The position numbers and the translations under genes are program-made. This document shows positions 1 through 54,143 of a stretch of 54,143 nucleotides of DNA, piece by piece (positions within the stretch are counted from its first letter, which is position 1; each line of letters opens with the position of its first letter). The notes below the pieces were generated by a model. The model worked only from the letters and a program-made list of their open reading frames with translations. It had not been told where the DNA came from and ran no database searches. Source of the DNA: Thermoplasmata archaeon (lineage in GTDB: Archaea > Thermoplasmatota > Thermoplasmata > Lutacidiplasmatales > UBA184); contig JAKIWO010000004.1 in NCBI GenBank assembly GCA_022749995.1, positions 1 through 54,143 of the forward strand, read 5' to 3'.

Positions 1-165
1 AACAAGGGGACGTGCACGCTGTCGTCCCAGGGCACGTGCTCCTTCACCTGGAACTCTGCTGACGACACGTGCGGCTCTTCGACTCTCTCCGCGACCTACT
101 GGGGGGCCACCTACTACTACAAGAGCAGCGGATCGACGGTGGTCGGCGTCACGGGCGGCTGCTAA
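1..165 (+). CDS. 3' end of a secreted/surface protein with an Ig-like (Big_3-like) domain; truncated by the window edge
   Basis: Frame 1 is open from base 1 to TAA 163-165: NKGTCTLSSQGTCSFTWNSADDTCGSSTLSATYWGATYYYKSSGSTVVGVTGGC. The TCTL..GTC and SATYxG patterns are typical of Ig-like repeats. Confidence 0.6.
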   Translation, partial: NKGTCTLSSQGTCSFTWNSADDTCGSSTLSATYWGATYYYKSSGSTVVGVTGGC

Positions 166-172
166 GGGCCGT

Positions 173-201
173 CGTAGGGGGGATTGCGGCACCTCCCTAC
201 G
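173..201 (+). terminator. Stem-loop immediately after the stop codon, possible terminator
   Basis: CGTAGGGGGG (173-182) pairs with CCTCCCTACG (192-201), one G-U pair, 9-nt loop; no T-tract. Confidence 0.3.
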
Positions 202-331
202 CGGGGAGGCATCCCGGGCCATACGTACGTCAACCTGGGTCAGGCGCTCCTCGAGACGGAGGTAGGACGTGCCCGTCGATGGTACAAGCGGACGTCGCGA
301 GCGGTTTCAGAATGGGTCCCTTCTCAAGCGC

Positions 332-754
332 CTAGCCGGGAGGGAGGGCAAGCTCCGAAGGATTGCCGTTCCAAATGTCGATGACGCACCTCCACTGGCC
401 GCCCGGAGTTTTTCGCCATACCGTCACCGTCTTTCCGTGCTGCGTGACCTGCGCGCCGGTCGCATCCGGGAGCGTGAATCGGCTCCTCTCCACCAGGTAG
501 CCTAGGTCTCCTTGCTCGCTGATGAAGGCGAGCTCGGGTTCCCAATCCACCGAAAACCCCGGTATCGCCAAGCTTTGGGTCACGTATTCGCGGATGGCAG
601 ATCTGCCGACCAAAGCGGGCTTATCCGGCGGCATAACTATGGCGTCCTCGGCCCAGTACGAGACGATCTTCTCGACATCTCGTGAGCCGAGCGCTTTGGC
701 CCATTCTCGGCTGGTCTGCATCAGACCGACTTGCTCGGGCGCAACGGCCGACAT
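332..754 (-). CDS. NTF2-like / DUF4440 (YybH/SnoaL_3) family protein
   Basis: MSAVAPEQ...WAEDAIVMPPDKPALVGRSAIREY...GDLGY...GKTVTVWRKTPGGQWRCVIDIWN; ATG 754 chosen, TATA-like CTTAA ~30 nt upstream. Confidence 0.85.
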   Translation of the reverse strand: MSAVAPEQVGLMQTSREWAKALGSRDVEKIVSYWAEDAIVMPPDKPALVGRSAIREYVTQSLAIPGFSVDWEPELAFISEQGDLGYLVERSRFTLPDATGAQVTQHGKTVTVWRKTPGGQWRCVIDIWNGNPSELALPPG

Positions 755-973
755 GGCAGTCCTACCGCATCTCGGCACTGGGTTAAGGCCGCGCCCGGCG
801 GGGACAGCATGTGCCTTCTCAACCTCCAGATGCTTCACTCGGCCGTGCGACCCTTTTCAGAGCGAGCGATTCTCAAAGGGAGAGCCGGAGAGGGTCTGGC
901 GTTGGGCGCGAAATCTATCACTGCCGATATCCATCGAAACGGTAAGGCGTAGATCGGGTGATCGCAGCTCCGA

Positions 974-1609
974 GTGATCCTCCAACACGACCGGACCCGG
1001 GGCCGGTCATCTGTCCTGACAATTCAGCCGGTCAGACGTCCCGCTACAGCACAGTTAGGGGCTGGCCGCAGTTGGATGCTGGGCCTCTACCTCCTGGCCT
1101 TCAGCGTTCTCGGCGGGTTGGTTGCGATCGCGTTGGGCTCGGTGGCCGAGGCCGTGGGAGTGCTCCTTCTTGTCATCGGGTTGTTCGCCGTCATGTGCAT
1201 CGCCTCACGCATGAGGGCAAATTCGAACAAACAGTCGATTCCGGCCTCCGTCGCCATCTACCCAGATCGGGTGGAAGCAACCTTCCATGACTCCGGGAGT
1301 CCAGGCTCGGTCCCTCAACGACTCAACATCCCGTTCGCGGCGGTGGAGATGATTTCGTCTGCCGGAAACAACGACGGGAGAGAGCACCTCTGGGTTCCCG
1401 CCGTCATTTCTGCCAATCCGGCTCGAGTCGGAAAATTTCAGCCAAGTTCGGTCCTCGCGACTCTACGTGCTCCGCCCGCACCGGCCGGTTGCGCTCAATC
1501 CTTCACCCTCGCGACGCACAACTTGGAACCCGTCCGGGCTGCCTACCTGAGAGCCGTGCCATCTACGGTCGTTCTTAGAGACGGAGGTCTCCGGGGCCCG
1601 GAGTATTGA
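974..1609 (+). CDS. Hypothetical membrane protein (two N-terminal TM helices plus a soluble domain)
   Basis: 211-aa ORF with two hydrophobic stretches followed by a beta-rich, PH-like segment; start uncertain. Confidence 0.55.
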   Translation: MILQHDRTRGRSSVLTIQPVRRPATAQLGAGRSWMLGLYLLAFSVLGGLVAIALGSVAEAVGVLLLVIGLFAVMCIASRMRANSNKQSIPASVAIYPDRVEATFHDSGSPGSVPQRLNIPFAAVEMISSAGNNDGREHLWVPAVISANPARVGKFQPSSVLATLRAPPAPAGCAQSFTLATHNLEPVRAAYLRAVPSTVVLRDGGLRGPEY

Positions 1610-1817
1610 CGTGCGAGGTTACCCAGCGAGTTGCTAGCGCCGCTGACGGTGCGAGACGTGCCGAATGAGCATCTCGCCAATGCTACGAACGAAAGGCTCC
1701 CTGGCTAGAACGAGAACTTGTCCTCGAGAACGATTCACCGACCTTTAGAGCACTGGAATCCTTCAATATTCGGGCTCGCTCAGGTCGGAGCGGACTTTGG
1801 CGGCTCCACGAGTAAAA

Positions 1818-2267
1818 ATGAAGCCAGAAGAGCTTTCGAATTTGATGCATACGCTGGACGATGCTTGGAATGCGGGGCCCAACAGTAAGCTCTGGGAGAC
1901 GTTCAGACAGCGGCACACCGAGGACGTCCAGGTCTACTGGCCCGGTCAACCCGAGCCTACCCGCGGACGTCACAACCACGACCTTGAGGCCGTGGAGTTC
2001 TTCAAGACATTTCCTGATAATCGCCTCGTCAACCGCCCCTACAAGATCTTCTTCGCAGCCGACCATCATACCTGCTCGGTCGCCGACTTCACCGGCACGA
2101 TGAAGGGACCGATGACGATGGGGCCGGGCAAAATCGCCCCCGCCACTGGGAAGAGTTTCCACGTGGAGTTCTGCACCATCGCCACATGGAATGACCGGGG
2201 AGAGATTACCGAGGAGAGACTCTTCTATGATCTCGTGGGCCTACTGAAGCAGATCGGGCTGGGCTGA
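1818..2267 (+). CDS. SnoaL-like ester cyclase family protein
   Basis: MKPEELS...HTEDVQVYWPGQPEPTRG...FTGTMKGPM...PATGKSFHVEFCTIATW...ITEERLFYD. Confidence 0.85.
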   Translation: MKPEELSNLMHTLDDAWNAGPNSKLWETFRQRHTEDVQVYWPGQPEPTRGRHNHDLEAVEFFKTFPDNRLVNRPYKIFFAADHHTCSVADFTGTMKGPMTMGPGKIAPATGKSFHVEFCTIATWNDRGEITEERLFYDLVGLLKQIGLG

Positions 2268-2412
2268 GGGTGGGCTCACCTACCCAAGGAATCGACTGCA
2301 CGGTCGAGGTTGCGATTCGCTCCTCCCGCGGCGAGAGCCGGTGCCGTACCTCCCCTGCGAGAACCGAGCCTCGGGGGGACTTTCAAATCGGGTGCGACAT
2401 CGTGGCCAGAGC

Positions 2413-2937
2413 ATGGTCGGACGGAGCACGGCCAAGATCCAGATTCGGGACTACCGCGAGACAGACCGCTCGTTCGTGGTCAGCCTATCCGACGAGACCC
2501 ACCACGAGTTGCGAGGGATGGATCCCGACCGATTCCCTCCTGCCGTCGTTCGAGATTCCTCCAACTGGTTCGAGAGGGGTCTCTACGAATCCTGGGCTCG
2601 ACGGTCCCTGTTCCTCCTTGCCCAAGTGGGGGACGAGCCGGCCGGCTTCATCCTCGCCGGACCCACGAACGATTCGTGGACTCCCACACCGGATGAACCG
2701 CGACCGCCGCAGAAGATCGGAGAGGTCTACGAGCTCCATGTGGCCAAGGCCCACCGTCGGAAGGGGGTCGGGTCCGCATTGCTCGACGCGTCAGAGCGGG
2801 AGTTGGCCCGCCAAGGCTTCGCGTACGTGACGCTGGTGCATCTCGCCCAGAACTCGGTCGCGGCCCAGCTGTACGCCGCGAGTGGATACCGCCCGAGGTG
2901 GGTGGTCCAAGAGAAGACGTTGAGTCCGACGCTTTGA
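2413..2937 (+). CDS. GNAT family N-acetyltransferase
   Basis: Acetyl-CoA motif VYELHVAKAHRRKGVGSALL and NSVAAQLYAASGY. Confidence 0.85.
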   Translation: MVGRSTAKIQIRDYRETDRSFVVSLSDETHHELRGMDPDRFPPAVVRDSSNWFERGLYESWARRSLFLLAQVGDEPAGFILAGPTNDSWTPTPDEPRPPQKIGEVYELHVAKAHRRKGVGSALLDASERELARQGFAYVTLVHLAQNSVAAQLYAASGYRPRWVVQEKTLSPTL

Positions 2938-2991
2938 CCGGCTGACGAGAATAGGTGCCTATTTCGCCACCGGAGCGTACTCCGGCTCTCC

Positions 2992-3282
2992 ATGACCGCG
3001 GTGGCCCCGGCGCAGAAGCTTCTGATGAAGAACCGCCGAGTCCGAGTCTGGGAGATGGTACTCCAGCCGGGGGAGACCTACCCTCGTCACCAACACCGGC
3101 ATCCCTACCTCTCGATCATGTTGGAGGACGCCACGGTACTCCTCACGGATGCCGAGGGTCGCGAGGAACGGCTCAAGGTCCGGAAGGGGGACGTAGTCTG
3201 GCGGGCTCCGCCCGAGGACCATTCCGTGCGGAACGTCGGCCGCACGAGGTTTCGGAATCGATTGGTCGAGCTCTACGGATAG
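2992..3282 (+). CDS. Cupin domain protein
   Basis: NRRVRVWEMVLQPGETYPRHQHRHPY...GDVVW...HSVRNVG...VEL cupin motifs. Confidence 0.85.
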   Translation: MTAVAPAQKLLMKNRRVRVWEMVLQPGETYPRHQHRHPYLSIMLEDATVLLTDAEGREERLKVRKGDVVWRAPPEDHSVRNVGRTRFRNRLVELYG

Positions 3283-3296
3283 CGCCGCGCGGTTGC

Positions 3297-4856
3297 CTAT
3301 TCGACGGTCGGTGGGGCCGGCGGCGCTCCGGCGATCTCTTGGCCGAGCGCAACGAAAGCGGCGGCGAGCGAGGGCCGCAGCAGCGGCAATCGGTGCCGTT
3401 CGGCCGCGCGGTAGGCTTCCCGCGCTCCCTCGACCGAGTGCATCTTGAAGCGGAGCCCGGCGAGGCGGAACTCCGCCTCGGCCCGCTGCGGCATGAGCCC
3501 GAGTTCACGGGCTCGCTCCGCGGCTTGCTGGAATCCGGCCTCGGCCTGATCCCACTGGCCCCGCCGTTCCTCGATCAGGCCCAGGGAGAGAGCGACGGCC
3601 GGTTCCCCTGCCGGGTCGGAGGCGCGCTCGAGCATGCGCGCGGCCAGGCGGGTTTCCCGTTCGGCTTCCTCGATCTCTCCGAGCTTGAGACGGAACTCGG
3701 TGCCGTACAGGTACGACCAGGCCTCCCATCGGGGCTCGCGGGCCCGCTCGGCGATGGCACGGACGCTCGCGAGGTGCTCGAGCGCCAGCCCCGGGTCGCT
3801 CGAGCCCACGAGATCGGCGAGCAGGAAGGTCGCCCGCACGAGGTCGGCGTCCGCGCCGGAGGGACCGAGCAGCCGGATCGCGCGATCGTACCAGCGCGCG
3901 GCCTCCTCCTGCATCTCCGGCCCGAGGCGAGCGAACGCCGATGCGAGCTCTAGGCCGGCCCGTCCGGCCGCTCCGGGCTCTCCGGTCTGTCGCAAGAACT
4001 CGAACGCCTTCATCGCCTCATCCAGCGCGGTGACCGCGTCCCCCTTCTCGGCAGCGACGCGGGAGCGCAACCGGTGGACCGCCGCCGCGCCTCCGATATC
4101 GCCCAAGTCCAGGAAGATACCGAGTGCCTCCTCTCCGAAGCTCTCCGCCTCCTTCGGACGGAGCTCCTCCCAGGCCATCTCGGCGCGTGCGAGCTGAAGT
4201 TGGGCGCGACCGGACCGGTCCTTCGGGGAAAGTCGCTCCACGGCCTCCAGGTAGGCACGCCCCGCAGCCGGAAAGTCACCGAGAGAATGGTACAACTGGC
4301 CCAGTTCACGGCTGATCTCGACTAGCTCAGTTCGGTGGTCCCCTCCCAGCTTGAGGAGGTCGCTGCGAGCCTGTTCGAAGTGGTGCGCGGCCTCGGGCCG
4401 CCGCCGCTCTTCCTTGGCGAGCTGCGCAGCCGCGAGGTTGTAGGTGAACGACTTCTGAGGGATCCGACCCAGGAAGAAGTGGCGCCCTAGCTCCGCCGAC
4501 GTTACCGGCGCGGCCGGGTTAGTTAGTCGTTCCATGGCGGCGGCGATCCGGCCGTGGATCACTCGCACCCGGCTCTCGGCGAGGGAGCGGTAGATCCGAC
4601 CACGGAGCGCCTCATCGGTGAAGGCAAACCGTTCCCCCCCGGGCCGTTCTCGCAGTACCCCGTCGCGCACGAGGCGCTCGAGCTGCTCGGAGAGCACCTC
4701 CGGCTCGCGCTCGAGGGCTGCCCCGAGGAGGGCGAACTCGAACTCACCGCCAATGGCACTGGCGTAGGCCAACGTCCGGAACTCCTCGGGCGCCCAGATC
4801 GCCCTTGGGTCGGAGTCCGGCCCAGCTGGGAGGGCCTCCTCCCCGCTCTCCGACAT
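3297..4856 (-). CDS. Tetratricopeptide-repeat protein with an N-terminal STAND-type winged-helix segment
   Basis: ASAIGGEFEFALL...LVRDGVL...FAFTDEALRGRIYRSL...IHGRIAAAME, followed by multiple TPR-like helices; no Walker A motif. Confidence 0.8.
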   Translation of the reverse strand: MSESGEEALPAGPDSDPRAIWAPEEFRTLAYASAIGGEFEFALLGAALEREPEVLSEQLERLVRDGVLRERPGGERFAFTDEALRGRIYRSLAESRVRVIHGRIAAAMERLTNPAAPVTSAELGRHFFLGRIPQKSFTYNLAAAQLAKEERRRPEAAHHFEQARSDLLKLGGDHRTELVEISRELGQLYHSLGDFPAAGRAYLEAVERLSPKDRSGRAQLQLARAEMAWEELRPKEAESFGEEALGIFLDLGDIGGAAAVHRLRSRVAAEKGDAVTALDEAMKAFEFLRQTGEPGAAGRAGLELASAFARLGPEMQEEAARWYDRAIRLLGPSGADADLVRATFLLADLVGSSDPGLALEHLASVRAIAERAREPRWEAWSYLYGTEFRLKLGEIEEAERETRLAARMLERASDPAGEPAVALSLGLIEERRGQWDQAEAGFQQAAERARELGLMPQRAEAEFRLAGLRFKMHSVEGAREAYRAAERHRLPLLRPSLAAAFVALGQEIAGAPPAPPTVE

Positions 4857-4993
4857 TCGTCTTGCGGGGGGAGATGCGTGGGGTCGATGGATAAACCCTC
4901 GTCCCAGAAAGTGGGTACCGGCGGGGGACCTCCGGGAGCGCCGGGCCGCACCAGGTTACCTCTTAATAGCCGACCCGGGGTGGGCGCGAGCCG

Positions 4994-5269
4994 ATGCCGC
5001 CCGGCGAGGACGAGTTTGCCATGGAGAACGCCCGCTCCGTATCGGAGTTGCCGTTCCCGCGACGCGTGGTGTTCTGGGGCTTCGGCGGGCTCGTGGTCCT
5101 TGCCGTCGGGTTCTACCTGTGGTGGGGTCTGTCGTTCGGCGTCTGGGTGGACAACGGGGTCTACGCCGTCGTGATTGTCCTGCTGCTGAGCGGTCTCGCC
5201 GGGATGTGGCTCGTCAGTCCCAACCCACCGGTTCCGCCCCTCCCACCCGAGAGCCGCCGACCGGGCTAG
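4994..5269 (+). CDS. Small two-TM membrane protein
   Basis: 91 aa, two hydrophobic helices, Pro-rich tail; TATA-like CTTAATA ~27 nt upstream. Confidence 0.7.
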   Translation: MPPGEDEFAMENARSVSELPFPRRVVFWGFGGLVVLAVGFYLWWGLSFGVWVDNGVYAVVIVLLLSGLAGMWLVSPNPPVPPLPPESRRPG

Positions 5270-5281
5270 GCGCCCGTACGG

Positions 5282-6706
5282 CTAGAGAGGCCTACCGGCA
5301 GCCGCCCAACTCGGGCCGCTGGGGGCACTACAGACCACGCAAGCCGGCGGCGCCCCAAGATCGATCGGTGGGGGTCCTTCGAGCGTCCCCAGCAACGCGC
5401 CATCGATGGCCTTCTCGATCGCGTGGCCACAGGTCTCCGACCCGCACCATCCGATCAGGCGGACCGTGCTCGACCCGGTGAGCTCCTCGACCCGCTCGGC
5501 GCGCGAGAACGCGGCGACGAACGCCGCCTGGGCCTTTTCCCGGAGGCCGGCGTCGTACTCCGCTAGGGCGCCCCGAACCGACTCCACCAGTCCGTCTCGG
5601 GGAAGGCTCACTCGTACTCCCAGCCGGTTGACGGCGCTCAACTGGCGGGCCGCGGCTTCCCGAGGGCCGACATCGAGCCGCAGCGGTACGCCCCGAGTCT
5701 CCCAGTAGTAGTACTTCGCGCCGGGGCGGTCGCTCCGCTCATCCATGTGGACCCGGAGGCCGGCTTTCTGGAGATCCGCCACGGCCTCTCGGGCGTAAGG
5801 GGTCGGGTCAGCCCCCTTGGCGGACGGGACCGGGACCACTACCACCTGGTACGGAGCGATGTCGGAGGGGAAAGCGACCCCCTTCTCGTCTCCGTGCACC
5901 GCGACGATCGCACCGAGGAGGCGCTCGGACAGGCCGAAGGTCGTCTGGTGGGCGTACTGGGCCGAGCCGTCCGGCGCCTCGTACTGGATGCCGTAGGGGC
6001 GGGAGAAATTCTCCCGATAATGGTGGATCGACCCGATCTGGAGCGTGCGGGCGCTGCCCAACGGGATGTCGAGCGCCACCGTGTAGAATGCGCCGGGGAA
6101 CTTGTCCCAGTCTGGGCGGCGGACCGCCAGGTACGGGAGCCCGAACCGCTCGGCCATCTTGGAGAAGGCGCCGAGATTGCTCTGCACCCGCTCGGTGGCG
6201 GTGGGTTCGTCGCGCTGGCAGGTGTGCTCTTCGAAGAAGTGGATCTCCCGCACCCGAATGAATGGACGCGTGGTCTTGGTCTCGTACCGGAAGGTGTTCA
6301 CGATCTGGTAGACGTTGAGCGGCAGGTCTTGATGGGACCGGATCCAGAGCTTGAAGATCGGGTACATCGCCGTCTCGCTCGTCGGCCGCAGCACGAGCGG
6401 GACGTCGAGCGGCGTGCTCCCGCCGCGGGTCACCCAGTAGACCTGCGCGTCGAACCCTTTGATGTGTTCCCGCTCCTTCTGGAACTCGGTCTCCGGGATC
6501 AGGGCGGGGAACTCGACCGGCCGAGAGCCGGTCGCCTCGATCTCCTCCTCCATCACGCGGTCGAGCCGCCGACGGGCGAGGAACCCGTACGGGGTCCAGA
6601 CGTTCATCCCCTTCACCGGGTAGCGCTTGTCGGTGAGGTCGGCCGCCTCGACCACCGCGAGGTACCAATCGATGAATGCCGAGGCCTTCTCCGGTAGCTC
6701 CGGCAT
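5282..6706 (-). CDS. proS: Proline--tRNA ligase (archaeal/eukaryotic type)
   Basis: YPVKG, LRPTSETAMY, FRYETKTTRPFIRVREIHFFEEHT, DKFPGA, TFGLSERL, anticodon domain and C-terminal Zn-binding Cys pairs. Confidence 0.97.
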   Translation of the reverse strand: MPELPEKASAFIDWYLAVVEAADLTDKRYPVKGMNVWTPYGFLARRRLDRVMEEEIEATGSRPVEFPALIPETEFQKEREHIKGFDAQVYWVTRGGSTPLDVPLVLRPTSETAMYPIFKLWIRSHQDLPLNVYQIVNTFRYETKTTRPFIRVREIHFFEEHTCQRDEPTATERVQSNLGAFSKMAERFGLPYLAVRRPDWDKFPGAFYTVALDIPLGSARTLQIGSIHHYRENFSRPYGIQYEAPDGSAQYAHQTTFGLSERLLGAIVAVHGDEKGVAFPSDIAPYQVVVVPVPSAKGADPTPYAREAVADLQKAGLRVHMDERSDRPGAKYYYWETRGVPLRLDVGPREAAARQLSAVNRLGVRVSLPRDGLVESVRGALAEYDAGLREKAQAAFVAAFSRAERVEELTGSSTVRLIGWCGSETCGHAIEKAIDGALLGTLEGPPPIDLGAPPACVVCSAPSGPSWAAAGRPL

Positions 6707-6813
6707 CGCGAACGATGGTGAGGCGTGCGGCGTATAACGCCAGCGCTACCGGAGCGCTGTCGCTGTCCGGACGACCGCACTTGTTTATGCGTCCGCTGCG
6801 CTTCTAGGGGGCA

Positions 6814-7908
6814 ATGCGCCTCGTCGTCTGCGTCGACCGGGACGATGACCTGGGCCGCAAGGCTGGCGTCCCCGGACCCGTCGTCGGCCGCGCGGCCGTA
6901 CTGGAGGCTGCGGCCAAGCTCGGCATCGCCGACCCCGGCGACTGCGACACCAACGCGATGTACGCCGCCGTGCAGCTGCTCGACGAGATCCGCCGGCACG
7001 GGGACGAATCGGAGATCGTCGTCCTCACCGGATCGCCCAAGGTCGGCATATTCTCCGACCGCCGGGTAGCCGAGCAGTTCGACCAGGTGCTCAAGGACCA
7101 CCCGGCCGGCTCGGCCCACCTCGTCAGCGATGGGGCGGAGGACGAGTACCTGTTCCCGATCCTCGCCTCGCGGGTCCGCATCGACGGCGTCCACCGGGTG
7201 TACGTCCGACAGAACGCCAGCATCGAGTCGACCTACTACACCGTGATCCGTGCCCTCAAGGACCCGAAGTTCCGGACCAAGACGATCCTGCCGCTGGCGC
7301 TCCTGTTCATTGCACTCGGTCTGGCCGCCGCGGCGGGTGTCGTCTGGTGGGGCGTGGTCACGCTGCTCGTCGCGGCGGGCGTCTACCTCGTGGCCTGGAC
7401 GTTCGACATCGACGAGATGATCATCGAGTCGCTCCGCTCGGCCTCCTCCGACATACGGCAGGGCTCGGTAGCGTTCGGCTTCGCGCTCGTTTCGCTCGCC
7501 TTGGTCTCGATCGGCTTCCTTCTCGGGTACAATCAGTACGTGGGCCACCCCGGATCCGCCCCGGTTCCCCGACTCCTGCTCTTCGTGAGCACCGGGCTGC
7601 TCTGGTGGTTCGTCGGAGGCGAGGTCTGGGAGAGCGGCCGTGCGCTGCGCCGCTACCTATCTTCCCGCAAGGTCGGTGCCGGCTACCCGATCGTCACCAT
7701 TTCCATCGTCGGGCTTGGGCTGCTCTCCTACGGGGTCGTGAGCATGATCGATTACTTCGAGAGCGCGGCCCTCGGACCGCCGCTCTGGGTATTGGTCGCG
7801 TTCTTCGCGAGCGGCTTTGCGCTCACGCTGACCGCGGCGCTGCTCGCCCAGTACATCCGCGGGCGCACCGGCACCGACGAGCCGGCGGCCGAAGTCAGTC
7901 CCAGTTAG
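6814..7908 (+). CDS. DUF373 family archaeal membrane protein
   Basis: LVVCVDRDDDLGRKAG...DPGDCDTNA...LVSDGAEDE...VRQNASIESTYY then multiple TM helices. Confidence 0.92.
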   Translation: MRLVVCVDRDDDLGRKAGVPGPVVGRAAVLEAAAKLGIADPGDCDTNAMYAAVQLLDEIRRHGDESEIVVLTGSPKVGIFSDRRVAEQFDQVLKDHPAGSAHLVSDGAEDEYLFPILASRVRIDGVHRVYVRQNASIESTYYTVIRALKDPKFRTKTILPLALLFIALGLAAAAGVVWWGVVTLLVAAGVYLVAWTFDIDEMIIESLRSASSDIRQGSVAFGFALVSLALVSIGFLLGYNQYVGHPGSAPVPRLLLFVSTGLLWWFVGGEVWESGRALRRYLSSRKVGAGYPIVTISIVGLGLLSYGVVSMIDYFESAALGPPLWVLVAFFASGFALTLTAALLAQYIRGRTGTDEPAAEVSPS

Positions 7909-8516
7909 GGCCCGCCGGAAGCGAGCGCTCGCTCGACATCGGCGAGCGGGGCGATCCAGCGACACCGCTCCGCGAGCAACTGCTGGACACCGGCCGGGGT
8001 CCGACCCTCGGGGAGCGATCGCTGCGCGAGCGTGCGCAGGTCCTCCCAGTAGTTCCAGGGAAAGACGACCCAGACCCAGTTCTCCCGCGGGATTTCCTCG
8101 CCCCGGTGCGTGGGAACGAACCGCGAATGGCCGATGTGCAGCAGCGCGGCGCTTTCCAGGTGCTGGGGGCCGCGCGCGCGCACGTGCTCCGTCGCCAGTT
8201 CAAGGCTCTCCCCGGTGTCGGTGATGTCATCGACGACCAGCACCGAAGTGCCTTCGAGGCTCACGGCGAGTGACTCGGTCAGCTCCGCCTTGCCGGTGGG
8301 GGTGGCGGTGACGCCCCAGTGCTGGGCGCGGAGCGCGTGCAGCCGCTTGATGCCGAGCCGATCGGCGAGCAGTCGGGCCGGGACCCATCCGCCCCGGGTC
8401 AGGCCCACGAGCGTGTCGGGCGCGCCCCCGCCCCGACGCACGCTCTCGGCGATCCGGTCGGCGAGTGCCTCGATCTCGCGCCAGCTCGTCAGGCGGCAGC
8501 GAGGGTACTCGACCAC
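7905..8516 (-). CDS. Type I phosphoribosyltransferase (purine PRTase-like)
   Basis: GLTRGGWVPARLLAD, PRPP motif VLVVDDITDTGESL, WVVFPW. Confidence 0.92.
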   Translation of the reverse strand: MVEYPRCRLTSWREIEALADRIAESVRRGGGAPDTLVGLTRGGWVPARLLADRLGIKRLHALRAQHWGVTATPTGKAELTESLAVSLEGTSVLVVDDITDTGESLELATEHVRARGPQHLESAALLHIGHSRFVPTHRGEEIPRENWVWVVFPWNYWEDLRTLAQRSLPEGRTPAGVQQLLAERCRWIAPLADVERALASGGP

Positions 8517-8526
8517 GGAGGGCGCA

Positions 8527-9789
8527 CTACGGGTAGATGCCCCGCATCTTGATCGCGTCGACGACCCGCTGGATGGCCACGACGTAGGCCGCCGTGCGGT
8601 TGTGCACCTTGCGCTGCATCGCTTCCGCGTGCACCTCGCCGTAGGAGCGGACCATGACGCGCTCGAGCCGGTCGTTGACTTCTTTGAGCGTCCAGAAGAA
8701 CCCCTGGATGTCCTGCGCCCACTCGAAGTAGCTCACCGTCACGCCGCCGGCGTTCGCGAGCACGTCGGGCAGGACCGTGATCTTCCGGTCGTAGAGGATC
8801 TGGTCGGCTTCGGGCGTGGTGGGGCCGTTGGCCGCCTCGGCCACGATCTTGGCGCGGATGGCGTGGGCGTTCTTGCCCGTGATCTGATTCTCGAGCGCCG
8901 CGGGGATCAGGATGTCGACGTCCATGGCGAGCAGCTCGTCGTGGGTGAGCGGCTTGGTGCCGGCAAAGCCAACGACAGAGCCGGTCTTCTTCTTGTGCGC
9001 TTCAACCGCCGCCACGGACAGGCCCGCCGGGTTGTAAATGCCCCCGCGGGTGTCGGAGACAGCCACGATCTTGGCGCCCTGCTCCTCTTGGAGGATTTTG
9101 GCGGCGACGCTGCCCGCGTTGCCAAAGCCTTGGACCGCGACGGAAGCGCCCTTGACCTTGACCTTCGAGTGGGGCGCCGCCTCGCGGATGACGTAGGCGC
9201 ACCCGCGACCGGTCGCCTCGCCGCGACCCTCGCTGCCGCCGAGGGAGATGGGCTTGCCCGTGATCACGCCGGGAACGGAGTAGCCCTTGAGCACGGAGTA
9301 GGTGTCCATGATCCAGGCCATCGTCTGAGAGTCCGTGTACACGTCCGGGGCAGGAATGTCCATCTCCGGACCGATGAGTGGGGCGATCTCGCTCGCGTAG
9401 CGGCGGGTCATCCGCTCGAGCTCCCCCTGGCTCATGTGCTTGGGGTCGCAGATGACGCCGCCCTTGGCGCCACCGTAGGGCAGGTTGACCACCGCGCACT
9501 TCCAGGTCATCCACGCCGCCAGCGCCCGGACCTCGTCGAGCGAGACGTTCGGGTGGTAGCGGATCCCCCCCTTGCAGGGGCCGCGGGCCATGTTGTACTG
9601 GACTCGGAAGCCGGAGAAGACACGGTAGCTGCCGTCGTCCATGCGGACCGGGAAGTTGACGCTCAGCTCCCGCTTCGGGTGCTTGAGCATCTCGCGGATG
9701 CCGCCGTTGATCCCGATGAGGTCGCAGACGATGTCGACCTGCTTTTTCGCCGTCTCGAACGGATTGATGGAGCTTCCCTCGCTTGGCAT
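8527..9789 (-). CDS. gdhA: Glutamate dehydrogenase (Glu/Leu/Phe/Val family)
   Basis: GPCKGGIRYHP, MTWKCAVVNLPYGGAKGG, DIPAPDVYT, QGFGNAG, EAANGPTT, NAGGVTVSYFEW; SD-like GGGGTGAGG before ATG 9789. Confidence 0.97.
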   Translation of the reverse strand: MPSEGSSINPFETAKKQVDIVCDLIGINGGIREMLKHPKRELSVNFPVRMDDGSYRVFSGFRVQYNMARGPCKGGIRYHPNVSLDEVRALAAWMTWKCAVVNLPYGGAKGGVICDPKHMSQGELERMTRRYASEIAPLIGPEMDIPAPDVYTDSQTMAWIMDTYSVLKGYSVPGVITGKPISLGGSEGRGEATGRGCAYVIREAAPHSKVKVKGASVAVQGFGNAGSVAAKILQEEQGAKIVAVSDTRGGIYNPAGLSVAAVEAHKKKTGSVVGFAGTKPLTHDELLAMDVDILIPAALENQITGKNAHAIRAKIVAEAANGPTTPEADQILYDRKITVLPDVLANAGGVTVSYFEWAQDIQGFFWTLKEVNDRLERVMVRSYGEVHAEAMQRKVHNRTAAYVVAIQRVVDAIKMRGIYP

Positions 9790-9856
9790 GTACCTCACCC
9801 CAAGGGTGGGCGGGCACGACCGGTTCCGTACTTGAAGCCTGCTCCGTCCCGGCCGC

Positions 9857-10825
9857 TCATCTCGACGGAGAAGGCCGCCAGGGTTGCCAACGGGAGCGCG
9901 GGGCGGGACGGGAATGCCCCTCCCGCTTGAACCAGGCGCCCCGACCGCGGCGGGCTTGGCCCACCACCGTGAGCGGGGTGCCGAGCTGGGCAAAGGCGCG
10001 GCGGAGTGCCGGGAGCGACGCCGGGGGAACCGCCGCCAGCAGTTCGTACTCCCCGCCGTAGACGGCCAGCTGGAGCCTCTCCGCGCGGGTGAGCATGGCC
10101 CGGCGCAGTCGGGGATCCAGGGGCAGCAGCTCCTCCTGGAACGTCAGCTGGCACCGGCTCGCCTCCGAGAGGATCCGGCCCGCCTCGGCCACGCCGTCGG
10201 AGGTGTCGATCATGGCGTGCGCGTGCCGGATGAGCCGCTCGCCCTCCGCCAAGCGGGGGGTGATCCGGAGGAGCTCCCGCTCGGGGTGCTGTCCGTGAGC
10301 TCGGGTCTTCGCCTTTTGTCGGGTCACCCATCCGGGGCCGCCGACGCGTCCCGTCAGTACCAGGAGGTCCCCGGGCCGAACTCCGGTGTGAGGCGCCAGG
10401 TGCGTCGAGGTGGTGGCTCCTAGGAAGGTGCCCACCAGTAGTTTTCGCGGTGAGGGCTTGCTGTCGCCCCCCACCAGCGTTCCCCCCGTGCGCGCAAGTC
10501 CGTCGCGCACGCCGCGTACGACCTGGCGCCCCCACTCCCTCGGGGTGCCGGGGGGCAGGAACAGGCCCAGGAGAAAGGCGACGGGCCGTCCCCCCTTGGC
10601 CGCCAGGTCGCTGGCGTTCGCCCCCACCAAGGCCCGGCCGACCAACCGCGGGGGGGAATCCGGTAGGAAGTGCGCGCCCTCGACGAATCCGTCGGTGGTG
10701 AGCAGCATTGCCCCGCTTCGAGGTCCGCGCAGCGCGGCGGCGTCATCGCCGAGCGGAAGCAGGACCTCGCGGGAAGCTCGGGCGCCGCGAACGAGCCAAC
10801 GATGGAACTCGCGCTCCTCGAACAG
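9857..10825 (-). CDS. thiL: Thiamine-monophosphate kinase; start placed at an in-frame CTG (first ATG is 10708)
   Basis: EREFHRWL...LGDDAAAL...TTDGFVEGAHF...ANASDLAAKGG...LVGGD...AMIDTSDG...YGGEYELL. The GDD motif lies upstream of the first ATG. Confidence 0.88.
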   Translation of the reverse strand: MFEEREFHRWLVRGARASREVLLPLGDDAAALRGPRSGAMLLTTDGFVEGAHFLPDSPPRLVGRALVGANASDLAAKGGRPVAFLLGLFLPPGTPREWGRQVVRGVRDGLARTGGTLVGGDSKPSPRKLLVGTFLGATTSTHLAPHTGVRPGDLLVLTGRVGGPGWVTRQKAKTRAHGQHPERELLRITPRLAEGERLIRHAHAMIDTSDGVAEAGRILSEASRCQLTFQEELLPLDPRLRRAMLTRAERLQLAVYGGEYELLAAVPPASLPALRRAFAQLGTPLTVVGQARRGRGAWFKREGHSRPAPRSRWQPWRPSPSR

Positions 10826-10856
10826 TGGGCCGCCTCGGGCCGGGCGGGTTCGGCCG

Positions 10857-12050
10857 CTACTTGTACGGGACGTACTCTTTCCCGAGCAGCTCGCGACCGA
10901 GGATGATCCGCATGATGTTGAGGCCCCCTTCGGCGCCGACGAGGTACGACATGATGCCGCGGAACCCGAGCTCGAGCCCCACCTCCTTGGTGTAGCCAGC
11001 GGCGCCGAACCACATCATCACGCGCCGGACGGTGTCGAACGCCACCTGCGGAGCCGCGAGCTTGACCGCGGCCACGGTCCGGTCGACCTCGGAGCGCTGG
11101 GCGGGGGTCGCGCCCGCCGCGGCCCGATCGAGCAGCCAAGCGGCCCGGCGGCACTGCCACTTCACCGCCTCGACCTGCGTGAACAGGTCGACGTACTCGA
11201 ACTGGATCGCCTCGAACTTGGCGAGCGGCTGTCCGAACACTTCCCGCTGTTTGATCCATTCCGCCCCGACCTCGAGCGCCCGCTCCGCAGCCCCCACGCA
11301 GGCGGCCGCCACGAAGGTCCGGGCGACGGAGAATCCCTCCATCGCGCACCCGAACCCGTGCCCCTCCTTTCCGACGAGGTAGCGCTCCGGCACCCGCACG
11401 TCGTCGTAGACGATGCCGCCGGTCGAGATGCCCATCCGGCCCATGTTCTCGAACCGTCGGGTGGTGATCCCGGGCGAGCGGGTCGGTACATACAGGAAAT
11501 GGAACCCGTCCCCGCCGCCGTCCTTGACGAGGGTCAGGTGGCCGCCGCCGAGGGCCTTCGCTTCCTCGACGCCGGAGATGAACGCCTTCTCCCCCCGGAT
11601 CCGGAACTCCTTCCCGTCCCGGCGGGCTTCGGTGCGCAGTCGGGCCAGGTCGCTGCCGCCGGAAGGCTCGGTCGTTCCGATGCCGAGGAACGCCTTCCCC
11701 CGGCAGACCGGGGGGAGGATCTCCCGCTTGGCCTCCTCGGTACCGTGACGGGCCAGGATGCTGCCCCAGCCCGCTTCGAGCAGGAAGAAGACGGCCGTGG
11801 CCATCGAGAAGTCGCCCCGACCCACCTCCTCGGCGGCAATCTCGGTCAGTACGGCGGAAGCTCCGATCCCACCGTACTGCTCCGGTACCGGCATCGCGAG
11901 GAGGCCCAACTCGGCCATCCCGGCGAGCACCTCGCGGGGGATCTCGCCCTCCGTATCGATCCGCTTTTCGTTCGGCCGAAGCACGGCGTCCCCGAACTTC
12001 CGGACCGCGGATTGGAACGCGAGCTCCTCCGGATTCAATTCGAAGTCCAT
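10857..12050 (-). CDS. Acyl-CoA dehydrogenase family protein
   Basis: MDFELNPEE...PEQYGG...TTEPSGGSD...GEKAFISG...REVFGQPLAKFEAIQF...FGAAGY...EGGLNIMRIIL. Confidence 0.95.
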   Translation of the reverse strand: MDFELNPEELAFQSAVRKFGDAVLRPNEKRIDTEGEIPREVLAGMAELGLLAMPVPEQYGGIGASAVLTEIAAEEVGRGDFSMATAVFFLLEAGWGSILARHGTEEAKREILPPVCRGKAFLGIGTTEPSGGSDLARLRTEARRDGKEFRIRGEKAFISGVEEAKALGGGHLTLVKDGGGDGFHFLYVPTRSPGITTRRFENMGRMGISTGGIVYDDVRVPERYLVGKEGHGFGCAMEGFSVARTFVAAACVGAAERALEVGAEWIKQREVFGQPLAKFEAIQFEYVDLFTQVEAVKWQCRRAAWLLDRAAAGATPAQRSEVDRTVAAVKLAAPQVAFDTVRRVMMWFGAAGYTKEVGLELGFRGIMSYLVGAEGGLNIMRIILGRELLGKEYVPYK

Positions 12051-12182
12051 GCAGCGGCCGGTGAACCTCGTTCGGTTATAGGGTTCCCCGACCGCCACCG
12101 TCGACGGAGCCGCCCGCGAATCGGCACAGCGACCCCCGCCCCCACAAACCCCTATAACCGAACTCCGGCTCGTGCGGTTCCC

Positions 12183-13205
12183 ATGGCGCCGGTCCGCGTT
12201 TCCGTGAACGGATACGGGACGATCGGCAAGCGCGTGGCCGACGCGGTGGCCCGCCAGCCGGACCTTTCGCTGGTGGGCGTCTCGAAGACCCGGCCGAGCT
12301 TCGAGGCGAGCATCGCCATCGAGCGGGGCTACCCGCTCTTCGTCGCCGGAGAGGCGGGCGCGGAGCCGTTCCGCGCTGCCGGCATCCCCGTGAGCGGGAC
12401 CCTCCGCGACATGATCGCCCGGAGCGACGTCGTCATCGACTGCGCGCCGGAGAGCGTGGGCCGGCAGAATGCCGCCCTCTACCAGCAGGCGGGCGTGCGG
12501 GCGGTCTTCCAAGGCGGCGAGGCCGCCACCGTCGCCGAGGTCTCCTTCAACGCGGCCGGCAACTACTCGGCGGCGAAGGGGAAGCGAACCGTTCGCGTTG
12601 TCTCCTGCAACACCACGGGCCTGGCCCGCGCCGCCGCGGTGCTCCGGGAGCGGTACGGGGTGGAGGAGTGGGAGGCCACACTCGTGCGCCGGGCCGCCGA
12701 CCCGCCCGAGACACAGCGGGGCCCCGTGGACGGTATACTGCCCGCCATGCGGATCCCGTCCCACCACGGTCCGGATGTCCAGACCATCTTCCCGGATCTG
12801 CGCATCTCCACCATGGCGGTCGTCGTCCCTACGACCCTGATGCACGTGCACGTGAACCACGTACGGCTGGTGCGCCCGCCTCCCTCGGCCGAGGCGGTGC
12901 TCGAGGCCTTCCGTCAGGCGCCCCGGTTCCGTGTCTTCCGCCCGTGGGAGCAGGCCGGGGGAACCCCGCAGGTGATGGAGTTCGCCCGGGACCGTGGCGG
13001 GCGCCGTCCGGACATGATGGAGAACGTCCTCTGGGAGGACGGACTCGGGCTCACGGGCAAGGATCTCCGGTTCTTCCAGGGCATCCACCAGGAGTCGATC
13101 GTCGTGCCCGAGAACGTGGACGCGGTGCGGGCGATGTTCGAGCTGGCTCCGGACGGTCCGAGCTCGATGGCGATGACCGACCGGAATCTCGCCCGGGCGG
13201 CCTAG
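12183..13205 (+). CDS. gap: Type II (archaeal) glyceraldehyde-3-phosphate dehydrogenase
   Basis: NGYGTIGKRVADAV, FQGGE, catalytic VVSCNTTGL, PSHHGPDV, PTTLMH, IHQESIVVPENVDAVRAM. Confidence 0.97.
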   Translation: MAPVRVSVNGYGTIGKRVADAVARQPDLSLVGVSKTRPSFEASIAIERGYPLFVAGEAGAEPFRAAGIPVSGTLRDMIARSDVVIDCAPESVGRQNAALYQQAGVRAVFQGGEAATVAEVSFNAAGNYSAAKGKRTVRVVSCNTTGLARAAAVLRERYGVEEWEATLVRRAADPPETQRGPVDGILPAMRIPSHHGPDVQTIFPDLRISTMAVVVPTTLMHVHVNHVRLVRPPPSAEAVLEAFRQAPRFRVFRPWEQAGGTPQVMEFARDRGGRRPDMMENVLWEDGLGLTGKDLRFFQGIHQESIVVPENVDAVRAMFELAPDGPSSMAMTDRNLARAA

Positions 13206-13304
13206 CGCACGGAGTCGCCGTCGGGTGTCAGGAGGGGGGCACACCCCGTTTCTCCCGTTCCGGAAGGTTCAATATACTGGATGTCCGGCTTTTCCCTGGC
13301 ATCC

Positions 13305-16295
13305 ATGACCCATCCGTCGAACCTGCAACGCCCAAACCCGACCGATCGGCGCCCGTTCCTCCTGGCAAGCATGCTCGCCTGGGGCATCGTCGCAGCGCTT
13401 GTGATTTCCGGTAGCGCGCTCGCGCCGCAGTCCCATACCTCTCTCCCCTCCGCTCCGCAGGAGGGTGCGGTCCATTCCCTGCTCCTGCCTGCTCCCTCGC
13501 GCGCCCCGGGCCCGGCCTGGTACAGCCCTCCGTCGCACCTTCTCGGCCCGTTCAACGGCACCCTGTACAACGCGAGCTTGGACCAGACGCCCGGCGGCGC
13601 GGGCTCGGGCGCCTTCGTCGGGGTGGACCCGGCGACTCATCTGGTCTACGCCAGCAACATCCTCGGTGGCTTCGTGAGCGCCTACTCCGAGACGACGGGC
13701 CAGCTCGTGGGGGAGTCACCGCTACTCGTCACCCGGCCGGGCTCCTCCGAGGTGCTCGGGCTTGCCCTCGACCCAGCCCACCAGCGCTTGTGGGTGGTCG
13801 AGGCCGGTCCAAGTGCGATCTTCCTGCTCAACGAGACCACCCTGCAGCCCATCCTGAACGTTACCTTCCCCGCGAGCTTCCACTCGACACCGTTCCGCCT
13901 GGTGTACGACCCCGTCTCTCTCAACCTGTACGCCCGGGGGGCCAGCGGCAACGTCACGTCGTTCGACCCCGCCACGCTCACCCTCGAGCGTACCTGGAGC
14001 TGTCCGGGCTGCCTGGACGAGCCGATCTCTATCGTGCCGGGCGAGAACGAGCTGCTGGCTCCCAGTGGAGCCAACAACACCACCGTCCTCAGCCTGCCCA
14101 ACCTGCTCCTCGTCCGCAATCTCACCTCCCCGACGCCGAGCTTCAGCGCCACGGGGGCGGCCTACGACCCGTCCTCGGGACTGGTCTGGGTGGAGAACGG
14201 CAGCGGATCACCGACCCCATTCGAGGAGTTCAATCTCGCTTCCGGAGTCTACGGTGGGCCGGTGGGCGCCGGCGTGGCCAAATGCGAGTACTTAGTCTAC
14301 GACGGACCCTCGAACTCCTTCACTGCCATCACCAACGGGGGGCAGTTCAACATCTACTCGTTCAACGGCACCAGCGGGGCCCTCGTCGGCCACTTCAGTG
14401 GGGCCGCCCAGTTCGGGGGAGCCGGCCTTTCCGGCATCGACGAAGCGTACTCCCCGGCCATCGACACGAGCAACGACGAACTGATCGTCGGAATCATCGA
14501 GGGGAACTATACCGCCGCGTTCTCCTTGCCGGCGCTCGCGCCGCTGCACCCGGTCACCGAGTTCGCTATCGAGGCGTTCACCGGTGTCAGCGACGCCCCG
14601 GCGGGATTGTTCTACTCCTTGGGGACCGGCCCCAGCACGCTGGTCGCCCACGACTGGTCGAATGGCAGCCTGGCCTGGCTCACCACCCTCCCGAACGCAC
14701 TGGTCCTCGCGAGCCTGAGCGGACTCGCCGTCGACACCGGACTCGGCCGACTGTACGTGTTCAACAGTTCCCTCCCCGGCTTCCAGGAGTTCAGCGCCAC
14801 GACGGGGGTCGAACTCAGCACGAGTATCAGCCTCCCGCTCACCTTCTCGTTCACCGCGGTGGGCATCGACTCGGTGCACCACGTGCTGTATGCGCTGAAC
14901 AGCTCCGGCAACGTCACGCTCGTCAACACGCAAACCGACATCCCGCTCGGCACCGTCGTGGCTCCCGTCGGGGTCACCACCGCCTGCGGAGAGATCGTTG
15001 ACCCCGTCAGCGAATCGGCGTACGTCTCGAATTGCACGAACACCCTGAACACCATCTACTCGGTCAACGGGAGCTCGGGCTCGCTCGGGTCGAAGCAGTG
15101 GCACCTCGGTACCACCATCGCCTCGGCCGCGTTGGACCCCGCGCACCGGGAGCTGTTCGTGGGCGGCGGGAGAACACCGTACAACATCACCGTCCTCCCC
15201 CTCTCCGGGGCCGGCGCGCCCACCTCCTTCCTGACGGGCGGGCAGGCTCCTTCGGGATTGGGTGTCCAGCCCAGGTACAGCGAGCTGTTCCTCGCCAACG
15301 TCAGCAGCCCTGTGACCACGCTCTTCGACACCAGCACCCACGCCCAGCTCGGTACGGTCCGAGCCGCCGTCTCCTTCGGCTCCATCTCCAACCCCGTCGA
15401 CGGTGCGACGGTGCTGGATCAGGTCGTCCAGGGCGCCGACCTGCTGCTGCGCCCGGTCACCGCCCCGCTCGCCCCGAGCGGCCTCGCGCTGCTCGCGGGC
15501 AACACCACGCTCAACGCGAGCTGGAGCCGGATCGGCGCATCCGGGAGCGGTAACGGGACCGTCACGGGCTACACCGCCTCCCTCGGCACCAGCGCCTCGG
15601 GGCCGTGGACCACGAACCTGAGCGTTACCGCCCTCAATGCCACCTTCACGCACCTCGCCGACGGGACCGTCTACTTCGTCACGGTGAGTGCCACGAACCC
15701 CGCCGGAGCGGGTCCGCGTGCGGCCCCGGTTTCCGCCACACCGGTCGGCGTTCCGTTCCCGCCGACCACGCCGAGCTCGACGGCGGGCGGTAGCGGGAGC
15801 ATCCACCTGAGCTGGAATCCGCCCGCCTCGACGGACGGGGCCCCCGTGACCAACTACACCGTGGAGTACTCGGCGCACAGCTCCGGCCCCTGGAGCACCC
15901 TCAGCGCGGGCACCGCGCTCAACGCCTCGGTGACGGGCCTTTCGGCAGCCACGAACTACACGCTGTACGTGCTAGCGTGGAATTCGGTGGGCCGCAGCAA
16001 TCCGAGCGCGCAAGTCCACACCGCCACCTCCGCGGCCTCCTCGAGCAGCTCTTCTTCCCCGATCAGCGGCTCCAACCTGCTCTGGATCCTACTCGCGTTG
16101 GTCGTGATCGCCGCGGTGGTCGCGGCGCTGCTGCTCGCCCGGCGGCGCAAGCCGCGCGGCGCGCCGACCCCGCAACCGTCGGCTCCGTATCCCCCGCAGT
16201 ACCCGCCGCAGGGCGGGTACGGCGCCCCGCCGCCCGGCGCGGCACCCCCCACGGTGGCCCCGCCGCCCGCCGGTCCGCCCCCCGGGGCGATGTAG
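13305..16295 (+). CDS. Large cell-surface protein: signal peptide, YncE/YVTN-like beta-propellers, two fibronectin type III domains, C-terminal TM anchor and Pro-rich cytoplasmic tail
   Basis: Repeated xDPxxxxLYV blades; FN3 motifs (ASWS...VTGYT...LADGTVYFVTVSATN; LSWNPP...NYTVEY...GLSAATNYTLYVLAWNSVG); LLWILLALVVIAAVVAALLLARRRK. Alternative ATG at 13281. Confidence 0.85.
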   Translation: MTHPSNLQRPNPTDRRPFLLASMLAWGIVAALVISGSALAPQSHTSLPSAPQEGAVHSLLLPAPSRAPGPAWYSPPSHLLGPFNGTLYNASLDQTPGGAGSGAFVGVDPATHLVYASNILGGFVSAYSETTGQLVGESPLLVTRPGSSEVLGLALDPAHQRLWVVEAGPSAIFLLNETTLQPILNVTFPASFHSTPFRLVYDPVSLNLYARGASGNVTSFDPATLTLERTWSCPGCLDEPISIVPGENELLAPSGANNTTVLSLPNLLLVRNLTSPTPSFSATGAAYDPSSGLVWVENGSGSPTPFEEFNLASGVYGGPVGAGVAKCEYLVYDGPSNSFTAITNGGQFNIYSFNGTSGALVGHFSGAAQFGGAGLSGIDEAYSPAIDTSNDELIVGIIEGNYTAAFSLPALAPLHPVTEFAIEAFTGVSDAPAGLFYSLGTGPSTLVAHDWSNGSLAWLTTLPNALVLASLSGLAVDTGLGRLYVFNSSLPGFQEFSATTGVELSTSISLPLTFSFTAVGIDSVHHVLYALNSSGNVTLVNTQTDIPLGTVVAPVGVTTACGEIVDPVSESAYVSNCTNTLNTIYSVNGSSGSLGSKQWHLGTTIASAALDPAHRELFVGGGRTPYNITVLPLSGAGAPTSFLTGGQAPSGLGVQPRYSELFLANVSSPVTTLFDTSTHAQLGTVRAAVSFGSISNPVDGATVLDQVVQGADLLLRPVTAPLAPSGLALLAGNTTLNASWSRIGASGSGNGTVTGYTASLGTSASGPWTTNLSVTALNATFTHLADGTVYFVTVSATNPAGAGPRAAPVSATPVGVPFPPTTPSSTAGGSGSIHLSWNPPASTDGAPVTNYTVEYSAHSSGPWSTLSAGTALNASVTGLSAATNYTLYVLAWNSVGRSNPSAQVHTATSAASSSSSSSPISGSNLLWILLALVVIAAVVAALLLARRRKPRGAPTPQPSAPYPPQYPPQGGYGAPPPGAAPPTVAPPPAGPPPGAM

Positions 16296-16357
16296 CGAGC
16301 CTGCGCCACCGCGTTCCTCGCAAGGATGATATAGGTCATCTCGGTCGGCCGCCGCCG

Positions 16358-17038
16358 ATGTATTATCTCGACGAACGGCGGGACGTCGTCCGGATCCCGC
16401 CGGACCGGCTCGGCGTCAAGCTCGAGACGACGATCTCCGAGCTCGCCCAGCAGCAGTTCGAAGGCAAGCTGGTCGACGGGCAGAACCTGACCGTCACCAT
16501 CCAGGATGTGAAGCCGCTCGGCGAGGGCCACATCATCCATGGGGACGGAGGCGTCTACCAGGAGGTGGAGTACCGGGCGCTGCTGTTCCGTCCCGAGCTC
16601 CAGGAGGTCGTCGAGGGCGCCGTCGTCGAGATTCGGAAGTTCGGCGCCTTCGTCCGGTTCGGTCCGCTCGATGGGCTGCTCCACGTCTCCCAGATCATGG
16701 ACGACCGAGTGAACATCGACGAGCACAACCAGCGGCTCGTCGGCGTGGAGACCAAGCGCGACCTCAAGGTCGGCTACAAGGTCCGCGCCCGCATCGTCTC
16801 GCTCTCCCTCTCCGAGATCTCCCCGAGGGACAGCCGGATCGGGCTCACGATGCGCCAGCCGGGCCTCGGACGCCTCGAATGGATCGTCGAGGCGCACAAG
16901 AAGGCCGAGGACAAGACCAGCAAGCGGCCGGCGCCCCCCAAGCGGGATGTCCAGCCCGGCAAGGCGCTGCCCAAGCCCGCGGCCAAGCCGGCGGCGAAGC
17001 CTGCGGCGGCTCCCGCCGCCGGAGGTCCCGCCGCATGA
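16358..17038 (+). CDS. rpoE1: DNA-directed RNA polymerase subunit E' (Rpo7)
   Basis: DVVRIPP...GEGHIIHGDGGVY...FGAFVRFGPLDGLLHVSQIMDD...IGLTMRQPGLGRLEWI, plus a K/P/A-rich tail. Confidence 0.97.
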   Translation: MYYLDERRDVVRIPPDRLGVKLETTISELAQQQFEGKLVDGQNLTVTIQDVKPLGEGHIIHGDGGVYQEVEYRALLFRPELQEVVEGAVVEIRKFGAFVRFGPLDGLLHVSQIMDDRVNIDEHNQRLVGVETKRDLKVGYKVRARIVSLSLSEISPRDSRIGLTMRQPGLGRLEWIVEAHKKAEDKTSKRPAPPKRDVQPGKALPKPAAKPAAKPAAAPAAGGPAA

Positions 17039-17220
17039 TGAGCCTCAAGGCCTGCAAGAACTGCCACACCGTCACCGACCTGGCGAAGTGCCCCCGCTGC
17101 GGCGGGGAGACCTCGCGGGAGTGGCAGGGCTACCTCCTCGTGATCGACCCTGACAAGTCGGAGATCGCCCGGAAGCTGGGGATCAGTGCCGCGGGCCGCT
17201 ACGCGCTCCGGGTCAAGTGA
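17035..17220 (+). CDS. spt4: Transcription elongation factor Spt4 (RpoE'')
   Basis: KACKNCH...CPRCGG...WQGYLLVIDPDKSEIARKLGI...GRYALRV; ATGA overlap with rpoE1. Confidence 0.95.
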   Translation: MMSLKACKNCHTVTDLAKCPRCGGETSREWQGYLLVIDPDKSEIARKLGISAAGRYALRVK

Positions 17221-17743
17221 GGAACGGGTCTGGGTCGTCCCCGAGGCGCTCCGCCCGGCCTTGGCGAGCGAGTACGGCCCGGTCTTCTCCGGTCGTGCCG
17301 CCGAGGACCGGATCCGGCGCCTAGCGACCTTCGCTAGCTGCGGGGACCGGGTCACCGCGCTCGCGCTCCAGCTCGATCATCCGCCGCTCGTGGGGATCGT
17401 GGACTTCAAGACCCAGCGGAAGGAGAAGATCTCGCCGAACGCCTTCGTCACCCTCAAGGCGCGTCGGTACCGCCGGGTACGCAACCCGCCGGGGATGCTG
17501 ACCGAATCATTGCGCCGCGCCGTGCGCGAGCTGGTCGGGATCGGTGGGGGACTCATCGAAGTCGAGGGCGAAGAGGACCTGGGCTCGCTCGCGCTCGTCG
17601 AAGCGCTCCCGCTCGGTGCGACCGTTATATACGGTATCCCGGGTGCGGGGGTCTCGTTTGTGACGGTGGACGTCGTGGCCAAAGAGCACGTTCGGGCGCT
17701 CATCGCCCGCATGGAATTGCGGAGGATCGCCCGTGGAAGTTAG
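17186..17743 (+). CDS. GTP-dependent dephospho-CoA kinase (DUF359 family)
   Basis: CGDRVT, IVDFKTQR, VRNPPGML, VEGEEDL, VIYGIPGAG; conserved position between spt4 and rps24e. Confidence 0.9.
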   Translation: MPRAATRSGSSEERVWVVPEALRPALASEYGPVFSGRAAEDRIRRLATFASCGDRVTALALQLDHPPLVGIVDFKTQRKEKISPNAFVTLKARRYRRVRNPPGMLTESLRRAVRELVGIGGGLIEVEGEEDLGSLALVEALPLGATVIYGIPGAGVSFVTVDVVAKEHVRALIARMELRRIARGS

Positions 17744-18314
17744 GGTGCTCGAGCAGCGCCAGAACCCGCTCCTCAAGCGGGTCGAACTGCAATTCGAAGT
17801 CGACCACACCGGCGCCGCCACGCCGCGCCGAGCCGATGTGATCGGCGAGCTGGCCAAGCAACTCAAGGTCCCCAAAGAGCGGGTCGTCCTCGAATCGATG
17901 CACGCGCGATTCGGCATCCCCCAGAGTCGCGGCGAGGCGCGGCTCTACGCGAGCACGGAGGCCCGCGACCGGGTCACTCGAGAGCACATCCTCATCCGCA
18001 ATGGCCTGAAAGAAAAGAAGACGGCCGCACCGCCCGGGGAAGCCGCCCCGACCCCGGCCCCAGCCGCTCCCGCCGCCCCAGCGCCGGCGGCACCGCCCGC
18101 GGCGGAGTCGAAGCCCGAGTCCAAGCCGGAGGCGAAGGCGGAGAAGAAGGCCGAGCACAAGCCGGAGCCCAAGGCGGATCACAGGGCCGAGCCCAAGGCG
18201 GATCACAAGGCCGAGCCCAAGGCGGATCCCAAAGCGGAGGCCAAGGTCGAGCCGAAAGCCGAGTCTAAGGGCGGTGGCAAGTCGGCGGCCAAGCCCTCCA
18301 AGAAGGAAGGTTGA
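17733..18314 (+). CDS. rps24e: 30S ribosomal protein S24e with a long low-complexity C-terminal extension
   Basis: NPLLKRVEL.FEVDH.GAATPRR...FG...SRGEARLY...HILIRNG, then ~95 aa of A/P and KAEPK repeats. Confidence 0.95.
   Translation: MEVRVLEQRQNPLLKRVELQFEVDHTGAATPRRADVIGELAKQLKVPKERVVLESMHARFGIPQSRGEARLYASTEARDRVTREHILIRNGLKEKKTAAPPGEAAPTPAPAAPAAPAPAAPPAAESKPESKPEAKAEKKAEHKPEPKADHRAEPKADHKAEPKADPKAEAKVEPKAESKGGGKSAAKPSKKEG
18165..18228 (+). repeat. 24-bp coding tandem repeat (about 2.7 copies) in rps24e, encoding EPKADH(R/K)A
   Basis: GAGCCCAAGGCGGATCACAGGGCC / GAGCCCAAGGCGGATCACAAGGCC / GAGCCCAAGGCGGATC. Confidence 0.9.
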
Positions 18315-18529
18315 GCGTGGGCAAGGCCCGTACCGACTTCTACTCGACGAAGGGCGAGACGCTCGCTCGGACCCATCAGCCCTGTCCCAAATGCGGGCCC
18401 GGGATATTTCTCGCCGAGCACTCGAACCGCCGCTCCTGCGGTCGCTGCGGCTACATGGAGAGCCGCTCGGAGCCGAAGCCCGTGGGCAAGCCCGTCGTGG
18501 GGAAGGCCAAGCCGACGAAGCCGGCCTAA
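18311..18529 (+). CDS. rps27ae: 30S ribosomal protein S27ae
   Basis: CPKCGPGIFLAEHSNRRSCGRCGYME zinc ribbon; TTGA overlap with rps24e. Confidence 0.95.
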   Translation: MSVGKARTDFYSTKGETLARTHQPCPKCGPGIFLAEHSNRRSCGRCGYMESRSEPKPVGKPVVGKAKPTKPA

Positions 18530-18666
18530 GTTCGCCCCCAGTTCGTCGGTTGCTCCAGCTCGGCGCCGTCGTGGTCCGCTTAGGCTCGCCCGTCCGCTGC
18601 GCGGCGGCACGCCTCGGGGACAACGCTTACGTAGCGCGTGCCTACCTCGACCCGTCCTCGATCCGC

Positions 18667-18740
18667 GGGCCCGTAGTATAGCTTGGATATCACAGAGGCC
18701 TCCGGAGCCTCAAACCCGGGTTCGAATCCCGGCGGGCCCG
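18667..18740 (+). tRNA. tRNA-Arg(CCG)
   Basis: Acceptor GGGCCCG/CGGGCCC-G, anticodon arm GAGGC-CTCCGGA-GCCTC, T arm CCGGG-TTCGAAT-CCCGG; CCA not encoded. Confidence 0.95.
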
Positions 18741-18822
18741 TCCCCGAAAGGGAGGGAGGTGGGTCGTCGGGCCGCCACCCAGATTTTCGAGTCTCTCCCC
18801 AGCACCGCACTCTCAGCGGAGG

Positions 18823-19221
18823 CTATCGCCAAACTACCGAAAGCGAAGGGACCCTGAGGAACGCCGGGTCATTCGATACCAATGGGAGCCCGCGTGAAAT
18901 CGCGAGGGAGGCAATCATCCTATCGTGAAGCTCCGGGATAGCTAGGTCCAGAAACGAACCCCAGCCCATCGGACCCAAGGCCGCGAGCTGGATGTATCCG
19001 GAACCCCGAACCTGGGTGAGGACCTCCTCTACAAGGGAACGTGGTTCCGGCGCCCCGATCCGCCCGCGTAGGGCGAGATACGCGAACTCGCCGAGGGCGA
19101 CCTCCGGTAAGAACAGCGTTGCTTCTCCGTTCTCGGCCTCTCGAAATATACGCTCGCTCCGGCGGGGAAGTGAGTCATCGAGATGCCGGATCAGTGCGAC
19201 CGTGTCGATGACGGCGTCCAT
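18823..19221 (-). CDS. PIN-domain (VapC-like) toxin
   Basis: MDAVIDTVALI...LPEVALGE...ELHDRMIASLA...LPLVSND; TGATG coupling to the upstream antitoxin. Confidence 0.9.
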   Translation of the reverse strand: MDAVIDTVALIRHLDDSLPRRSERIFREAENGEATLFLPEVALGEFAYLALRGRIGAPEPRSLVEEVLTQVRGSGYIQLAALGPMGWGSFLDLAIPELHDRMIASLAISRGLPLVSNDPAFLRVPSLSVVWR

Positions 19222-19448
19222 CAGAGGAGCCACTCTTTCTGGAGTGCGCGGAGCTCTCGCTCCGCCTTGCCTACGTTGACGCGGCCTTTCAGTAGACCCC
19301 GCAGAGTCTGGCGCCCGTGGCGGATCAGGACACCCTCCTTCGTCTCAAGAATGAGGACGGTCTCCCCCTCTTCGAGGTGGTGTCGACTTCGCAGCTCCTT
19401 TGGTAGCGTGATCTGGCCCTTCGAACTTACGACGGCAGACTTCGTCAT
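19221..19448 (-). CDS. AbrB/MazE/SpoVT-family antitoxin
   Basis: VVSSKGQITLPKELRSRHHLEEGETV...EGVLIR. Confidence 0.92.
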   Translation of the reverse strand: MTKSAVVSSKGQITLPKELRSRHHLEEGETVLILETKEGVLIRHGRQTLRGLLKGRVNVGKAERELRALQKEWLL

Positions 19449-19472
19449 AGTTCCCTGGAAGATGCACCCGAG

Positions 19473-19497
19473 TCAATAAACTTTACCTTAGGTAAAG
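19473..19497 (-). promoter_or_regulatory. TATA-like box plus adjacent perfect inverted repeat; candidate autoregulatory operator of the AbrB-PIN module
   Basis: Minus-strand TTTATTGA at 19473-19480, ~25 nt before the ATG; CTTTACCT-T-AGGTAAAG at 19481-19497. Confidence 0.6.
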
Positions 19498-19559
19498 GAA
19501 TGTCGACCTCCGCCTCCTCAGAACCCCTGGACTCCAAGGTCCTAGAACCTACAACCAAC

Positions 19560-19579
19560 CGAATCCCGGCGGGCCCGTC
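19560..19579 (+). repeat. att-like exact copy of the tRNA-Arg 3' end
   Basis: CGAATCCCGGCGGGCCCGTC, 20/20 identical to 18723-18742. Confidence 0.9.
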
Positions 19580-19708
19580 GCTCACCTCGGCCGGGTCCGG
19601 ACCCGGACGCCATCGATGGCCTCTGACTACCCCTTGCCTGACGTCGCTTACGTGGCGCAGCCTTACGCATAGGTAGGACTAATAGCCGCCAATCTCCTCC
19701 GCGAAGCT

Positions 19709-20146
19709 ATGGCGGACGAGTTGCTGCCGGAGTTCCATTGCCATCGCTGCATCTACACCTGGACTCCGAGACGCACGCCAGTCCGCATGTGTCCCCGATG
19801 CAAGTCGAGGCTCTGGAACGTGCCGGAGCTCCGTCCCGTGCGGCTGGGAACCGGCCTCGGGATCCCCGAGGTGTTCGGACCTCATCGCCTCAAAGTCCTG
19901 GCGCTGGTCTCGAACTACGGCGCGAAGCGAGTGCGGGTGTTCGGATCGGCTCGGCGCCGCGAGGCGAACAATAGGAGCGACGTCGACCTCCTCGTGGACG
20001 GTTTGCCCAAGGCCTCGCTTCTCGACCGCGCCCACCTTGAGACCGAACTGAGTCGAATCTTGGGGCGCTCGGTCGACGTCGTGGAAGAGGATGGCCTGCC
20101 TTGGTCGATCCGTCCTCAAGTGCTGGCCGAGGCGGTTCCCTTCTGA
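19709..20146 (+). CDS. Minimal nucleotidyltransferase (MNT/MntA-type antitoxin) with an N-terminal Zn-ribbon
   Basis: CHRC...CPRC, then VFGSARRREANNRSDVDLLV (GSx10DxD) and LGRSVDVV. Confidence 0.9.
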   Translation: MADELLPEFHCHRCIYTWTPRRTPVRMCPRCKSRLWNVPELRPVRLGTGLGIPEVFGPHRLKVLALVSNYGAKRVRVFGSARRREANNRSDVDLLVDGLPKASLLDRAHLETELSRILGRSVDVVEEDGLPWSIRPQVLAEAVPF

Positions 20147-20502
20147 GCGCCTCCGAAGCACGTGCCCGGACGTCGGTCGACAGAATGCTGCGCGAGGCGG
20201 CAGCCGCCCAGCGGTACCTCGCTCGTGGGAAGGAGGCATTCTTCGACGTGCGATCCCCGGAGATCCGGGAAGCGACGGAGCTGCGAATCCTTCACTTCAC
20301 GGAGACCGCGACGAAGGTGGGACGGCCGTTCCGGAACGCCAATCCCCTCATCCCCTGGGACGACCTCGACCAGCTTCGAAACGATCTCGTCCACGAGTAC
20401 CCCGAGGTCAAGGCCGATCCGATTTGGCGGTTCGTGCACGATGACCTGCCCGGCCTGGTCGCGAAGCTCCGGCGGGCCCGATATCCGACCGGCCGGGAGT
20501 AG
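20143..20502 (+). CDS. HEPN (DUF86/HepT-like) ribonuclease toxin; start placed at a CTG overlapping the MNT stop
   Basis: IPWDDLDQLRNDLVHEY (Rx4H motif), IWRFVHDDLP; alternative starts TTG 20101 and ATG 20185. Confidence 0.85.
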   Translation: MSASEARARTSVDRMLREAAAAQRYLARGKEAFFDVRSPEIREATELRILHFTETATKVGRPFRNANPLIPWDDLDQLRNDLVHEYPEVKADPIWRFVHDDLPGLVAKLRRARYPTGRE

Positions 20503-20578
20503 TCGCGAATCCCTAGCCGGAAGAAGAGGGTGCGGCCTCTCACGTGGGCTCCTGGGACGGATTCGAACAACTAGTTCA

Positions 20579-20597
20579 TCGAATCCCGGCAGGCCCG
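20579..20597 (+). repeat. Second att-like copy of the tRNA-Arg 3' end (one mismatch)
   Basis: TCGAATCCCGGCAGGCCCG versus TCGAATCCCGGCGGGCCCG (18722-18740), 18/19 identical. Confidence 0.85.
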
Positions 20598-20617
20598 AAT
20601 CACGTAGGAGCGCTGGG

Positions 20618-21025
20618 TCAGCCGAGCCAATCGGTCTCGGCGAGCTGGCGGAAGTGCGGATCGCCGGTGAGCAGCCGAGAGCCGGTCGCTCGAGCCGTCG
20701 CGAGCACCAGCCCGTCGCTCAGTCCCGGTCTCCCGAGCCTCAAGGACCTAGCCCGGCTCCGAAGCTCGGCCGTCGCAGCCGCCGCGGCTAGTGCCAGTTC
20801 GGGTCTGATGGGCACCACTGCGGAGGACTCCGTGATTGCAGCCATTTCCTGTTGGATCTGTCCGTCCCCCAGCCCGTCCCGGAAACACTGCAGCGCGACT
20901 TCCGCCAACACGATCGCCGGCGTGAAGCAGGAGTCCGCCGCCTCCAGGCGATCTTTCGCGTCGATCCCGAGCGCGGTTCCGCGGATCAGCTCGATCCAGG
21001 CGAACGAGTCAATCGTGAGCCGCAA
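20618..21025 (-). CDS. PIN-domain (VapC-like) toxin
   Basis: LTIDSFAWIE...TPAIVLAEV...GLSDGLVLATAR...LLTGDPHF; TTG start inside the 3' end of the antitoxin gene. Confidence 0.88.
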   Translation of the reverse strand: MRLTIDSFAWIELIRGTALGIDAKDRLEAADSCFTPAIVLAEVALQCFRDGLGDGQIQQEMAAITESSAVVPIRPELALAAAAATAELRSRARSLRLGRPGLSDGLVLATARATGSRLLTGDPHFRQLAETDWLG

Positions 21026-21221
21026 GCCGGTCCTCGTCCGCGAATCTTGACACCACTCCCTTGCCGCTGCCCAACATACGGTGCAGCGCGCGTGATCGCC
21101 GCTCACGCACCAGCTGCAGGATGGTCTCGTCCGCGCTCCGGGTGTGGAACACCTGCCGTAGCCGCTCCAGCTCGGCGAGCGTCTGCCTCGAGACCCGCAC
21201 CGAGGATACCGCGGCCGCCAT
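21009..21221 (-). CDS. Putative VapB-type (RHH-like) antitoxin
   Basis: MAAAVSSVRVSRQTLAELERLR...SADETILQLV...FADEDRL; overlaps the PIN gene. Confidence 0.8.
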   Translation of the reverse strand: MAAAVSSVRVSRQTLAELERLRQVFHTRSADETILQLVRERRSRALHRMLGSGKGVVSRFADEDRLAAHD

Positions 21222-21375
21222 GCGCGAGATTGCATGCACGCATGCGCGATAGGGCCTCCGTGTGTGGTGAACTCTGGTGAGTGCCCCCAACGGAGCGTCG
21301 GATGGCCGTGCTCCGCGAACTGGTCCCTGGTGGCAGAGGATACCCTGGCGCGAGCCGAGCTCGGCGCGGGTGCCG

Positions 21376-21747
21376 CTAGTCCTGCGAGCGGGCGCGGTGA
21401 TCGTGCAGCCGGAGTGCGTTTCCGGCGGGGTCCCAGATCACTCCCTGGTGACCGCTCTCCCGAAGGCACTTGACGCCGGCCCGAGTCAGCGCGGCCTCGG
21501 CTACCGGATAATCGGACACATGGAAGACGAGGGGTGTACCGGCCCCCTCGGGTCCGAGGGCGATCACGGGCGAATCCTCGTCGAGGTACAGCGTCAGCGG
21601 AAAGCCTCCGGCCTCTAGTTCGGTCCACACGGGGTTGACCTTCCCCCTCACGGCGAACCCAAGGAGCCCCTGGTAGAAGGCTAGCGACGATTCCATGTCC
21701 TTCACCGGCAGGATGATGTGTCCCACGCCCTCGACGACGCCCCCCAC
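21376..21747 (-). CDS. VOC/glyoxalase family protein
   Basis: VGHIILPVKDMESSLAFYQGLLGF...LVFHVSD...WDPAGNALRLH. Confidence 0.85.
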   Translation of the reverse strand: MGGVVEGVGHIILPVKDMESSLAFYQGLLGFAVRGKVNPVWTELEAGGFPLTLYLDEDSPVIALGPEGAGTPLVFHVSDYPVAEAALTRAGVKCLRESGHQGVIWDPAGNALRLHDHRARSQD

Positions 21748-21830
21748 GGTGGACGCACCGCGAGCGGACGTATGAACTAACGCGGCGGGTGAGCTTGCGC
21801 GCCTCCGCGCTCGATGGACCGAGGGTGCCC

Positions 21831-22361
21831 TTACCCCGCGGCCTTGGAGCGGCTGCGCCAGACGACGATCACGGCCACGACGGCCGTAAGGAGGTAGCAC
21901 GCGAGGAGGAAGTCGTACAGCCACGGGATGTACGAGAGGGCTCCCGGATACGCCGAGGTCCCGAAGAGGTACTTCTCGAACTCCGTCATGGACGGGAATC
22001 CCACCTGCGAGTACGACTCGACGATGCCGACCATAGCGAGCACGGCCAGGAGCGACCACGCTAGGGCGACGAGCCCCACATGCCGGCGCAGGAGTCCGGG
22101 CGTCCCATCAGCCGAGGAGGGGAAGGAGAACACCAACACGACCGTGGCCCCTACCACGTCCACGAGCGCCATCGCCAGGACGCCGTACCAGTGGGAGTAG
22201 TACGCCTTCTGGGCACCGAAATTGGTCTGCAGGTTCTTGTCCGTGACGAGCATGACGACGGCCACTACGAAGTCGAGCAGCAGCAACGCGGCCAGCGCGA
22301 GTCGGATCTTGTCCGGTCCGGGGCGGTTCCGCGGGGCACCCTGAGGCTCGGAAGCGGGCAC
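21831..22361 (-). CDS. Hypothetical four-TM membrane protein
   Basis: Four hydrophobic segments, TDKNLQTNFGA loop; start uncertain (frame is open to 22475). Confidence 0.7.
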   Translation of the reverse strand: MPASEPQGAPRNRPGPDKIRLALAALLLLDFVVAVVMLVTDKNLQTNFGAQKAYYSHWYGVLAMALVDVVGATVVLVFSFPSSADGTPGLLRRHVGLVALAWSLLAVLAMVGIVESYSQVGFPSMTEFEKYLFGTSAYPGALSYIPWLYDFLLACYLLTAVVAVIVVWRSRSKAAG

Positions 22362-22556
22362 GAGTTCGCAATTGAATCCCCCCTGATAGGCCCTTCTGTT
22401 GGAACCCTCCAGCGGGTTCCGGTCGACGTGCGGCTTTGCACCAAACGCTCGGACCGTGGGTCGGTCACCGCTCACGTTTCCGGCCCCCGTTGCCCGGGCG
22501 CGGACCGCTGGGGTGCCGCGGTTAGACTGAAGGTCCCGAGGAGGCTACGCCCCGCC

Positions 22557-23075
22557 ATGCAACTCCGTCCGCTCTACCGTGCGCAGTTCGAGTATCCCCA
22601 GCAGTGGGAGGCCGAGCTCAAGGGAAAGAACGGCGTGGAGGAACAGACCTTCCTGCTGGCCGAAGGAACGGTCGAGGGGAAGCTCACCGGGGCGCTGCGA
22701 GGCGCCAACTACGCCCGTCGCCGGACCGACGGGACGGCGGTGACCGACTTTCGCGGGGTCCTCGAGTGCGCGGACGGTGCGGTGGTCCTGTTCGAGTACC
22801 GCGGGTTCGGACGAGCCCACACCCCGGAGCACGACCGGATCGCGGGTGCCAGCCGGCGTCAATGGGTCGCCACGGCCACCCACCTCTCGCACGATCCTCG
22901 GTACGCCTGGCTCAACGACACCGTCTGCGTGGGCACGGGCGAGGTCGGTCCGCGTCCCGGCGGCGTGGTCGAGAGCGGCGGCGGTCTTAGCGGAGGACCG
23001 GCCGCTCGCCTTCGACTGGAGGTGGCCGAGCTCGTCTGGGAGCCGCCGGAGCCTGCGGCGCCATCCACGAAGTAG
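22557..23075 (+). CDS. DUF3237-like beta-barrel protein
   Basis: EGTVEGKLTGALRGANYARRRTDG...DFRGVLECADGAVVLFEYRG...DPRYAWLNDTVCVGTG; GAGGAGG upstream of the ATG. Confidence 0.75.
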   Translation: MQLRPLYRAQFEYPQQWEAELKGKNGVEEQTFLLAEGTVEGKLTGALRGANYARRRTDGTAVTDFRGVLECADGAVVLFEYRGFGRAHTPEHDRIAGASRRQWVATATHLSHDPRYAWLNDTVCVGTGEVGPRPGGVVESGGGLSGGPAARLRLEVAELVWEPPEPAAPSTK

Positions 23076-23138
23076 TGGCTGCCGGGTCGCTGCCCTAGTG
23101 GATCAGCGGTCTCCGCCCGACGCCGGACGGTACTCGGG

Positions 23139-23873
23139 CTAGTACTCCCCGTAGAACGGGGCGTCGACCGACATCGACGCGACGTCGTAGACCTCGATCT
23201 GATTGCCGTCGGGGTCCAGCAGGTAGGCTAGTCGGATCCCGTTCGGCCCGGTATGGAACGGGAACTCCCGGAACGGCCTCAGGTCGGCCGGCTCGCAGCC
23301 GATCGCGTGCGCTTTTTCGAGGACGCGTGGGACGTCGGGCACCCGCACCCCGATGTGGTCCAGCGCCTCTCCGGCGACGAACGGAACGCCGAACTGCCCT
23401 CCCGGCGGATACCAGTTCAACTCGAGTTGCTGACCGGTGCGCGGGTGGCGGAGCATGACGTTCCGGGAGTGGAGCTCCGCGTTCACGCGAGCGGGAGTGA
23501 CCGGCTCGAAGCCGAGGATGGTCGTGTAGAATAGGGTGGATCGCTCAAAGTCGGTCACGCGCAGTCCGAAGTACGTGACCAGTGGGATCCCCGGACCCAT
23601 CTGCGATGCTGCGGCAAAGGTGCGATGCGAGGGACGCCCGTCGATCAGTTGCTCGGGCACGGACGGGGGTCCGTCGGGGAATCGGTCCAGGAAGCGAGCG
23701 GGGTCGGTCCAGAAGGAGAGGCAGCTGAACCCGTCCTGGGTCCCTTCGCGTAGGACATACGCCCCGTAGCAGCCCGGGGATCCGAACAGGAGCGCCGCCC
23801 GTTGCTCGAGCGCTTTCAGCAACTCCCTCTCGGCACCCGATCGTGGACGGAGCGAGAGCATCTCGACGTACAT
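23139..23873 (-). CDS. Fusion of an ABM-like (antibiotic biosynthesis monooxygenase) domain and a VOC/glyoxalase domain
   Basis: N-terminal LRPRSGAERE...SPGC...FSCLSFW; C-terminal YFGLRVTDFERSTLFYTTILGF...LDHIGVRV...LDPDGNQIEV. Confidence 0.75.
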   Translation of the reverse strand: MYVEMLSLRPRSGAERELLKALEQRAALLFGSPGCYGAYVLREGTQDGFSCLSFWTDPARFLDRFPDGPPSVPEQLIDGRPSHRTFAAASQMGPGIPLVTYFGLRVTDFERSTLFYTTILGFEPVTPARVNAELHSRNVMLRHPRTGQQLELNWYPPGGQFGVPFVAGEALDHIGVRVPDVPRVLEKAHAIGCEPADLRPFREFPFHTGPNGIRLAYLLDPDGNQIEVYDVASMSVDAPFYGEY

Positions 23874-24101
23874 GGCGGGCACGCCGCTGCGATTCGTGCA
23901 CGTCGCTTATACCTAGTCGCGGGGCCCGAAGGCAGCCACCCGGCCGGCGGCCCAACGGTCGTACGCCGAGCCGTCCCGGCTCTGAGGATTCGGTACAGTG
24001 GTCGAATGGATCCGCCGGCCCGTACACCGGGTCGGCGAGGACTCCGCGGTCTGGGTGGCACAGTCCCGGTACTGTTACTAGCCGCTCGTAGCTGTCGGCT
24101 C

Positions 24102-24980
24102 ATGGCCGCGGAGCGGGACGTACGGGTCGGCGATGGCCGACGATTGAGGCTGACCGAGGGCGGAGCAGCGTCGGGGCCGGCCGTGTTCGTCCTGCACGGC
24201 TCCCCCGGAATGGGTGACCTGTACGAGCCGCACGTCCGCGACGCCCGGGCGCGAAGGGTGCGCCTCATCGGCCACGACCGGTCCGGCTACGGGGATTCCA
24301 CCCCGCACCCCGGCCGCAGCATTGCGGACGAGTCCGCAGACGTGGCGGCGATCGCCGACGAACTGGGAATCGACCGATTCGGGGTCTGGGGATTTTCCGG
24401 CGGGGGCGCTCTCGCGCTGGCCTGCGCCGCCCAACTGCCGAAACGCGTAGTCGGGGCCGCGTGCATCTCCGGCCTTGCTCCGAGGGGGGCGGACGGGCTC
24501 GACTGGCTCGCCGGCATGGGGGAGTCGAACGTCGAGGAGTTCCGTCAGCTCCTCGAGGACCGACCGGCCTGGGAGCGCAAGACGACCGAGGAGTGCGCCG
24601 CCCTGGCGAGCGCCGATCTGGCGCAACTGACCTCGAGCATGTCCACGCTCCTGTCCGAGGTGGACCGGGCAGCGTTCCAGGGTGACCTCGGGCGCTACTT
24701 CCACGGCATCATGACCGGGGGAGTTCGGCACGGTAGCGACGGCTATCGGGACGACTCGCTGGCCCAGATGCAGCCGTGGGGATTCGACGTGCAATCCATC
24801 CGGGTCCCGACCCAAATCTGGCACGGCGCACAGGACCGATTCGTTCCCTACACGCACGGTCAGTGGCTAGCCGCCCGGATCGCCGGAGCGGAGGCGCATC
24901 TCCTTCCCGTGGAGGGGCACATCACGCTCTACGAGCACGCGGTTCCGCAGGTCCACGCTTGGCTCGCCGCCCGGTTCTGA
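24102..24980 (+). CDS. Alpha/beta fold hydrolase
   Basis: LHGSPG, DRSGYGDS, nucleophile GFSGG, WHGAQDRFVP, EGH. Confidence 0.92.
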   Translation: MAAERDVRVGDGRRLRLTEGGAASGPAVFVLHGSPGMGDLYEPHVRDARARRVRLIGHDRSGYGDSTPHPGRSIADESADVAAIADELGIDRFGVWGFSGGGALALACAAQLPKRVVGAACISGLAPRGADGLDWLAGMGESNVEEFRQLLEDRPAWERKTTEECAALASADLAQLTSSMSTLLSEVDRAAFQGDLGRYFHGIMTGGVRHGSDGYRDDSLAQMQPWGFDVQSIRVPTQIWHGAQDRFVPYTHGQWLAARIAGAEAHLLPVEGHITLYEHAVPQVHAWLAARF

Positions 24981-25049
24981 CCGGGTCCGACGGCGCGCCT
25001 TGCCGGACCGCCAGGTGCCGTCCGGCCGGGCGCCAAGAACGGGGGATCG

Positions 25050-27215
25050 CTAGTAGAGCCAGGTGCCTCCCGCTTGGTTGAACCCGTTGAGGTAAACCAC
25101 GGTCTTGTCCACCGGGTCGGCCGCGCTACCGGCCACGTAGTCCGCTCCAGGGTTGTTCGCGGGCGAGAGGGCCGTCCAGCCTCCTCCGACGAAGCTCCAC
25201 GTGTCCGACATCGCCACGGACCCTACGCCGAGCCCTCCGTACAGGAGCACATACCCGTCCAGGGGGTCGTACACAGCGCTTCCGCCGACCGTCCCCGGAG
25301 GGGGAACTCCGGCCGACGCGGTGATGTTGGTCCAGGTCCCACCCAGATAGCTCCACGTGTCGTCGAGGTAGATCGTCGAGCCGTTCTGGCCCCCGAACAG
25401 CAGCACGTAGCCATCCCAGGCATCGTACACCATCGCGGAGGCCGCGCGACCAGAGGGAGCCGGCCCGCAGGTCACGCACGCCGGCGGCGCGAGCGCGGTC
25501 CAGGTGCCCGCCACAAAGGTCCAACTGTCGTTCGACCAGGCGACGTGCGAGGCATTCGGCGCGTACTCCTCTCCCCCAAAGAGGAGGACATACCCATCCG
25601 CCGCGTCGTACACCATCCCCGAGAGCACCCGGGGACGCGGTGAGATGGCGGGGAAGAGCTGGGTCCACTTTCCTCCCAGGTAGGTCCAGGTGTCGTTCCC
25701 GTAGGTCCCGGTCACCGTGACCTCTCCGCTGAAGAGCAACACGTACCCATCGGCCTGGTCGTACGCCAGACCGAAGGCGACCCGCCCGGAGGGTGAGACC
25801 GCGGGTCGGAGCTGGGTCCAGTGTCCGTGGGCGTAGCTCCAGGTGTCGCCCAACAGGCCGCCGATATTCCCGTTATTGATGCGCGCGCCGCCGAAGAGGA
25901 GCACGTACCCATCGGCCTCGTCGTAGACCATGCTCACGATCACTCGAGCCGGCGGTCCGGACGTGGCGACGTGGAGCCAGACATCGGCCTTGAACGTCCA
26001 GGTGTCTCCGAGCCCCGCGCTGTGGTTTCCCCCAAAGAGGACCACCTTGTTGAGCGCGCTGTCGTACGCCGCGCTGGCCATCGCCCGGGAGCTCGGCGGC
26101 GTGGCCGGTGCGAGCTTGGTCCAGCTGGCGTTGACGAACTGCCACGTGAACGCCGAGTTGACGCCGCCGGAGCTCCGACCGCCGAACAGGACGAGGTAGT
26201 GGTCGATGGTATCGTTGGTCAACGTAGCGCCGAAGACGGCGACCGGGATCGTGGCGGGGTGGAGCTGGCTCCAGTGCCCGCGGGTGAAGTTCCACGTGTC
26301 GAGGAAGACGGCGCCGAGGCCCGTCTCACCGCCGAAGAGCACGACCCAGCCGTGGGTGTTGTCGTAGCCCAGCGCCATGTTCTCGCGCGCGGTCGGGGGC
26401 GTGGCCGGGCTCAGCGTCGTCCATGCGCCGCCGACCCAGGTGAAGGTGCTGGACCGGACGGTCCCGCCGGAGGGGGAGCCACCGAACAGCACGAGGTAGG
26501 AGTCGTTCGTGTCCCAGACCATGCCCGCACCGGCGGCGGCCGGCGGAGGGGACCCGGGCGTCAGGTGGGTCCAGGCTCCGTGCAGGAATTTCCACGTGTC
26601 TCCCAGCCGGCCGCCGGAACCCAGCCCGCCGAAGAGGAGCATGTACCCGTCCTTGTAGTCGTAGGCGATCGCTGCACTGGCTCGGGCCGACGGACTCGTC
26701 GCCGGCGTCAGCTGCGTCCAGAGCCCGTTGTACGTCCACGTGTCCGACAGGAAGCTCCCGTTCCATCCGCCGAACAGCACGACGTACCGGTCCGCTGCGT
26801 CGTACGCCATCGCCGCCGCAGATCGGGCGGAGGGAGAAAGCGGATGCGCGGTCCAATCCGGTAGGGTGGTGGTGCTCGGGTGCGGGCTGCGTGGGGCCGG
26901 AGGAGCGGAAGCATGGGGTGGACTGCAACTGTAGGACCCGCTCCCGGAGGCACTGCTGCAACTCCAGGCGCCCCCCGCCGCGGGCCCGGCACCCTGAGCC
27001 AGCGACGCGGCGGCCCGCTCGAGTTCGGCCGGAGCGCGTAGGAGTGCGGCGGCTGCGGAGCGGGCCAGCGCCGATGTCGCAGGTATCAGGGCTCGGTCCG
27101 CGCTGACCAGGGTGGACGATAGCACTAGCACAAGCGTGACCGCTAGGAGCGCGGCCGTCCTTCCCCCGCGCGATAGTCTGCGCTCCATCCCTCGCCGCTT
27201 CGACGTCGCAACCAT
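25050..27215 (-). CDS. Secreted Kelch-repeat protein (12 blades, two propellers)
   Basis: Signal peptide, then twelve (Y/W/N/A)Dxxxxx(V/L)LFGG...DTW repeats; no C-terminal TM. Confidence 0.88.
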   Translation of the reverse strand: MVATSKRRGMERRLSRGGRTAALLAVTLVLVLSSTLVSADRALIPATSALARSAAAALLRAPAELERAAASLAQGAGPAAGGAWSCSSASGSGSYSCSPPHASAPPAPRSPHPSTTTLPDWTAHPLSPSARSAAAMAYDAADRYVVLFGGWNGSFLSDTWTYNGLWTQLTPATSPSARASAAIAYDYKDGYMLLFGGLGSGGRLGDTWKFLHGAWTHLTPGSPPPAAAGAGMVWDTNDSYLVLFGGSPSGGTVRSSTFTWVGGAWTTLSPATPPTARENMALGYDNTHGWVVLFGGETGLGAVFLDTWNFTRGHWSQLHPATIPVAVFGATLTNDTIDHYLVLFGGRSSGGVNSAFTWQFVNASWTKLAPATPPSSRAMASAAYDSALNKVVLFGGNHSAGLGDTWTFKADVWLHVATSGPPARVIVSMVYDEADGYVLLFGGARINNGNIGGLLGDTWSYAHGHWTQLRPAVSPSGRVAFGLAYDQADGYVLLFSGEVTVTGTYGNDTWTYLGGKWTQLFPAISPRPRVLSGMVYDAADGYVLLFGGEEYAPNASHVAWSNDSWTFVAGTWTALAPPACVTCGPAPSGRAASAMVYDAWDGYVLLFGGQNGSTIYLDDTWSYLGGTWTNITASAGVPPPGTVGGSAVYDPLDGYVLLYGGLGVGSVAMSDTWSFVGGGWTALSPANNPGADYVAGSAADPVDKTVVYLNGFNQAGGTWLY

Positions 27216-27390
27216 GGTTTGCTTACCCCTTGAGCGCGGGCCGTTGCCGGACCGCTCGGCCCAGTAGCCGGTTCCGGAGCATAATGCCCGCAGCCGGAGC
27301 TACTCCCGCACTATCCGCGCCCTGCCGGGGTGCTCGCCCCTGAGCCGCGTTGGCGGCGCTTCCGGACGGTAGCCCGCGATGGATACCGAT

Positions 27391-27930
27391 TCAGCGGGAG
27401 CGCGTCCGTGGCCGCGTCGTGCGACGCGCCCGGCCGGCCTTCGTCCGGGCGTAGTCGGCGGCGAGCGACTTCCGGAACGCACTCCACAGTCCCCGCAGCT
27501 CCGACTCGAACCGCTGGCGGGTGGGTTGCTCGGTGTGCCAGAGGGAAGGACGCCGCCGCATTCGAATCTCGAGCTCGGTCCCGCCGGACGCGAGCGTACG
27601 CAGCCGGTAGTCGATCTTCGCATCCCGGACATTTCCGGTAGAATCCGCGCTCCAGCCGTCCGGAGGGCGGAGGGCAACCAACGTGCGGCGCCACCGCCAG
27701 CCCGTGTCCGTCCACCACGCGTCCTCGAAGAGCACCTCCCGCGAACTCTGTCGCAGCACTCGACGCTCGTACGACTCATCGGCCCGCTCCCCGTCGTCGG
27801 CTCCGAAGTCGGTGCACCATCGATACACGTACGGCAGCGGCGCGGGAAACCGCACTTGGATCCGATACTCTGGAGGTGGCCAGCCCGGCCGGCCAGCACT
27901 CCTGCGAGGGATCACAGTTCGTCCCTTCAC
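27391..27930 (-). CDS. Hypothetical protein, possibly START/SRPBCC-like fold
   Basis: FPAPLPYVYRWCTDF...DYRLRTLASGGTELEI...LWSAFRKSLAADY. Confidence 0.6.
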   Translation of the reverse strand: MKGRTVIPRRSAGRPGWPPPEYRIQVRFPAPLPYVYRWCTDFGADDGERADESYERRVLRQSSREVLFEDAWWTDTGWRWRRTLVALRPPDGWSADSTGNVRDAKIDYRLRTLASGGTELEIRMRRRPSLWHTEQPTRQRFESELRGLWSAFRKSLAADYARTKAGRARRTTRPRTRSR

Positions 27931-28092
27931 GAGGAGGCGCAGCGGCTCCGTCCATATAGCGGGGGGGCGGGACTGCTATGGACCCCCCTTCGCAGGACTC
28001 CGGGAGTGAGCACTCCCGCGGGATTGAGGCGGCCCCGAGCGCTGCCGGCTTCCGACAAACGTTCAAGTAACCCTGACCGCTTTTGGCCCGAC

Positions 28093-28500
28093 GTGCCTTC
28101 GACTCCTGCGCGCACCGGAGCTCCCCCTCACACGGCGGAGGCGCCCTCGGCTTCGGAGACGCAGCAACTCGTCGATCGGATCCTCAACGAGCTCGAGCTC
28201 CTCGGCCGCAACGTCGACATTTTGGAGCAGTTGAGCAGCAATCCCCCCATGGGGATCATCCGACTCGGGGAGGCGCTCCACCTGCCCATTCACAAGGTCC
28301 GGTACTCACTCCACCTGCTCGAACGGGAAGGCGTGATCCAGCCCTCCGCGGACGGAGCGGTGGTGACGGACCGGGCCAAGCAGTTCTGGGAGTCGCTCGA
28401 TGAGTCGCTCGAGCGGATGACCGGCCTCATCCAGCATCTCAAGGAGCGCGCGGCCGAGTACAACCGCCGGTCGACGGCGCCGGGCCGGAAAGGCTATTAG
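28093..28500 (+). CDS. Winged helix-turn-helix protein (putative transcriptional regulator)
   Basis: PMGIIRLGEALHLPIHKVRYSLHLLEREGVIQPSADGAVVT; GTG start estimated. Confidence 0.8.
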   Translation: MPSTPARTGAPPHTAEAPSASETQQLVDRILNELELLGRNVDILEQLSSNPPMGIIRLGEALHLPIHKVRYSLHLLEREGVIQPSADGAVVTDRAKQFWESLDESLERMTGLIQHLKERAAEYNRRSTAPGRKGY

Positions 28501-28526
28501 CGGCGCCTCGGGTCGCCGCGGCCGGT

Positions 28527-28627
28527 GCCGCCGTAGCTCAGTGGCAGAGCGATCGGCTGTTAACCGAAAGGTCAGCGGTTCAATGGGTCCGGAGCCCGCT
28601 CCGGACCGGAAACTCCGCTCGGCGGCG
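28527..28627 (+). tRNA. tRNA-Asn(GTT) with a 29-nt intron in the T-loop (28585-28613, position 59/60)
   Basis: Acceptor GCCGCCG/CGGCGGC-G, anticodon loop CTGTTAA, T stem AGCGG/CCGCT interrupted by a hairpin insert forming a bulge-helix-bulge. Confidence 0.9.
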
Positions 28628-28641
28628 CCCTCTCGGTGCGT

Positions 28642-28714
28642 GGGCCCGTAGCTTAGTGGTTAGAGCGACCGGCTCATAACCGGTCGGTCGGCGGTTCGAG
28701 TCCGCCCGGGCCCA
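28642..28714 (+). tRNA. tRNA with CAT anticodon, most likely tRNA-Ile2 (agmatidine type) rather than Met
   Basis: GGGCCCG acceptor, ACCGG-CTCATAA-CCGGT, GGCGG-TTCGAGT-CCGCC, discriminator A; tandem with tRNA-Asn. Confidence 0.88.
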
Positions 28715-28908
28715 TCAGTTGGGGCTCGAAAGCGTGCCATGAGCCACGGTGTGAACACCGTACGGACCGATCCGGCATGGCTCGAGGAGGCTTCCGCTCA
28801 TCGGCCAGCCGATGCGGCTCGACTCGGTAACGTCCGACCCCCCGTGGGCGCGGGAGTGCCGGCGAGCCCGAAATCCGCCGAGGAGCGATGGCGGGAAGCG
28901 ACCGGGGA

Positions 28909-29760
28909 CTAGCTCCCGCGAGCACCGCCGGAGGCGGAGGCGCGAGAGCGCCGAGGCTCCGGGACCTCGAGCGGTCGGGCGGTTTCCCAGGCCCGGTCAA
29001 AATACGCTTGCTGGGCGGTCGCGAAGTCCGGCGTATCGGTCCACATCGCAATCTCGTCGACCGAGCGACGGCCGGTCTCGGGCACGATGAAGACGAGCGC
29101 CTCCGTCCGGTCGATGACCGTGATACGGGCGCGCTGCGGGTCGAGCGTCCTCACGCTGATGTTCGGGTACTTCCGCCGGGCCGCGTCGAACCGGCGCAAT
29201 GCCACCGGAAGCCGGGAATCTTGCTCGAGGATCATCCGGAACCTTCCCCCGCGCCGGAGCAGCGCGGTGAGGGAGTCGAAGGTCCGCAGCCCCGCCGACT
29301 CTCGAAAGGAACGGAACGTCAGCATGGCGCACACCTCCTTCTGCGCCCGTGCGAGCGCCTCGCGAAGGATGGGGTAGACCGCAGCTGACCCCGTGATGAG
29401 TTGGAAGCGGGGGGATCCATCCACGATCGATTGGGTGAGCGCCGGGAGCTGCTCGGCGAGGTTCCGTGCGAGGGCCACGTCCTCCTCGAGCGCTCGGCGT
29501 CGCTCCGTGAGGCTGCGTTCGAAGAGGACGGTGGGGGACAGTGCCACGTACCGACGCGGGCGCTCGGCCGTGATTTGCACGAGGCCCCGTGCGCGCATGC
29601 TGTCGAGCGTTCGATACGCCACCACCCGGTCAATTCCGGCGGCCCGGGTGATCTCGCGCGCCGTGGCACGGCCCTGATGGAGCAGAAGCAGGAACAGTCG
29701 CGCTTCCCGGTCGTGGAAGCCGAACCGGCCCATCGACTCGAGCACCTCTCGCTGCTCCAC
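28909..29760 (-). CDS. TrmB family transcriptional regulator
   Basis: FGFHDREARLFLLLL..G.ATAREI...IDRVVAYRTLDSMRARGLV...RPRRYVALSP plus a PLD-like C-terminal domain (ITVIDRTEAL). Confidence 0.88.
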   Translation of the reverse strand: MEQREVLESMGRFGFHDREARLFLLLLHQGRATAREITRAAGIDRVVAYRTLDSMRARGLVQITAERPRRYVALSPTVLFERSLTERRRALEEDVALARNLAEQLPALTQSIVDGSPRFQLITGSAAVYPILREALARAQKEVCAMLTFRSFRESAGLRTFDSLTALLRRGGRFRMILEQDSRLPVALRRFDAARRKYPNISVRTLDPQRARITVIDRTEALVFIVPETGRRSVDEIAMWTDTPDFATAQQAYFDRAWETARPLEVPEPRRSRASASGGARGS

Positions 29761-29804
29761 CGATGCTGCTCCCGAGGGACGTAGCCGAGCGGCGCCAGAT
29801 AAGG

Positions 29805-29830
29805 AGTTGTGGCCCACAGTTGTTACAACT
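29805..29830. promoter_or_regulatory. Candidate operator in the trmB/amt divergent intergenic region
   Basis: AGTTGT (29805-29810) repeated at 29818-29823, which forms a perfect AGTTGT-T-ACAACT palindrome; adjacent to a minus-strand TATA-like CTTATCT (29797-29803). Confidence 0.5.
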
Positions 29831-29961
29831 CGACTCGGGCCGATCCACGGGAAAGGAAGCGCGGGCCCGCCCCGCCGGGCGCGTCAGGTCCGACGCAGGG
29901 CGTATAAGGGGGAACTTCGCGTCGAGTCTTTCCGGAGCGGTTGGACGGGCGAGTCGCACGC

Positions 29962-31242
29962 ATGGACACGACCTCGCTGGTGAACAATCTCTGGCTCCTC
30001 CTAGCTGCGCTCCTCGTCTTCACCATGACCATCGCCGTCGGCTTCCTCGAAGTCGGCGAGCTCGGGGAGGATCTCTGGCCGAGCCTGCTCAAGACCACGA
30101 TGATCAGCGGCTCGGGTCTGTTCTTCATGGCCCTCGTCGGATTCAACATCGCCTTCGCCCCGACGGTCCTGCACGGGTTCATCGGCAACCCCGTCTACAC
30201 GGGCGCCTTCCTCGGCGGCTTCGACCCGTCGACCTCGCTCTCGGTGTGGTGGTCGCAGGGTCCCTCCCACGGGAACACCGGACTCTACCTCGGGACGTAC
30301 TTCCTGTTCGAGGTCGCCTTCGCCACGGTGACGCTCGCACTCGTGGGCGTCGTCATGCTCCGGAAGGTGAAGCCGGAGGCATTTGCGCTGTACACGATCC
30401 CCTACTTTGTTCTCATCTGGAATCTCCCGGCCGCCTGGATCTGGAACCCGGAAGGTTGGCTGGCGAGCATGGGCATGGTCGACTTCGCCGGTGGGCTCGT
30501 GGTGCACGGGGCCGCCGGCGCAGCGGGCCTGGCGTTCCTCGTACAGATCTGGCGGGAGGAGCGCGCGCGGGGCCTCACCGAAAGCCCCCAGACATCGATC
30601 AAGATGGTACCTACTTGGCTCACGCTCGCGATCCTCCTCCTCTGGGTCGGTTGGTTCGGCTTCAACCCCGGCAGCGTGCTGCAACTGAACGCGGAGGTTC
30701 CGGTGGTCGTCCTCACCACCTTCCTCGCGGCCGCCACCGCCTTCCTGTCCACGATGGGCTGCCAGTACCTGATGACCCGACGCGACCCGGGCCCCCTCTG
30801 GGCGGTGAACGGGATCCTGATGGGACTCATCGTGATCACTCCGCTCGCCGGATTCGTCAGTCCCGCCAGTGCGGTCGTGCTGGGCCTCCTGTGCGGCCCC
30901 CTGTTCATCGCCGGTGAGCGGTACGTCGCCCGGCTCACGTGGTGTTCCGACCCGGTCGGGCTCCTCCCGGGCCACCTGCTCGGCGGGCTCTTCGGCGTCG
31001 GAATGATCGCGTTCTTCACCCAGACGCAGTTCGCCACACTGTCGGGCGCCCCGACAAGCCTCCCGAACGGCCTGCTGTTCGGCGGGGGGATGCCGGCGGT
31101 CCACCAGCTCGGGATCGAGATGTTCGGCGTGGTGGTCGTGATGGCCACCGTCTTCGCCCTCTCCTTCGTCGCGGTGTGGGCGATCGCGAAGGGGCTCCGT
31201 GGGCTCACGCGCCCTGAGCTGTATCGCACTCCTTCGGGCTAG
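29962..31242 (+). CDS. amt: Ammonium transporter (Amt family)
   Basis: GFLEVG, DFAGGLVVH, LLWVGWFGFNPGS, NGILMGLIVITPLAG, DPVGLLPGH (twin His retained). Confidence 0.93.
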   Translation: MDTTSLVNNLWLLLAALLVFTMTIAVGFLEVGELGEDLWPSLLKTTMISGSGLFFMALVGFNIAFAPTVLHGFIGNPVYTGAFLGGFDPSTSLSVWWSQGPSHGNTGLYLGTYFLFEVAFATVTLALVGVVMLRKVKPEAFALYTIPYFVLIWNLPAAWIWNPEGWLASMGMVDFAGGLVVHGAAGAAGLAFLVQIWREERARGLTESPQTSIKMVPTWLTLAILLLWVGWFGFNPGSVLQLNAEVPVVVLTTFLAAATAFLSTMGCQYLMTRRDPGPLWAVNGILMGLIVITPLAGFVSPASAVVLGLLCGPLFIAGERYVARLTWCSDPVGLLPGHLLGGLFGVGMIAFFTQTQFATLSGAPTSLPNGLLFGGGMPAVHQLGIEMFGVVVVMATVFALSFVAVWAIAKGLRGLTRPELYRTPSG

Positions 31243-31273
31243 CGCCCCCGTCCTCCCCCAGGACGGATTCCTA

Positions 31274-32365
31274 CTATCGATGTAGTAGCTTCTGGCGCAC
31301 CCCGCGGCCGGCCGCCAGCAGCTTGGGCACGACGACCGGGAAGAGCGCCAGCACGAGGAGAGCCCAGAACCAATAGTTGACGTGGGTCAGCACGTCCAGG
31401 GTCGAGCCGCCGCTGCAGTCCGGGTTCCGGTGCAGGCCGGCGGTGCAGACCACGGCCTTCGGCCCCACCAGCAGGAAGGGGAGCAGCCAGAGCACGCTCA
31501 CGCCCACGGTGACGGCGAAGTTTCGGATGTCCCGGCGCCAGAGGTAGTAGCCGGCGACGAACAGGTTTGCAAACTGCTTGGTCCCGAGCGCGACCCATTC
31601 TGCGATCTTCCTCGGTGGACCCGTCAAGGTGACGAACGCGAGGACGAGCAGCAGCACTCCCGGAAAGTCGTTGTAGCCGTTGGCCGCAAGCAGTGCCGGG
31701 TACGGGCTGCCAATCACGAGGAGCGCCCACGGGCGATTGCGCACGAGGTAGAGGGCGGCCACCCAGCACAGGCTGGTCGTCACCTGGTAGGGGATCAGTG
31801 GGATTGCGAGGAACGGGAGTAGCGGGAGGTAAACGAAGTAGGACCGGGAGGTGTACGAGGCGCAGGCGACCAGCGCTCCCTGGGTGGGCCCAGAGCACTG
31901 TGTGTAGTTGAAGACGAGCTGAGTAGTGTACGGGTTCTTCCCCGCGAGGATGAGCCCCGCGTACCGCGTCGTGGTGAACGGCTCATCGGTGGACCCGCCG
32001 AAGATGCCCGTTGTCAGCACGAGGACCACGAGAGCTCCGGAGAAGAGCAGCAACCAGCGCAGCGATGCCGGCTGCGTCCCGCCGAACCGGCGGGCGAGGT
32101 ACGGGTAGGCGATCGCCCCAACGCCGACGAGGAGCGATATTTCGACGAGGTGCCCGTTGCCGGTCAACCAGTCGAGGGGGGCGGACAGGACCATGGGCAG
32201 CAGGCCCACGCCGAACAGCGCGAGCAGGAGCGGCCCCCAGCGGGCGGGGCGGGAGATGTTGGGCGCCGTGGTGCGGGCGACGGGCGCTCGCGCATAAGCG
32301 CGCCACCGCCCGCCGGGTAAGGCCGCCGTGGATTGTTGGCCACGTCGCGGTGCCGCCGCCACCAA
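31274..32365 (-). CDS. Polytopic membrane protein, GT-C (GT87-like) glycosyltransferase-like; start uncertain
   Basis: STDEP...LAGKNPY...YFVYLPLL, ANGYND, GTKQF and many TM helices. Confidence 0.6.
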   Translation of the reverse strand: MVAAAPRRGQQSTAALPGGRWRAYARAPVARTTAPNISRPARWGPLLLALFGVGLLPMVLSAPLDWLTGNGHLVEISLLVGVGAIAYPYLARRFGGTQPASLRWLLLFSGALVVLVLTTGIFGGSTDEPFTTTRYAGLILAGKNPYTTQLVFNYTQCSGPTQGALVACASYTSRSYFVYLPLLPFLAIPLIPYQVTTSLCWVAALYLVRNRPWALLVIGSPYPALLAANGYNDFPGVLLLVLAFVTLTGPPRKIAEWVALGTKQFANLFVAGYYLWRRDIRNFAVTVGVSVLWLLPFLLVGPKAVVCTAGLHRNPDCSGGSTLDVLTHVNYWFWALLVLALFPVVVPKLLAAGRGVRQKLLHR

Positions 32366-32400
32366 GGGTATAGCCTCGGCCGGTTGGACCGTCGACGGAC

Positions 32401-33540
32401 ATGGCCGTCACGCTCGCGGTGCCCCGGGAGACGCACCCGGGAGAGCGCCGCGTCGCGTGCGTGCCCGAAGTCGTGGCCCGGCTTTCCAAGGCCGGACACT
32501 CCGTACGTGTCGAGAGCGGGGCTGGGGAAGGCTCCTACCTGACCGACGACGCATTCGCCCAGGCCGGCGCGAAGCTCGTCGCGGACAACGTGGGGCTGTA
32601 CTCGGGCGCCCAGATCGTCCTCCGAGTGAACGCCCCCACTCCCGAGGACGTGGCCCGCATGGATCCAGGTGCCATCGTCGTGGGGTTCCTGGGCCCCGGG
32701 AGGAACCTGCCCACGGTCCGCGCGATGCGAGAGCGCAAGATCACCGGATACGCGCTCGAACTCGTGCCACGGATCAGCCGAGCCCAAAGCATGGACGCCC
32801 TTTCTTCCCAGGCGACCGTCGGCGGATACGTCGCGGCGCTCCTCGGGGCGAGCGAGTGCCCCAAGTTCCTGCCGATGCTCACTACGGCAGCGGGGACGAT
32901 CCGCCCCGCTCGGGTGTTGATCCTTGGCGCCGGAGTCGCTGGCCTCATGGCGATTGCCACCGCGCGCCGTCTTGGTGCGATCGTGGAAGCCTACGACGTA
33001 CGGCGGGCAGCCGGGGAGCAGGTCCGCAGCCTGGGGGCGAAGTTCCTAGAACTGGCGATCAACGCCGAGGGGGCCGGGGGGTACGCCCGCGAGCTCACCT
33101 CCGAGGAGAAGGTCCAGGAAGGCTCGATGGTCTCCAAAGCGGTGGCCGAAGCGGATGTAGTGATCACCACCGCGAACGTCCCTGGACGGCGCGCTCCACG
33201 GCTGGTCAGCCAGCAGACGGTGGCCCTGATGCGACCGGGGTCGGTGGTGGTGGACCTCGCGGCCGAGAGCGGCGGCAATTGCGAGCTGACCCGCCCGGGC
33301 GAGACGGTGGTGGATCACGGAGTGAAGGTGCTCGGGCCGCTCAATTTGCCTAGCCGCGTTCCGCTCAATGCGAGCCAGATGTACGCCAGGAATCTCCAAT
33401 CGTTCCTCGAGCTGCTCCTCACCAAGGACGGGCAGCTCGTCTCCGACCGGTCCGATGAGATCCTCGTCGCCAGCTGCCTCGTGCAGGACGGTGAGGTCCG
33501 GCACGCCCCGACCCGGGAAGCGCTCGGAGCGTCCGGATGA
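32401..33540 (+). CDS. pntAA: NAD(P) transhydrogenase subunit alpha part 1 (domain I)
   Basis: PRETHPGERRVA, PRISRAQSMDALSSQ, MLTTAAGTI, GAGVAGL, GGYARE, DLAAESGGNCELT. Confidence 0.96.
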   Translation: MAVTLAVPRETHPGERRVACVPEVVARLSKAGHSVRVESGAGEGSYLTDDAFAQAGAKLVADNVGLYSGAQIVLRVNAPTPEDVARMDPGAIVVGFLGPGRNLPTVRAMRERKITGYALELVPRISRAQSMDALSSQATVGGYVAALLGASECPKFLPMLTTAAGTIRPARVLILGAGVAGLMAIATARRLGAIVEAYDVRRAAGEQVRSLGAKFLELAINAEGAGGYARELTSEEKVQEGSMVSKAVAEADVVITTANVPGRRAPRLVSQQTVALMRPGSVVVDLAAESGGNCELTRPGETVVDHGVKVLGPLNLPSRVPLNASQMYARNLQSFLELLLTKDGQLVSDRSDEILVASCLVQDGEVRHAPTREALGASG

Positions 33541-33839
33541 TCAGCGAGCTCTGGACGGCCGCGTTCATCGCGATGCTGGCGGCGTTCACCGGTTACGAGG
33601 TGATCAGCCGTGTTCCGGTGATCCTGCACACGCCCCTCATGAGCGGCTCGAACTTCGTGCACGGGGTCGTCCTGGTCGGAGCGCTGGTCGCCCTCGGCTT
33701 CGCGACCACTTGGCCGGAGCGGATCATCGGGTTCGTGGCCGTGGTGCTGGGGGCGGCGAACGTCACCGGCGGCTACGTCGTCACGGAGCGGATCCTCGAG
33801 ATGTTCGACCGGTCCGGGCGCAAGCCCAAGGGAGGCTAG
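33537..33839 (+). CDS. pntAB: NAD(P) transhydrogenase subunit alpha part 2
   Basis: VPVILHTPLMSGSNFVHG...NVTGGYVVTERILEMF. Confidence 0.96.
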   Translation: MISELWTAAFIAMLAAFTGYEVISRVPVILHTPLMSGSNFVHGVVLVGALVALGFATTWPERIIGFVAVVLGAANVTGGYVVTERILEMFDRSGRKPKGG

Positions 33840-35234
33840 ATGGTCGCCGTCACCGACGCGATCGAAGCGGTCTACGTGCTCACCGCGGCATTCTTCATCC
33901 TCGGTCTCCACCGGATGAGCCACCCGACCACCGCGCGCAGCGGCATCGTCTGGGCCGGCTGCGCCATGTTCGCGGCGGTGGCGATCACCTTCCTCACGCC
34001 GGAACTGTTCGCCAACGGGGCCACGAACATCGCTCTGATGGGCCTCGGGATCGCCATTGGCGGGGGGTTCGGGTACCTCGCGGCGGTGCGCGTCGCGATG
34101 ACCGACATGCCGCAGATGGTCGCCATCTACAACGGCATGGGCGGCGGAGCAGCGGCGGGGATCGCCGCGGTGGCGCTGCTCGCAGGTACCTCCGCCACCG
34201 AGGGTTCGCTCGCGGTGACCGGTGGGCTCATCGGCGCGGTCTCGTTTACCGGGAGCCTCATCGCGTTCCTCAAACTCCAAGGCTGGATGCGCCAGAAGCC
34301 GGTCGTCTATCCCGGTCAGCAGCCCACCAACCTGCTCGTCCTCGCGCTCGCCCTCGTCTTCGGCAGTCTGCTGCTGCTGCGCCCGGCGGGGCTACCGTTT
34401 CCCGGCGGCGCGTACCTACCGGCGTTCTTCCTGTTCGCCCTCGGGTTTGGCCTGCTCATGACCCTGCCCATCGGGGGGGCCGATATGCCGGTCGTGATCT
34501 CGATGTTCAACGCCTTGACCGGCTTGGCGGTCGGACTGGACGGCTTCGCGCTCAGCAACTACGCGATGGTGGTCGGCGGCGTCATCGTCGGCGCGGCAGG
34601 TACGCTCCTCACTCTGGTGATGGCCCGCGCCATGAACCGGTCCGTCTCCAATGTGCTGTTCGGTGCCTTCGGCGCGACGGAGGAAGCCGCCGGAACGATC
34701 CAGGGTTCGATGAAGGCGGTCGACGCCGACGACGCGGCGGTGCTGCTCGCGTACGCGAACAAAGTGATCATCGCACCCGGCTATGGGATGGCCGTCGCGC
34801 AGGCCCAGCACAAGGTCAAGGAGCTGATGGACCAGCTCGAGGCCAAGGGGGTCCAGGTGAAGTTCGCTATCCACCCGGTCGCCGGCCGGATGCCGGGCCA
34901 CATGAACGTCCTGCTCGCCGAGGCCGGCGTGCCCTACGACCACCTGAACGACCGAGAAGAGATCAATCCCGAGTTCGCGAGCGCCGACGTCGTGCTCGTC
35001 ATCGGCGCGAACGATGTCGTGAACCCGGCGGCGCGACGCCAGGGGAGCCCACTGTTCGGGATGCCGATCCTCGAGGTGGATGCGGCGAAGAACGTGCTGG
35101 TGCTCAAGCGGGGGCAGGGACGCGGGTTCGCCGGCGTCGAGAACGACTTGTTCTACAAGGAGAACGCGCGGATGGTCTACGGCGATGCCCAGGAGACCGT
35201 CGGCAGGATCGTCCAGGCGCTCAAGAAGCTGTAG
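33840..35234 (+). CDS. pntB: NAD(P) transhydrogenase subunit beta
   Basis: MTDMPQMVAIYNGMGG, IGGADMPVVIS, AMNRS, GYGMAVAQAQH, HPVAGRMPGHMNVLLAEA, GANDVVNPAA. Confidence 0.97.
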   Translation: MVAVTDAIEAVYVLTAAFFILGLHRMSHPTTARSGIVWAGCAMFAAVAITFLTPELFANGATNIALMGLGIAIGGGFGYLAAVRVAMTDMPQMVAIYNGMGGGAAAGIAAVALLAGTSATEGSLAVTGGLIGAVSFTGSLIAFLKLQGWMRQKPVVYPGQQPTNLLVLALALVFGSLLLLRPAGLPFPGGAYLPAFFLFALGFGLLMTLPIGGADMPVVISMFNALTGLAVGLDGFALSNYAMVVGGVIVGAAGTLLTLVMARAMNRSVSNVLFGAFGATEEAAGTIQGSMKAVDADDAAVLLAYANKVIIAPGYGMAVAQAQHKVKELMDQLEAKGVQVKFAIHPVAGRMPGHMNVLLAEAGVPYDHLNDREEINPEFASADVVLVIGANDVVNPAARRQGSPLFGMPILEVDAAKNVLVLKRGQGRGFAGVENDLFYKENARMVYGDAQETVGRIVQALKKL

Positions 35235-35312
35235 GCCGCCGGTACCCCGGGAACCCCCCGATCGCGATCCTGCCCCGTCCGTCGGGGGCATCGGCGCGCG
35301 GACCGAACCCTA

Positions 35313-36881
35313 ATGCGGCGGACCCCGTTCTATCGAAGCGTGCTCTCGGCCGAGCCGCCGCGTAGCCCAAGTGAGCAGGAAACCGATGGATTCCTCGGCT
35401 ATCGCCGTTGGGTGCGACTAGCTCGGCGGTTCGCCCTCGAGCCTCAGTACCGGCGGCTCCGCCGCATCGTCCTCGTCGGCCTGCTGGTGCGGCTCCTCCT
35501 GGCCCCCGTCAGCTCCTGGGATTTCGACACCCCGGGCTTCGTGCTTTCCGGCATCTCGACCGTGTACACGGGCAACCCGTACGCATCGTCCCTCTGGGCC
35601 AATCCTCCGCTTGCTCCGTATCTGGCAGCCCCGCTGCTCGCCATCCCGACGCTCCTCTGGGGCCCCCAGAGCCTTGTGGCCGTTGCCTCCGGGGTCGCAC
35701 CGGTCACCGTGGTCACTGGCGTCAACGCAACCTTCCTGCCGAGCCCCATCGCGTTGCTGGCTTGGAAGCTGCCTCTCCTCCTGGCCGACCTGGGGGTTGC
35801 GCTCTTGCTCTATCTCCTGCCGCCGCGACTCGGGCTGCAGGTCCCGTTCTCGCGCGAGGGCCTCGCCGCGGCCTGGTTCCTGAACCCGCTGGTGATCTGG
35901 TCCTCGGCCGTTCATGGGGAAGTGGACTCGCTCGCCATCCTCCTCGTGCTGCTCTCACTCTACGCGGTCATCACCGAGCACTGGTACTCGGCAGGACTGC
36001 TCTTCGGGCTCGGGGTGTTCACGAAGGCCTACCCGCTCGTGCTGCTCCCGCTTCTCGGGGTGGCGGTCGCGCTGTGGCCCAGCGCGTCGCCTCCCCCACC
36101 GCGACAGTGGCTACGTCGGGCGGGCCGCCTCGCCGCCGGAGTGGCAGTCGGCGTGGTGGCGTTCCTCTCCTTCCTCCCCCAGACTTTCGGCTTGATTGTT
36201 TCCAAGGCGACCAATCCGAACTTCGGCGGCATGAGCCTGCTCATTCTCTACAATCGCATCGCGCCCGGGGGCGCCACGGGGCACTGGACGGTACCGACCT
36301 ACATCCCGACCGGCTTGGCGGTCCTCTCGGTGTTTCGGATCATGGCCGTACTGGCCGTGCTGCTCGGCGCCGGATTCTTCGCCTGGCGCTTGTGGCGCCG
36401 GCCCAGCGCGTCACGACAAGAACGGTTCCATTGGCTCTTCCTGGCCGCCCTCTGGGCGATCGTGGGCGTCCTCCTCTCCGACTCGGTTCCGCAACCCGAG
36501 AACGTTGTCGCGCTCCTGCCGCTCATGCTACTCACCCTTCCGGCCCCGGCCCGGTGGCGGAGGCTCGCTCCGTACGTTCTCCTCTCGGGAGCGGGGCTGC
36601 TGATGTATTGGGCGTTCCTTACGCCGCTGGCCATGCTTTACCCTGGGGCCGCGCTCGCCGGGCCCGCGGGGGTCGCCTGGGTGAACGGCGTCGTCCTCGC
36701 CTACGTCCATTCTCCCCTGCTCCACGGGGTCCTGATGACGTGCGCCGGGGTCGTCGGGGGGGCGATGCTGCTGCTCGTGTGGGCGCATTCCGGCTGGCTA
36801 CTCTTGCCCGAGGAGCTGCGCCCACGTCGGGGGGAGGTGAGCGGTGATCGGACGGCTCCGGCGCCCGCGACTCCGGTCTGA
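35313..36881 (+). CDS. GT-C fold glycosyltransferase (GT87/PIG-M-like)
   Basis: SWDFD...GNPY...ANPPL, WKLPLLLADL, WFLNPLVIWSSAVHGEVDSL, TKAYP; multiple TM helices. Confidence 0.8.
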   Translation: MRRTPFYRSVLSAEPPRSPSEQETDGFLGYRRWVRLARRFALEPQYRRLRRIVLVGLLVRLLLAPVSSWDFDTPGFVLSGISTVYTGNPYASSLWANPPLAPYLAAPLLAIPTLLWGPQSLVAVASGVAPVTVVTGVNATFLPSPIALLAWKLPLLLADLGVALLLYLLPPRLGLQVPFSREGLAAAWFLNPLVIWSSAVHGEVDSLAILLVLLSLYAVITEHWYSAGLLFGLGVFTKAYPLVLLPLLGVAVALWPSASPPPPRQWLRRAGRLAAGVAVGVVAFLSFLPQTFGLIVSKATNPNFGGMSLLILYNRIAPGGATGHWTVPTYIPTGLAVLSVFRIMAVLAVLLGAGFFAWRLWRRPSASRQERFHWLFLAALWAIVGVLLSDSVPQPENVVALLPLMLLTLPAPARWRRLAPYVLLSGAGLLMYWAFLTPLAMLYPGAALAGPAGVAWVNGVVLAYVHSPLLHGVLMTCAGVVGGAMLLLVWAHSGWLLLPEELRPRRGEVSGDRTAPAPATPV

Positions 36882-38004
36882 TCTCGCGCGGCTCGCTACC
36901 GTCGGCTCGCTCTTCGTCGTGGCGGTGCTGGTGCTTCAGAGCAGCGAAGGACCGGGTGCGCTCGCCTCCGCCCGCGTCGCCAGCTGGGCAGGGCTTCCCG
37001 GCGGCACGCTGCAGGTCACTGTCGAGGTGAGTTCGCATCGGCCCTGGCCACTGCCCATCCGCGCAGCGCTGCTGCCGGTGGTGTTCGCACCGACCGCCAC
37101 CTCAGTCTACGTGCTCGAGGACCCGAATTACCCGGCCCTGTTCGGTACTACACCGGAAGTCGCCGCCTTGGTGAGCTTCCTCGGTACCGAGTTCCAACGC
37201 TTCGGTTCCTCCACGACGATCGCGACGCTCGACGCGGCCCAGCTACCGGACTTTCTCTCGGGCAACCGCAGCGCCACCCTGATCGTGGCCAACTACGGTT
37301 GCGTCCCATCGGCTGTCCTCTCCAGCCAGAACGACTCGCTCGGGTCCTGGATCCGCGCAGGCGGTCGACTGGTCTGGGCGGGTGGCCCCCTGGGCTACTT
37401 CGAGGAGCCGGCCGCATCCAGCGCGGGTGGCCCGCTGCCCGGAGGGATGGGGTGGGCCGGCCAAGTACGCCTGCTCGGCTTTCCGCTCGCGGACCCGCTC
37501 CCTGTGGGCAGTGAGGGACCGCAATCGATCAACAGTAGCCCGATGCTGGGAGTCAGTCCGTCCCCCCTCGCCGAAGGACTCGGGTTGGCGTACAACGGCA
37601 CACCGTTCGGAGCGAACGTGACCGAACTGACGGCACACGGGGGTCTCTCGCTGGGGTTCGAGTCGGCTCCCCTCTCCTCAGGGGCTGCGGCGCGAACTTC
37701 GATCGCCTATCTCCCCGTGGGCAACGGTTCCTTGGTGTACTTCGGGGGTGCGGTCAATGACCCGGCCAGTCAGTACGTGCCCGAGGGCGGGGTGCGGTTG
37801 GCGCAGGACGTGGCTGTCCTGCTCGCCTTCCCTTTCACCCCGACGCCGGGTCCCGTCGACGTTCGGAATTTCGACCTCGGCCCGTTCGGCACCCAGCAGG
37901 TACTCTTGCAAGCGACTCCCCCGGTCCGCTCGGAGGGAGTGCTGGTCCAGAGCAACGTGGCGGGCGCCGTACTGTTCGCTTGGGCACAGGCTGTACCCTA
38001 CTAG
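36844..38004 (+). CDS. Hypothetical exported/membrane-anchored protein
   Basis: N-terminal hydrophobic helix; WIRAGGRLVWAGGPLGY resembles a class I GATase-like fold segment; overlaps the upstream GT gene. Confidence 0.65.
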   Translation: MIGRLRRPRLRSDLARLATVGSLFVVAVLVLQSSEGPGALASARVASWAGLPGGTLQVTVEVSSHRPWPLPIRAALLPVVFAPTATSVYVLEDPNYPALFGTTPEVAALVSFLGTEFQRFGSSTTIATLDAAQLPDFLSGNRSATLIVANYGCVPSAVLSSQNDSLGSWIRAGGRLVWAGGPLGYFEEPAASSAGGPLPGGMGWAGQVRLLGFPLADPLPVGSEGPQSINSSPMLGVSPSPLAEGLGLAYNGTPFGANVTELTAHGGLSLGFESAPLSSGAAARTSIAYLPVGNGSLVYFGGAVNDPASQYVPEGGVRLAQDVAVLLAFPFTPTPGPVDVRNFDLGPFGTQQVLLQATPPVRSEGVLVQSNVAGAVLFAWAQAVPY

Positions 38005-38052
38005 TCGCACCGCCGGAGCGTGGTATCGCCGAGACGCCCGGGAGCCCGTCGT

Positions 38053-40836
38053 CTACTGGCGGCGGCGTGGCTCCGGTGCGCGCGTGTCATCGATTGCCGG
38101 GCCGACCACCATTCGCAACGCTGGGAACGCTGCGGCGATCAAAAGGAACGGAGCCACCGTTGCACAGAAGACTCCTACGAGGTAGTACCGATCCGGAGCG
38201 TACTGCGAGATCGTGAGCTCGTCGAACCGGAGGTTCAGGCCGTAGGGGCCGGCGCTGTACTTGCCGAAGCCGAGCTGGCGGGTCGGGGCGGGGGAGCTTC
38301 GGCTCAGGTTGTCGACGGTGAACGTCGTGCCGCTCGATCCGCTGCGGAGTGAAAAACGAACCTCCGGCGTCGGGACGGAGACGTTGGTGAAGTTCGCGCC
38401 TTGCTGGAGCGCGAAGGCGAAGGAGGGGACGATGGGGGGCATGGAGGGGGAGACGTAGAGGGCGGTGGCGTAGCCGGTGAAGGAGTTGCTGGCGGAGCCG
38501 GGGTAGGGAGGGGAGCCGACGAGAAGGTCGGTGGAGCCGTTGAGGAAGAGGGGGAGCGGGAGGGAGGCGAGAAGGCCGTCGATGTCGAAGGAGAGGCCGG
38601 TGGGGGTGGGGTGGAGGATAGCGAAGCTCCACTGGTCGAGGGGGAGGAGGCCGCCAAGGGAGAGGAAGCGGGTGGTGTTGTGGGTGAGGAGGCCCGAGTA
38701 GACGAGCAACGTCTGGCTGCCATCGCTCGAAAGGAGGAGGGAGGACTCAGGCCCGTTCAGGTAGAGTGGGACGGTGTCCGTAAGTCCCCGGCTGTGCGGC
38801 TCGAAGGAGAGGAAATAGTATCGGTTGAGCCAGGACCCTGGAGGGAACTGGTAACTCGCGTACGCCTCGGAGTTGTAGTACCCAACGGCCGCCGCCTGAT
38901 CGGGCGGCACCGAGCTGTTGCTGCTCGCCCGTACTCCCGGGTCGGAACCGGGCCGGACGAGGCTCCCGGCGGCAAAGGAGGGAGCGCTGGCGTTCTGGAA
39001 CCAGAGGCTGAACGGCGTGCCGTTGACCGCGAGCGTCGAGCGCGGAGCCGTACCATCGAGTTGAATCGTGCCGGCGATCGCGGTTCCGGTACCGTCGTAC
39101 CATCGGCTGAAGGCCAACGGCGGTGCCTTGGCCGAGATCTGCACGGTATTGCCGCTGAGCGTGTAGGTCTCCGACGGGATCGGGCGCACTACGTTGCCCT
39201 CGGGCGGCACGTAGAGTGGGAGCATCGCGTAGACGGGGACCTCTCCGCTCCCGTGGTAGTTGAGCAAGTCAGGCGCGCTGGCGTTGAACAGGAGCGAACC
39301 GGCCACGACGAGCACCAACACCACCCCCACCATCGCTAGCGCTCGCCGGCGCGGACCCGAGGGGCGAACGGCCAGCGCGCTTCGAGGGAGACTGGGCGGG
39401 AAGAACGGCCGAGCGGGGTCGGTGCGGCCGTAGAGCGCCAGGATGAGGAACGAGAGTGCGATGCCCGTCGCCGTCAACACGTTGAACAGTTCGAGGAAGA
39501 GCTGCACCTGGGCCGGCGTGGTCAGCACGCGGGGATTCGAATGGAACAGGTCATACCCCCAGAGGAACGGGCCCACCCCATCGGGCTGTCCATTGGTCAG
39601 GCTGAAGCTGATCAATAGCAGGCCGAGGGCGGGATACGCCAGCAACCCGGCGAGCCGGGTGAATCTCGCGGCGGACGGGCGCCAGCCGAGGAAGCTAAGG
39701 AGGGCGAACGGGAAGACGAAGAGGTAGTTGTCCGGCGTCGGCACGGAACTGGTGAAGACGAAGAGCGTCGCCACCACGAACAGCGTCGACGGTTCGGTAA
39801 ATCGGAGCTGGCGCAGTACGAGCGGGAGGGCGAAGGCAATCCCCCCGAGCAGGACCAGATAACAGTTCGCGGAGAGCGGAGCGAAGTACTGGAAGCCGAA
39901 GTACGCGGCCCGATTGAGGCCGCTCGTCGACCCCACCAATGCCCCGGTGTACTTCCCCAGGTTCCCGTCGAAGGCGTACACGCTGGCGGCGAACAGCGCC
40001 GCGAAGATTGCCGAGAAAGCACCCAGCTCGACCAGGAGCTCCCTTCTCGAACGGGAGTAATACAGGAGGGTCGGAACGAGCACCAGCGCCAACCAGTAGA
40101 AGAACACCGAGACGGCGATCAGGGCGACCGCCGCCACGATACGGGTCGATTCTGGAAGTGCAGGGCTGCCAAAGCGCAGCAGCACGTAGCCGACGGCCAC
40201 GAAGGCGATGGGGACGATGTCGTACTCCGTCCAAACGTAGCTCACGTAGAGGAGAAGCGGGTTCGCCAGCACGAACACGCCCACCCCGGTGGCGAACGAC
40301 CCGCCCCGCGGGCGAGCTACTCGGTAGAGTCCGTACGCCAGCCACGCGGTAAGTACGAAGAAGATGACCTTGAGCGCTGTGTACGCCGCGTAGAGCTGGT
40401 AGCCGGAGCCGACGTACGCGAGGTGCGCCGGCACGAACAGGGCATAGATGAACGGCCCGGCGACCCAGCCGTTGTACGTTGCAGGCGGCGCGGCGCTAGT
40501 GAAGTGGGAGCCGACCGATAGTGCGAGCGGGATATTGTTGGGGTCGTAGAACGGCAGGAAGAGGAAGAATAGATTGACGAGCAACGCGACAAGAAGAGCG
40601 GGTCGTGCGAGAAGCTGCAGCGCGGTCGTCGAGATCCAGCGGGCTCGGCTCCGCAGCCACCCTTTGAGTCTCCGATCGATCAGAGCCGATGCTGTCAGTG
40701 GAATGGCGATGCCCTCTATGCTTCCGGCGCCCGTCGAGGCGGCGGATCCATCGATTCGCGCACTCCCCTGGGCGGCAAGCCCCACCGTGGGGCGCCGACG
40801 CGACTGGGTATCTCCGAGAGGCACTGCTGGGCTCAT
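38053..40836 (-). CDS. Large membrane protein: GT-C-like polytopic domain, extracellular beta-rich (LamG-like) domain and C-terminal TM
   Basis: FYDPNNIP, WVAGPFIYALF, ANPLLLYVSYVWTEYD, PDNY, QPDGVG; paralog of 41966-44653. Alternative ATG at 40872. Confidence 0.75.
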   Translation of the reverse strand: MSPAVPLGDTQSRRRPTVGLAAQGSARIDGSAASTGAGSIEGIAIPLTASALIDRRLKGWLRSRARWISTTALQLLARPALLVALLVNLFFLFLPFYDPNNIPLALSVGSHFTSAAPPATYNGWVAGPFIYALFVPAHLAYVGSGYQLYAAYTALKVIFFVLTAWLAYGLYRVARPRGGSFATGVGVFVLANPLLLYVSYVWTEYDIVPIAFVAVGYVLLRFGSPALPESTRIVAAVALIAVSVFFYWLALVLVPTLLYYSRSRRELLVELGAFSAIFAALFAASVYAFDGNLGKYTGALVGSTSGLNRAAYFGFQYFAPLSANCYLVLLGGIAFALPLVLRQLRFTEPSTLFVVATLFVFTSSVPTPDNYLFVFPFALLSFLGWRPSAARFTRLAGLLAYPALGLLLISFSLTNGQPDGVGPFLWGYDLFHSNPRVLTTPAQVQLFLELFNVLTATGIALSFLILALYGRTDPARPFFPPSLPRSALAVRPSGPRRRALAMVGVVLVLVVAGSLLFNASAPDLLNYHGSGEVPVYAMLPLYVPPEGNVVRPIPSETYTLSGNTVQISAKAPPLAFSRWYDGTGTAIAGTIQLDGTAPRSTLAVNGTPFSLWFQNASAPSFAAGSLVRPGSDPGVRASSNSSVPPDQAAAVGYYNSEAYASYQFPPGSWLNRYYFLSFEPHSRGLTDTVPLYLNGPESSLLLSSDGSQTLLVYSGLLTHNTTRFLSLGGLLPLDQWSFAILHPTPTGLSFDIDGLLASLPLPLFLNGSTDLLVGSPPYPGSASNSFTGYATALYVSPSMPPIVPSFAFALQQGANFTNVSVPTPEVRFSLRSGSSGTTFTVDNLSRSSPAPTRQLGFGKYSAGPYGLNLRFDELTISQYAPDRYYLVGVFCATVAPFLLIAAAFPALRMVVGPAIDDTRAPEPRRRQ

Positions 40837-40991
40837 CGGTGAGCACTCGAGGAACGGGCCGAGGCCCGCCATAAGTTAGTGCCCAGCTACTGCCGATTCG
40901 CGGGGCTTGGTGCAAAGGCGAGAGTGTCAACGTCTAGGATCCATCGCCGCGGCCTGAGAGGCGAGTGTCCGCACTAGCGCGCCCTGGTGCT

Positions 40992-41969
40992 TCAGCGCGC
41001 GGAGGGACCGGGCGGGGTTCGGCCCGACCCTGCAAGGGCCGCCACGATCGCCCGAACCCGTTGGCCCCTTTCAGGGAGCAGCGCGACGGCACCCGCTGTC
41101 CCGATCCACATGGAACCCAGGATGGCGAATGCCGTTCGACGATCATGTCGCCAGCAGCGCCGGGCGCAGACCGTCGTGTCGCGGACCAGGTGGTAGGTAC
41201 GGTTCGGCGAATACCCGCGGACGAGCTTCGACCGGCCCGCCCAGGAAATGCGTGTCGGCACCCCTTGCTGGTGCCAAAGTTCCGCCCTCACCGCCTCGAA
41301 GAGATGGAAGCCCCTGGCCCGTAGTCGAATGCCCAGATCGTAGTCGACCGCGTCCAGGAAGAGCTCCGCCGCGAACCCACCGGCCTCCTTCGCCGCTGGA
41401 ACGCTAAGGAGGAGTCCCGAATTGATCAGGGTGAGCCGTTCCCGGACGAATTCGTCGCGGTACAGGCGGCGCGCTCGGTAGGCCCCTTCGTAGTGCGACT
41501 CAGCCAGTCGTCGGAGCCCGGTCTTCGGGTTCAGTTCGAGCGTTACCCGCTCTCGATTCCGGGCATTGACCGCCCCCACAGAAAACTGCGGCCGGAGCCG
41601 ACCAAATTGTCGCCGCATCTCCTCCAACGCGCCACCCGCGAGCTGCGAGTCCTGGTCGAGCAGGAGGACGGACCCGAACTGCTGCGCCGCCGCTTCGTCT
41701 AGGCCGGCCTGGTAGGCCGCGCTCAGCCCCTCGTTGCGCCCCGGCGACTTGCGAAGCAGACGGTCCCAAGGCAGCTCTGGCGCGCGCTCGCGAAGCGTGG
41801 CCACCAGGCGATTGGTCGGTCCGGGGTCTTCGCTGTTGTCCCAGAGCAGCACCCCGTCCGCCTGGACGAGCGCCGCGCTCAGCCCCTCGGCCAGCTCCGG
41901 ACCCGGTCGGTACGCGACCAGCACGGCGAGCACGCGGCCGGGTTCGGCCGGAAGAGAGTCGGCGGTCAC
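40992..41969 (-). CDS. Glycosyltransferase family 2 (rhamnosyltransferase-like)
   Basis: LVAYRP, WDNS, NEGLSAAYQAG, LLDQDS, LINSG, LFLDAVDYD; GTGA overlap with the upstream gene. Confidence 0.88.
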   Translation of the reverse strand: MTADSLPAEPGRVLAVLVAYRPGPELAEGLSAALVQADGVLLWDNSEDPGPTNRLVATLRERAPELPWDRLLRKSPGRNEGLSAAYQAGLDEAAAQQFGSVLLLDQDSQLAGGALEEMRRQFGRLRPQFSVGAVNARNRERVTLELNPKTGLRRLAESHYEGAYRARRLYRDEFVRERLTLINSGLLLSVPAAKEAGGFAAELFLDAVDYDLGIRLRARGFHLFEAVRAELWHQQGVPTRISWAGRSKLVRGYSPNRTYHLVRDTTVCARRCWRHDRRTAFAILGSMWIGTAGAVALLPERGQRVRAIVAALAGSGRTPPGPSAR

Positions 41970-44653
41970 GGGGACCGACTGCGAGAAGAGGCATTCCACC
42001 CGCGGGTCGTCGGCCGGCCGGATGCGGGCGGGTCGAACACCCGGCGTAGCATAGGCAGCGTCAGCGCGAGCAGGAGGAACGGACCCGCGGTCGCCCAAAG
42101 GACGCCGACGAGGTAGTAGCGGTCGGGTGCGTACTGCGAAACGGCAAATCGGCTGAGGGTGAACTCGACTGAGTACGGGACCGACCGGAACTTGCCGAAC
42201 GCCACCTCCGTGGTCGGCACGATGGAGCTCATGGTCAGGTTGTCCACCGTGTAATGTGTGCCGGTGCTGGTGCTGTCGATGACGAAACTGACCTGAGGCG
42301 AAGCTAGGGTCACGTTGGTGAAGGAGGAGCCCTGCTGGAGATCGAACGCAAACGATTCTACGATGGGAGGCGAGGCGAGAGTGACGTACAAGGCCGTGGT
42401 GTTTACGGCGGAGGACCGATTGGCGGAACCGTGCGCCGGTGCGGACCCGAGCAGGAGGTCGGTAGACCCATTAACGAACAGCGGGAGCGGGACGGAGAAG
42501 AACTGACCGTCGAGGTCAAGGGAGAGGCCGGTAGACGACGGGTAGAGAACGGCGAAATTGGATCGGTCGGGAGAAAGGAGACCGCCGAGGGCGACGGACC
42601 GGGTAGAATTGTGGGTGAGAAGTCCGCAGTAGAGGAGGAGGGTCTGGTTCCCATCGCTCGTCAGCGCCGCGAAGGCCTGCGGACTGTCCAGAAAGAAGAG
42701 GACCGTCTCGTTCGGTGGGGGGTCTCTGGGGAAGAAGTAGAACGTGTAGTAGCGATTCAGCCACGACGAGGCAGCGAAGTGGTACCCCGTGTACGCCAGC
42801 GTTTCATTGAATCCGTGCGGGGCACTCCGATCCGCCGCGGGCGTCGCGTTGCCGTCGGCCGCCACCGCGGGTCCCGACGTCGGAGTCTGCGCGGTCGAGC
42901 CCGAGAGATTGGGCGAGCTCCCGTTCTCGAGCCAGAGCCGGAATGGTAGCCCATCGATCGCGAGCGCGGCGCGCGGAATAATCCCGGAAAAGCCCACGCT
43001 ACCTCCGATCGTCACGGCGTCACCTCGGAACCAGCGGTTGAAGGAGAGGGCGGGGGCGGAGCCGGCTACGTGTACCGTGTTACCGTCGAGCGCGTAGGTC
43101 GCGTTCGGGATGGGCCGGACGACGTTGCCGTTGGGCGGGAGGAAGCTCGGGAGGAGCTCGTCGACCGGCGCGGGCCCCACCCCCCGATAATCGACCAGGT
43201 TCGGCACCGCGGCATTGAAGACGAGGGAGAGCACGGCGATGATCGCGAGTATGCCGACTCCTCGCACCGCCGGACGCCTCCAGCGTCGGAGATCGCCCCC
43301 GGTGGGTAGGGCGACAGGAGAGTCCTCCGGTCCCGTCGGTGGAAGGAGCGGCCGGGCCGGCTCGGTGCGGCTGCGCCGGGCCAAGAGGAAGAAGGAGCCG
43401 CTTATCGCGGCGACTACGAGGAGATTGAACACCCAGTAGAAAGCGGTCAGCTCGGCATGAGTGGTGAGAGGATGCGGGCTCGCGTGGAAGAGGTCGTATC
43501 CGAACAGGAACAGCCCGACCCCGTCCGGTTGCACGTTGCTGATGACGACGTTGATCAGCAGGAGTCCGACGACCGGATAGCCGAGCAGCCCCCAGAGCCA
43601 GCGGAATCGGATCTGGGCCGGCTTCCACAGGAGGAAGCTGAGCACGGCGAACGGGAAGACGAACACGTAGTTGTCCGGCATCGGGATGGCGCTGGTGAAG
43701 ACGAACAGGGAGACGACGATGAACAGGGCTGCCGGTTCGGTGAACCGGAGCCACCGGAGGACGAGCGGGAGCACCAGCCCAATGACGGCCGCGACCCCGA
43801 GGTAGACGGGGAGCGGCAGCGGCAGGAAGAACTGAAGGCCGAAGGAGTCCGATCGATTCAGTGTGATGTTGGAGCCCACAAGCGAGCCGAGGAATGCGGG
43901 GAAGCTGCCCGCGAACGCGTAGACCGTGAAGGCGAGCATCGCACCGAACACCCCGATGAACGCCACCAACTCCCGGAGCAGCTCTCGCCGGGTCGGGGCG
44001 TAGTAGAGAAGGGTCGGGACGAGGACTAGAGCGAACCAGTAGAAGTACACCGAGACGGCAATCAAGGCAACCGCCGAGAGCACCCGGGTCCGGTCCGAAA
44101 CGGAGGGACCCGAGTGCCGCAGGAGCAGGTATCCGACCGAGACGAACGCGACGGGCAATATGTCGAACTCGGTCCAGATGTAGCTCACATAGAGCCACAG
44201 CGGGTTGGCGAGCACGAAGGCGGCGGTCGCGACCGCCAGCGACTCGCTCCGCGGGCGGACGTATCGGTACAGGGCGTAGCTCATCCACGCGGTGCACCCG
44301 AAGAGGATCGCCTTCAGCGAGGTGTACGCCGCATTTAGCTGGAAGCCGGAGGCGACGTAGGCGAGATGCATCGGGATGAACAGTGCGTAGATGAACGGCC
44401 CGGCGACCCAGGTGTTGTAGCTCGACGGCGGAAACGCGCTCGTCAGGTGGGCGCCCGTGGACAGAGCCGTCGGAATGTTGTTCGCGTCGTAGAACGGGAG
44501 CAACAGGAACACGAGGTTCACGAGGGCCGCCACGAGAAGGACCGGTCGGGCGAGGAGCCAGCGGACTGGTCGGACCAGGCGGGCGGCCGGCACGAGCCCG
44601 TGGCCTGCCTCGGTGCGCTCCAGCACCGCGGGCTCGGCCGGGGAGTCGATCAT
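41966..44653 (-). CDS. Large membrane protein: GT-C-like domain, extracellular beta-rich domain and C-terminal TM (paralog)
   Basis: FYDANNIP, WVAGPFIYALF, ANPLWLYVSYIWTEFD, PDNY, QPDGVG, SQYAPDRYYLVGV; ATGA overlap with the GT2 gene. Confidence 0.78.
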   Translation of the reverse strand: MIDSPAEPAVLERTEAGHGLVPAARLVRPVRWLLARPVLLVAALVNLVFLLLPFYDANNIPTALSTGAHLTSAFPPSSYNTWVAGPFIYALFIPMHLAYVASGFQLNAAYTSLKAILFGCTAWMSYALYRYVRPRSESLAVATAAFVLANPLWLYVSYIWTEFDILPVAFVSVGYLLLRHSGPSVSDRTRVLSAVALIAVSVYFYWFALVLVPTLLYYAPTRRELLRELVAFIGVFGAMLAFTVYAFAGSFPAFLGSLVGSNITLNRSDSFGLQFFLPLPLPVYLGVAAVIGLVLPLVLRWLRFTEPAALFIVVSLFVFTSAIPMPDNYVFVFPFAVLSFLLWKPAQIRFRWLWGLLGYPVVGLLLINVVISNVQPDGVGLFLFGYDLFHASPHPLTTHAELTAFYWVFNLLVVAAISGSFFLLARRSRTEPARPLLPPTGPEDSPVALPTGGDLRRWRRPAVRGVGILAIIAVLSLVFNAAVPNLVDYRGVGPAPVDELLPSFLPPNGNVVRPIPNATYALDGNTVHVAGSAPALSFNRWFRGDAVTIGGSVGFSGIIPRAALAIDGLPFRLWLENGSSPNLSGSTAQTPTSGPAVAADGNATPAADRSAPHGFNETLAYTGYHFAASSWLNRYYTFYFFPRDPPPNETVLFFLDSPQAFAALTSDGNQTLLLYCGLLTHNSTRSVALGGLLSPDRSNFAVLYPSSTGLSLDLDGQFFSVPLPLFVNGSTDLLLGSAPAHGSANRSSAVNTTALYVTLASPPIVESFAFDLQQGSSFTNVTLASPQVSFVIDSTSTGTHYTVDNLTMSSIVPTTEVAFGKFRSVPYSVEFTLSRFAVSQYAPDRYYLVGVLWATAGPFLLLALTLPMLRRVFDPPASGRPTTRGWNASSRSRSP

Positions 44654-45663
44654 GCGATCCCAAGGTGCTGGGCGGTCCTCCGAGCATGTTCGGCGTACCA
44701 CCGGCGCTCCAGGCCCGGCGCTAGCGTGCGCAAGGCGAGCCCGGCCACCGTGCGGCTCACGCTGATGCCCGCATCTCCGGCGATCCCACGGCGGAGCAGC
44801 CCGGGGAGCCGCCGGGCAGGGAAGGGTGCCTCCTGCGGGTCGGCGGCCAAGGCGAACAGCGCCTGTCGCTCCAGGAGCTCTCCCTGGGCGAACGGCGCGA
44901 TCGGGCTGCCGTCGGCCATCTTGACGATCCGTTCGAACCCGTCGACGATGGAGCCCCACTTCCGCCGCTCGCGCTCGAAGAACTCGGTCGAGCCCGTGCT
45001 CTCCCAGGAGGCGCTCCAGTGCAATCGGTAGTACGTGAGAGGAGCCGGTTCGTTGCGCAGCGCAAGCGGCGCAACCAGCGCGGAGTAGAACAACAGGTTG
45101 TCGCAGGTCAGGTTCGTCTCGGCCAGATGTGGCAAGGCGGAGGCGATCGCCTCCCGCCGCAGGGCGATAGAACTCAGATTGAAGTAGGCGCTCGCCCGGA
45201 GCAGCCACCGGACGGCCCTCCGGGACCGGTCCTTGGGCGCAACGTCGATCTGCCGTCGGCTCTCGGAGCGGAAGCTCCCGGCGAGGGGAAGCCCTTGCCG
45301 GTCAACGAGTTGTGTGGCGTTGTGGAGATAGCCCAGCTGCGGATCCTCGAACGCCCGGCGCACACAGGCGAGCCGGTCCGGTGCGTACAGGTCATCGTCC
45401 TCCAAGAAGGTGAGGACCTCGCCGCGCGCGGCTGCGATGGCCTCCGCCAACTTGCCGCCCAGCGCGTCGCGGTCGCTGCGAAGCAGCTGGACCCCCTGCG
45501 AGCGTAGGAACCGGTCGGTCTCCTCCTCTTCGAAGTTCTTGACGACGATTAGCTCGTACTCGCTCCGGGAAAGGCTCTGTCCAAGCACCGACGCCACCGC
45601 CGAGCGCAGGAACTCCGTCCGATGGTGGGCTGGTAGAACGACGGTAAGCGCCGGGGCGGACAT
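44650..45663 (-). CDS. Glycosyltransferase family 2
   Basis: TVVLPAHHRTEFLRSAVASVLGQ...ELIVVKN...FLEDDDLY...FNLSSIALRR...LTYYRLH. Confidence 0.9.
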   Translation of the reverse strand: MSAPALTVVLPAHHRTEFLRSAVASVLGQSLSRSEYELIVVKNFEEEETDRFLRSQGVQLLRSDRDALGGKLAEAIAAARGEVLTFLEDDDLYAPDRLACVRRAFEDPQLGYLHNATQLVDRQGLPLAGSFRSESRRQIDVAPKDRSRRAVRWLLRASAYFNLSSIALRREAIASALPHLAETNLTCDNLLFYSALVAPLALRNEPAPLTYYRLHWSASWESTGSTEFFERERRKWGSIVDGFERIVKMADGSPIAPFAQGELLERQALFALAADPQEAPFPARRLPGLLRRGIAGDAGISVSRTVAGLALRTLAPGLERRWYAEHARRTAQHLGIA

Positions 45664-45900
45664 CGCTGCGACGCCGTGGACGGGGACGGGCTCCCATTAA
45701 GGTACTCTTCCTCGACGGGGGGCCACGCCGGAGAACTCAGCTTGGCCGATGGATGCTCCGCCGGTCCGGACAGCCCCGAGTCCGCGAGCGAGAGCGCCTC
45801 GGAGCGGAACTCCGGGTGGAGCGGTGAAACTAAGGTCGCTCGCTGCACTAGATGGCTCGCGCGGCGGTTGACGACCGCTCGGAGGAGGAAGCGGCGTACA

Positions 45901-46743
45901 GTGGAGCCTACGGGTGGGTCCTCTACCCGGGTCTTGCTAGGGTCATCGACCTGGGTGGGCGCGGCGTTCTCCAGCCTCGCCATGCGCCTTCGGCTGCGCC
46001 TCGACGGGATCTTCCACCGGCCCCCTCGCGACCGGCCGGTATCCACCAATGTGGAGGGGGAGCTCTTCCAGCTCCTGGGCGATTCCCCCGAAGTACGCCG
46101 GGCCTGGTCCGAGTCGCACGTGATAGGCCTGGAGCAGCGGATCTCCGCGCGGCTTCGCGGCACGCTCCGATTTTCACGGGCTCCGGCGCCGGTCGCGGAA
46201 CCTTCCGGTCCGTGGCTTGAGATGCTCCGACTGATCTACACCGTGGTGCGCGTGCGCCGTCCCGAGCGAGTGATCGAGACGGGCGTGGGCCCGGTCGGTT
46301 CCTCGAGCGCATTCATCCTGGAGGCGATGCGCGCCAACGGCCGGGGCCACCTCTGGTCGCTCGACGCCGGGCGGTACACCGCGCTCTATGGGATCGAACC
46401 CGGCCTCGGGATTCCCGAGGAGCTACGGTCCCGGCACAGTCTCATTATCGGGGAGTCGCGCAAGTGCCTCCCCCAGCTGCTCGAACGGTGCGGTCCGGTG
46501 GAGATGTTCCTGCACGACTCCGACCACTCGCACTCCAACATGCGGTTCGAGTTCGACTCGGTATGGCCCCGGCTGCCGCCCGGGGGCATCCTCCTCTGCG
46601 ACGACGCCAACAACGACTCCCTCGACCGGTTCTCCCGCTCGGTGAACCTCGAGCCGGCGTTCCTTCTCTATGGGTCAACCCCGTTCGGGGTGCTCCAGAA
46701 ACCCGCCACGGCGGGTTCCCTCACGGTCCCGCTAGGCTCCTGA
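45901..46743 (+). CDS. Class I SAM-dependent methyltransferase (Methyltransf_24-like)
   Basis: RPERVIETGVG..GSSS..IL, GHLWSLD, MFLHDSDHS..NMRFEF, LPPGGILLCDD; start uncertain. Confidence 0.85.
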   Translation: MEPTGGSSTRVLLGSSTWVGAAFSSLAMRLRLRLDGIFHRPPRDRPVSTNVEGELFQLLGDSPEVRRAWSESHVIGLEQRISARLRGTLRFSRAPAPVAEPSGPWLEMLRLIYTVVRVRRPERVIETGVGPVGSSSAFILEAMRANGRGHLWSLDAGRYTALYGIEPGLGIPEELRSRHSLIIGESRKCLPQLLERCGPVEMFLHDSDHSHSNMRFEFDSVWPRLPPGGILLCDDANNDSLDRFSRSVNLEPAFLLYGSTPFGVLQKPATAGSLTVPLGS

Positions 46744-46791
46744 GCGCACGAACACGCGGCCGGGCGGTCGGGGGAAGTCCGCGCGGACCGG

Positions 46792-47766
46792 CTACGGCGC
46801 CTGGGCCGTCGACTCGGTGAGGTGGGGGGCCGCGGGAGCCATCGGGTGCCAGTGCAGTTCCTTCGTCCCGTCCACCGGCTCCCAATCGAAGGATCCGCCC
46901 ACGGAGACCAGCGCACCGCTCGCCGCGAGGGTGCGCACGACCGTCTCGCCCGAGAGGAATAGGATCACGCTCGAGCGGGGGACCTCCCCGTTGGCGAGGG
47001 TTCGACCCAACGCCCGGATGACTACCGCGGCCCGCGCGGTGGAGGGGGACGCCGCGTAGCCCCGACGGGCGTGGCTGGCGAGCGAACGGACGTACCGCAC
47101 CTGCTGGCGGATCCATTCCCGGAGCGTGGAGGGAGGCGCATTGCGGACCAGCCCGTCCGGCACGTACTCGGCAGTGAGGCCGGACGCCTCGACGAGCTCC
47201 TGGAGCATCACATCCTCGAGACCCGCATCCCGCGGAAGCGGGACATCGACGCGCCGGAACAGCTGGAAAACTGTCGTCTTGGGCGCGAGGGAGGAGACCT
47301 GGTGGTGAATCTCAACGTATGCAGCGTGCAGTTGGTTGACGATCCGGCTACGGCCCGGAACGAATCCCAGGCGTGGGCTCGCGATTCCGACCGCCGGGTT
47401 GCGCAGACACGCGAGGAGCTTTTCCACAGTACCGGGGAGGACCTGGATGTCGGCGTCGGCCCGGAGCAGCAGCGGGGCGCGCGCCAGGGCCATGAGCCGA
47501 GCCAGTGCCTCGAGTAGTCCGTCGCGGCGGCCCACGTCGACCACCCGCATGGTCGGGATCACGCTGGCGAGTTCCCGAGCGATTTCCGGAGTGCGGTCGG
47601 TCGAGCCGGAGACGTCCACCAGGAACTCGGCGCGGACCGGGATCGAGGCGCATTCTGCCCGGAGGAATTCGACCAGCAGACGAAGGTTGCGCTCCTCGTT
47701 GTACGCCGGGATGAGTATGGACAGCTCCGGTCTACTATCCATCTCATTAGTAATGTCCGTTCGCAT
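46792..47766 (-). CDS. Glycosyltransferase family 2
   Basis: SILIPAYNEE, SGSTDRT, DAD, ED and QQVRY (QxxRW-like); alternative start at 47742. Confidence 0.88.
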   Translation of the reverse strand: MRTDITNEMDSRPELSILIPAYNEERNLRLLVEFLRAECASIPVRAEFLVDVSGSTDRTPEIARELASVIPTMRVVDVGRRDGLLEALARLMALARAPLLLRADADIQVLPGTVEKLLACLRNPAVGIASPRLGFVPGRSRIVNQLHAAYVEIHHQVSSLAPKTTVFQLFRRVDVPLPRDAGLEDVMLQELVEASGLTAEYVPDGLVRNAPPSTLREWIRQQVRYVRSLASHARRGYAASPSTARAAVVIRALGRTLANGEVPRSSVILFLSGETVVRTLAASGALVSVGGSFDWEPVDGTKELHWHPMAPAAPHLTESTAQAP

Positions 47767-47959
47767 CGTGTGCCTACCCGGCGCTAGCGGCGAGAGCCTG
47801 GTCCCGCCACCGTATTGCTGGGCTGGAGCGGGTATAAGACCCTCATGGTACGTTCGCACCCGGCAGCGCTCCTCCGGAAGGTCGTCCGCGAAGGAACCCG
47901 ACAGCTACGCCAGCCGTCGGGGATGGTGCCCAACACGGGAACGGGTTGGTCGCAGTGCG

Positions 47960-48358
47960 CTAGCAGCAGCCGCCGGAGCCGCAGCCCCCGCCGCCTTCTC
48001 GCGGGGTCTCCGCCAGAAGGGGGGCCACGATCTTGAAACCGGACTCGTCCAGGTTCTGGACGTAGTCGATGGTCGCTCCGTCCAGCGCCCCGAGCACGCT
48101 CGAGTCCACGACGACGTTGAATCCGTCCACGGGGATCACTTCGTCCCCGCTGCGCGCACGGTCGAACGCCATCCCGAAGCTCGTGCCGCCCCCGCCCCCT
48201 CCGCTGCCGCACCCGCAGCTGCCGCCGCCCGACCCGCAGCCCCCTCCCGAGGAGGGGGACTGCAAGTAGACGCGGACCGCGGTGCCGGGCTTCTGGGAAC
48301 GAATGAGCTGCTCGACCTGGGTTCGTGCTTCCTGTGTGACTTCCAACTTTACCGTCAT
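47960..48358 (-). CDS. HesB/IscA-like protein with a Gly/Cys-rich insertion and tail
   Basis: VTQEA...VRVYL...FGMAFD...GDEV...VVVD...LDGATIDYV...SGFKI; GGGCGSGGGSCGCG insert and GGGGCGSGGCC end. Confidence 0.85.
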   Translation of the reverse strand: MTVKLEVTQEARTQVEQLIRSQKPGTAVRVYLQSPSSGGGCGSGGGSCGCGSGGGGGGTSFGMAFDRARSGDEVIPVDGFNVVVDSSVLGALDGATIDYVQNLDESGFKIVAPLLAETPREGGGGCGSGGCC

Positions 48359-48434
48359 GCCTGGGGCCCTCCTAGCGTGCCCCGACCGAGGACCGGCCCG
48401 CCTGTATTTAATGCCTGAGCGAGGCGTGCCGCGA

Positions 48435-48764
48435 CTAGGCCGAGAAGGACTTCCCGCAGGAGCAGGTCTCCTTGGCGTTGGGGTTGGCGATCTTGAAGCC
48501 GGAGTGGTCGAGCCCCATCAGGTAGTCCACCTGCACGCCCTCGAGGAGGGGAGCGCTCGCGTGGTCCACGACGACCGTGACCCCGCCGCCGTGGAAGGCG
48601 ACCTCGTCGCCGGTCTCCTGCTTGTCGAAGCTCATGCCGTAACTCAGGCCGGAGCAACCGCCCCCTTGGACGAACAGACGGAGCGCGTTGCCCGTCTTGC
48701 CCTGGCGCTCCATGATCTTGAGCACCTGCTCGACGGCGGGGGGCGTGACCTCGACGTGCACCAT
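48435..48764 (-). CDS. A-type Fe-S carrier (IscA/SufA/ErpA, HesB family)
   Basis: GGGCSGLSYGMSFD...VDY...GFKIANPNAKETCSCGKSF. Confidence 0.95.
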   Translation of the reverse strand: MVHVEVTPPAVEQVLKIMERQGKTGNALRLFVQGGGCSGLSYGMSFDKQETGDEVAFHGGGVTVVVDHASAPLLEGVQVDYLMGLDHSGFKIANPNAKETCSCGKSFSA

Positions 48765-48864
48765 GGGGGTTCCTCGAAGCAAGTACGGTCCCCTCGGCGG
48801 TTAACGGTTGCGTGAAGCCGGCGACACCCGCTTTTTTATCCTCGAGCCCACCTCGGAACAACGG

Positions 48865-49695
48865 ATGTGTCGGCTGTTTGGGCTCCTCGGTAGCCGAGGC
48901 AGCTCCGCCACCCCTTGGCTGACCGATACCCACGAGTCGCTGCTCGCCCAGTCGAACGCACGCCCGGACCAGCTCCAGTCGGATGGCTGGGGGCTGGCCT
49001 GGTACGAGAAGACCCGCACCCCGCACGTGGAAAAGGGGGTCCGGGGCGCCTTCGATCCCGAGGAGAGCGATCGGTTCCGCTCGGCGGCCCAGCGGGCACG
49101 GGGACCCGTGGTCGTCGGGCATCTGCGCAAGGCGAGCAACCCGATGCACCTGCCGCACTCCATGCTCATTGCGATGGAGAACGTCCAGCCGTTCAGCCAC
49201 GGCAGCTACCTGTTCGCCCACAACGGCGAGATCAGCCTGCCCCGGGAGACCCGACCCCGGCTCGGCAAGTTCGAATCGAACCTCAAAGGGGTCAACGACA
49301 GCGAGGTGCTCTTCTGGCTGTTCGCCAAGCATGTCGAGGCGGCGGGCGACCCGCTTGCCGCCTACGGTCGGGCGCGCACCGAGCTCCAGGAGGTCTGGGA
49401 GGTGGCCGAGCCCCGGGTCGACCGCCCGTACTCTGGCCTCAACTTCCTGTTCTCCCGCGGCCCCAACGAGCTCTGGGCGTTCTGCAGCTCTCTGGGTGAC
49501 CATGGCTCGAGCCTGACCGACCCGAACCGACCGTACTACGAGATGGCCTACCGCACCGACACCCGCGAGCTCATCGTCGGGAGCGAGCCGTTCGACCGGA
49601 GCCTGACCGACTGGCGCACCCTCTCCAACGGGCAGTACCTAGTCGGCCGCGCCGACCACGGGCTCGTGGGCATCGAGACCGGCCCGCTGCCCTAG
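48865..49695 (+). CDS. Class II glutamine amidotransferase (YafJ/EgtC-like)
   Basis: N-terminal MCRLFG nucleophile Cys, DGWGLAWY, GHLRKAS, ENVQPF, FAHNG, NDSE, SEP. Confidence 0.9.
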   Translation: MCRLFGLLGSRGSSATPWLTDTHESLLAQSNARPDQLQSDGWGLAWYEKTRTPHVEKGVRGAFDPEESDRFRSAAQRARGPVVVGHLRKASNPMHLPHSMLIAMENVQPFSHGSYLFAHNGEISLPRETRPRLGKFESNLKGVNDSEVLFWLFAKHVEAAGDPLAAYGRARTELQEVWEVAEPRVDRPYSGLNFLFSRGPNELWAFCSSLGDHGSSLTDPNRPYYEMAYRTDTRELIVGSEPFDRSLTDWRTLSNGQYLVGRADHGLVGIETGPLP

Positions 49696-49738
49696 CGCTC
49701 CGAAAGGCGCCTTAAACCCCCGGGTGCTCGGGGCGGCC

Positions 49739-50008
49739 GTGGCGACCGTCGACCTGGACGGGATGCTCCGGGAGTTCGTCCCCCGCCGGCACCTCGAGAC
49801 GACCGCCCCCACGCTGGGGGCAATGCTCGAGGAGCTCGAGGGGAAGTACCCCCGCCTGCGCGGCAAGCTGCGCGACGAGACCGGCACGCTCCGGCCGTTC
49901 GTAAAGCTGTTCCGCAATGGGACCGAGGTGGGCCGCGCCGGTTGGGAAGCGGAGCCCCTCGGGACGAGCGATGTGGTCGACGTGCTCCACTCAATCCAAG
50001 GGGGATAA
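49739..50008 (+). CDS. MoaD/ThiS-family ubiquitin-like protein (SAMP-like)
   Basis: TLGAMLEELEGKYPRL...DETGTLRPFVKLFRNG...DVVDVLHSIQGG with C-terminal diglycine; CTTAAA ~25 nt upstream of the GTG. Confidence 0.9.
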   Translation: MATVDLDGMLREFVPRRHLETTAPTLGAMLEELEGKYPRLRGKLRDETGTLRPFVKLFRNGTEVGRAGWEAEPLGTSDVVDVLHSIQGG

Positions 50009-50014
50009 CCGACG

Positions 50015-51148
50015 ATGGCGAAGCGGGCAGTGAGGGTGTATGTGGGAACGCGCAAGGGCAGCTACGTGGCCGAGAGCGACCTGGCCCGGAAGAAGTGGAA
50101 GGTCCGAGGACCGTACCACGCCGGCAGCGACGTCTTCCACGTGATGCCCGACCCGAGGCACGACGGGGTCGTCTACTCGGCCGTGAACTCGGTCTTCTGG
50201 GGCCCGATGCTCTACCGGAGCTCCGACCACGGGAAGAAGTGGAAGGAGATCCCAACCCCCCAGATGGGCAAGAAGGCGGACCGCCCGCCCCCGAGCTTTG
50301 ATGTCGACCCCCGCACGATCGTCCGGCCGATCGTGAACCTCTGGCACATCGAGCCGGGGGTGGAGCGCGAACCCTCGACGGTGTGGGTGGGCGTCGACCC
50401 CGCGAGCCTCTACCGCTCCGATGACTCCGGCAAGAGCTGGACCGCGATGAACGGGATCAACGAGCATGCGACCCGCGCCAAGTGGAACCCCGGCGCGGGC
50501 GGGCTCTGCCTGCACTCGATCCTGGTCGACCCGCGGATCCCTGGCCGCATGTACATCGGGATTTCCGCGGCCGGGACGTTCCGTTCCGACGACTCGGGCG
50601 AGCACTGGCGGCCCGCGAACAAGGGGGTGCGCGTGAGCTTCTCCCCGGACCACTACCCGGAGTTTGGCCAGTGCGTGCACAAGATCTCGCTGGACGCGGC
50701 CAACCCCTCGACGATCTACCGGCAGGACCACGACGGCATCTACGTGAGCCACGACGCGATGGACTCCTGGAAGAGGGTCGGAAGGCCGTTGCCGTACGAC
50801 TTCGGGTTCGTCGTCACCTCCCCTGCGAGCCGGCCCGGGACCGCGTACTTCGCGCCGCTGCTGCCGATGGAGCGGATGATGGACCAGAACAGCCTGCAGG
50901 TGTACCGCTGGACCGAGAAGGGCAGGAGCTGGACGTCGCTGCTCAAGCCCGGAGCCTTCCCTGGAAGCTACGGGACCCATCGCGAGGGGATGGCCACCGA
51001 CTCGATGGACCCGCCGGGCATCTATCTCGGCACCAACACCGGGGATGTGTTCCTGTCCCCTGACGAGGGCCGACACTGGAGCGCGCTGCCCTACCGGTTC
51101 CCGCCGATCCACTCGGTCGAGGTCAGCCTCTCTCCGCCGGCGGCCTAG
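50015..51148 (+). CDS. BNR/Asp-box beta-propeller (sialidase-like) protein
   Basis: VGTRKG; Asp boxes SSDHGKKW, SDDSGKSW, SDDSGEHW, SPDEGRHW; WNPGAGGLCLHSI, EFGQCVHK; no signal peptide. Confidence 0.88.
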   Translation: MAKRAVRVYVGTRKGSYVAESDLARKKWKVRGPYHAGSDVFHVMPDPRHDGVVYSAVNSVFWGPMLYRSSDHGKKWKEIPTPQMGKKADRPPPSFDVDPRTIVRPIVNLWHIEPGVEREPSTVWVGVDPASLYRSDDSGKSWTAMNGINEHATRAKWNPGAGGLCLHSILVDPRIPGRMYIGISAAGTFRSDDSGEHWRPANKGVRVSFSPDHYPEFGQCVHKISLDAANPSTIYRQDHDGIYVSHDAMDSWKRVGRPLPYDFGFVVTSPASRPGTAYFAPLLPMERMMDQNSLQVYRWTEKGRSWTSLLKPGAFPGSYGTHREGMATDSMDPPGIYLGTNTGDVFLSPDEGRHWSALPYRFPPIHSVEVSLSPPAA

Positions 51149-51160
51149 GTCGGGGTCCGG

Positions 51161-51856
51161 GTGACCTTCGCGCCGGCCCGGCAGCTCCTGTCGGGGCCGG
51201 ACGTGGGGGGCGGCTACCTACTGCAGCTCAGTCAGGACCGGGAGCCGGAGGTGCCGGGGTTCACCTACCACCTCCAAGAGGGGGGTATCGACGCGGCCGC
51301 ACCCCCTGCGGACTCGGTCGAGTGGCTCGGCTTCGCCCGGTCCGACCGGCCGTGCATGTTCGGCGGGAACCGCTGCTGGGAGCGCCACTTCCCCCAGGCT
51401 ACGGAGCCAGCGAACGCGCTCCGCAACCGGTACAACCGGTTCCGGTTCGTGTTGGGACCGCTGCTCGAACAGCGGGCGGGACACAAGCCGGTGCCGTTGG
51501 TCGCCGGTCTCAAGTCCCTGCTCCAGCGGATCGCGGCGCCCCTCGAAGCGGACCGGATCCCATGGGAGCTCGAGGGGCCGTCGGCGGCGTGGGTCCGAGG
51601 GTCGGGACCGGCTTCGATGCTGGTCGAGATCGGCACCACCGGGGAGGGATGCGTTCGACTCGGTCTCCTCCTGGCCGATTCCGAGATCTGGCCGGTGGCG
51701 CCGGGCGGCCGACCGCCCCACCGGTCCGAAGGGGCGGCCTTTCTCGGAACCTTCGTGGACGGGCTGCTCGTGCGCTGGTCGGAGTATGGAGTGAGTACAA
51801 CCCGGCCGGAGCGCGCGAGCTGGGAAGGGTTCACGGTGCCACTCTCACCACGCTGA
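51161..51856 (+). CDS. Hypothetical protein with a degenerate nucleotidyltransferase-like C-terminal domain
   Basis: IPWELEGPSAAWVRG....LVEIGTT resembles the G(S/G)xA...G...DxD signature with the Asp residues lost. Confidence 0.55.
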   Translation: MTFAPARQLLSGPDVGGGYLLQLSQDREPEVPGFTYHLQEGGIDAAAPPADSVEWLGFARSDRPCMFGGNRCWERHFPQATEPANALRNRYNRFRFVLGPLLEQRAGHKPVPLVAGLKSLLQRIAAPLEADRIPWELEGPSAAWVRGSGPASMLVEIGTTGEGCVRLGLLLADSEIWPVAPGGRPPHRSEGAAFLGTFVDGLLVRWSEYGVSTTRPERASWEGFTVPLSPR

Positions 51857-51956
51857 CGCGCGCACGGTCGGCCGGCGACCGCCGGCGGATCGGGAGGCTC
51901 GCGCATCGACCGCTCCAAGCGCAGCTTCTTAGCCTAGGCGCGTCGCCGACTGGCCG

Positions 51957-52718
51957 ATGAGCGCTCTATCGCTCCAGCTGGCACCGCCCGAGCATCTGTC
52001 GCCCCACGACCTCGTCACCTACTTCCGCTGCCCCTTCGAGATGGAGGTCGAGCACCTCCGCCGTCACGCTCCGGGTGCGGCCGTCCAGCCGCGGACCCCG
52101 TCCGACGTCGTTCCGCTCCGCCACTCGGCGCTGGCGGCTCCACCGGGGGCGCACCTGCCGGTGCAGGACGGCCGTCTCGACGTCTTCCCCCACGATCGGC
52201 TCGTCTACGAGGACACCGAGGAGGAGGGGCTGCCGATCTTGTTTGCCGACGAGCAGGTCGTACCGGAGCCCCGGCTCCACGCGCACGGCCTCACCCTCGT
52301 GGACAACGAGCTCAACCTGAGCGGCCGGCCGGACCTCGTCATCCGACGCGGCGACGGAGCGCTCGTCCCGGTCGAGTACAAGGCGACGCACCCGTTCCAC
52401 GGGTTGCGCGAGACGCATGGGCGGGTGTTCGATGTCATCCAGCTGTTCCTCGAGTGTCGCCTGGTCGAGGCGGCGACCGGGACTCGGCCCCGATCGGGTG
52501 TGCTGTTCTACGGAGACCAGGCCGGGGACGGAGCGCACGAGGGATTCGTGGAGATCCCGTACGGGAACGAGGGGGACCAGTGGGTCCGCCAGGCGGTCCA
52601 GCTGGTCCGAGCCGATGCCGTCCGCGCGCCGGTGCCGGCCGAGACGAACTGCGGGCACTGCGGCGTGCACCGGGACGGGCTCTGCCGCTTCGCCGTCGGC
52701 CCGGTGCTCTCCGGGTAG
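51957..52718 (+). CDS. Solo Cas4-like PD-(D/E)XK nuclease with four Fe-S-type cysteines
   Basis: SPHDLVTYFRCP...LSGRPDL...PVEYK...QL..E..LVE...CGHC...C. Confidence 0.82.
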   Translation: MSALSLQLAPPEHLSPHDLVTYFRCPFEMEVEHLRRHAPGAAVQPRTPSDVVPLRHSALAAPPGAHLPVQDGRLDVFPHDRLVYEDTEEEGLPILFADEQVVPEPRLHAHGLTLVDNELNLSGRPDLVIRRGDGALVPVEYKATHPFHGLRETHGRVFDVIQLFLECRLVEAATGTRPRSGVLFYGDQAGDGAHEGFVEIPYGNEGDQWVRQAVQLVRADAVRAPVPAETNCGHCGVHRDGLCRFAVGPVLSG

Positions 52719-52766
52719 GCTCCGGGCCGCGGCCCGGGCTGCCCCCATGAGCCGGGCTCGCAGGGG

Positions 52767-52774
52767 TTAAATAT
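52767..52774 (+). promoter_or_regulatory. TATA box of the 23S rRNA gene
   Basis: TTAAATAT in a GC-rich background, ~165 nt upstream of the estimated mature 23S start, followed by a structured leader. Confidence 0.7.
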
Positions 52775-52939
52775 CGACCCCCTCCTCCGCACGGCTCGCG
52801 TGCTCCCTGCCAGTGAGCGCGCGATTCGTGCACTCGTAGAGGCCGGGGCCTCTCCGGGGAAGGGCGGTGGCCCCCGCGGGAGCGGACGGCCGATGACGCC
52901 AATCACACGCGTTCTGGACGCTTGTCAAACGCCATCAGA

Positions 52940-54143
52940 GTAGCTGACTCCTGTCAGTTGGGGAATGGCTGGGCTCGGGCGCCGACGAAGGTCGTGCCAA
53001 GCTGCGATAAGCGGTGGGTAGGCGCAAGGAACCTGCGATCCACCGATTACCGAATCGGAACTCCGGACCCTTAGGGGTCATTCCGAAAGGAAAGGGAACC
53101 CCCCGAAGTAAAGCATTCTAGTAGGGGGAGGACAAGAAATCAACAGAGATGCCGTTAGTAAAGGCGATCGAACACGGCAGAGGACAAACCGAATCCCCGC
53201 CCGGTGAGGGCGGGGAGATGTGGAGTAGTGGACCTCCGCACTCGCGGGCTTCCGGAGCCGAACGCGCCTGGAATGGCGGACCATAGGGGGTGAAAGTCCC
53301 GTAGGCGAACGGAAGAGGCGAGACTGGAGGTATCCTGAGTACCGTGCGTTGGATATCGCGCGGGAAGCTGGGAGGTACAGACTTCCAATCCTAAATACGT
53401 CCCGAGACCGATAGCGCAATAGTAGTGCGAACGAACGCTGAAAAGTACCTCGGAAGGGAGGTGAAAAGAGCCTGAAACCAACTGATGACAAAGCCGCATG
53501 AGGTCCCTAAGGAACGAAGCGGGCGCAAGCCCGTGGACACAGGATCCATGCGTCCGTTTTGAATAACGGGCCAGGGAGTTTCGATCCATGGCAAGGCGAA
53601 GGCCCTCAACGGCCGGAGCCGCAGGGAAACCGACAGTCCGCAGCGCCGCAAGGCGTGAGGGACGGGGTGCGCTCGCCCGAAGTCATGGGTGGAAGACCCG
53701 AAGCCAATCGATCTAAGCGTGGGTAGGTTGAAGCCTGCCGAAAGGTAGGTGGAGGACCGAACCGGTGTTGATGTGCAAATCACTCGGATGACCTGTGCTT
53801 AGGGGTGAAAGGCCAATCTAGACTGGGAATAGCTGGTTCCTCTCGAAACTACTCGCAGGTAGGTCTCGGCCGAGCTGGCTCGGAAGGTAGAGCACCGATT
53901 ACGGGACCTGGGACCGAAAGGTCTCAGCCTGTTGTCGAACTCCGAACTTCCGTGCAGCGTAGACGCCGGGAGTGAGCGCTGCAGGGGTAAGCCCGCAGTA
54001 CGAAAGGGAATGCAACCCAGCCTCGCATTAAGGGCCCCAAGTGCCGGTTCAGTGTTATGCAAAGGGCGTCCGTGTTCGAAGACAACTGGGAGGTGGGCTC
54101 AGAAGCAGCCATCCTTCAAAGAGTGCGTAACAGCTCACCAGTC
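52940..54143 (+). rRNA. 23S rRNA, 5' portion (5' end approximate; continues beyond the window)
   Basis: Conserved LSU motifs GCCGACGAAGGTCGTGCCAAGCTGCGATAAGC, GACCGATAGCG, GGGGTGAAAGGCCAATC, GGCTCAGAAGCAGCCATC, GAGTGCGTAACAGCTCAC. Confidence 0.97.

Follow-up and report, generated by a model that had tools for sequence, protein, structure and literature searches.

The analyzed window comprised 54,143 nt of contig JAKIWO010000004.1 from the metagenome-assembled genome (MAG) GCA_022749995.1 (G000), a soil archaeon of the Thermoplasmata with an assembly of 1.61 Mb in 95 contigs that is 87% complete. Downstream of ribosomal-protein genes, ARAGORN identified a tRNA-Arg(CCG) gene on the plus strand (18666-18743), in which 18667-18740 would be the mature tRNA by our reading, with CCA not encoded. 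This gene, which is 95-100% identical across relatives, forms the anchor of the array (attB/attL). The 20-mer CGAATCCCGGCGGGCCCGTC, which runs from the T-loop through the discriminator base and two nucleotides beyond (core copy 1, 18723-18742), recurred exactly at 19560-19579 (core copy 2). Core copy 3 (20580-20597) matched over 18 nt with one mismatch (G>A at 20591) and diverged beyond, with AA in place of TC, giving three mismatches over 20 nt (20580-20599). All three copies were on the plus strand. The first-pass annotation of this DNA had reported the exact repetition and spacings of 837 and 1020 bp between cores, both of which were reproduced by sequence search. It had also placed the third core at 20579-20597 with one mismatch, where the copy and the mismatch are real and the start is one base off. 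Only 0.06 core copies were expected by chance, and three or more copies appeared in none of 100 shuffles. The 18-mer core, searched with up to two mismatches in the whole assembly, was found at the three array sites and at two unrelated ones (a tRNA-Lys gene on C4, and C12), which is far from the genome-wide abundance that the annotation had named as counter-evidence to its own reading. Among the 31 tRNA genes that ARAGORN identified in G000, tRNA-Arg(CCG) was the only one with partial 3'-end copies within 20 kb.

The cores delimit three cassettes. Cassette 1 (18743-19559; 817 nt between cores, G+C 0.59-0.64) carried on the minus strand a PIN-domain (VapC-like) toxin of 136 amino acids (18823-19233; Pfam PF01850, E = 1.3e-9) and, overlapping its start, a 75-amino-acid antitoxin of the AbrB/MazE fold (19221-19448; Pfam PF04014, E = 5.4e-10; TIGR01439). 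Homologous AbrB/PIN pairs followed by a core were found in G120, G104, G095, G122, and G043, at only 66-70% identity and with the similarity stopping short of the cores. The left end of the cassette, GTCCCCGAAAGG, resembled the stretch that separates the tRNA from the start of the integrase gene in elements with an integrase (G018, G005, and tRNA-Lys elements), and the motif was not found after the other tRNAs of G000. This 12-nt likeness was the only link between the cassettes and a decayed autonomous element.

Cassette 2 (19580-20579; 1000 nt between cores) encoded on the plus strand an MntA-like nucleotidyltransferase antitoxin of 145 amino acids (19709-20146; Pfam PF01909, E = 2e-10) followed by an overlapping HepT (HEPN) RNase toxin with an uncertain start codon (20101-20502; Pfam PF01934, E = 3.4e-11). 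This is the gene order of type VII MntA/HepT systems, with scores under the cut-offs of the MntA/HepT NCBIfam equivalogs (NF047752 for the MntA-like protein) and, as an extra of cassette 2, a zinc-ribbon extension (CxxC...CxxC) at the N-terminus of the MntA-like protein. Two CTTACG(T/C) motifs upstream of its gene on the plus strand (19645-19672), shared with the cassette copies of G017 and L098, may represent a promoter or operator. The segment 19560-20597 was 88.3% identical over 1039 nt, core to core exactly, to positions 2187-3225 of the metagenome contig L098, where cassette 2 is the first after the tRNA and the S24e/S27ae flank is merely 68% identical. In contig C101 of G017, which belongs to another genus, an 83% identical match began at base 19560 behind a different cassette, compared with 70-74% identity between the conserved upstream genes of the two genomes. 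Similarly, a contig of run X2 followed the window sequence from 19560 to 20597 and diverged immediately outside these positions. No recombination event, circle, or empty site was seen in the material covered, in which the only runs found were contigs, each with less than a tenth of the sampled words. Judging from these alignments, cassette 2 behaves as a discrete unit that ends at the repeats.

Cassette 3 (20598-21300) has an undefined right boundary, and no convincing fourth core was found beyond it. Its minus strand carried a PIN-domain (VapC-like) toxin of 134 amino acids (20618-21022; Pfam PF01850, E = 2.9e-14) and a small ORF of 70 amino acids from ATG (21009-21221, open to 21290), which shares 14 nt with the start of the PIN gene and matched no family in Pfam or NCBIfam. 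The ORF is conserved in G013 and G007, and its position alone marks it as a putative antitoxin gene. Directly upstream, a palindrome GCATGC-nn-GCATGC (21232-21245), kept in the same two genomes, is a putative operator. The cassette aligned at 68-70% with the DNA immediately after the tRNA in G013 and G007, and in G013 a decayed core was found 795 bp from the tRNA core. By gene layout, both PIN cassettes would be type II VapBC-like, where cassette 1 pairs the toxin with AbrB/MazE and cassette 3 pairs it with the unclassified small ORF.

The array is composed as the first-pass annotation had proposed: Pfam placed exactly one toxin-antitoxin (TA) module in each of the two intervals (AbrB with PIN, then zinc-ribbon nucleotidyltransferase with HEPN), and the third module, said to begin about 20 bp past the last repeat, has a PIN gene that ends 20 bp after it. 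Cassettes 1 and 3 lie on the minus strand and cassette 2 on the plus strand. The annotation had seen no integrase in the array and regarded integrase remnants inside the intervals as an objection to its reading; Pfam and tblastn recovered neither. A search of 18500-21600 with three integrases from relatives (tblastn) produced nothing real, and one match at E = 1.8e-11 was rejected as the translated tRNA itself. The non-coding parts of the two intervals, at only 77-129 nt, leave too little room for a gene remnant. The proposal that the newest cassette lies next to the tRNA also fits the data. Cassette 3 would be the oldest, because it abuts the tRNA directly in two relatives (G013 and G007), and the distal repeat is decayed. 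In addition, the G+C content was 0.59-0.65 in cassettes 1 and 2 and 0.66-0.69 in cassette 3, compared with 0.69 in the genome.

The locus was compared among Thermoplasmata relatives, all of which are MAGs. Gene content at the site, which would have been identical in all relatives had the array been static, differed among almost all genomes examined, and cassettes common to several of them stood in differing orders. For example, G017 carried a wHTH, antitoxin, and ParE-like unit followed by MntA/HepT; G002 carried a 5-kb kinase-STAND unit, an antitoxin with a RelE/ParE-like toxin, and a DsbA-like unit; and G046 carried RHH/PIN, MntA/HepT, and a P-type ATPase, followed by AbrB/PIN. Arrays were also present in G043, G047, and G001. 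Similar arrays were found in at least 10 other genomes with mostly TA cargo, a share that is inflated by the loci found through searches with cassette genes. Across array loci the cassettes were bounded by direct copies of the tRNA 3' end of 18-26 nt, and their sizes were 0.8-1.0 kb here and about 3 kb at most in relatives. In a census of 180 family genomes, 21 contained at least two exact copies of the 19-mer, compared with none for the reversed control, and in at least 11 genomes two copies lay on one contig, 0.8-8.2 kb apart. On contig C65 of G017, a tRNA-Lys(CTT) gene was followed by an 834-bp RHH/PIN cassette and then by an exact Arg-type core. The tRNA-Arg gene was at or near a contig end in several relatives.

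A candidate integrase was found at the same site in relatives. In G005, an intact tyrosine recombinase of 423 amino acids starts 15 nt past tRNA-Arg(CCG), and homologues occupy the same position in G018 (82% identity) and G021 (36%). The family was present in 20 of the 24 family genomes searched and uses several tRNAs; G018 holds copies at tRNA-Arg and tRNA-Lys that are 81-82% identical. It was not found in G000, G002, and G006 at E<=1e-5, nor in G043, G046, G047, and G017 at E<=1e-60, with G017 containing only fragments of the family on another contig. In five of five further array-bearing genomes checked, integrases were located on other contigs, and none was linked to the array in any array-bearing genome examined. 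The sole PF00589 match in G000 was XerA on C14 (NF040815, 241.9 bits; cut-off 220), and G043 (82% complete) likewise had only a XerA-type recombinase. In G020, two tRNA-end copies that lie 4.8 kb apart on contig C6 enclosed an integrase gene riddled with stop codons. The exact core had no match among IMG/VR viral contigs, so these supplied no donor element with an attP.

We interpret the locus as an accretion array of small, integrase-less, core-bounded cassettes at tRNA-Arg(CCG) that are moved in trans by an integrase of this kind, with a probability of about 0.68. Each cassette would have its own promoter and usually one TA pair. A tyrosine integrase with tRNA 3' ends as its target would recombine the attB site at the tRNA end with the identical core on an incoming circular DNA, regenerating the tRNA and leaving a partial copy on the far side. 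The source of this enzyme would be an integrative element, plasmid or virus, of the family seen 3' of tRNA-Arg in relatives. Repeated events at the intact tRNA would push older cassettes outward, with cassettes 1 and 2 arriving later than cassette 3. A cassette between two direct cores could be excised as a circle, or alternatively leave together with an adjacent autonomous element whose excision uses an outer core. TA pairs may dominate what remains because each pair is proposed to penalize its own loss. Strand exchange probably takes place within the terminal GGGCCCG(T), because the tRNA-Lys cassette keeps an Arg-type core at its distal end.

Three large plasmids or viruses might instead have been eroded in place to their addiction modules, such that the small units never moved and the similarity reflects descent and loss; we consider this unlikely. 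An origin by reduction is plausible because the left end of cassette 1 resembles the ends of integrase-bearing elements and is absent after other tRNAs of G000. Moreover, the accessible text of PMC3718332 describes remnants of integrated elements at Sulfolobus tRNA genes, some with vapBC, and G020 provides an example of a decayed integrase between tRNA-end copies. However, cassette 2 is 88% and 83% identical between hosts with conserved genes that are 68-74% identical, its homology is bounded by cores with different neighbors each time, and such repeated identical boundaries are not expected from independent erosion. An RHH/PIN cassette at tRNA-Lys also carries an Arg-type core.

Homologous recombination after DNA uptake, with the tRNA and cores or neighboring cassettes as arms and no dedicated integrase after the first insertions, would suit the lack of a linked integrase and the long conserved homology that the tRNA and upstream ribosomal-protein genes provide on one side. 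It is nevertheless improbable, as the cores are merely 18-26 nt, the boundaries match the core to the base, and an Arg-type core at tRNA-Lys requires an exchange inside the 8-10 nt that both sites share, as is usual for site-specific but not for homologous recombination. IMEX elements and the pdif modules of Acinetobacter plasmids depend on Xer enzymes for their movement, and XerA was the sole tyrosine recombinase found in G000 and G043; however, the repeats here duplicate a tRNA end in direct orientation, unlike dif-like sites, which in general have inverted arms, and a dedicated tRNA-targeting integrase family occupies the same site in relatives, making movement by the host XerA very unlikely. 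Chance repeats, or a chimeric assembly that joined strains at the repeat, might be suspected in a MAG of 95 contigs with tRNA-Arg near contig ends in several relatives, but a repeat of 20 nt would hardly confuse an assembler, the shuffles never yielded three copies, and the same architecture appeared in many independent assemblies, which leaves this explanation scarcely credible.

Beyond the accretion of cassettes moved in trans, a wider reading is conceivable and, taken jointly in all its parts, somewhat doubtful. It would describe a cassette-capture system of the Thermoplasmata in which self-promoted minicassettes of about 1 kb form a pool that passes between species, with one integrase family in trans carrying out their insertion, excision, and reshuffling. 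The 3' end of tRNA-Arg(CCG), interchangeably with that of tRNA-Lys(CTT), would serve as an attI-like dock, and the cassettes would share the core and conserved end motifs, either of the TCGAAnAAnTAGT type or of the GCATCC type just 5' of the core. If true, it would represent a functional analogue of the integron with an independent origin in Archaea, and would give the mobility of TA pairs, which has long been noted, a concrete vehicle.

TA pairs rank with the most horizontally mobile prokaryotic genes, and to our knowledge what carries them in archaea is mostly unknown. At this locus the moving unit can be read from the sequence as a cassette of about 1 kb that ends in tRNA-end copies and occurs in varied positions and genomes at an identity above that of the conserved genes of its hosts. 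The array suggests how TA pairs travel between archaea and provides a testable system, in which the site and the cassettes are defined, an integrase family is available as a candidate, and the crossover is predicted to span 7-8 nt. It would extend the idea of accretion and cis-mobilizable elements (CIMEs) from bacterial conjugative elements to archaea at a much smaller scale, and suggests that a tRNA gene can host integron-like gene banks even when no integrase is resident. In practice, compact archaeal TA modules can be drawn from such arrays, which may also yield tools for site-specific integration in Thermoplasmata.

In chromosomal integrons, new cassettes enter next to the anchor, and TA cassettes carry their own promoters and stabilize the array. 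The description of the locus as integron-like in the first-pass annotation holds as an analogy of function, namely small single-operon cassettes lined up in order at one anchor, with entry probably next to it, and fails for the parts that define an integron. No IntI gene lies beside the array, with ribosomal-protein genes upstream and only XerA in the genome; the cassette ends are direct tRNA-end copies rather than attC hairpin sites with imperfect inverted repeats; the cassettes occur in both orientations, in disagreement with a common promoter Pc; and a functional tRNA gene serves as the anchor. The pdif modules and IMEX are likewise small and recombinase-less, often contain TA pairs, and have short bounding sites in varying combinations. 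Their sites are inverted Xer sites located on plasmids or at dif, unlike the direct tRNA-end copies on the chromosome observed here.

What is called gene capture in archaeal chromosomes reportedly involves arrays or remnants of integrated elements at tRNA genes. The available portions of PMC6563490 describe the re-use of one tRNA site by archaeal integrated elements, and as at the present locus, direct tRNA-end repeats are left, while decayed remnants may keep vapBC. In those portions and in the accessible text of PMC3718332, the elements are several kb long or irregular remains, unlike the repeat-bounded cassettes of about 1 kb here, and no such cassettes shared and reshuffled between genomes are described. 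The SSV-type "suicidal" integrases, according to the available part of PMC7253208, integrate into tRNA genes and leave the element without an intact integrase, which the array elements also lack. SSV-type integration splits int into int(N) and int(C) pieces on either side of the insert. In contrast, tblastn of 18500-21600 found no such pieces next to the cassettes, whose non-coding flanks span 77-129 nt, and relatives carry an intact copy of the candidate integrase beside the tRNA. A close correspondence is with the CIMEs of streptococci, for which the accessible sections of PMC5704250 report tandem site-specific accretion at tRNA 3' ends and propose mobilization through the integrase of another element. 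As far as those sections describe CIMEs, the array resembles them in cassettes without integration or transfer genes, in direct repeats of the tRNA end as attL/attR in G000 and relatives, and in tandem placement at a tRNA 3' end. Unlike them, it has an archaeal host, no known conjugative partner, and far smaller single-operon units of about 1 kb, and the same unit, with unchanged boundaries, is found in several genomes and thus looks like a circulating cassette rather than a one-off wreck.

A tRNA-Arg(CCG) gene was placed by ARAGORN at 18666-18743 on the forward strand, immediately after the ribosomal protein genes S24e and S27ae. Its last 18 nt and 2 nt of flank (18723-18742), here called the core, recurred on the same strand as an exact copy at 19560-19579 and as a copy with one mismatch, diverging beyond that point, at 20580-20597. 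These three core copies compare with 0.06 expected by chance, and three were reached in 0 of 100 shuffles. Within the source genome assembly (G000; 1.61 Mb in 95 contigs, 69% G+C, 87% complete), partial 3'-end copies within 20 kb were unique to tRNA-Arg(CCG) among the 31 ARAGORN tRNA genes. The first interval (cassette 1, 18743-19559) contained AbrB/MazE and PIN genes, and the second (cassette 2, 19580-20579) contained a zinc-ribbon nucleotidyltransferase antitoxin and a HEPN toxin (MntA/HepT), with a non-coding remainder of 77-129 nt in these intervals. In cassette 3 (20598 to about 21300), a third PIN gene begins 20 bp past the last core, together with a small overlapping upstream ORF that matched no family in profile searches and is called a putative antitoxin by position alone. 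Searches of the array region by tblastn with relatives' integrases revealed no integrase likeness; a match of the integrase frame from the relative G021 at 18677-18913 (E 1.8e-11) was rejected as a remnant, as it corresponds to the translated tRNA and the DNA likeness ends with the tRNA. Similarly, the likeness to a fourth core after cassette 3 (about 21326-21345) was very weak by eye and unconvincing. The first-pass annotation had described tRNA-end repeats bounding an array with one toxin-antitoxin pair per interval and no integrase, which was borne out, and the genome-wide frequency of the core, which it had named as a point to check, came to no additional copy of the 18-mer elsewhere in G000. 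We regard the feature as genuine and non-trivial: cassettes that lack an integrase, are flanked by att sites, and for the most part carry toxin-antitoxin pairs are arrayed at tRNA-Arg(CCG).

Cassette 2 provided the clearest view of a discrete unit. On the metagenome contig L098, its homologue lies directly after tRNA-Arg(CCG), where 19560-20597 of the window aligned to 2187-3225 at 88.3% over 1,039 nt, with the alignment ending flush with the outermost bases of the two cores. After this homologue L098 shows no likeness to the window, and its S24e and S27ae genes are just 68% identical to those of the window. In G017, a genome of another genus in the same family, an 83% identical homologue starts at the base matching 19560 and terminates at a decayed core (13/18) adjoining an alpha/beta-hydrolase gene. 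Before it stands another cassette, with a LexA-like wHTH gene, an antitoxin gene, and a ParE-like toxin gene. For conserved genes on the 5' side of the tRNA, identity between G000 and G017 reaches only 70-74%, and between G000 and its congener G002 it is 70-79% (65% in one short stretch). Only two sequencing runs contained any of the stretch, as contigs (X1 and X2; shares 0.09 and 0.08), and the evidence taken from them is the boundaries of one X2 contig: its copy of cassette 2 has 103 differences over the 770 nt compared (about 87% identity), and it parts from the window sequence exactly before 19560 and after 20597. Short pieces of 100% identity (18852-19202 in X1; 20708-20859 and 20903-21099 in X2) may stem from the source sample and were left out. 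From these comparisons, cassette 2 was found in four different contexts with the repeats always as its limits, and this comparative evidence suggests that at least one cassette moves as a unit.

Related arrays with diverse contents were found at the tRNA-Arg locus of other family genomes. For example, G002 has the order tRNA, a 5-kb interval, a 790-bp cassette with an antitoxin and a RelE/ParE-like toxin, a 1,010-bp DsbA-like cassette, and a hydrolase gene. The 5-kb interval encodes a 1,281-aa protein (L030 2435-6280, G002:C94) that combines protein-kinase, AAA_16, and TPR domains, a predicted architecture that is STAND-like, of the kind seen in defence systems. In G046, the cassettes after the tRNA carry, in turn, an unknown ORF with an RHH/PIN pair, a zinc-ribbon MntA/HepT pair, and a P-type ATPase; past these lie a homologue of the cassette 1 AbrB/PIN pair and another RHH/PIN pair. 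The G043 array is in two pieces, one with a TnpB (OrfB_IS605) gene (L062 2875-4167, G043:C8) inside a core-bounded interval, which indicates that insertion sequences settle in arrays as well. Additionally, an NAD-epimerase cassette was present in G047 and one RHH/PIN cassette in G001. Overall, a toxin-antitoxin pair was found in 12 of 18 core-bounded intervals at loci reached via the tRNA or the core (three each in G000, G002, G046, and G043, two in G017:C101, and one each in G013, G001, G015, and G047), a count that excludes loci found by cassette-gene queries but includes G017:C101, first reached through its likeness to cassette 2, and G015, with three mismatches in its repeat.

At least two exact copies of the 19-mer core were present in 21 of 180 family genomes, compared with 0 of 180 for the reversed control, and in at least 11 genomes two copies lie 0.8-8.2 kb apart on one contig. 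This exact census overlooks variant-core arrays such as those of G002, G017, and G047, and it takes in, as does the 180-genome integrase tally below, three unpublished genomes (G171-G173), each with 0 or 1 core copy, on which no claim is based. Of 179 other family genomes, 14 had a homologue of cassette 1; the seven of its own genus had none. An Arg-type core was found 659-777 nt past the match start in four of the eight fetched (G120, G104, G095, and G122); in G120, the homologue forms a 1,771-bp cassette bounded by the tRNA and an exact core. A fifth homologue follows tRNA-Lys(CTT) and a Lys-type core. The contig L108 was considered as a circular cassette and rejected, as its ends do not overlap and another cassette makes up its upstream part.

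Several further features were observed around the locus. The 3' part of the S24e gene (18091-18294) contains about 13 imperfect 12-nt repeats encoding a lysine/proline/glutamate/alanine-rich tail. S27ae is next to the tRNA-Arg(CCG) gene both in the window and in classes less closely related, and 1 to 29 kb separate them in G007:C43, G012:C1, G022:C4, G014:C2, G009:C52, G001:C37, G004:C74, and L098; from this variable spacing, the 5' side of the tRNA may take up DNA too. A CGCTTACGT(A/G)GCGC motif, which may be a local TATA-like promoter element or operator, occurs at 18619-18637, some 35 nt before the tRNA, and at 19640-19658, upstream of the cassette 2 MntA gene, where CTTACG is present twice, as in the G017 and L098 copies. 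Downstream of the array (21376-24980) lie a glyoxalase-fold gene (Pfam), a hydrophobic-looking 214-aa ORF without a Pfam family, and further ORFs, none syntenic with the relatives' tRNA locus; DNA resembling the 214-aa ORF was found near integrase genes in G013:C64 and G018:C62. A contig ends at the tRNA or no more than 1.6 kb away from it in G001:C36, G001:C37, G004, G005, G006, G016, G017:C139, G021 (twice), and G023, which fits assembly breaks at a strain-variable locus. In run X2, at least three different continuations follow tRNA-Arg(CCG) (18741-18744) within one metagenome, one of them resembling the TTTCCTTATAG flank known from G004, G011, and G023.

On G017:C65, a tRNA-Lys(CTT) gene precedes an 834-bp RHH/PIN cassette whose family also occurs at tRNA-Arg in G046, G043, and G001; an exact Arg-type core and then 38 nt resembling the left end of cassette 2 come next. 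As this tRNA-Lys is intact and its cassette has a distal core of the Arg type, the crossover should fall within the terminal GGGCCCG(T) that both share. Immediately 5' of the core, three end types were common to unrelated cassettes, namely a TCGAAnAAnTAGT-like sequence, GCATCC about 25 nt upstream, and an extension into the T-stem (GGTT); these were sorted by eye from 43 core contexts, of which eight were tRNA-Lys genes and about five chance matches. At further loci, MntA/HepT cassettes adjoin tRNA-Lys and have Lys-type cores on their downstream side. Homologues of the zinc-ribbon pair were found 0.2-1 kb 3' of tRNA-Cys(GCA) and tRNA-Thr(GGT) in eight loci on other Thermoplasmata contigs (L068, L069, L071, L099-L102, and L086), and no downstream copy of the tRNA-Cys or tRNA-Thr end (up to four mismatches in 20 nt) was detected in the four loci tested.

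The sole tyrosine recombinase found in G000 was XerA on contig C14. In G005, a gene for a 423-aa tyrosine recombinase begins 15 nt past tRNA-Arg(CCG), with homologues at the same place in G018 (82% identical) and G021 (36%). This integrase family was present in 20 of 24 family genomes in a first sample and in 62 of 180 at E<=1e-60, adjoining tRNA-Met, -Ile, -Val, -Lys, and -Arg genes; G018 carries copies 81-82% identical at tRNA-Arg and tRNA-Lys(CTT). No member of this family was found in G000, and none is linked to any of the arrays examined; action in trans is thus an inference, and the proposal that a tRNA-targeting tyrosine integrase moves the cassettes in this way is well motivated but unproven. 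The other possibility, that the cassettes are what is left of larger elements, has a hint in its favour for cassette 1: the sequence directly after the tRNA (GTCCCCGAAAGG) resembles that of integrase-bearing elements and was not found after other G000 tRNAs, which hints that cassette 1 may derive from such an element. A 9.2-kb integrase-bearing element at tRNA-Met in G182 had no toxin-antitoxin pair at its far end by eye and so lends no support to large elements carrying a pair beside attR. The exact 19-mer core had no match in viral contigs (IMG/VR), and no attP-bearing virus was found there. Separately, on G020:C6 (1641-6445), two variant tRNA-end copies (CGAATCCCGGCGAGCCCG) 4.8 kb apart enclose an integrase frame with two TGA and one TAA stops, which reads as a classic decaying integrated element.

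With regard to the order of arrival, DNA homologous to cassette 3 adjoins the tRNA in two relatives, G013 and G007, where the sequence immediately 3' of the tRNA aligned with it at 68-70%; in G013, a decayed core lies 795 bp away from the core in the tRNA. In the window, the G+C of cassette 3 is near-genomic (0.66-0.69, compared with 0.59-0.65 in cassettes 1 and 2 and 0.69 in the genome), and its distal boundary is decayed. These three observations are consistent with new units entering at the intact tRNA and displacing older ones outward, and they fit the earlier proposal that the newest cassette lies beside the tRNA.

Tandem re-use of one tRNA site by archaeal elements is already in print, as part of one report describes (PMC6563490), as are remnants with vapBC at archaeal tRNA genes, according to passages of another (PMC3718332). 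Cassettes of about 1 kb that are bounded by repeats and common to several genomes were not found described in the open-access main texts searched. The chromosomal integron is the nearest functional analogy, although the features that define it (an adjacent IntI gene, attC sites, and a common promoter) are not present in the tRNA-Arg array. The closest described system, as portions of one account present it (PMC5704250), is that of cis-mobilizable elements (CIMEs) and site-specific accretion of streptococcal elements.
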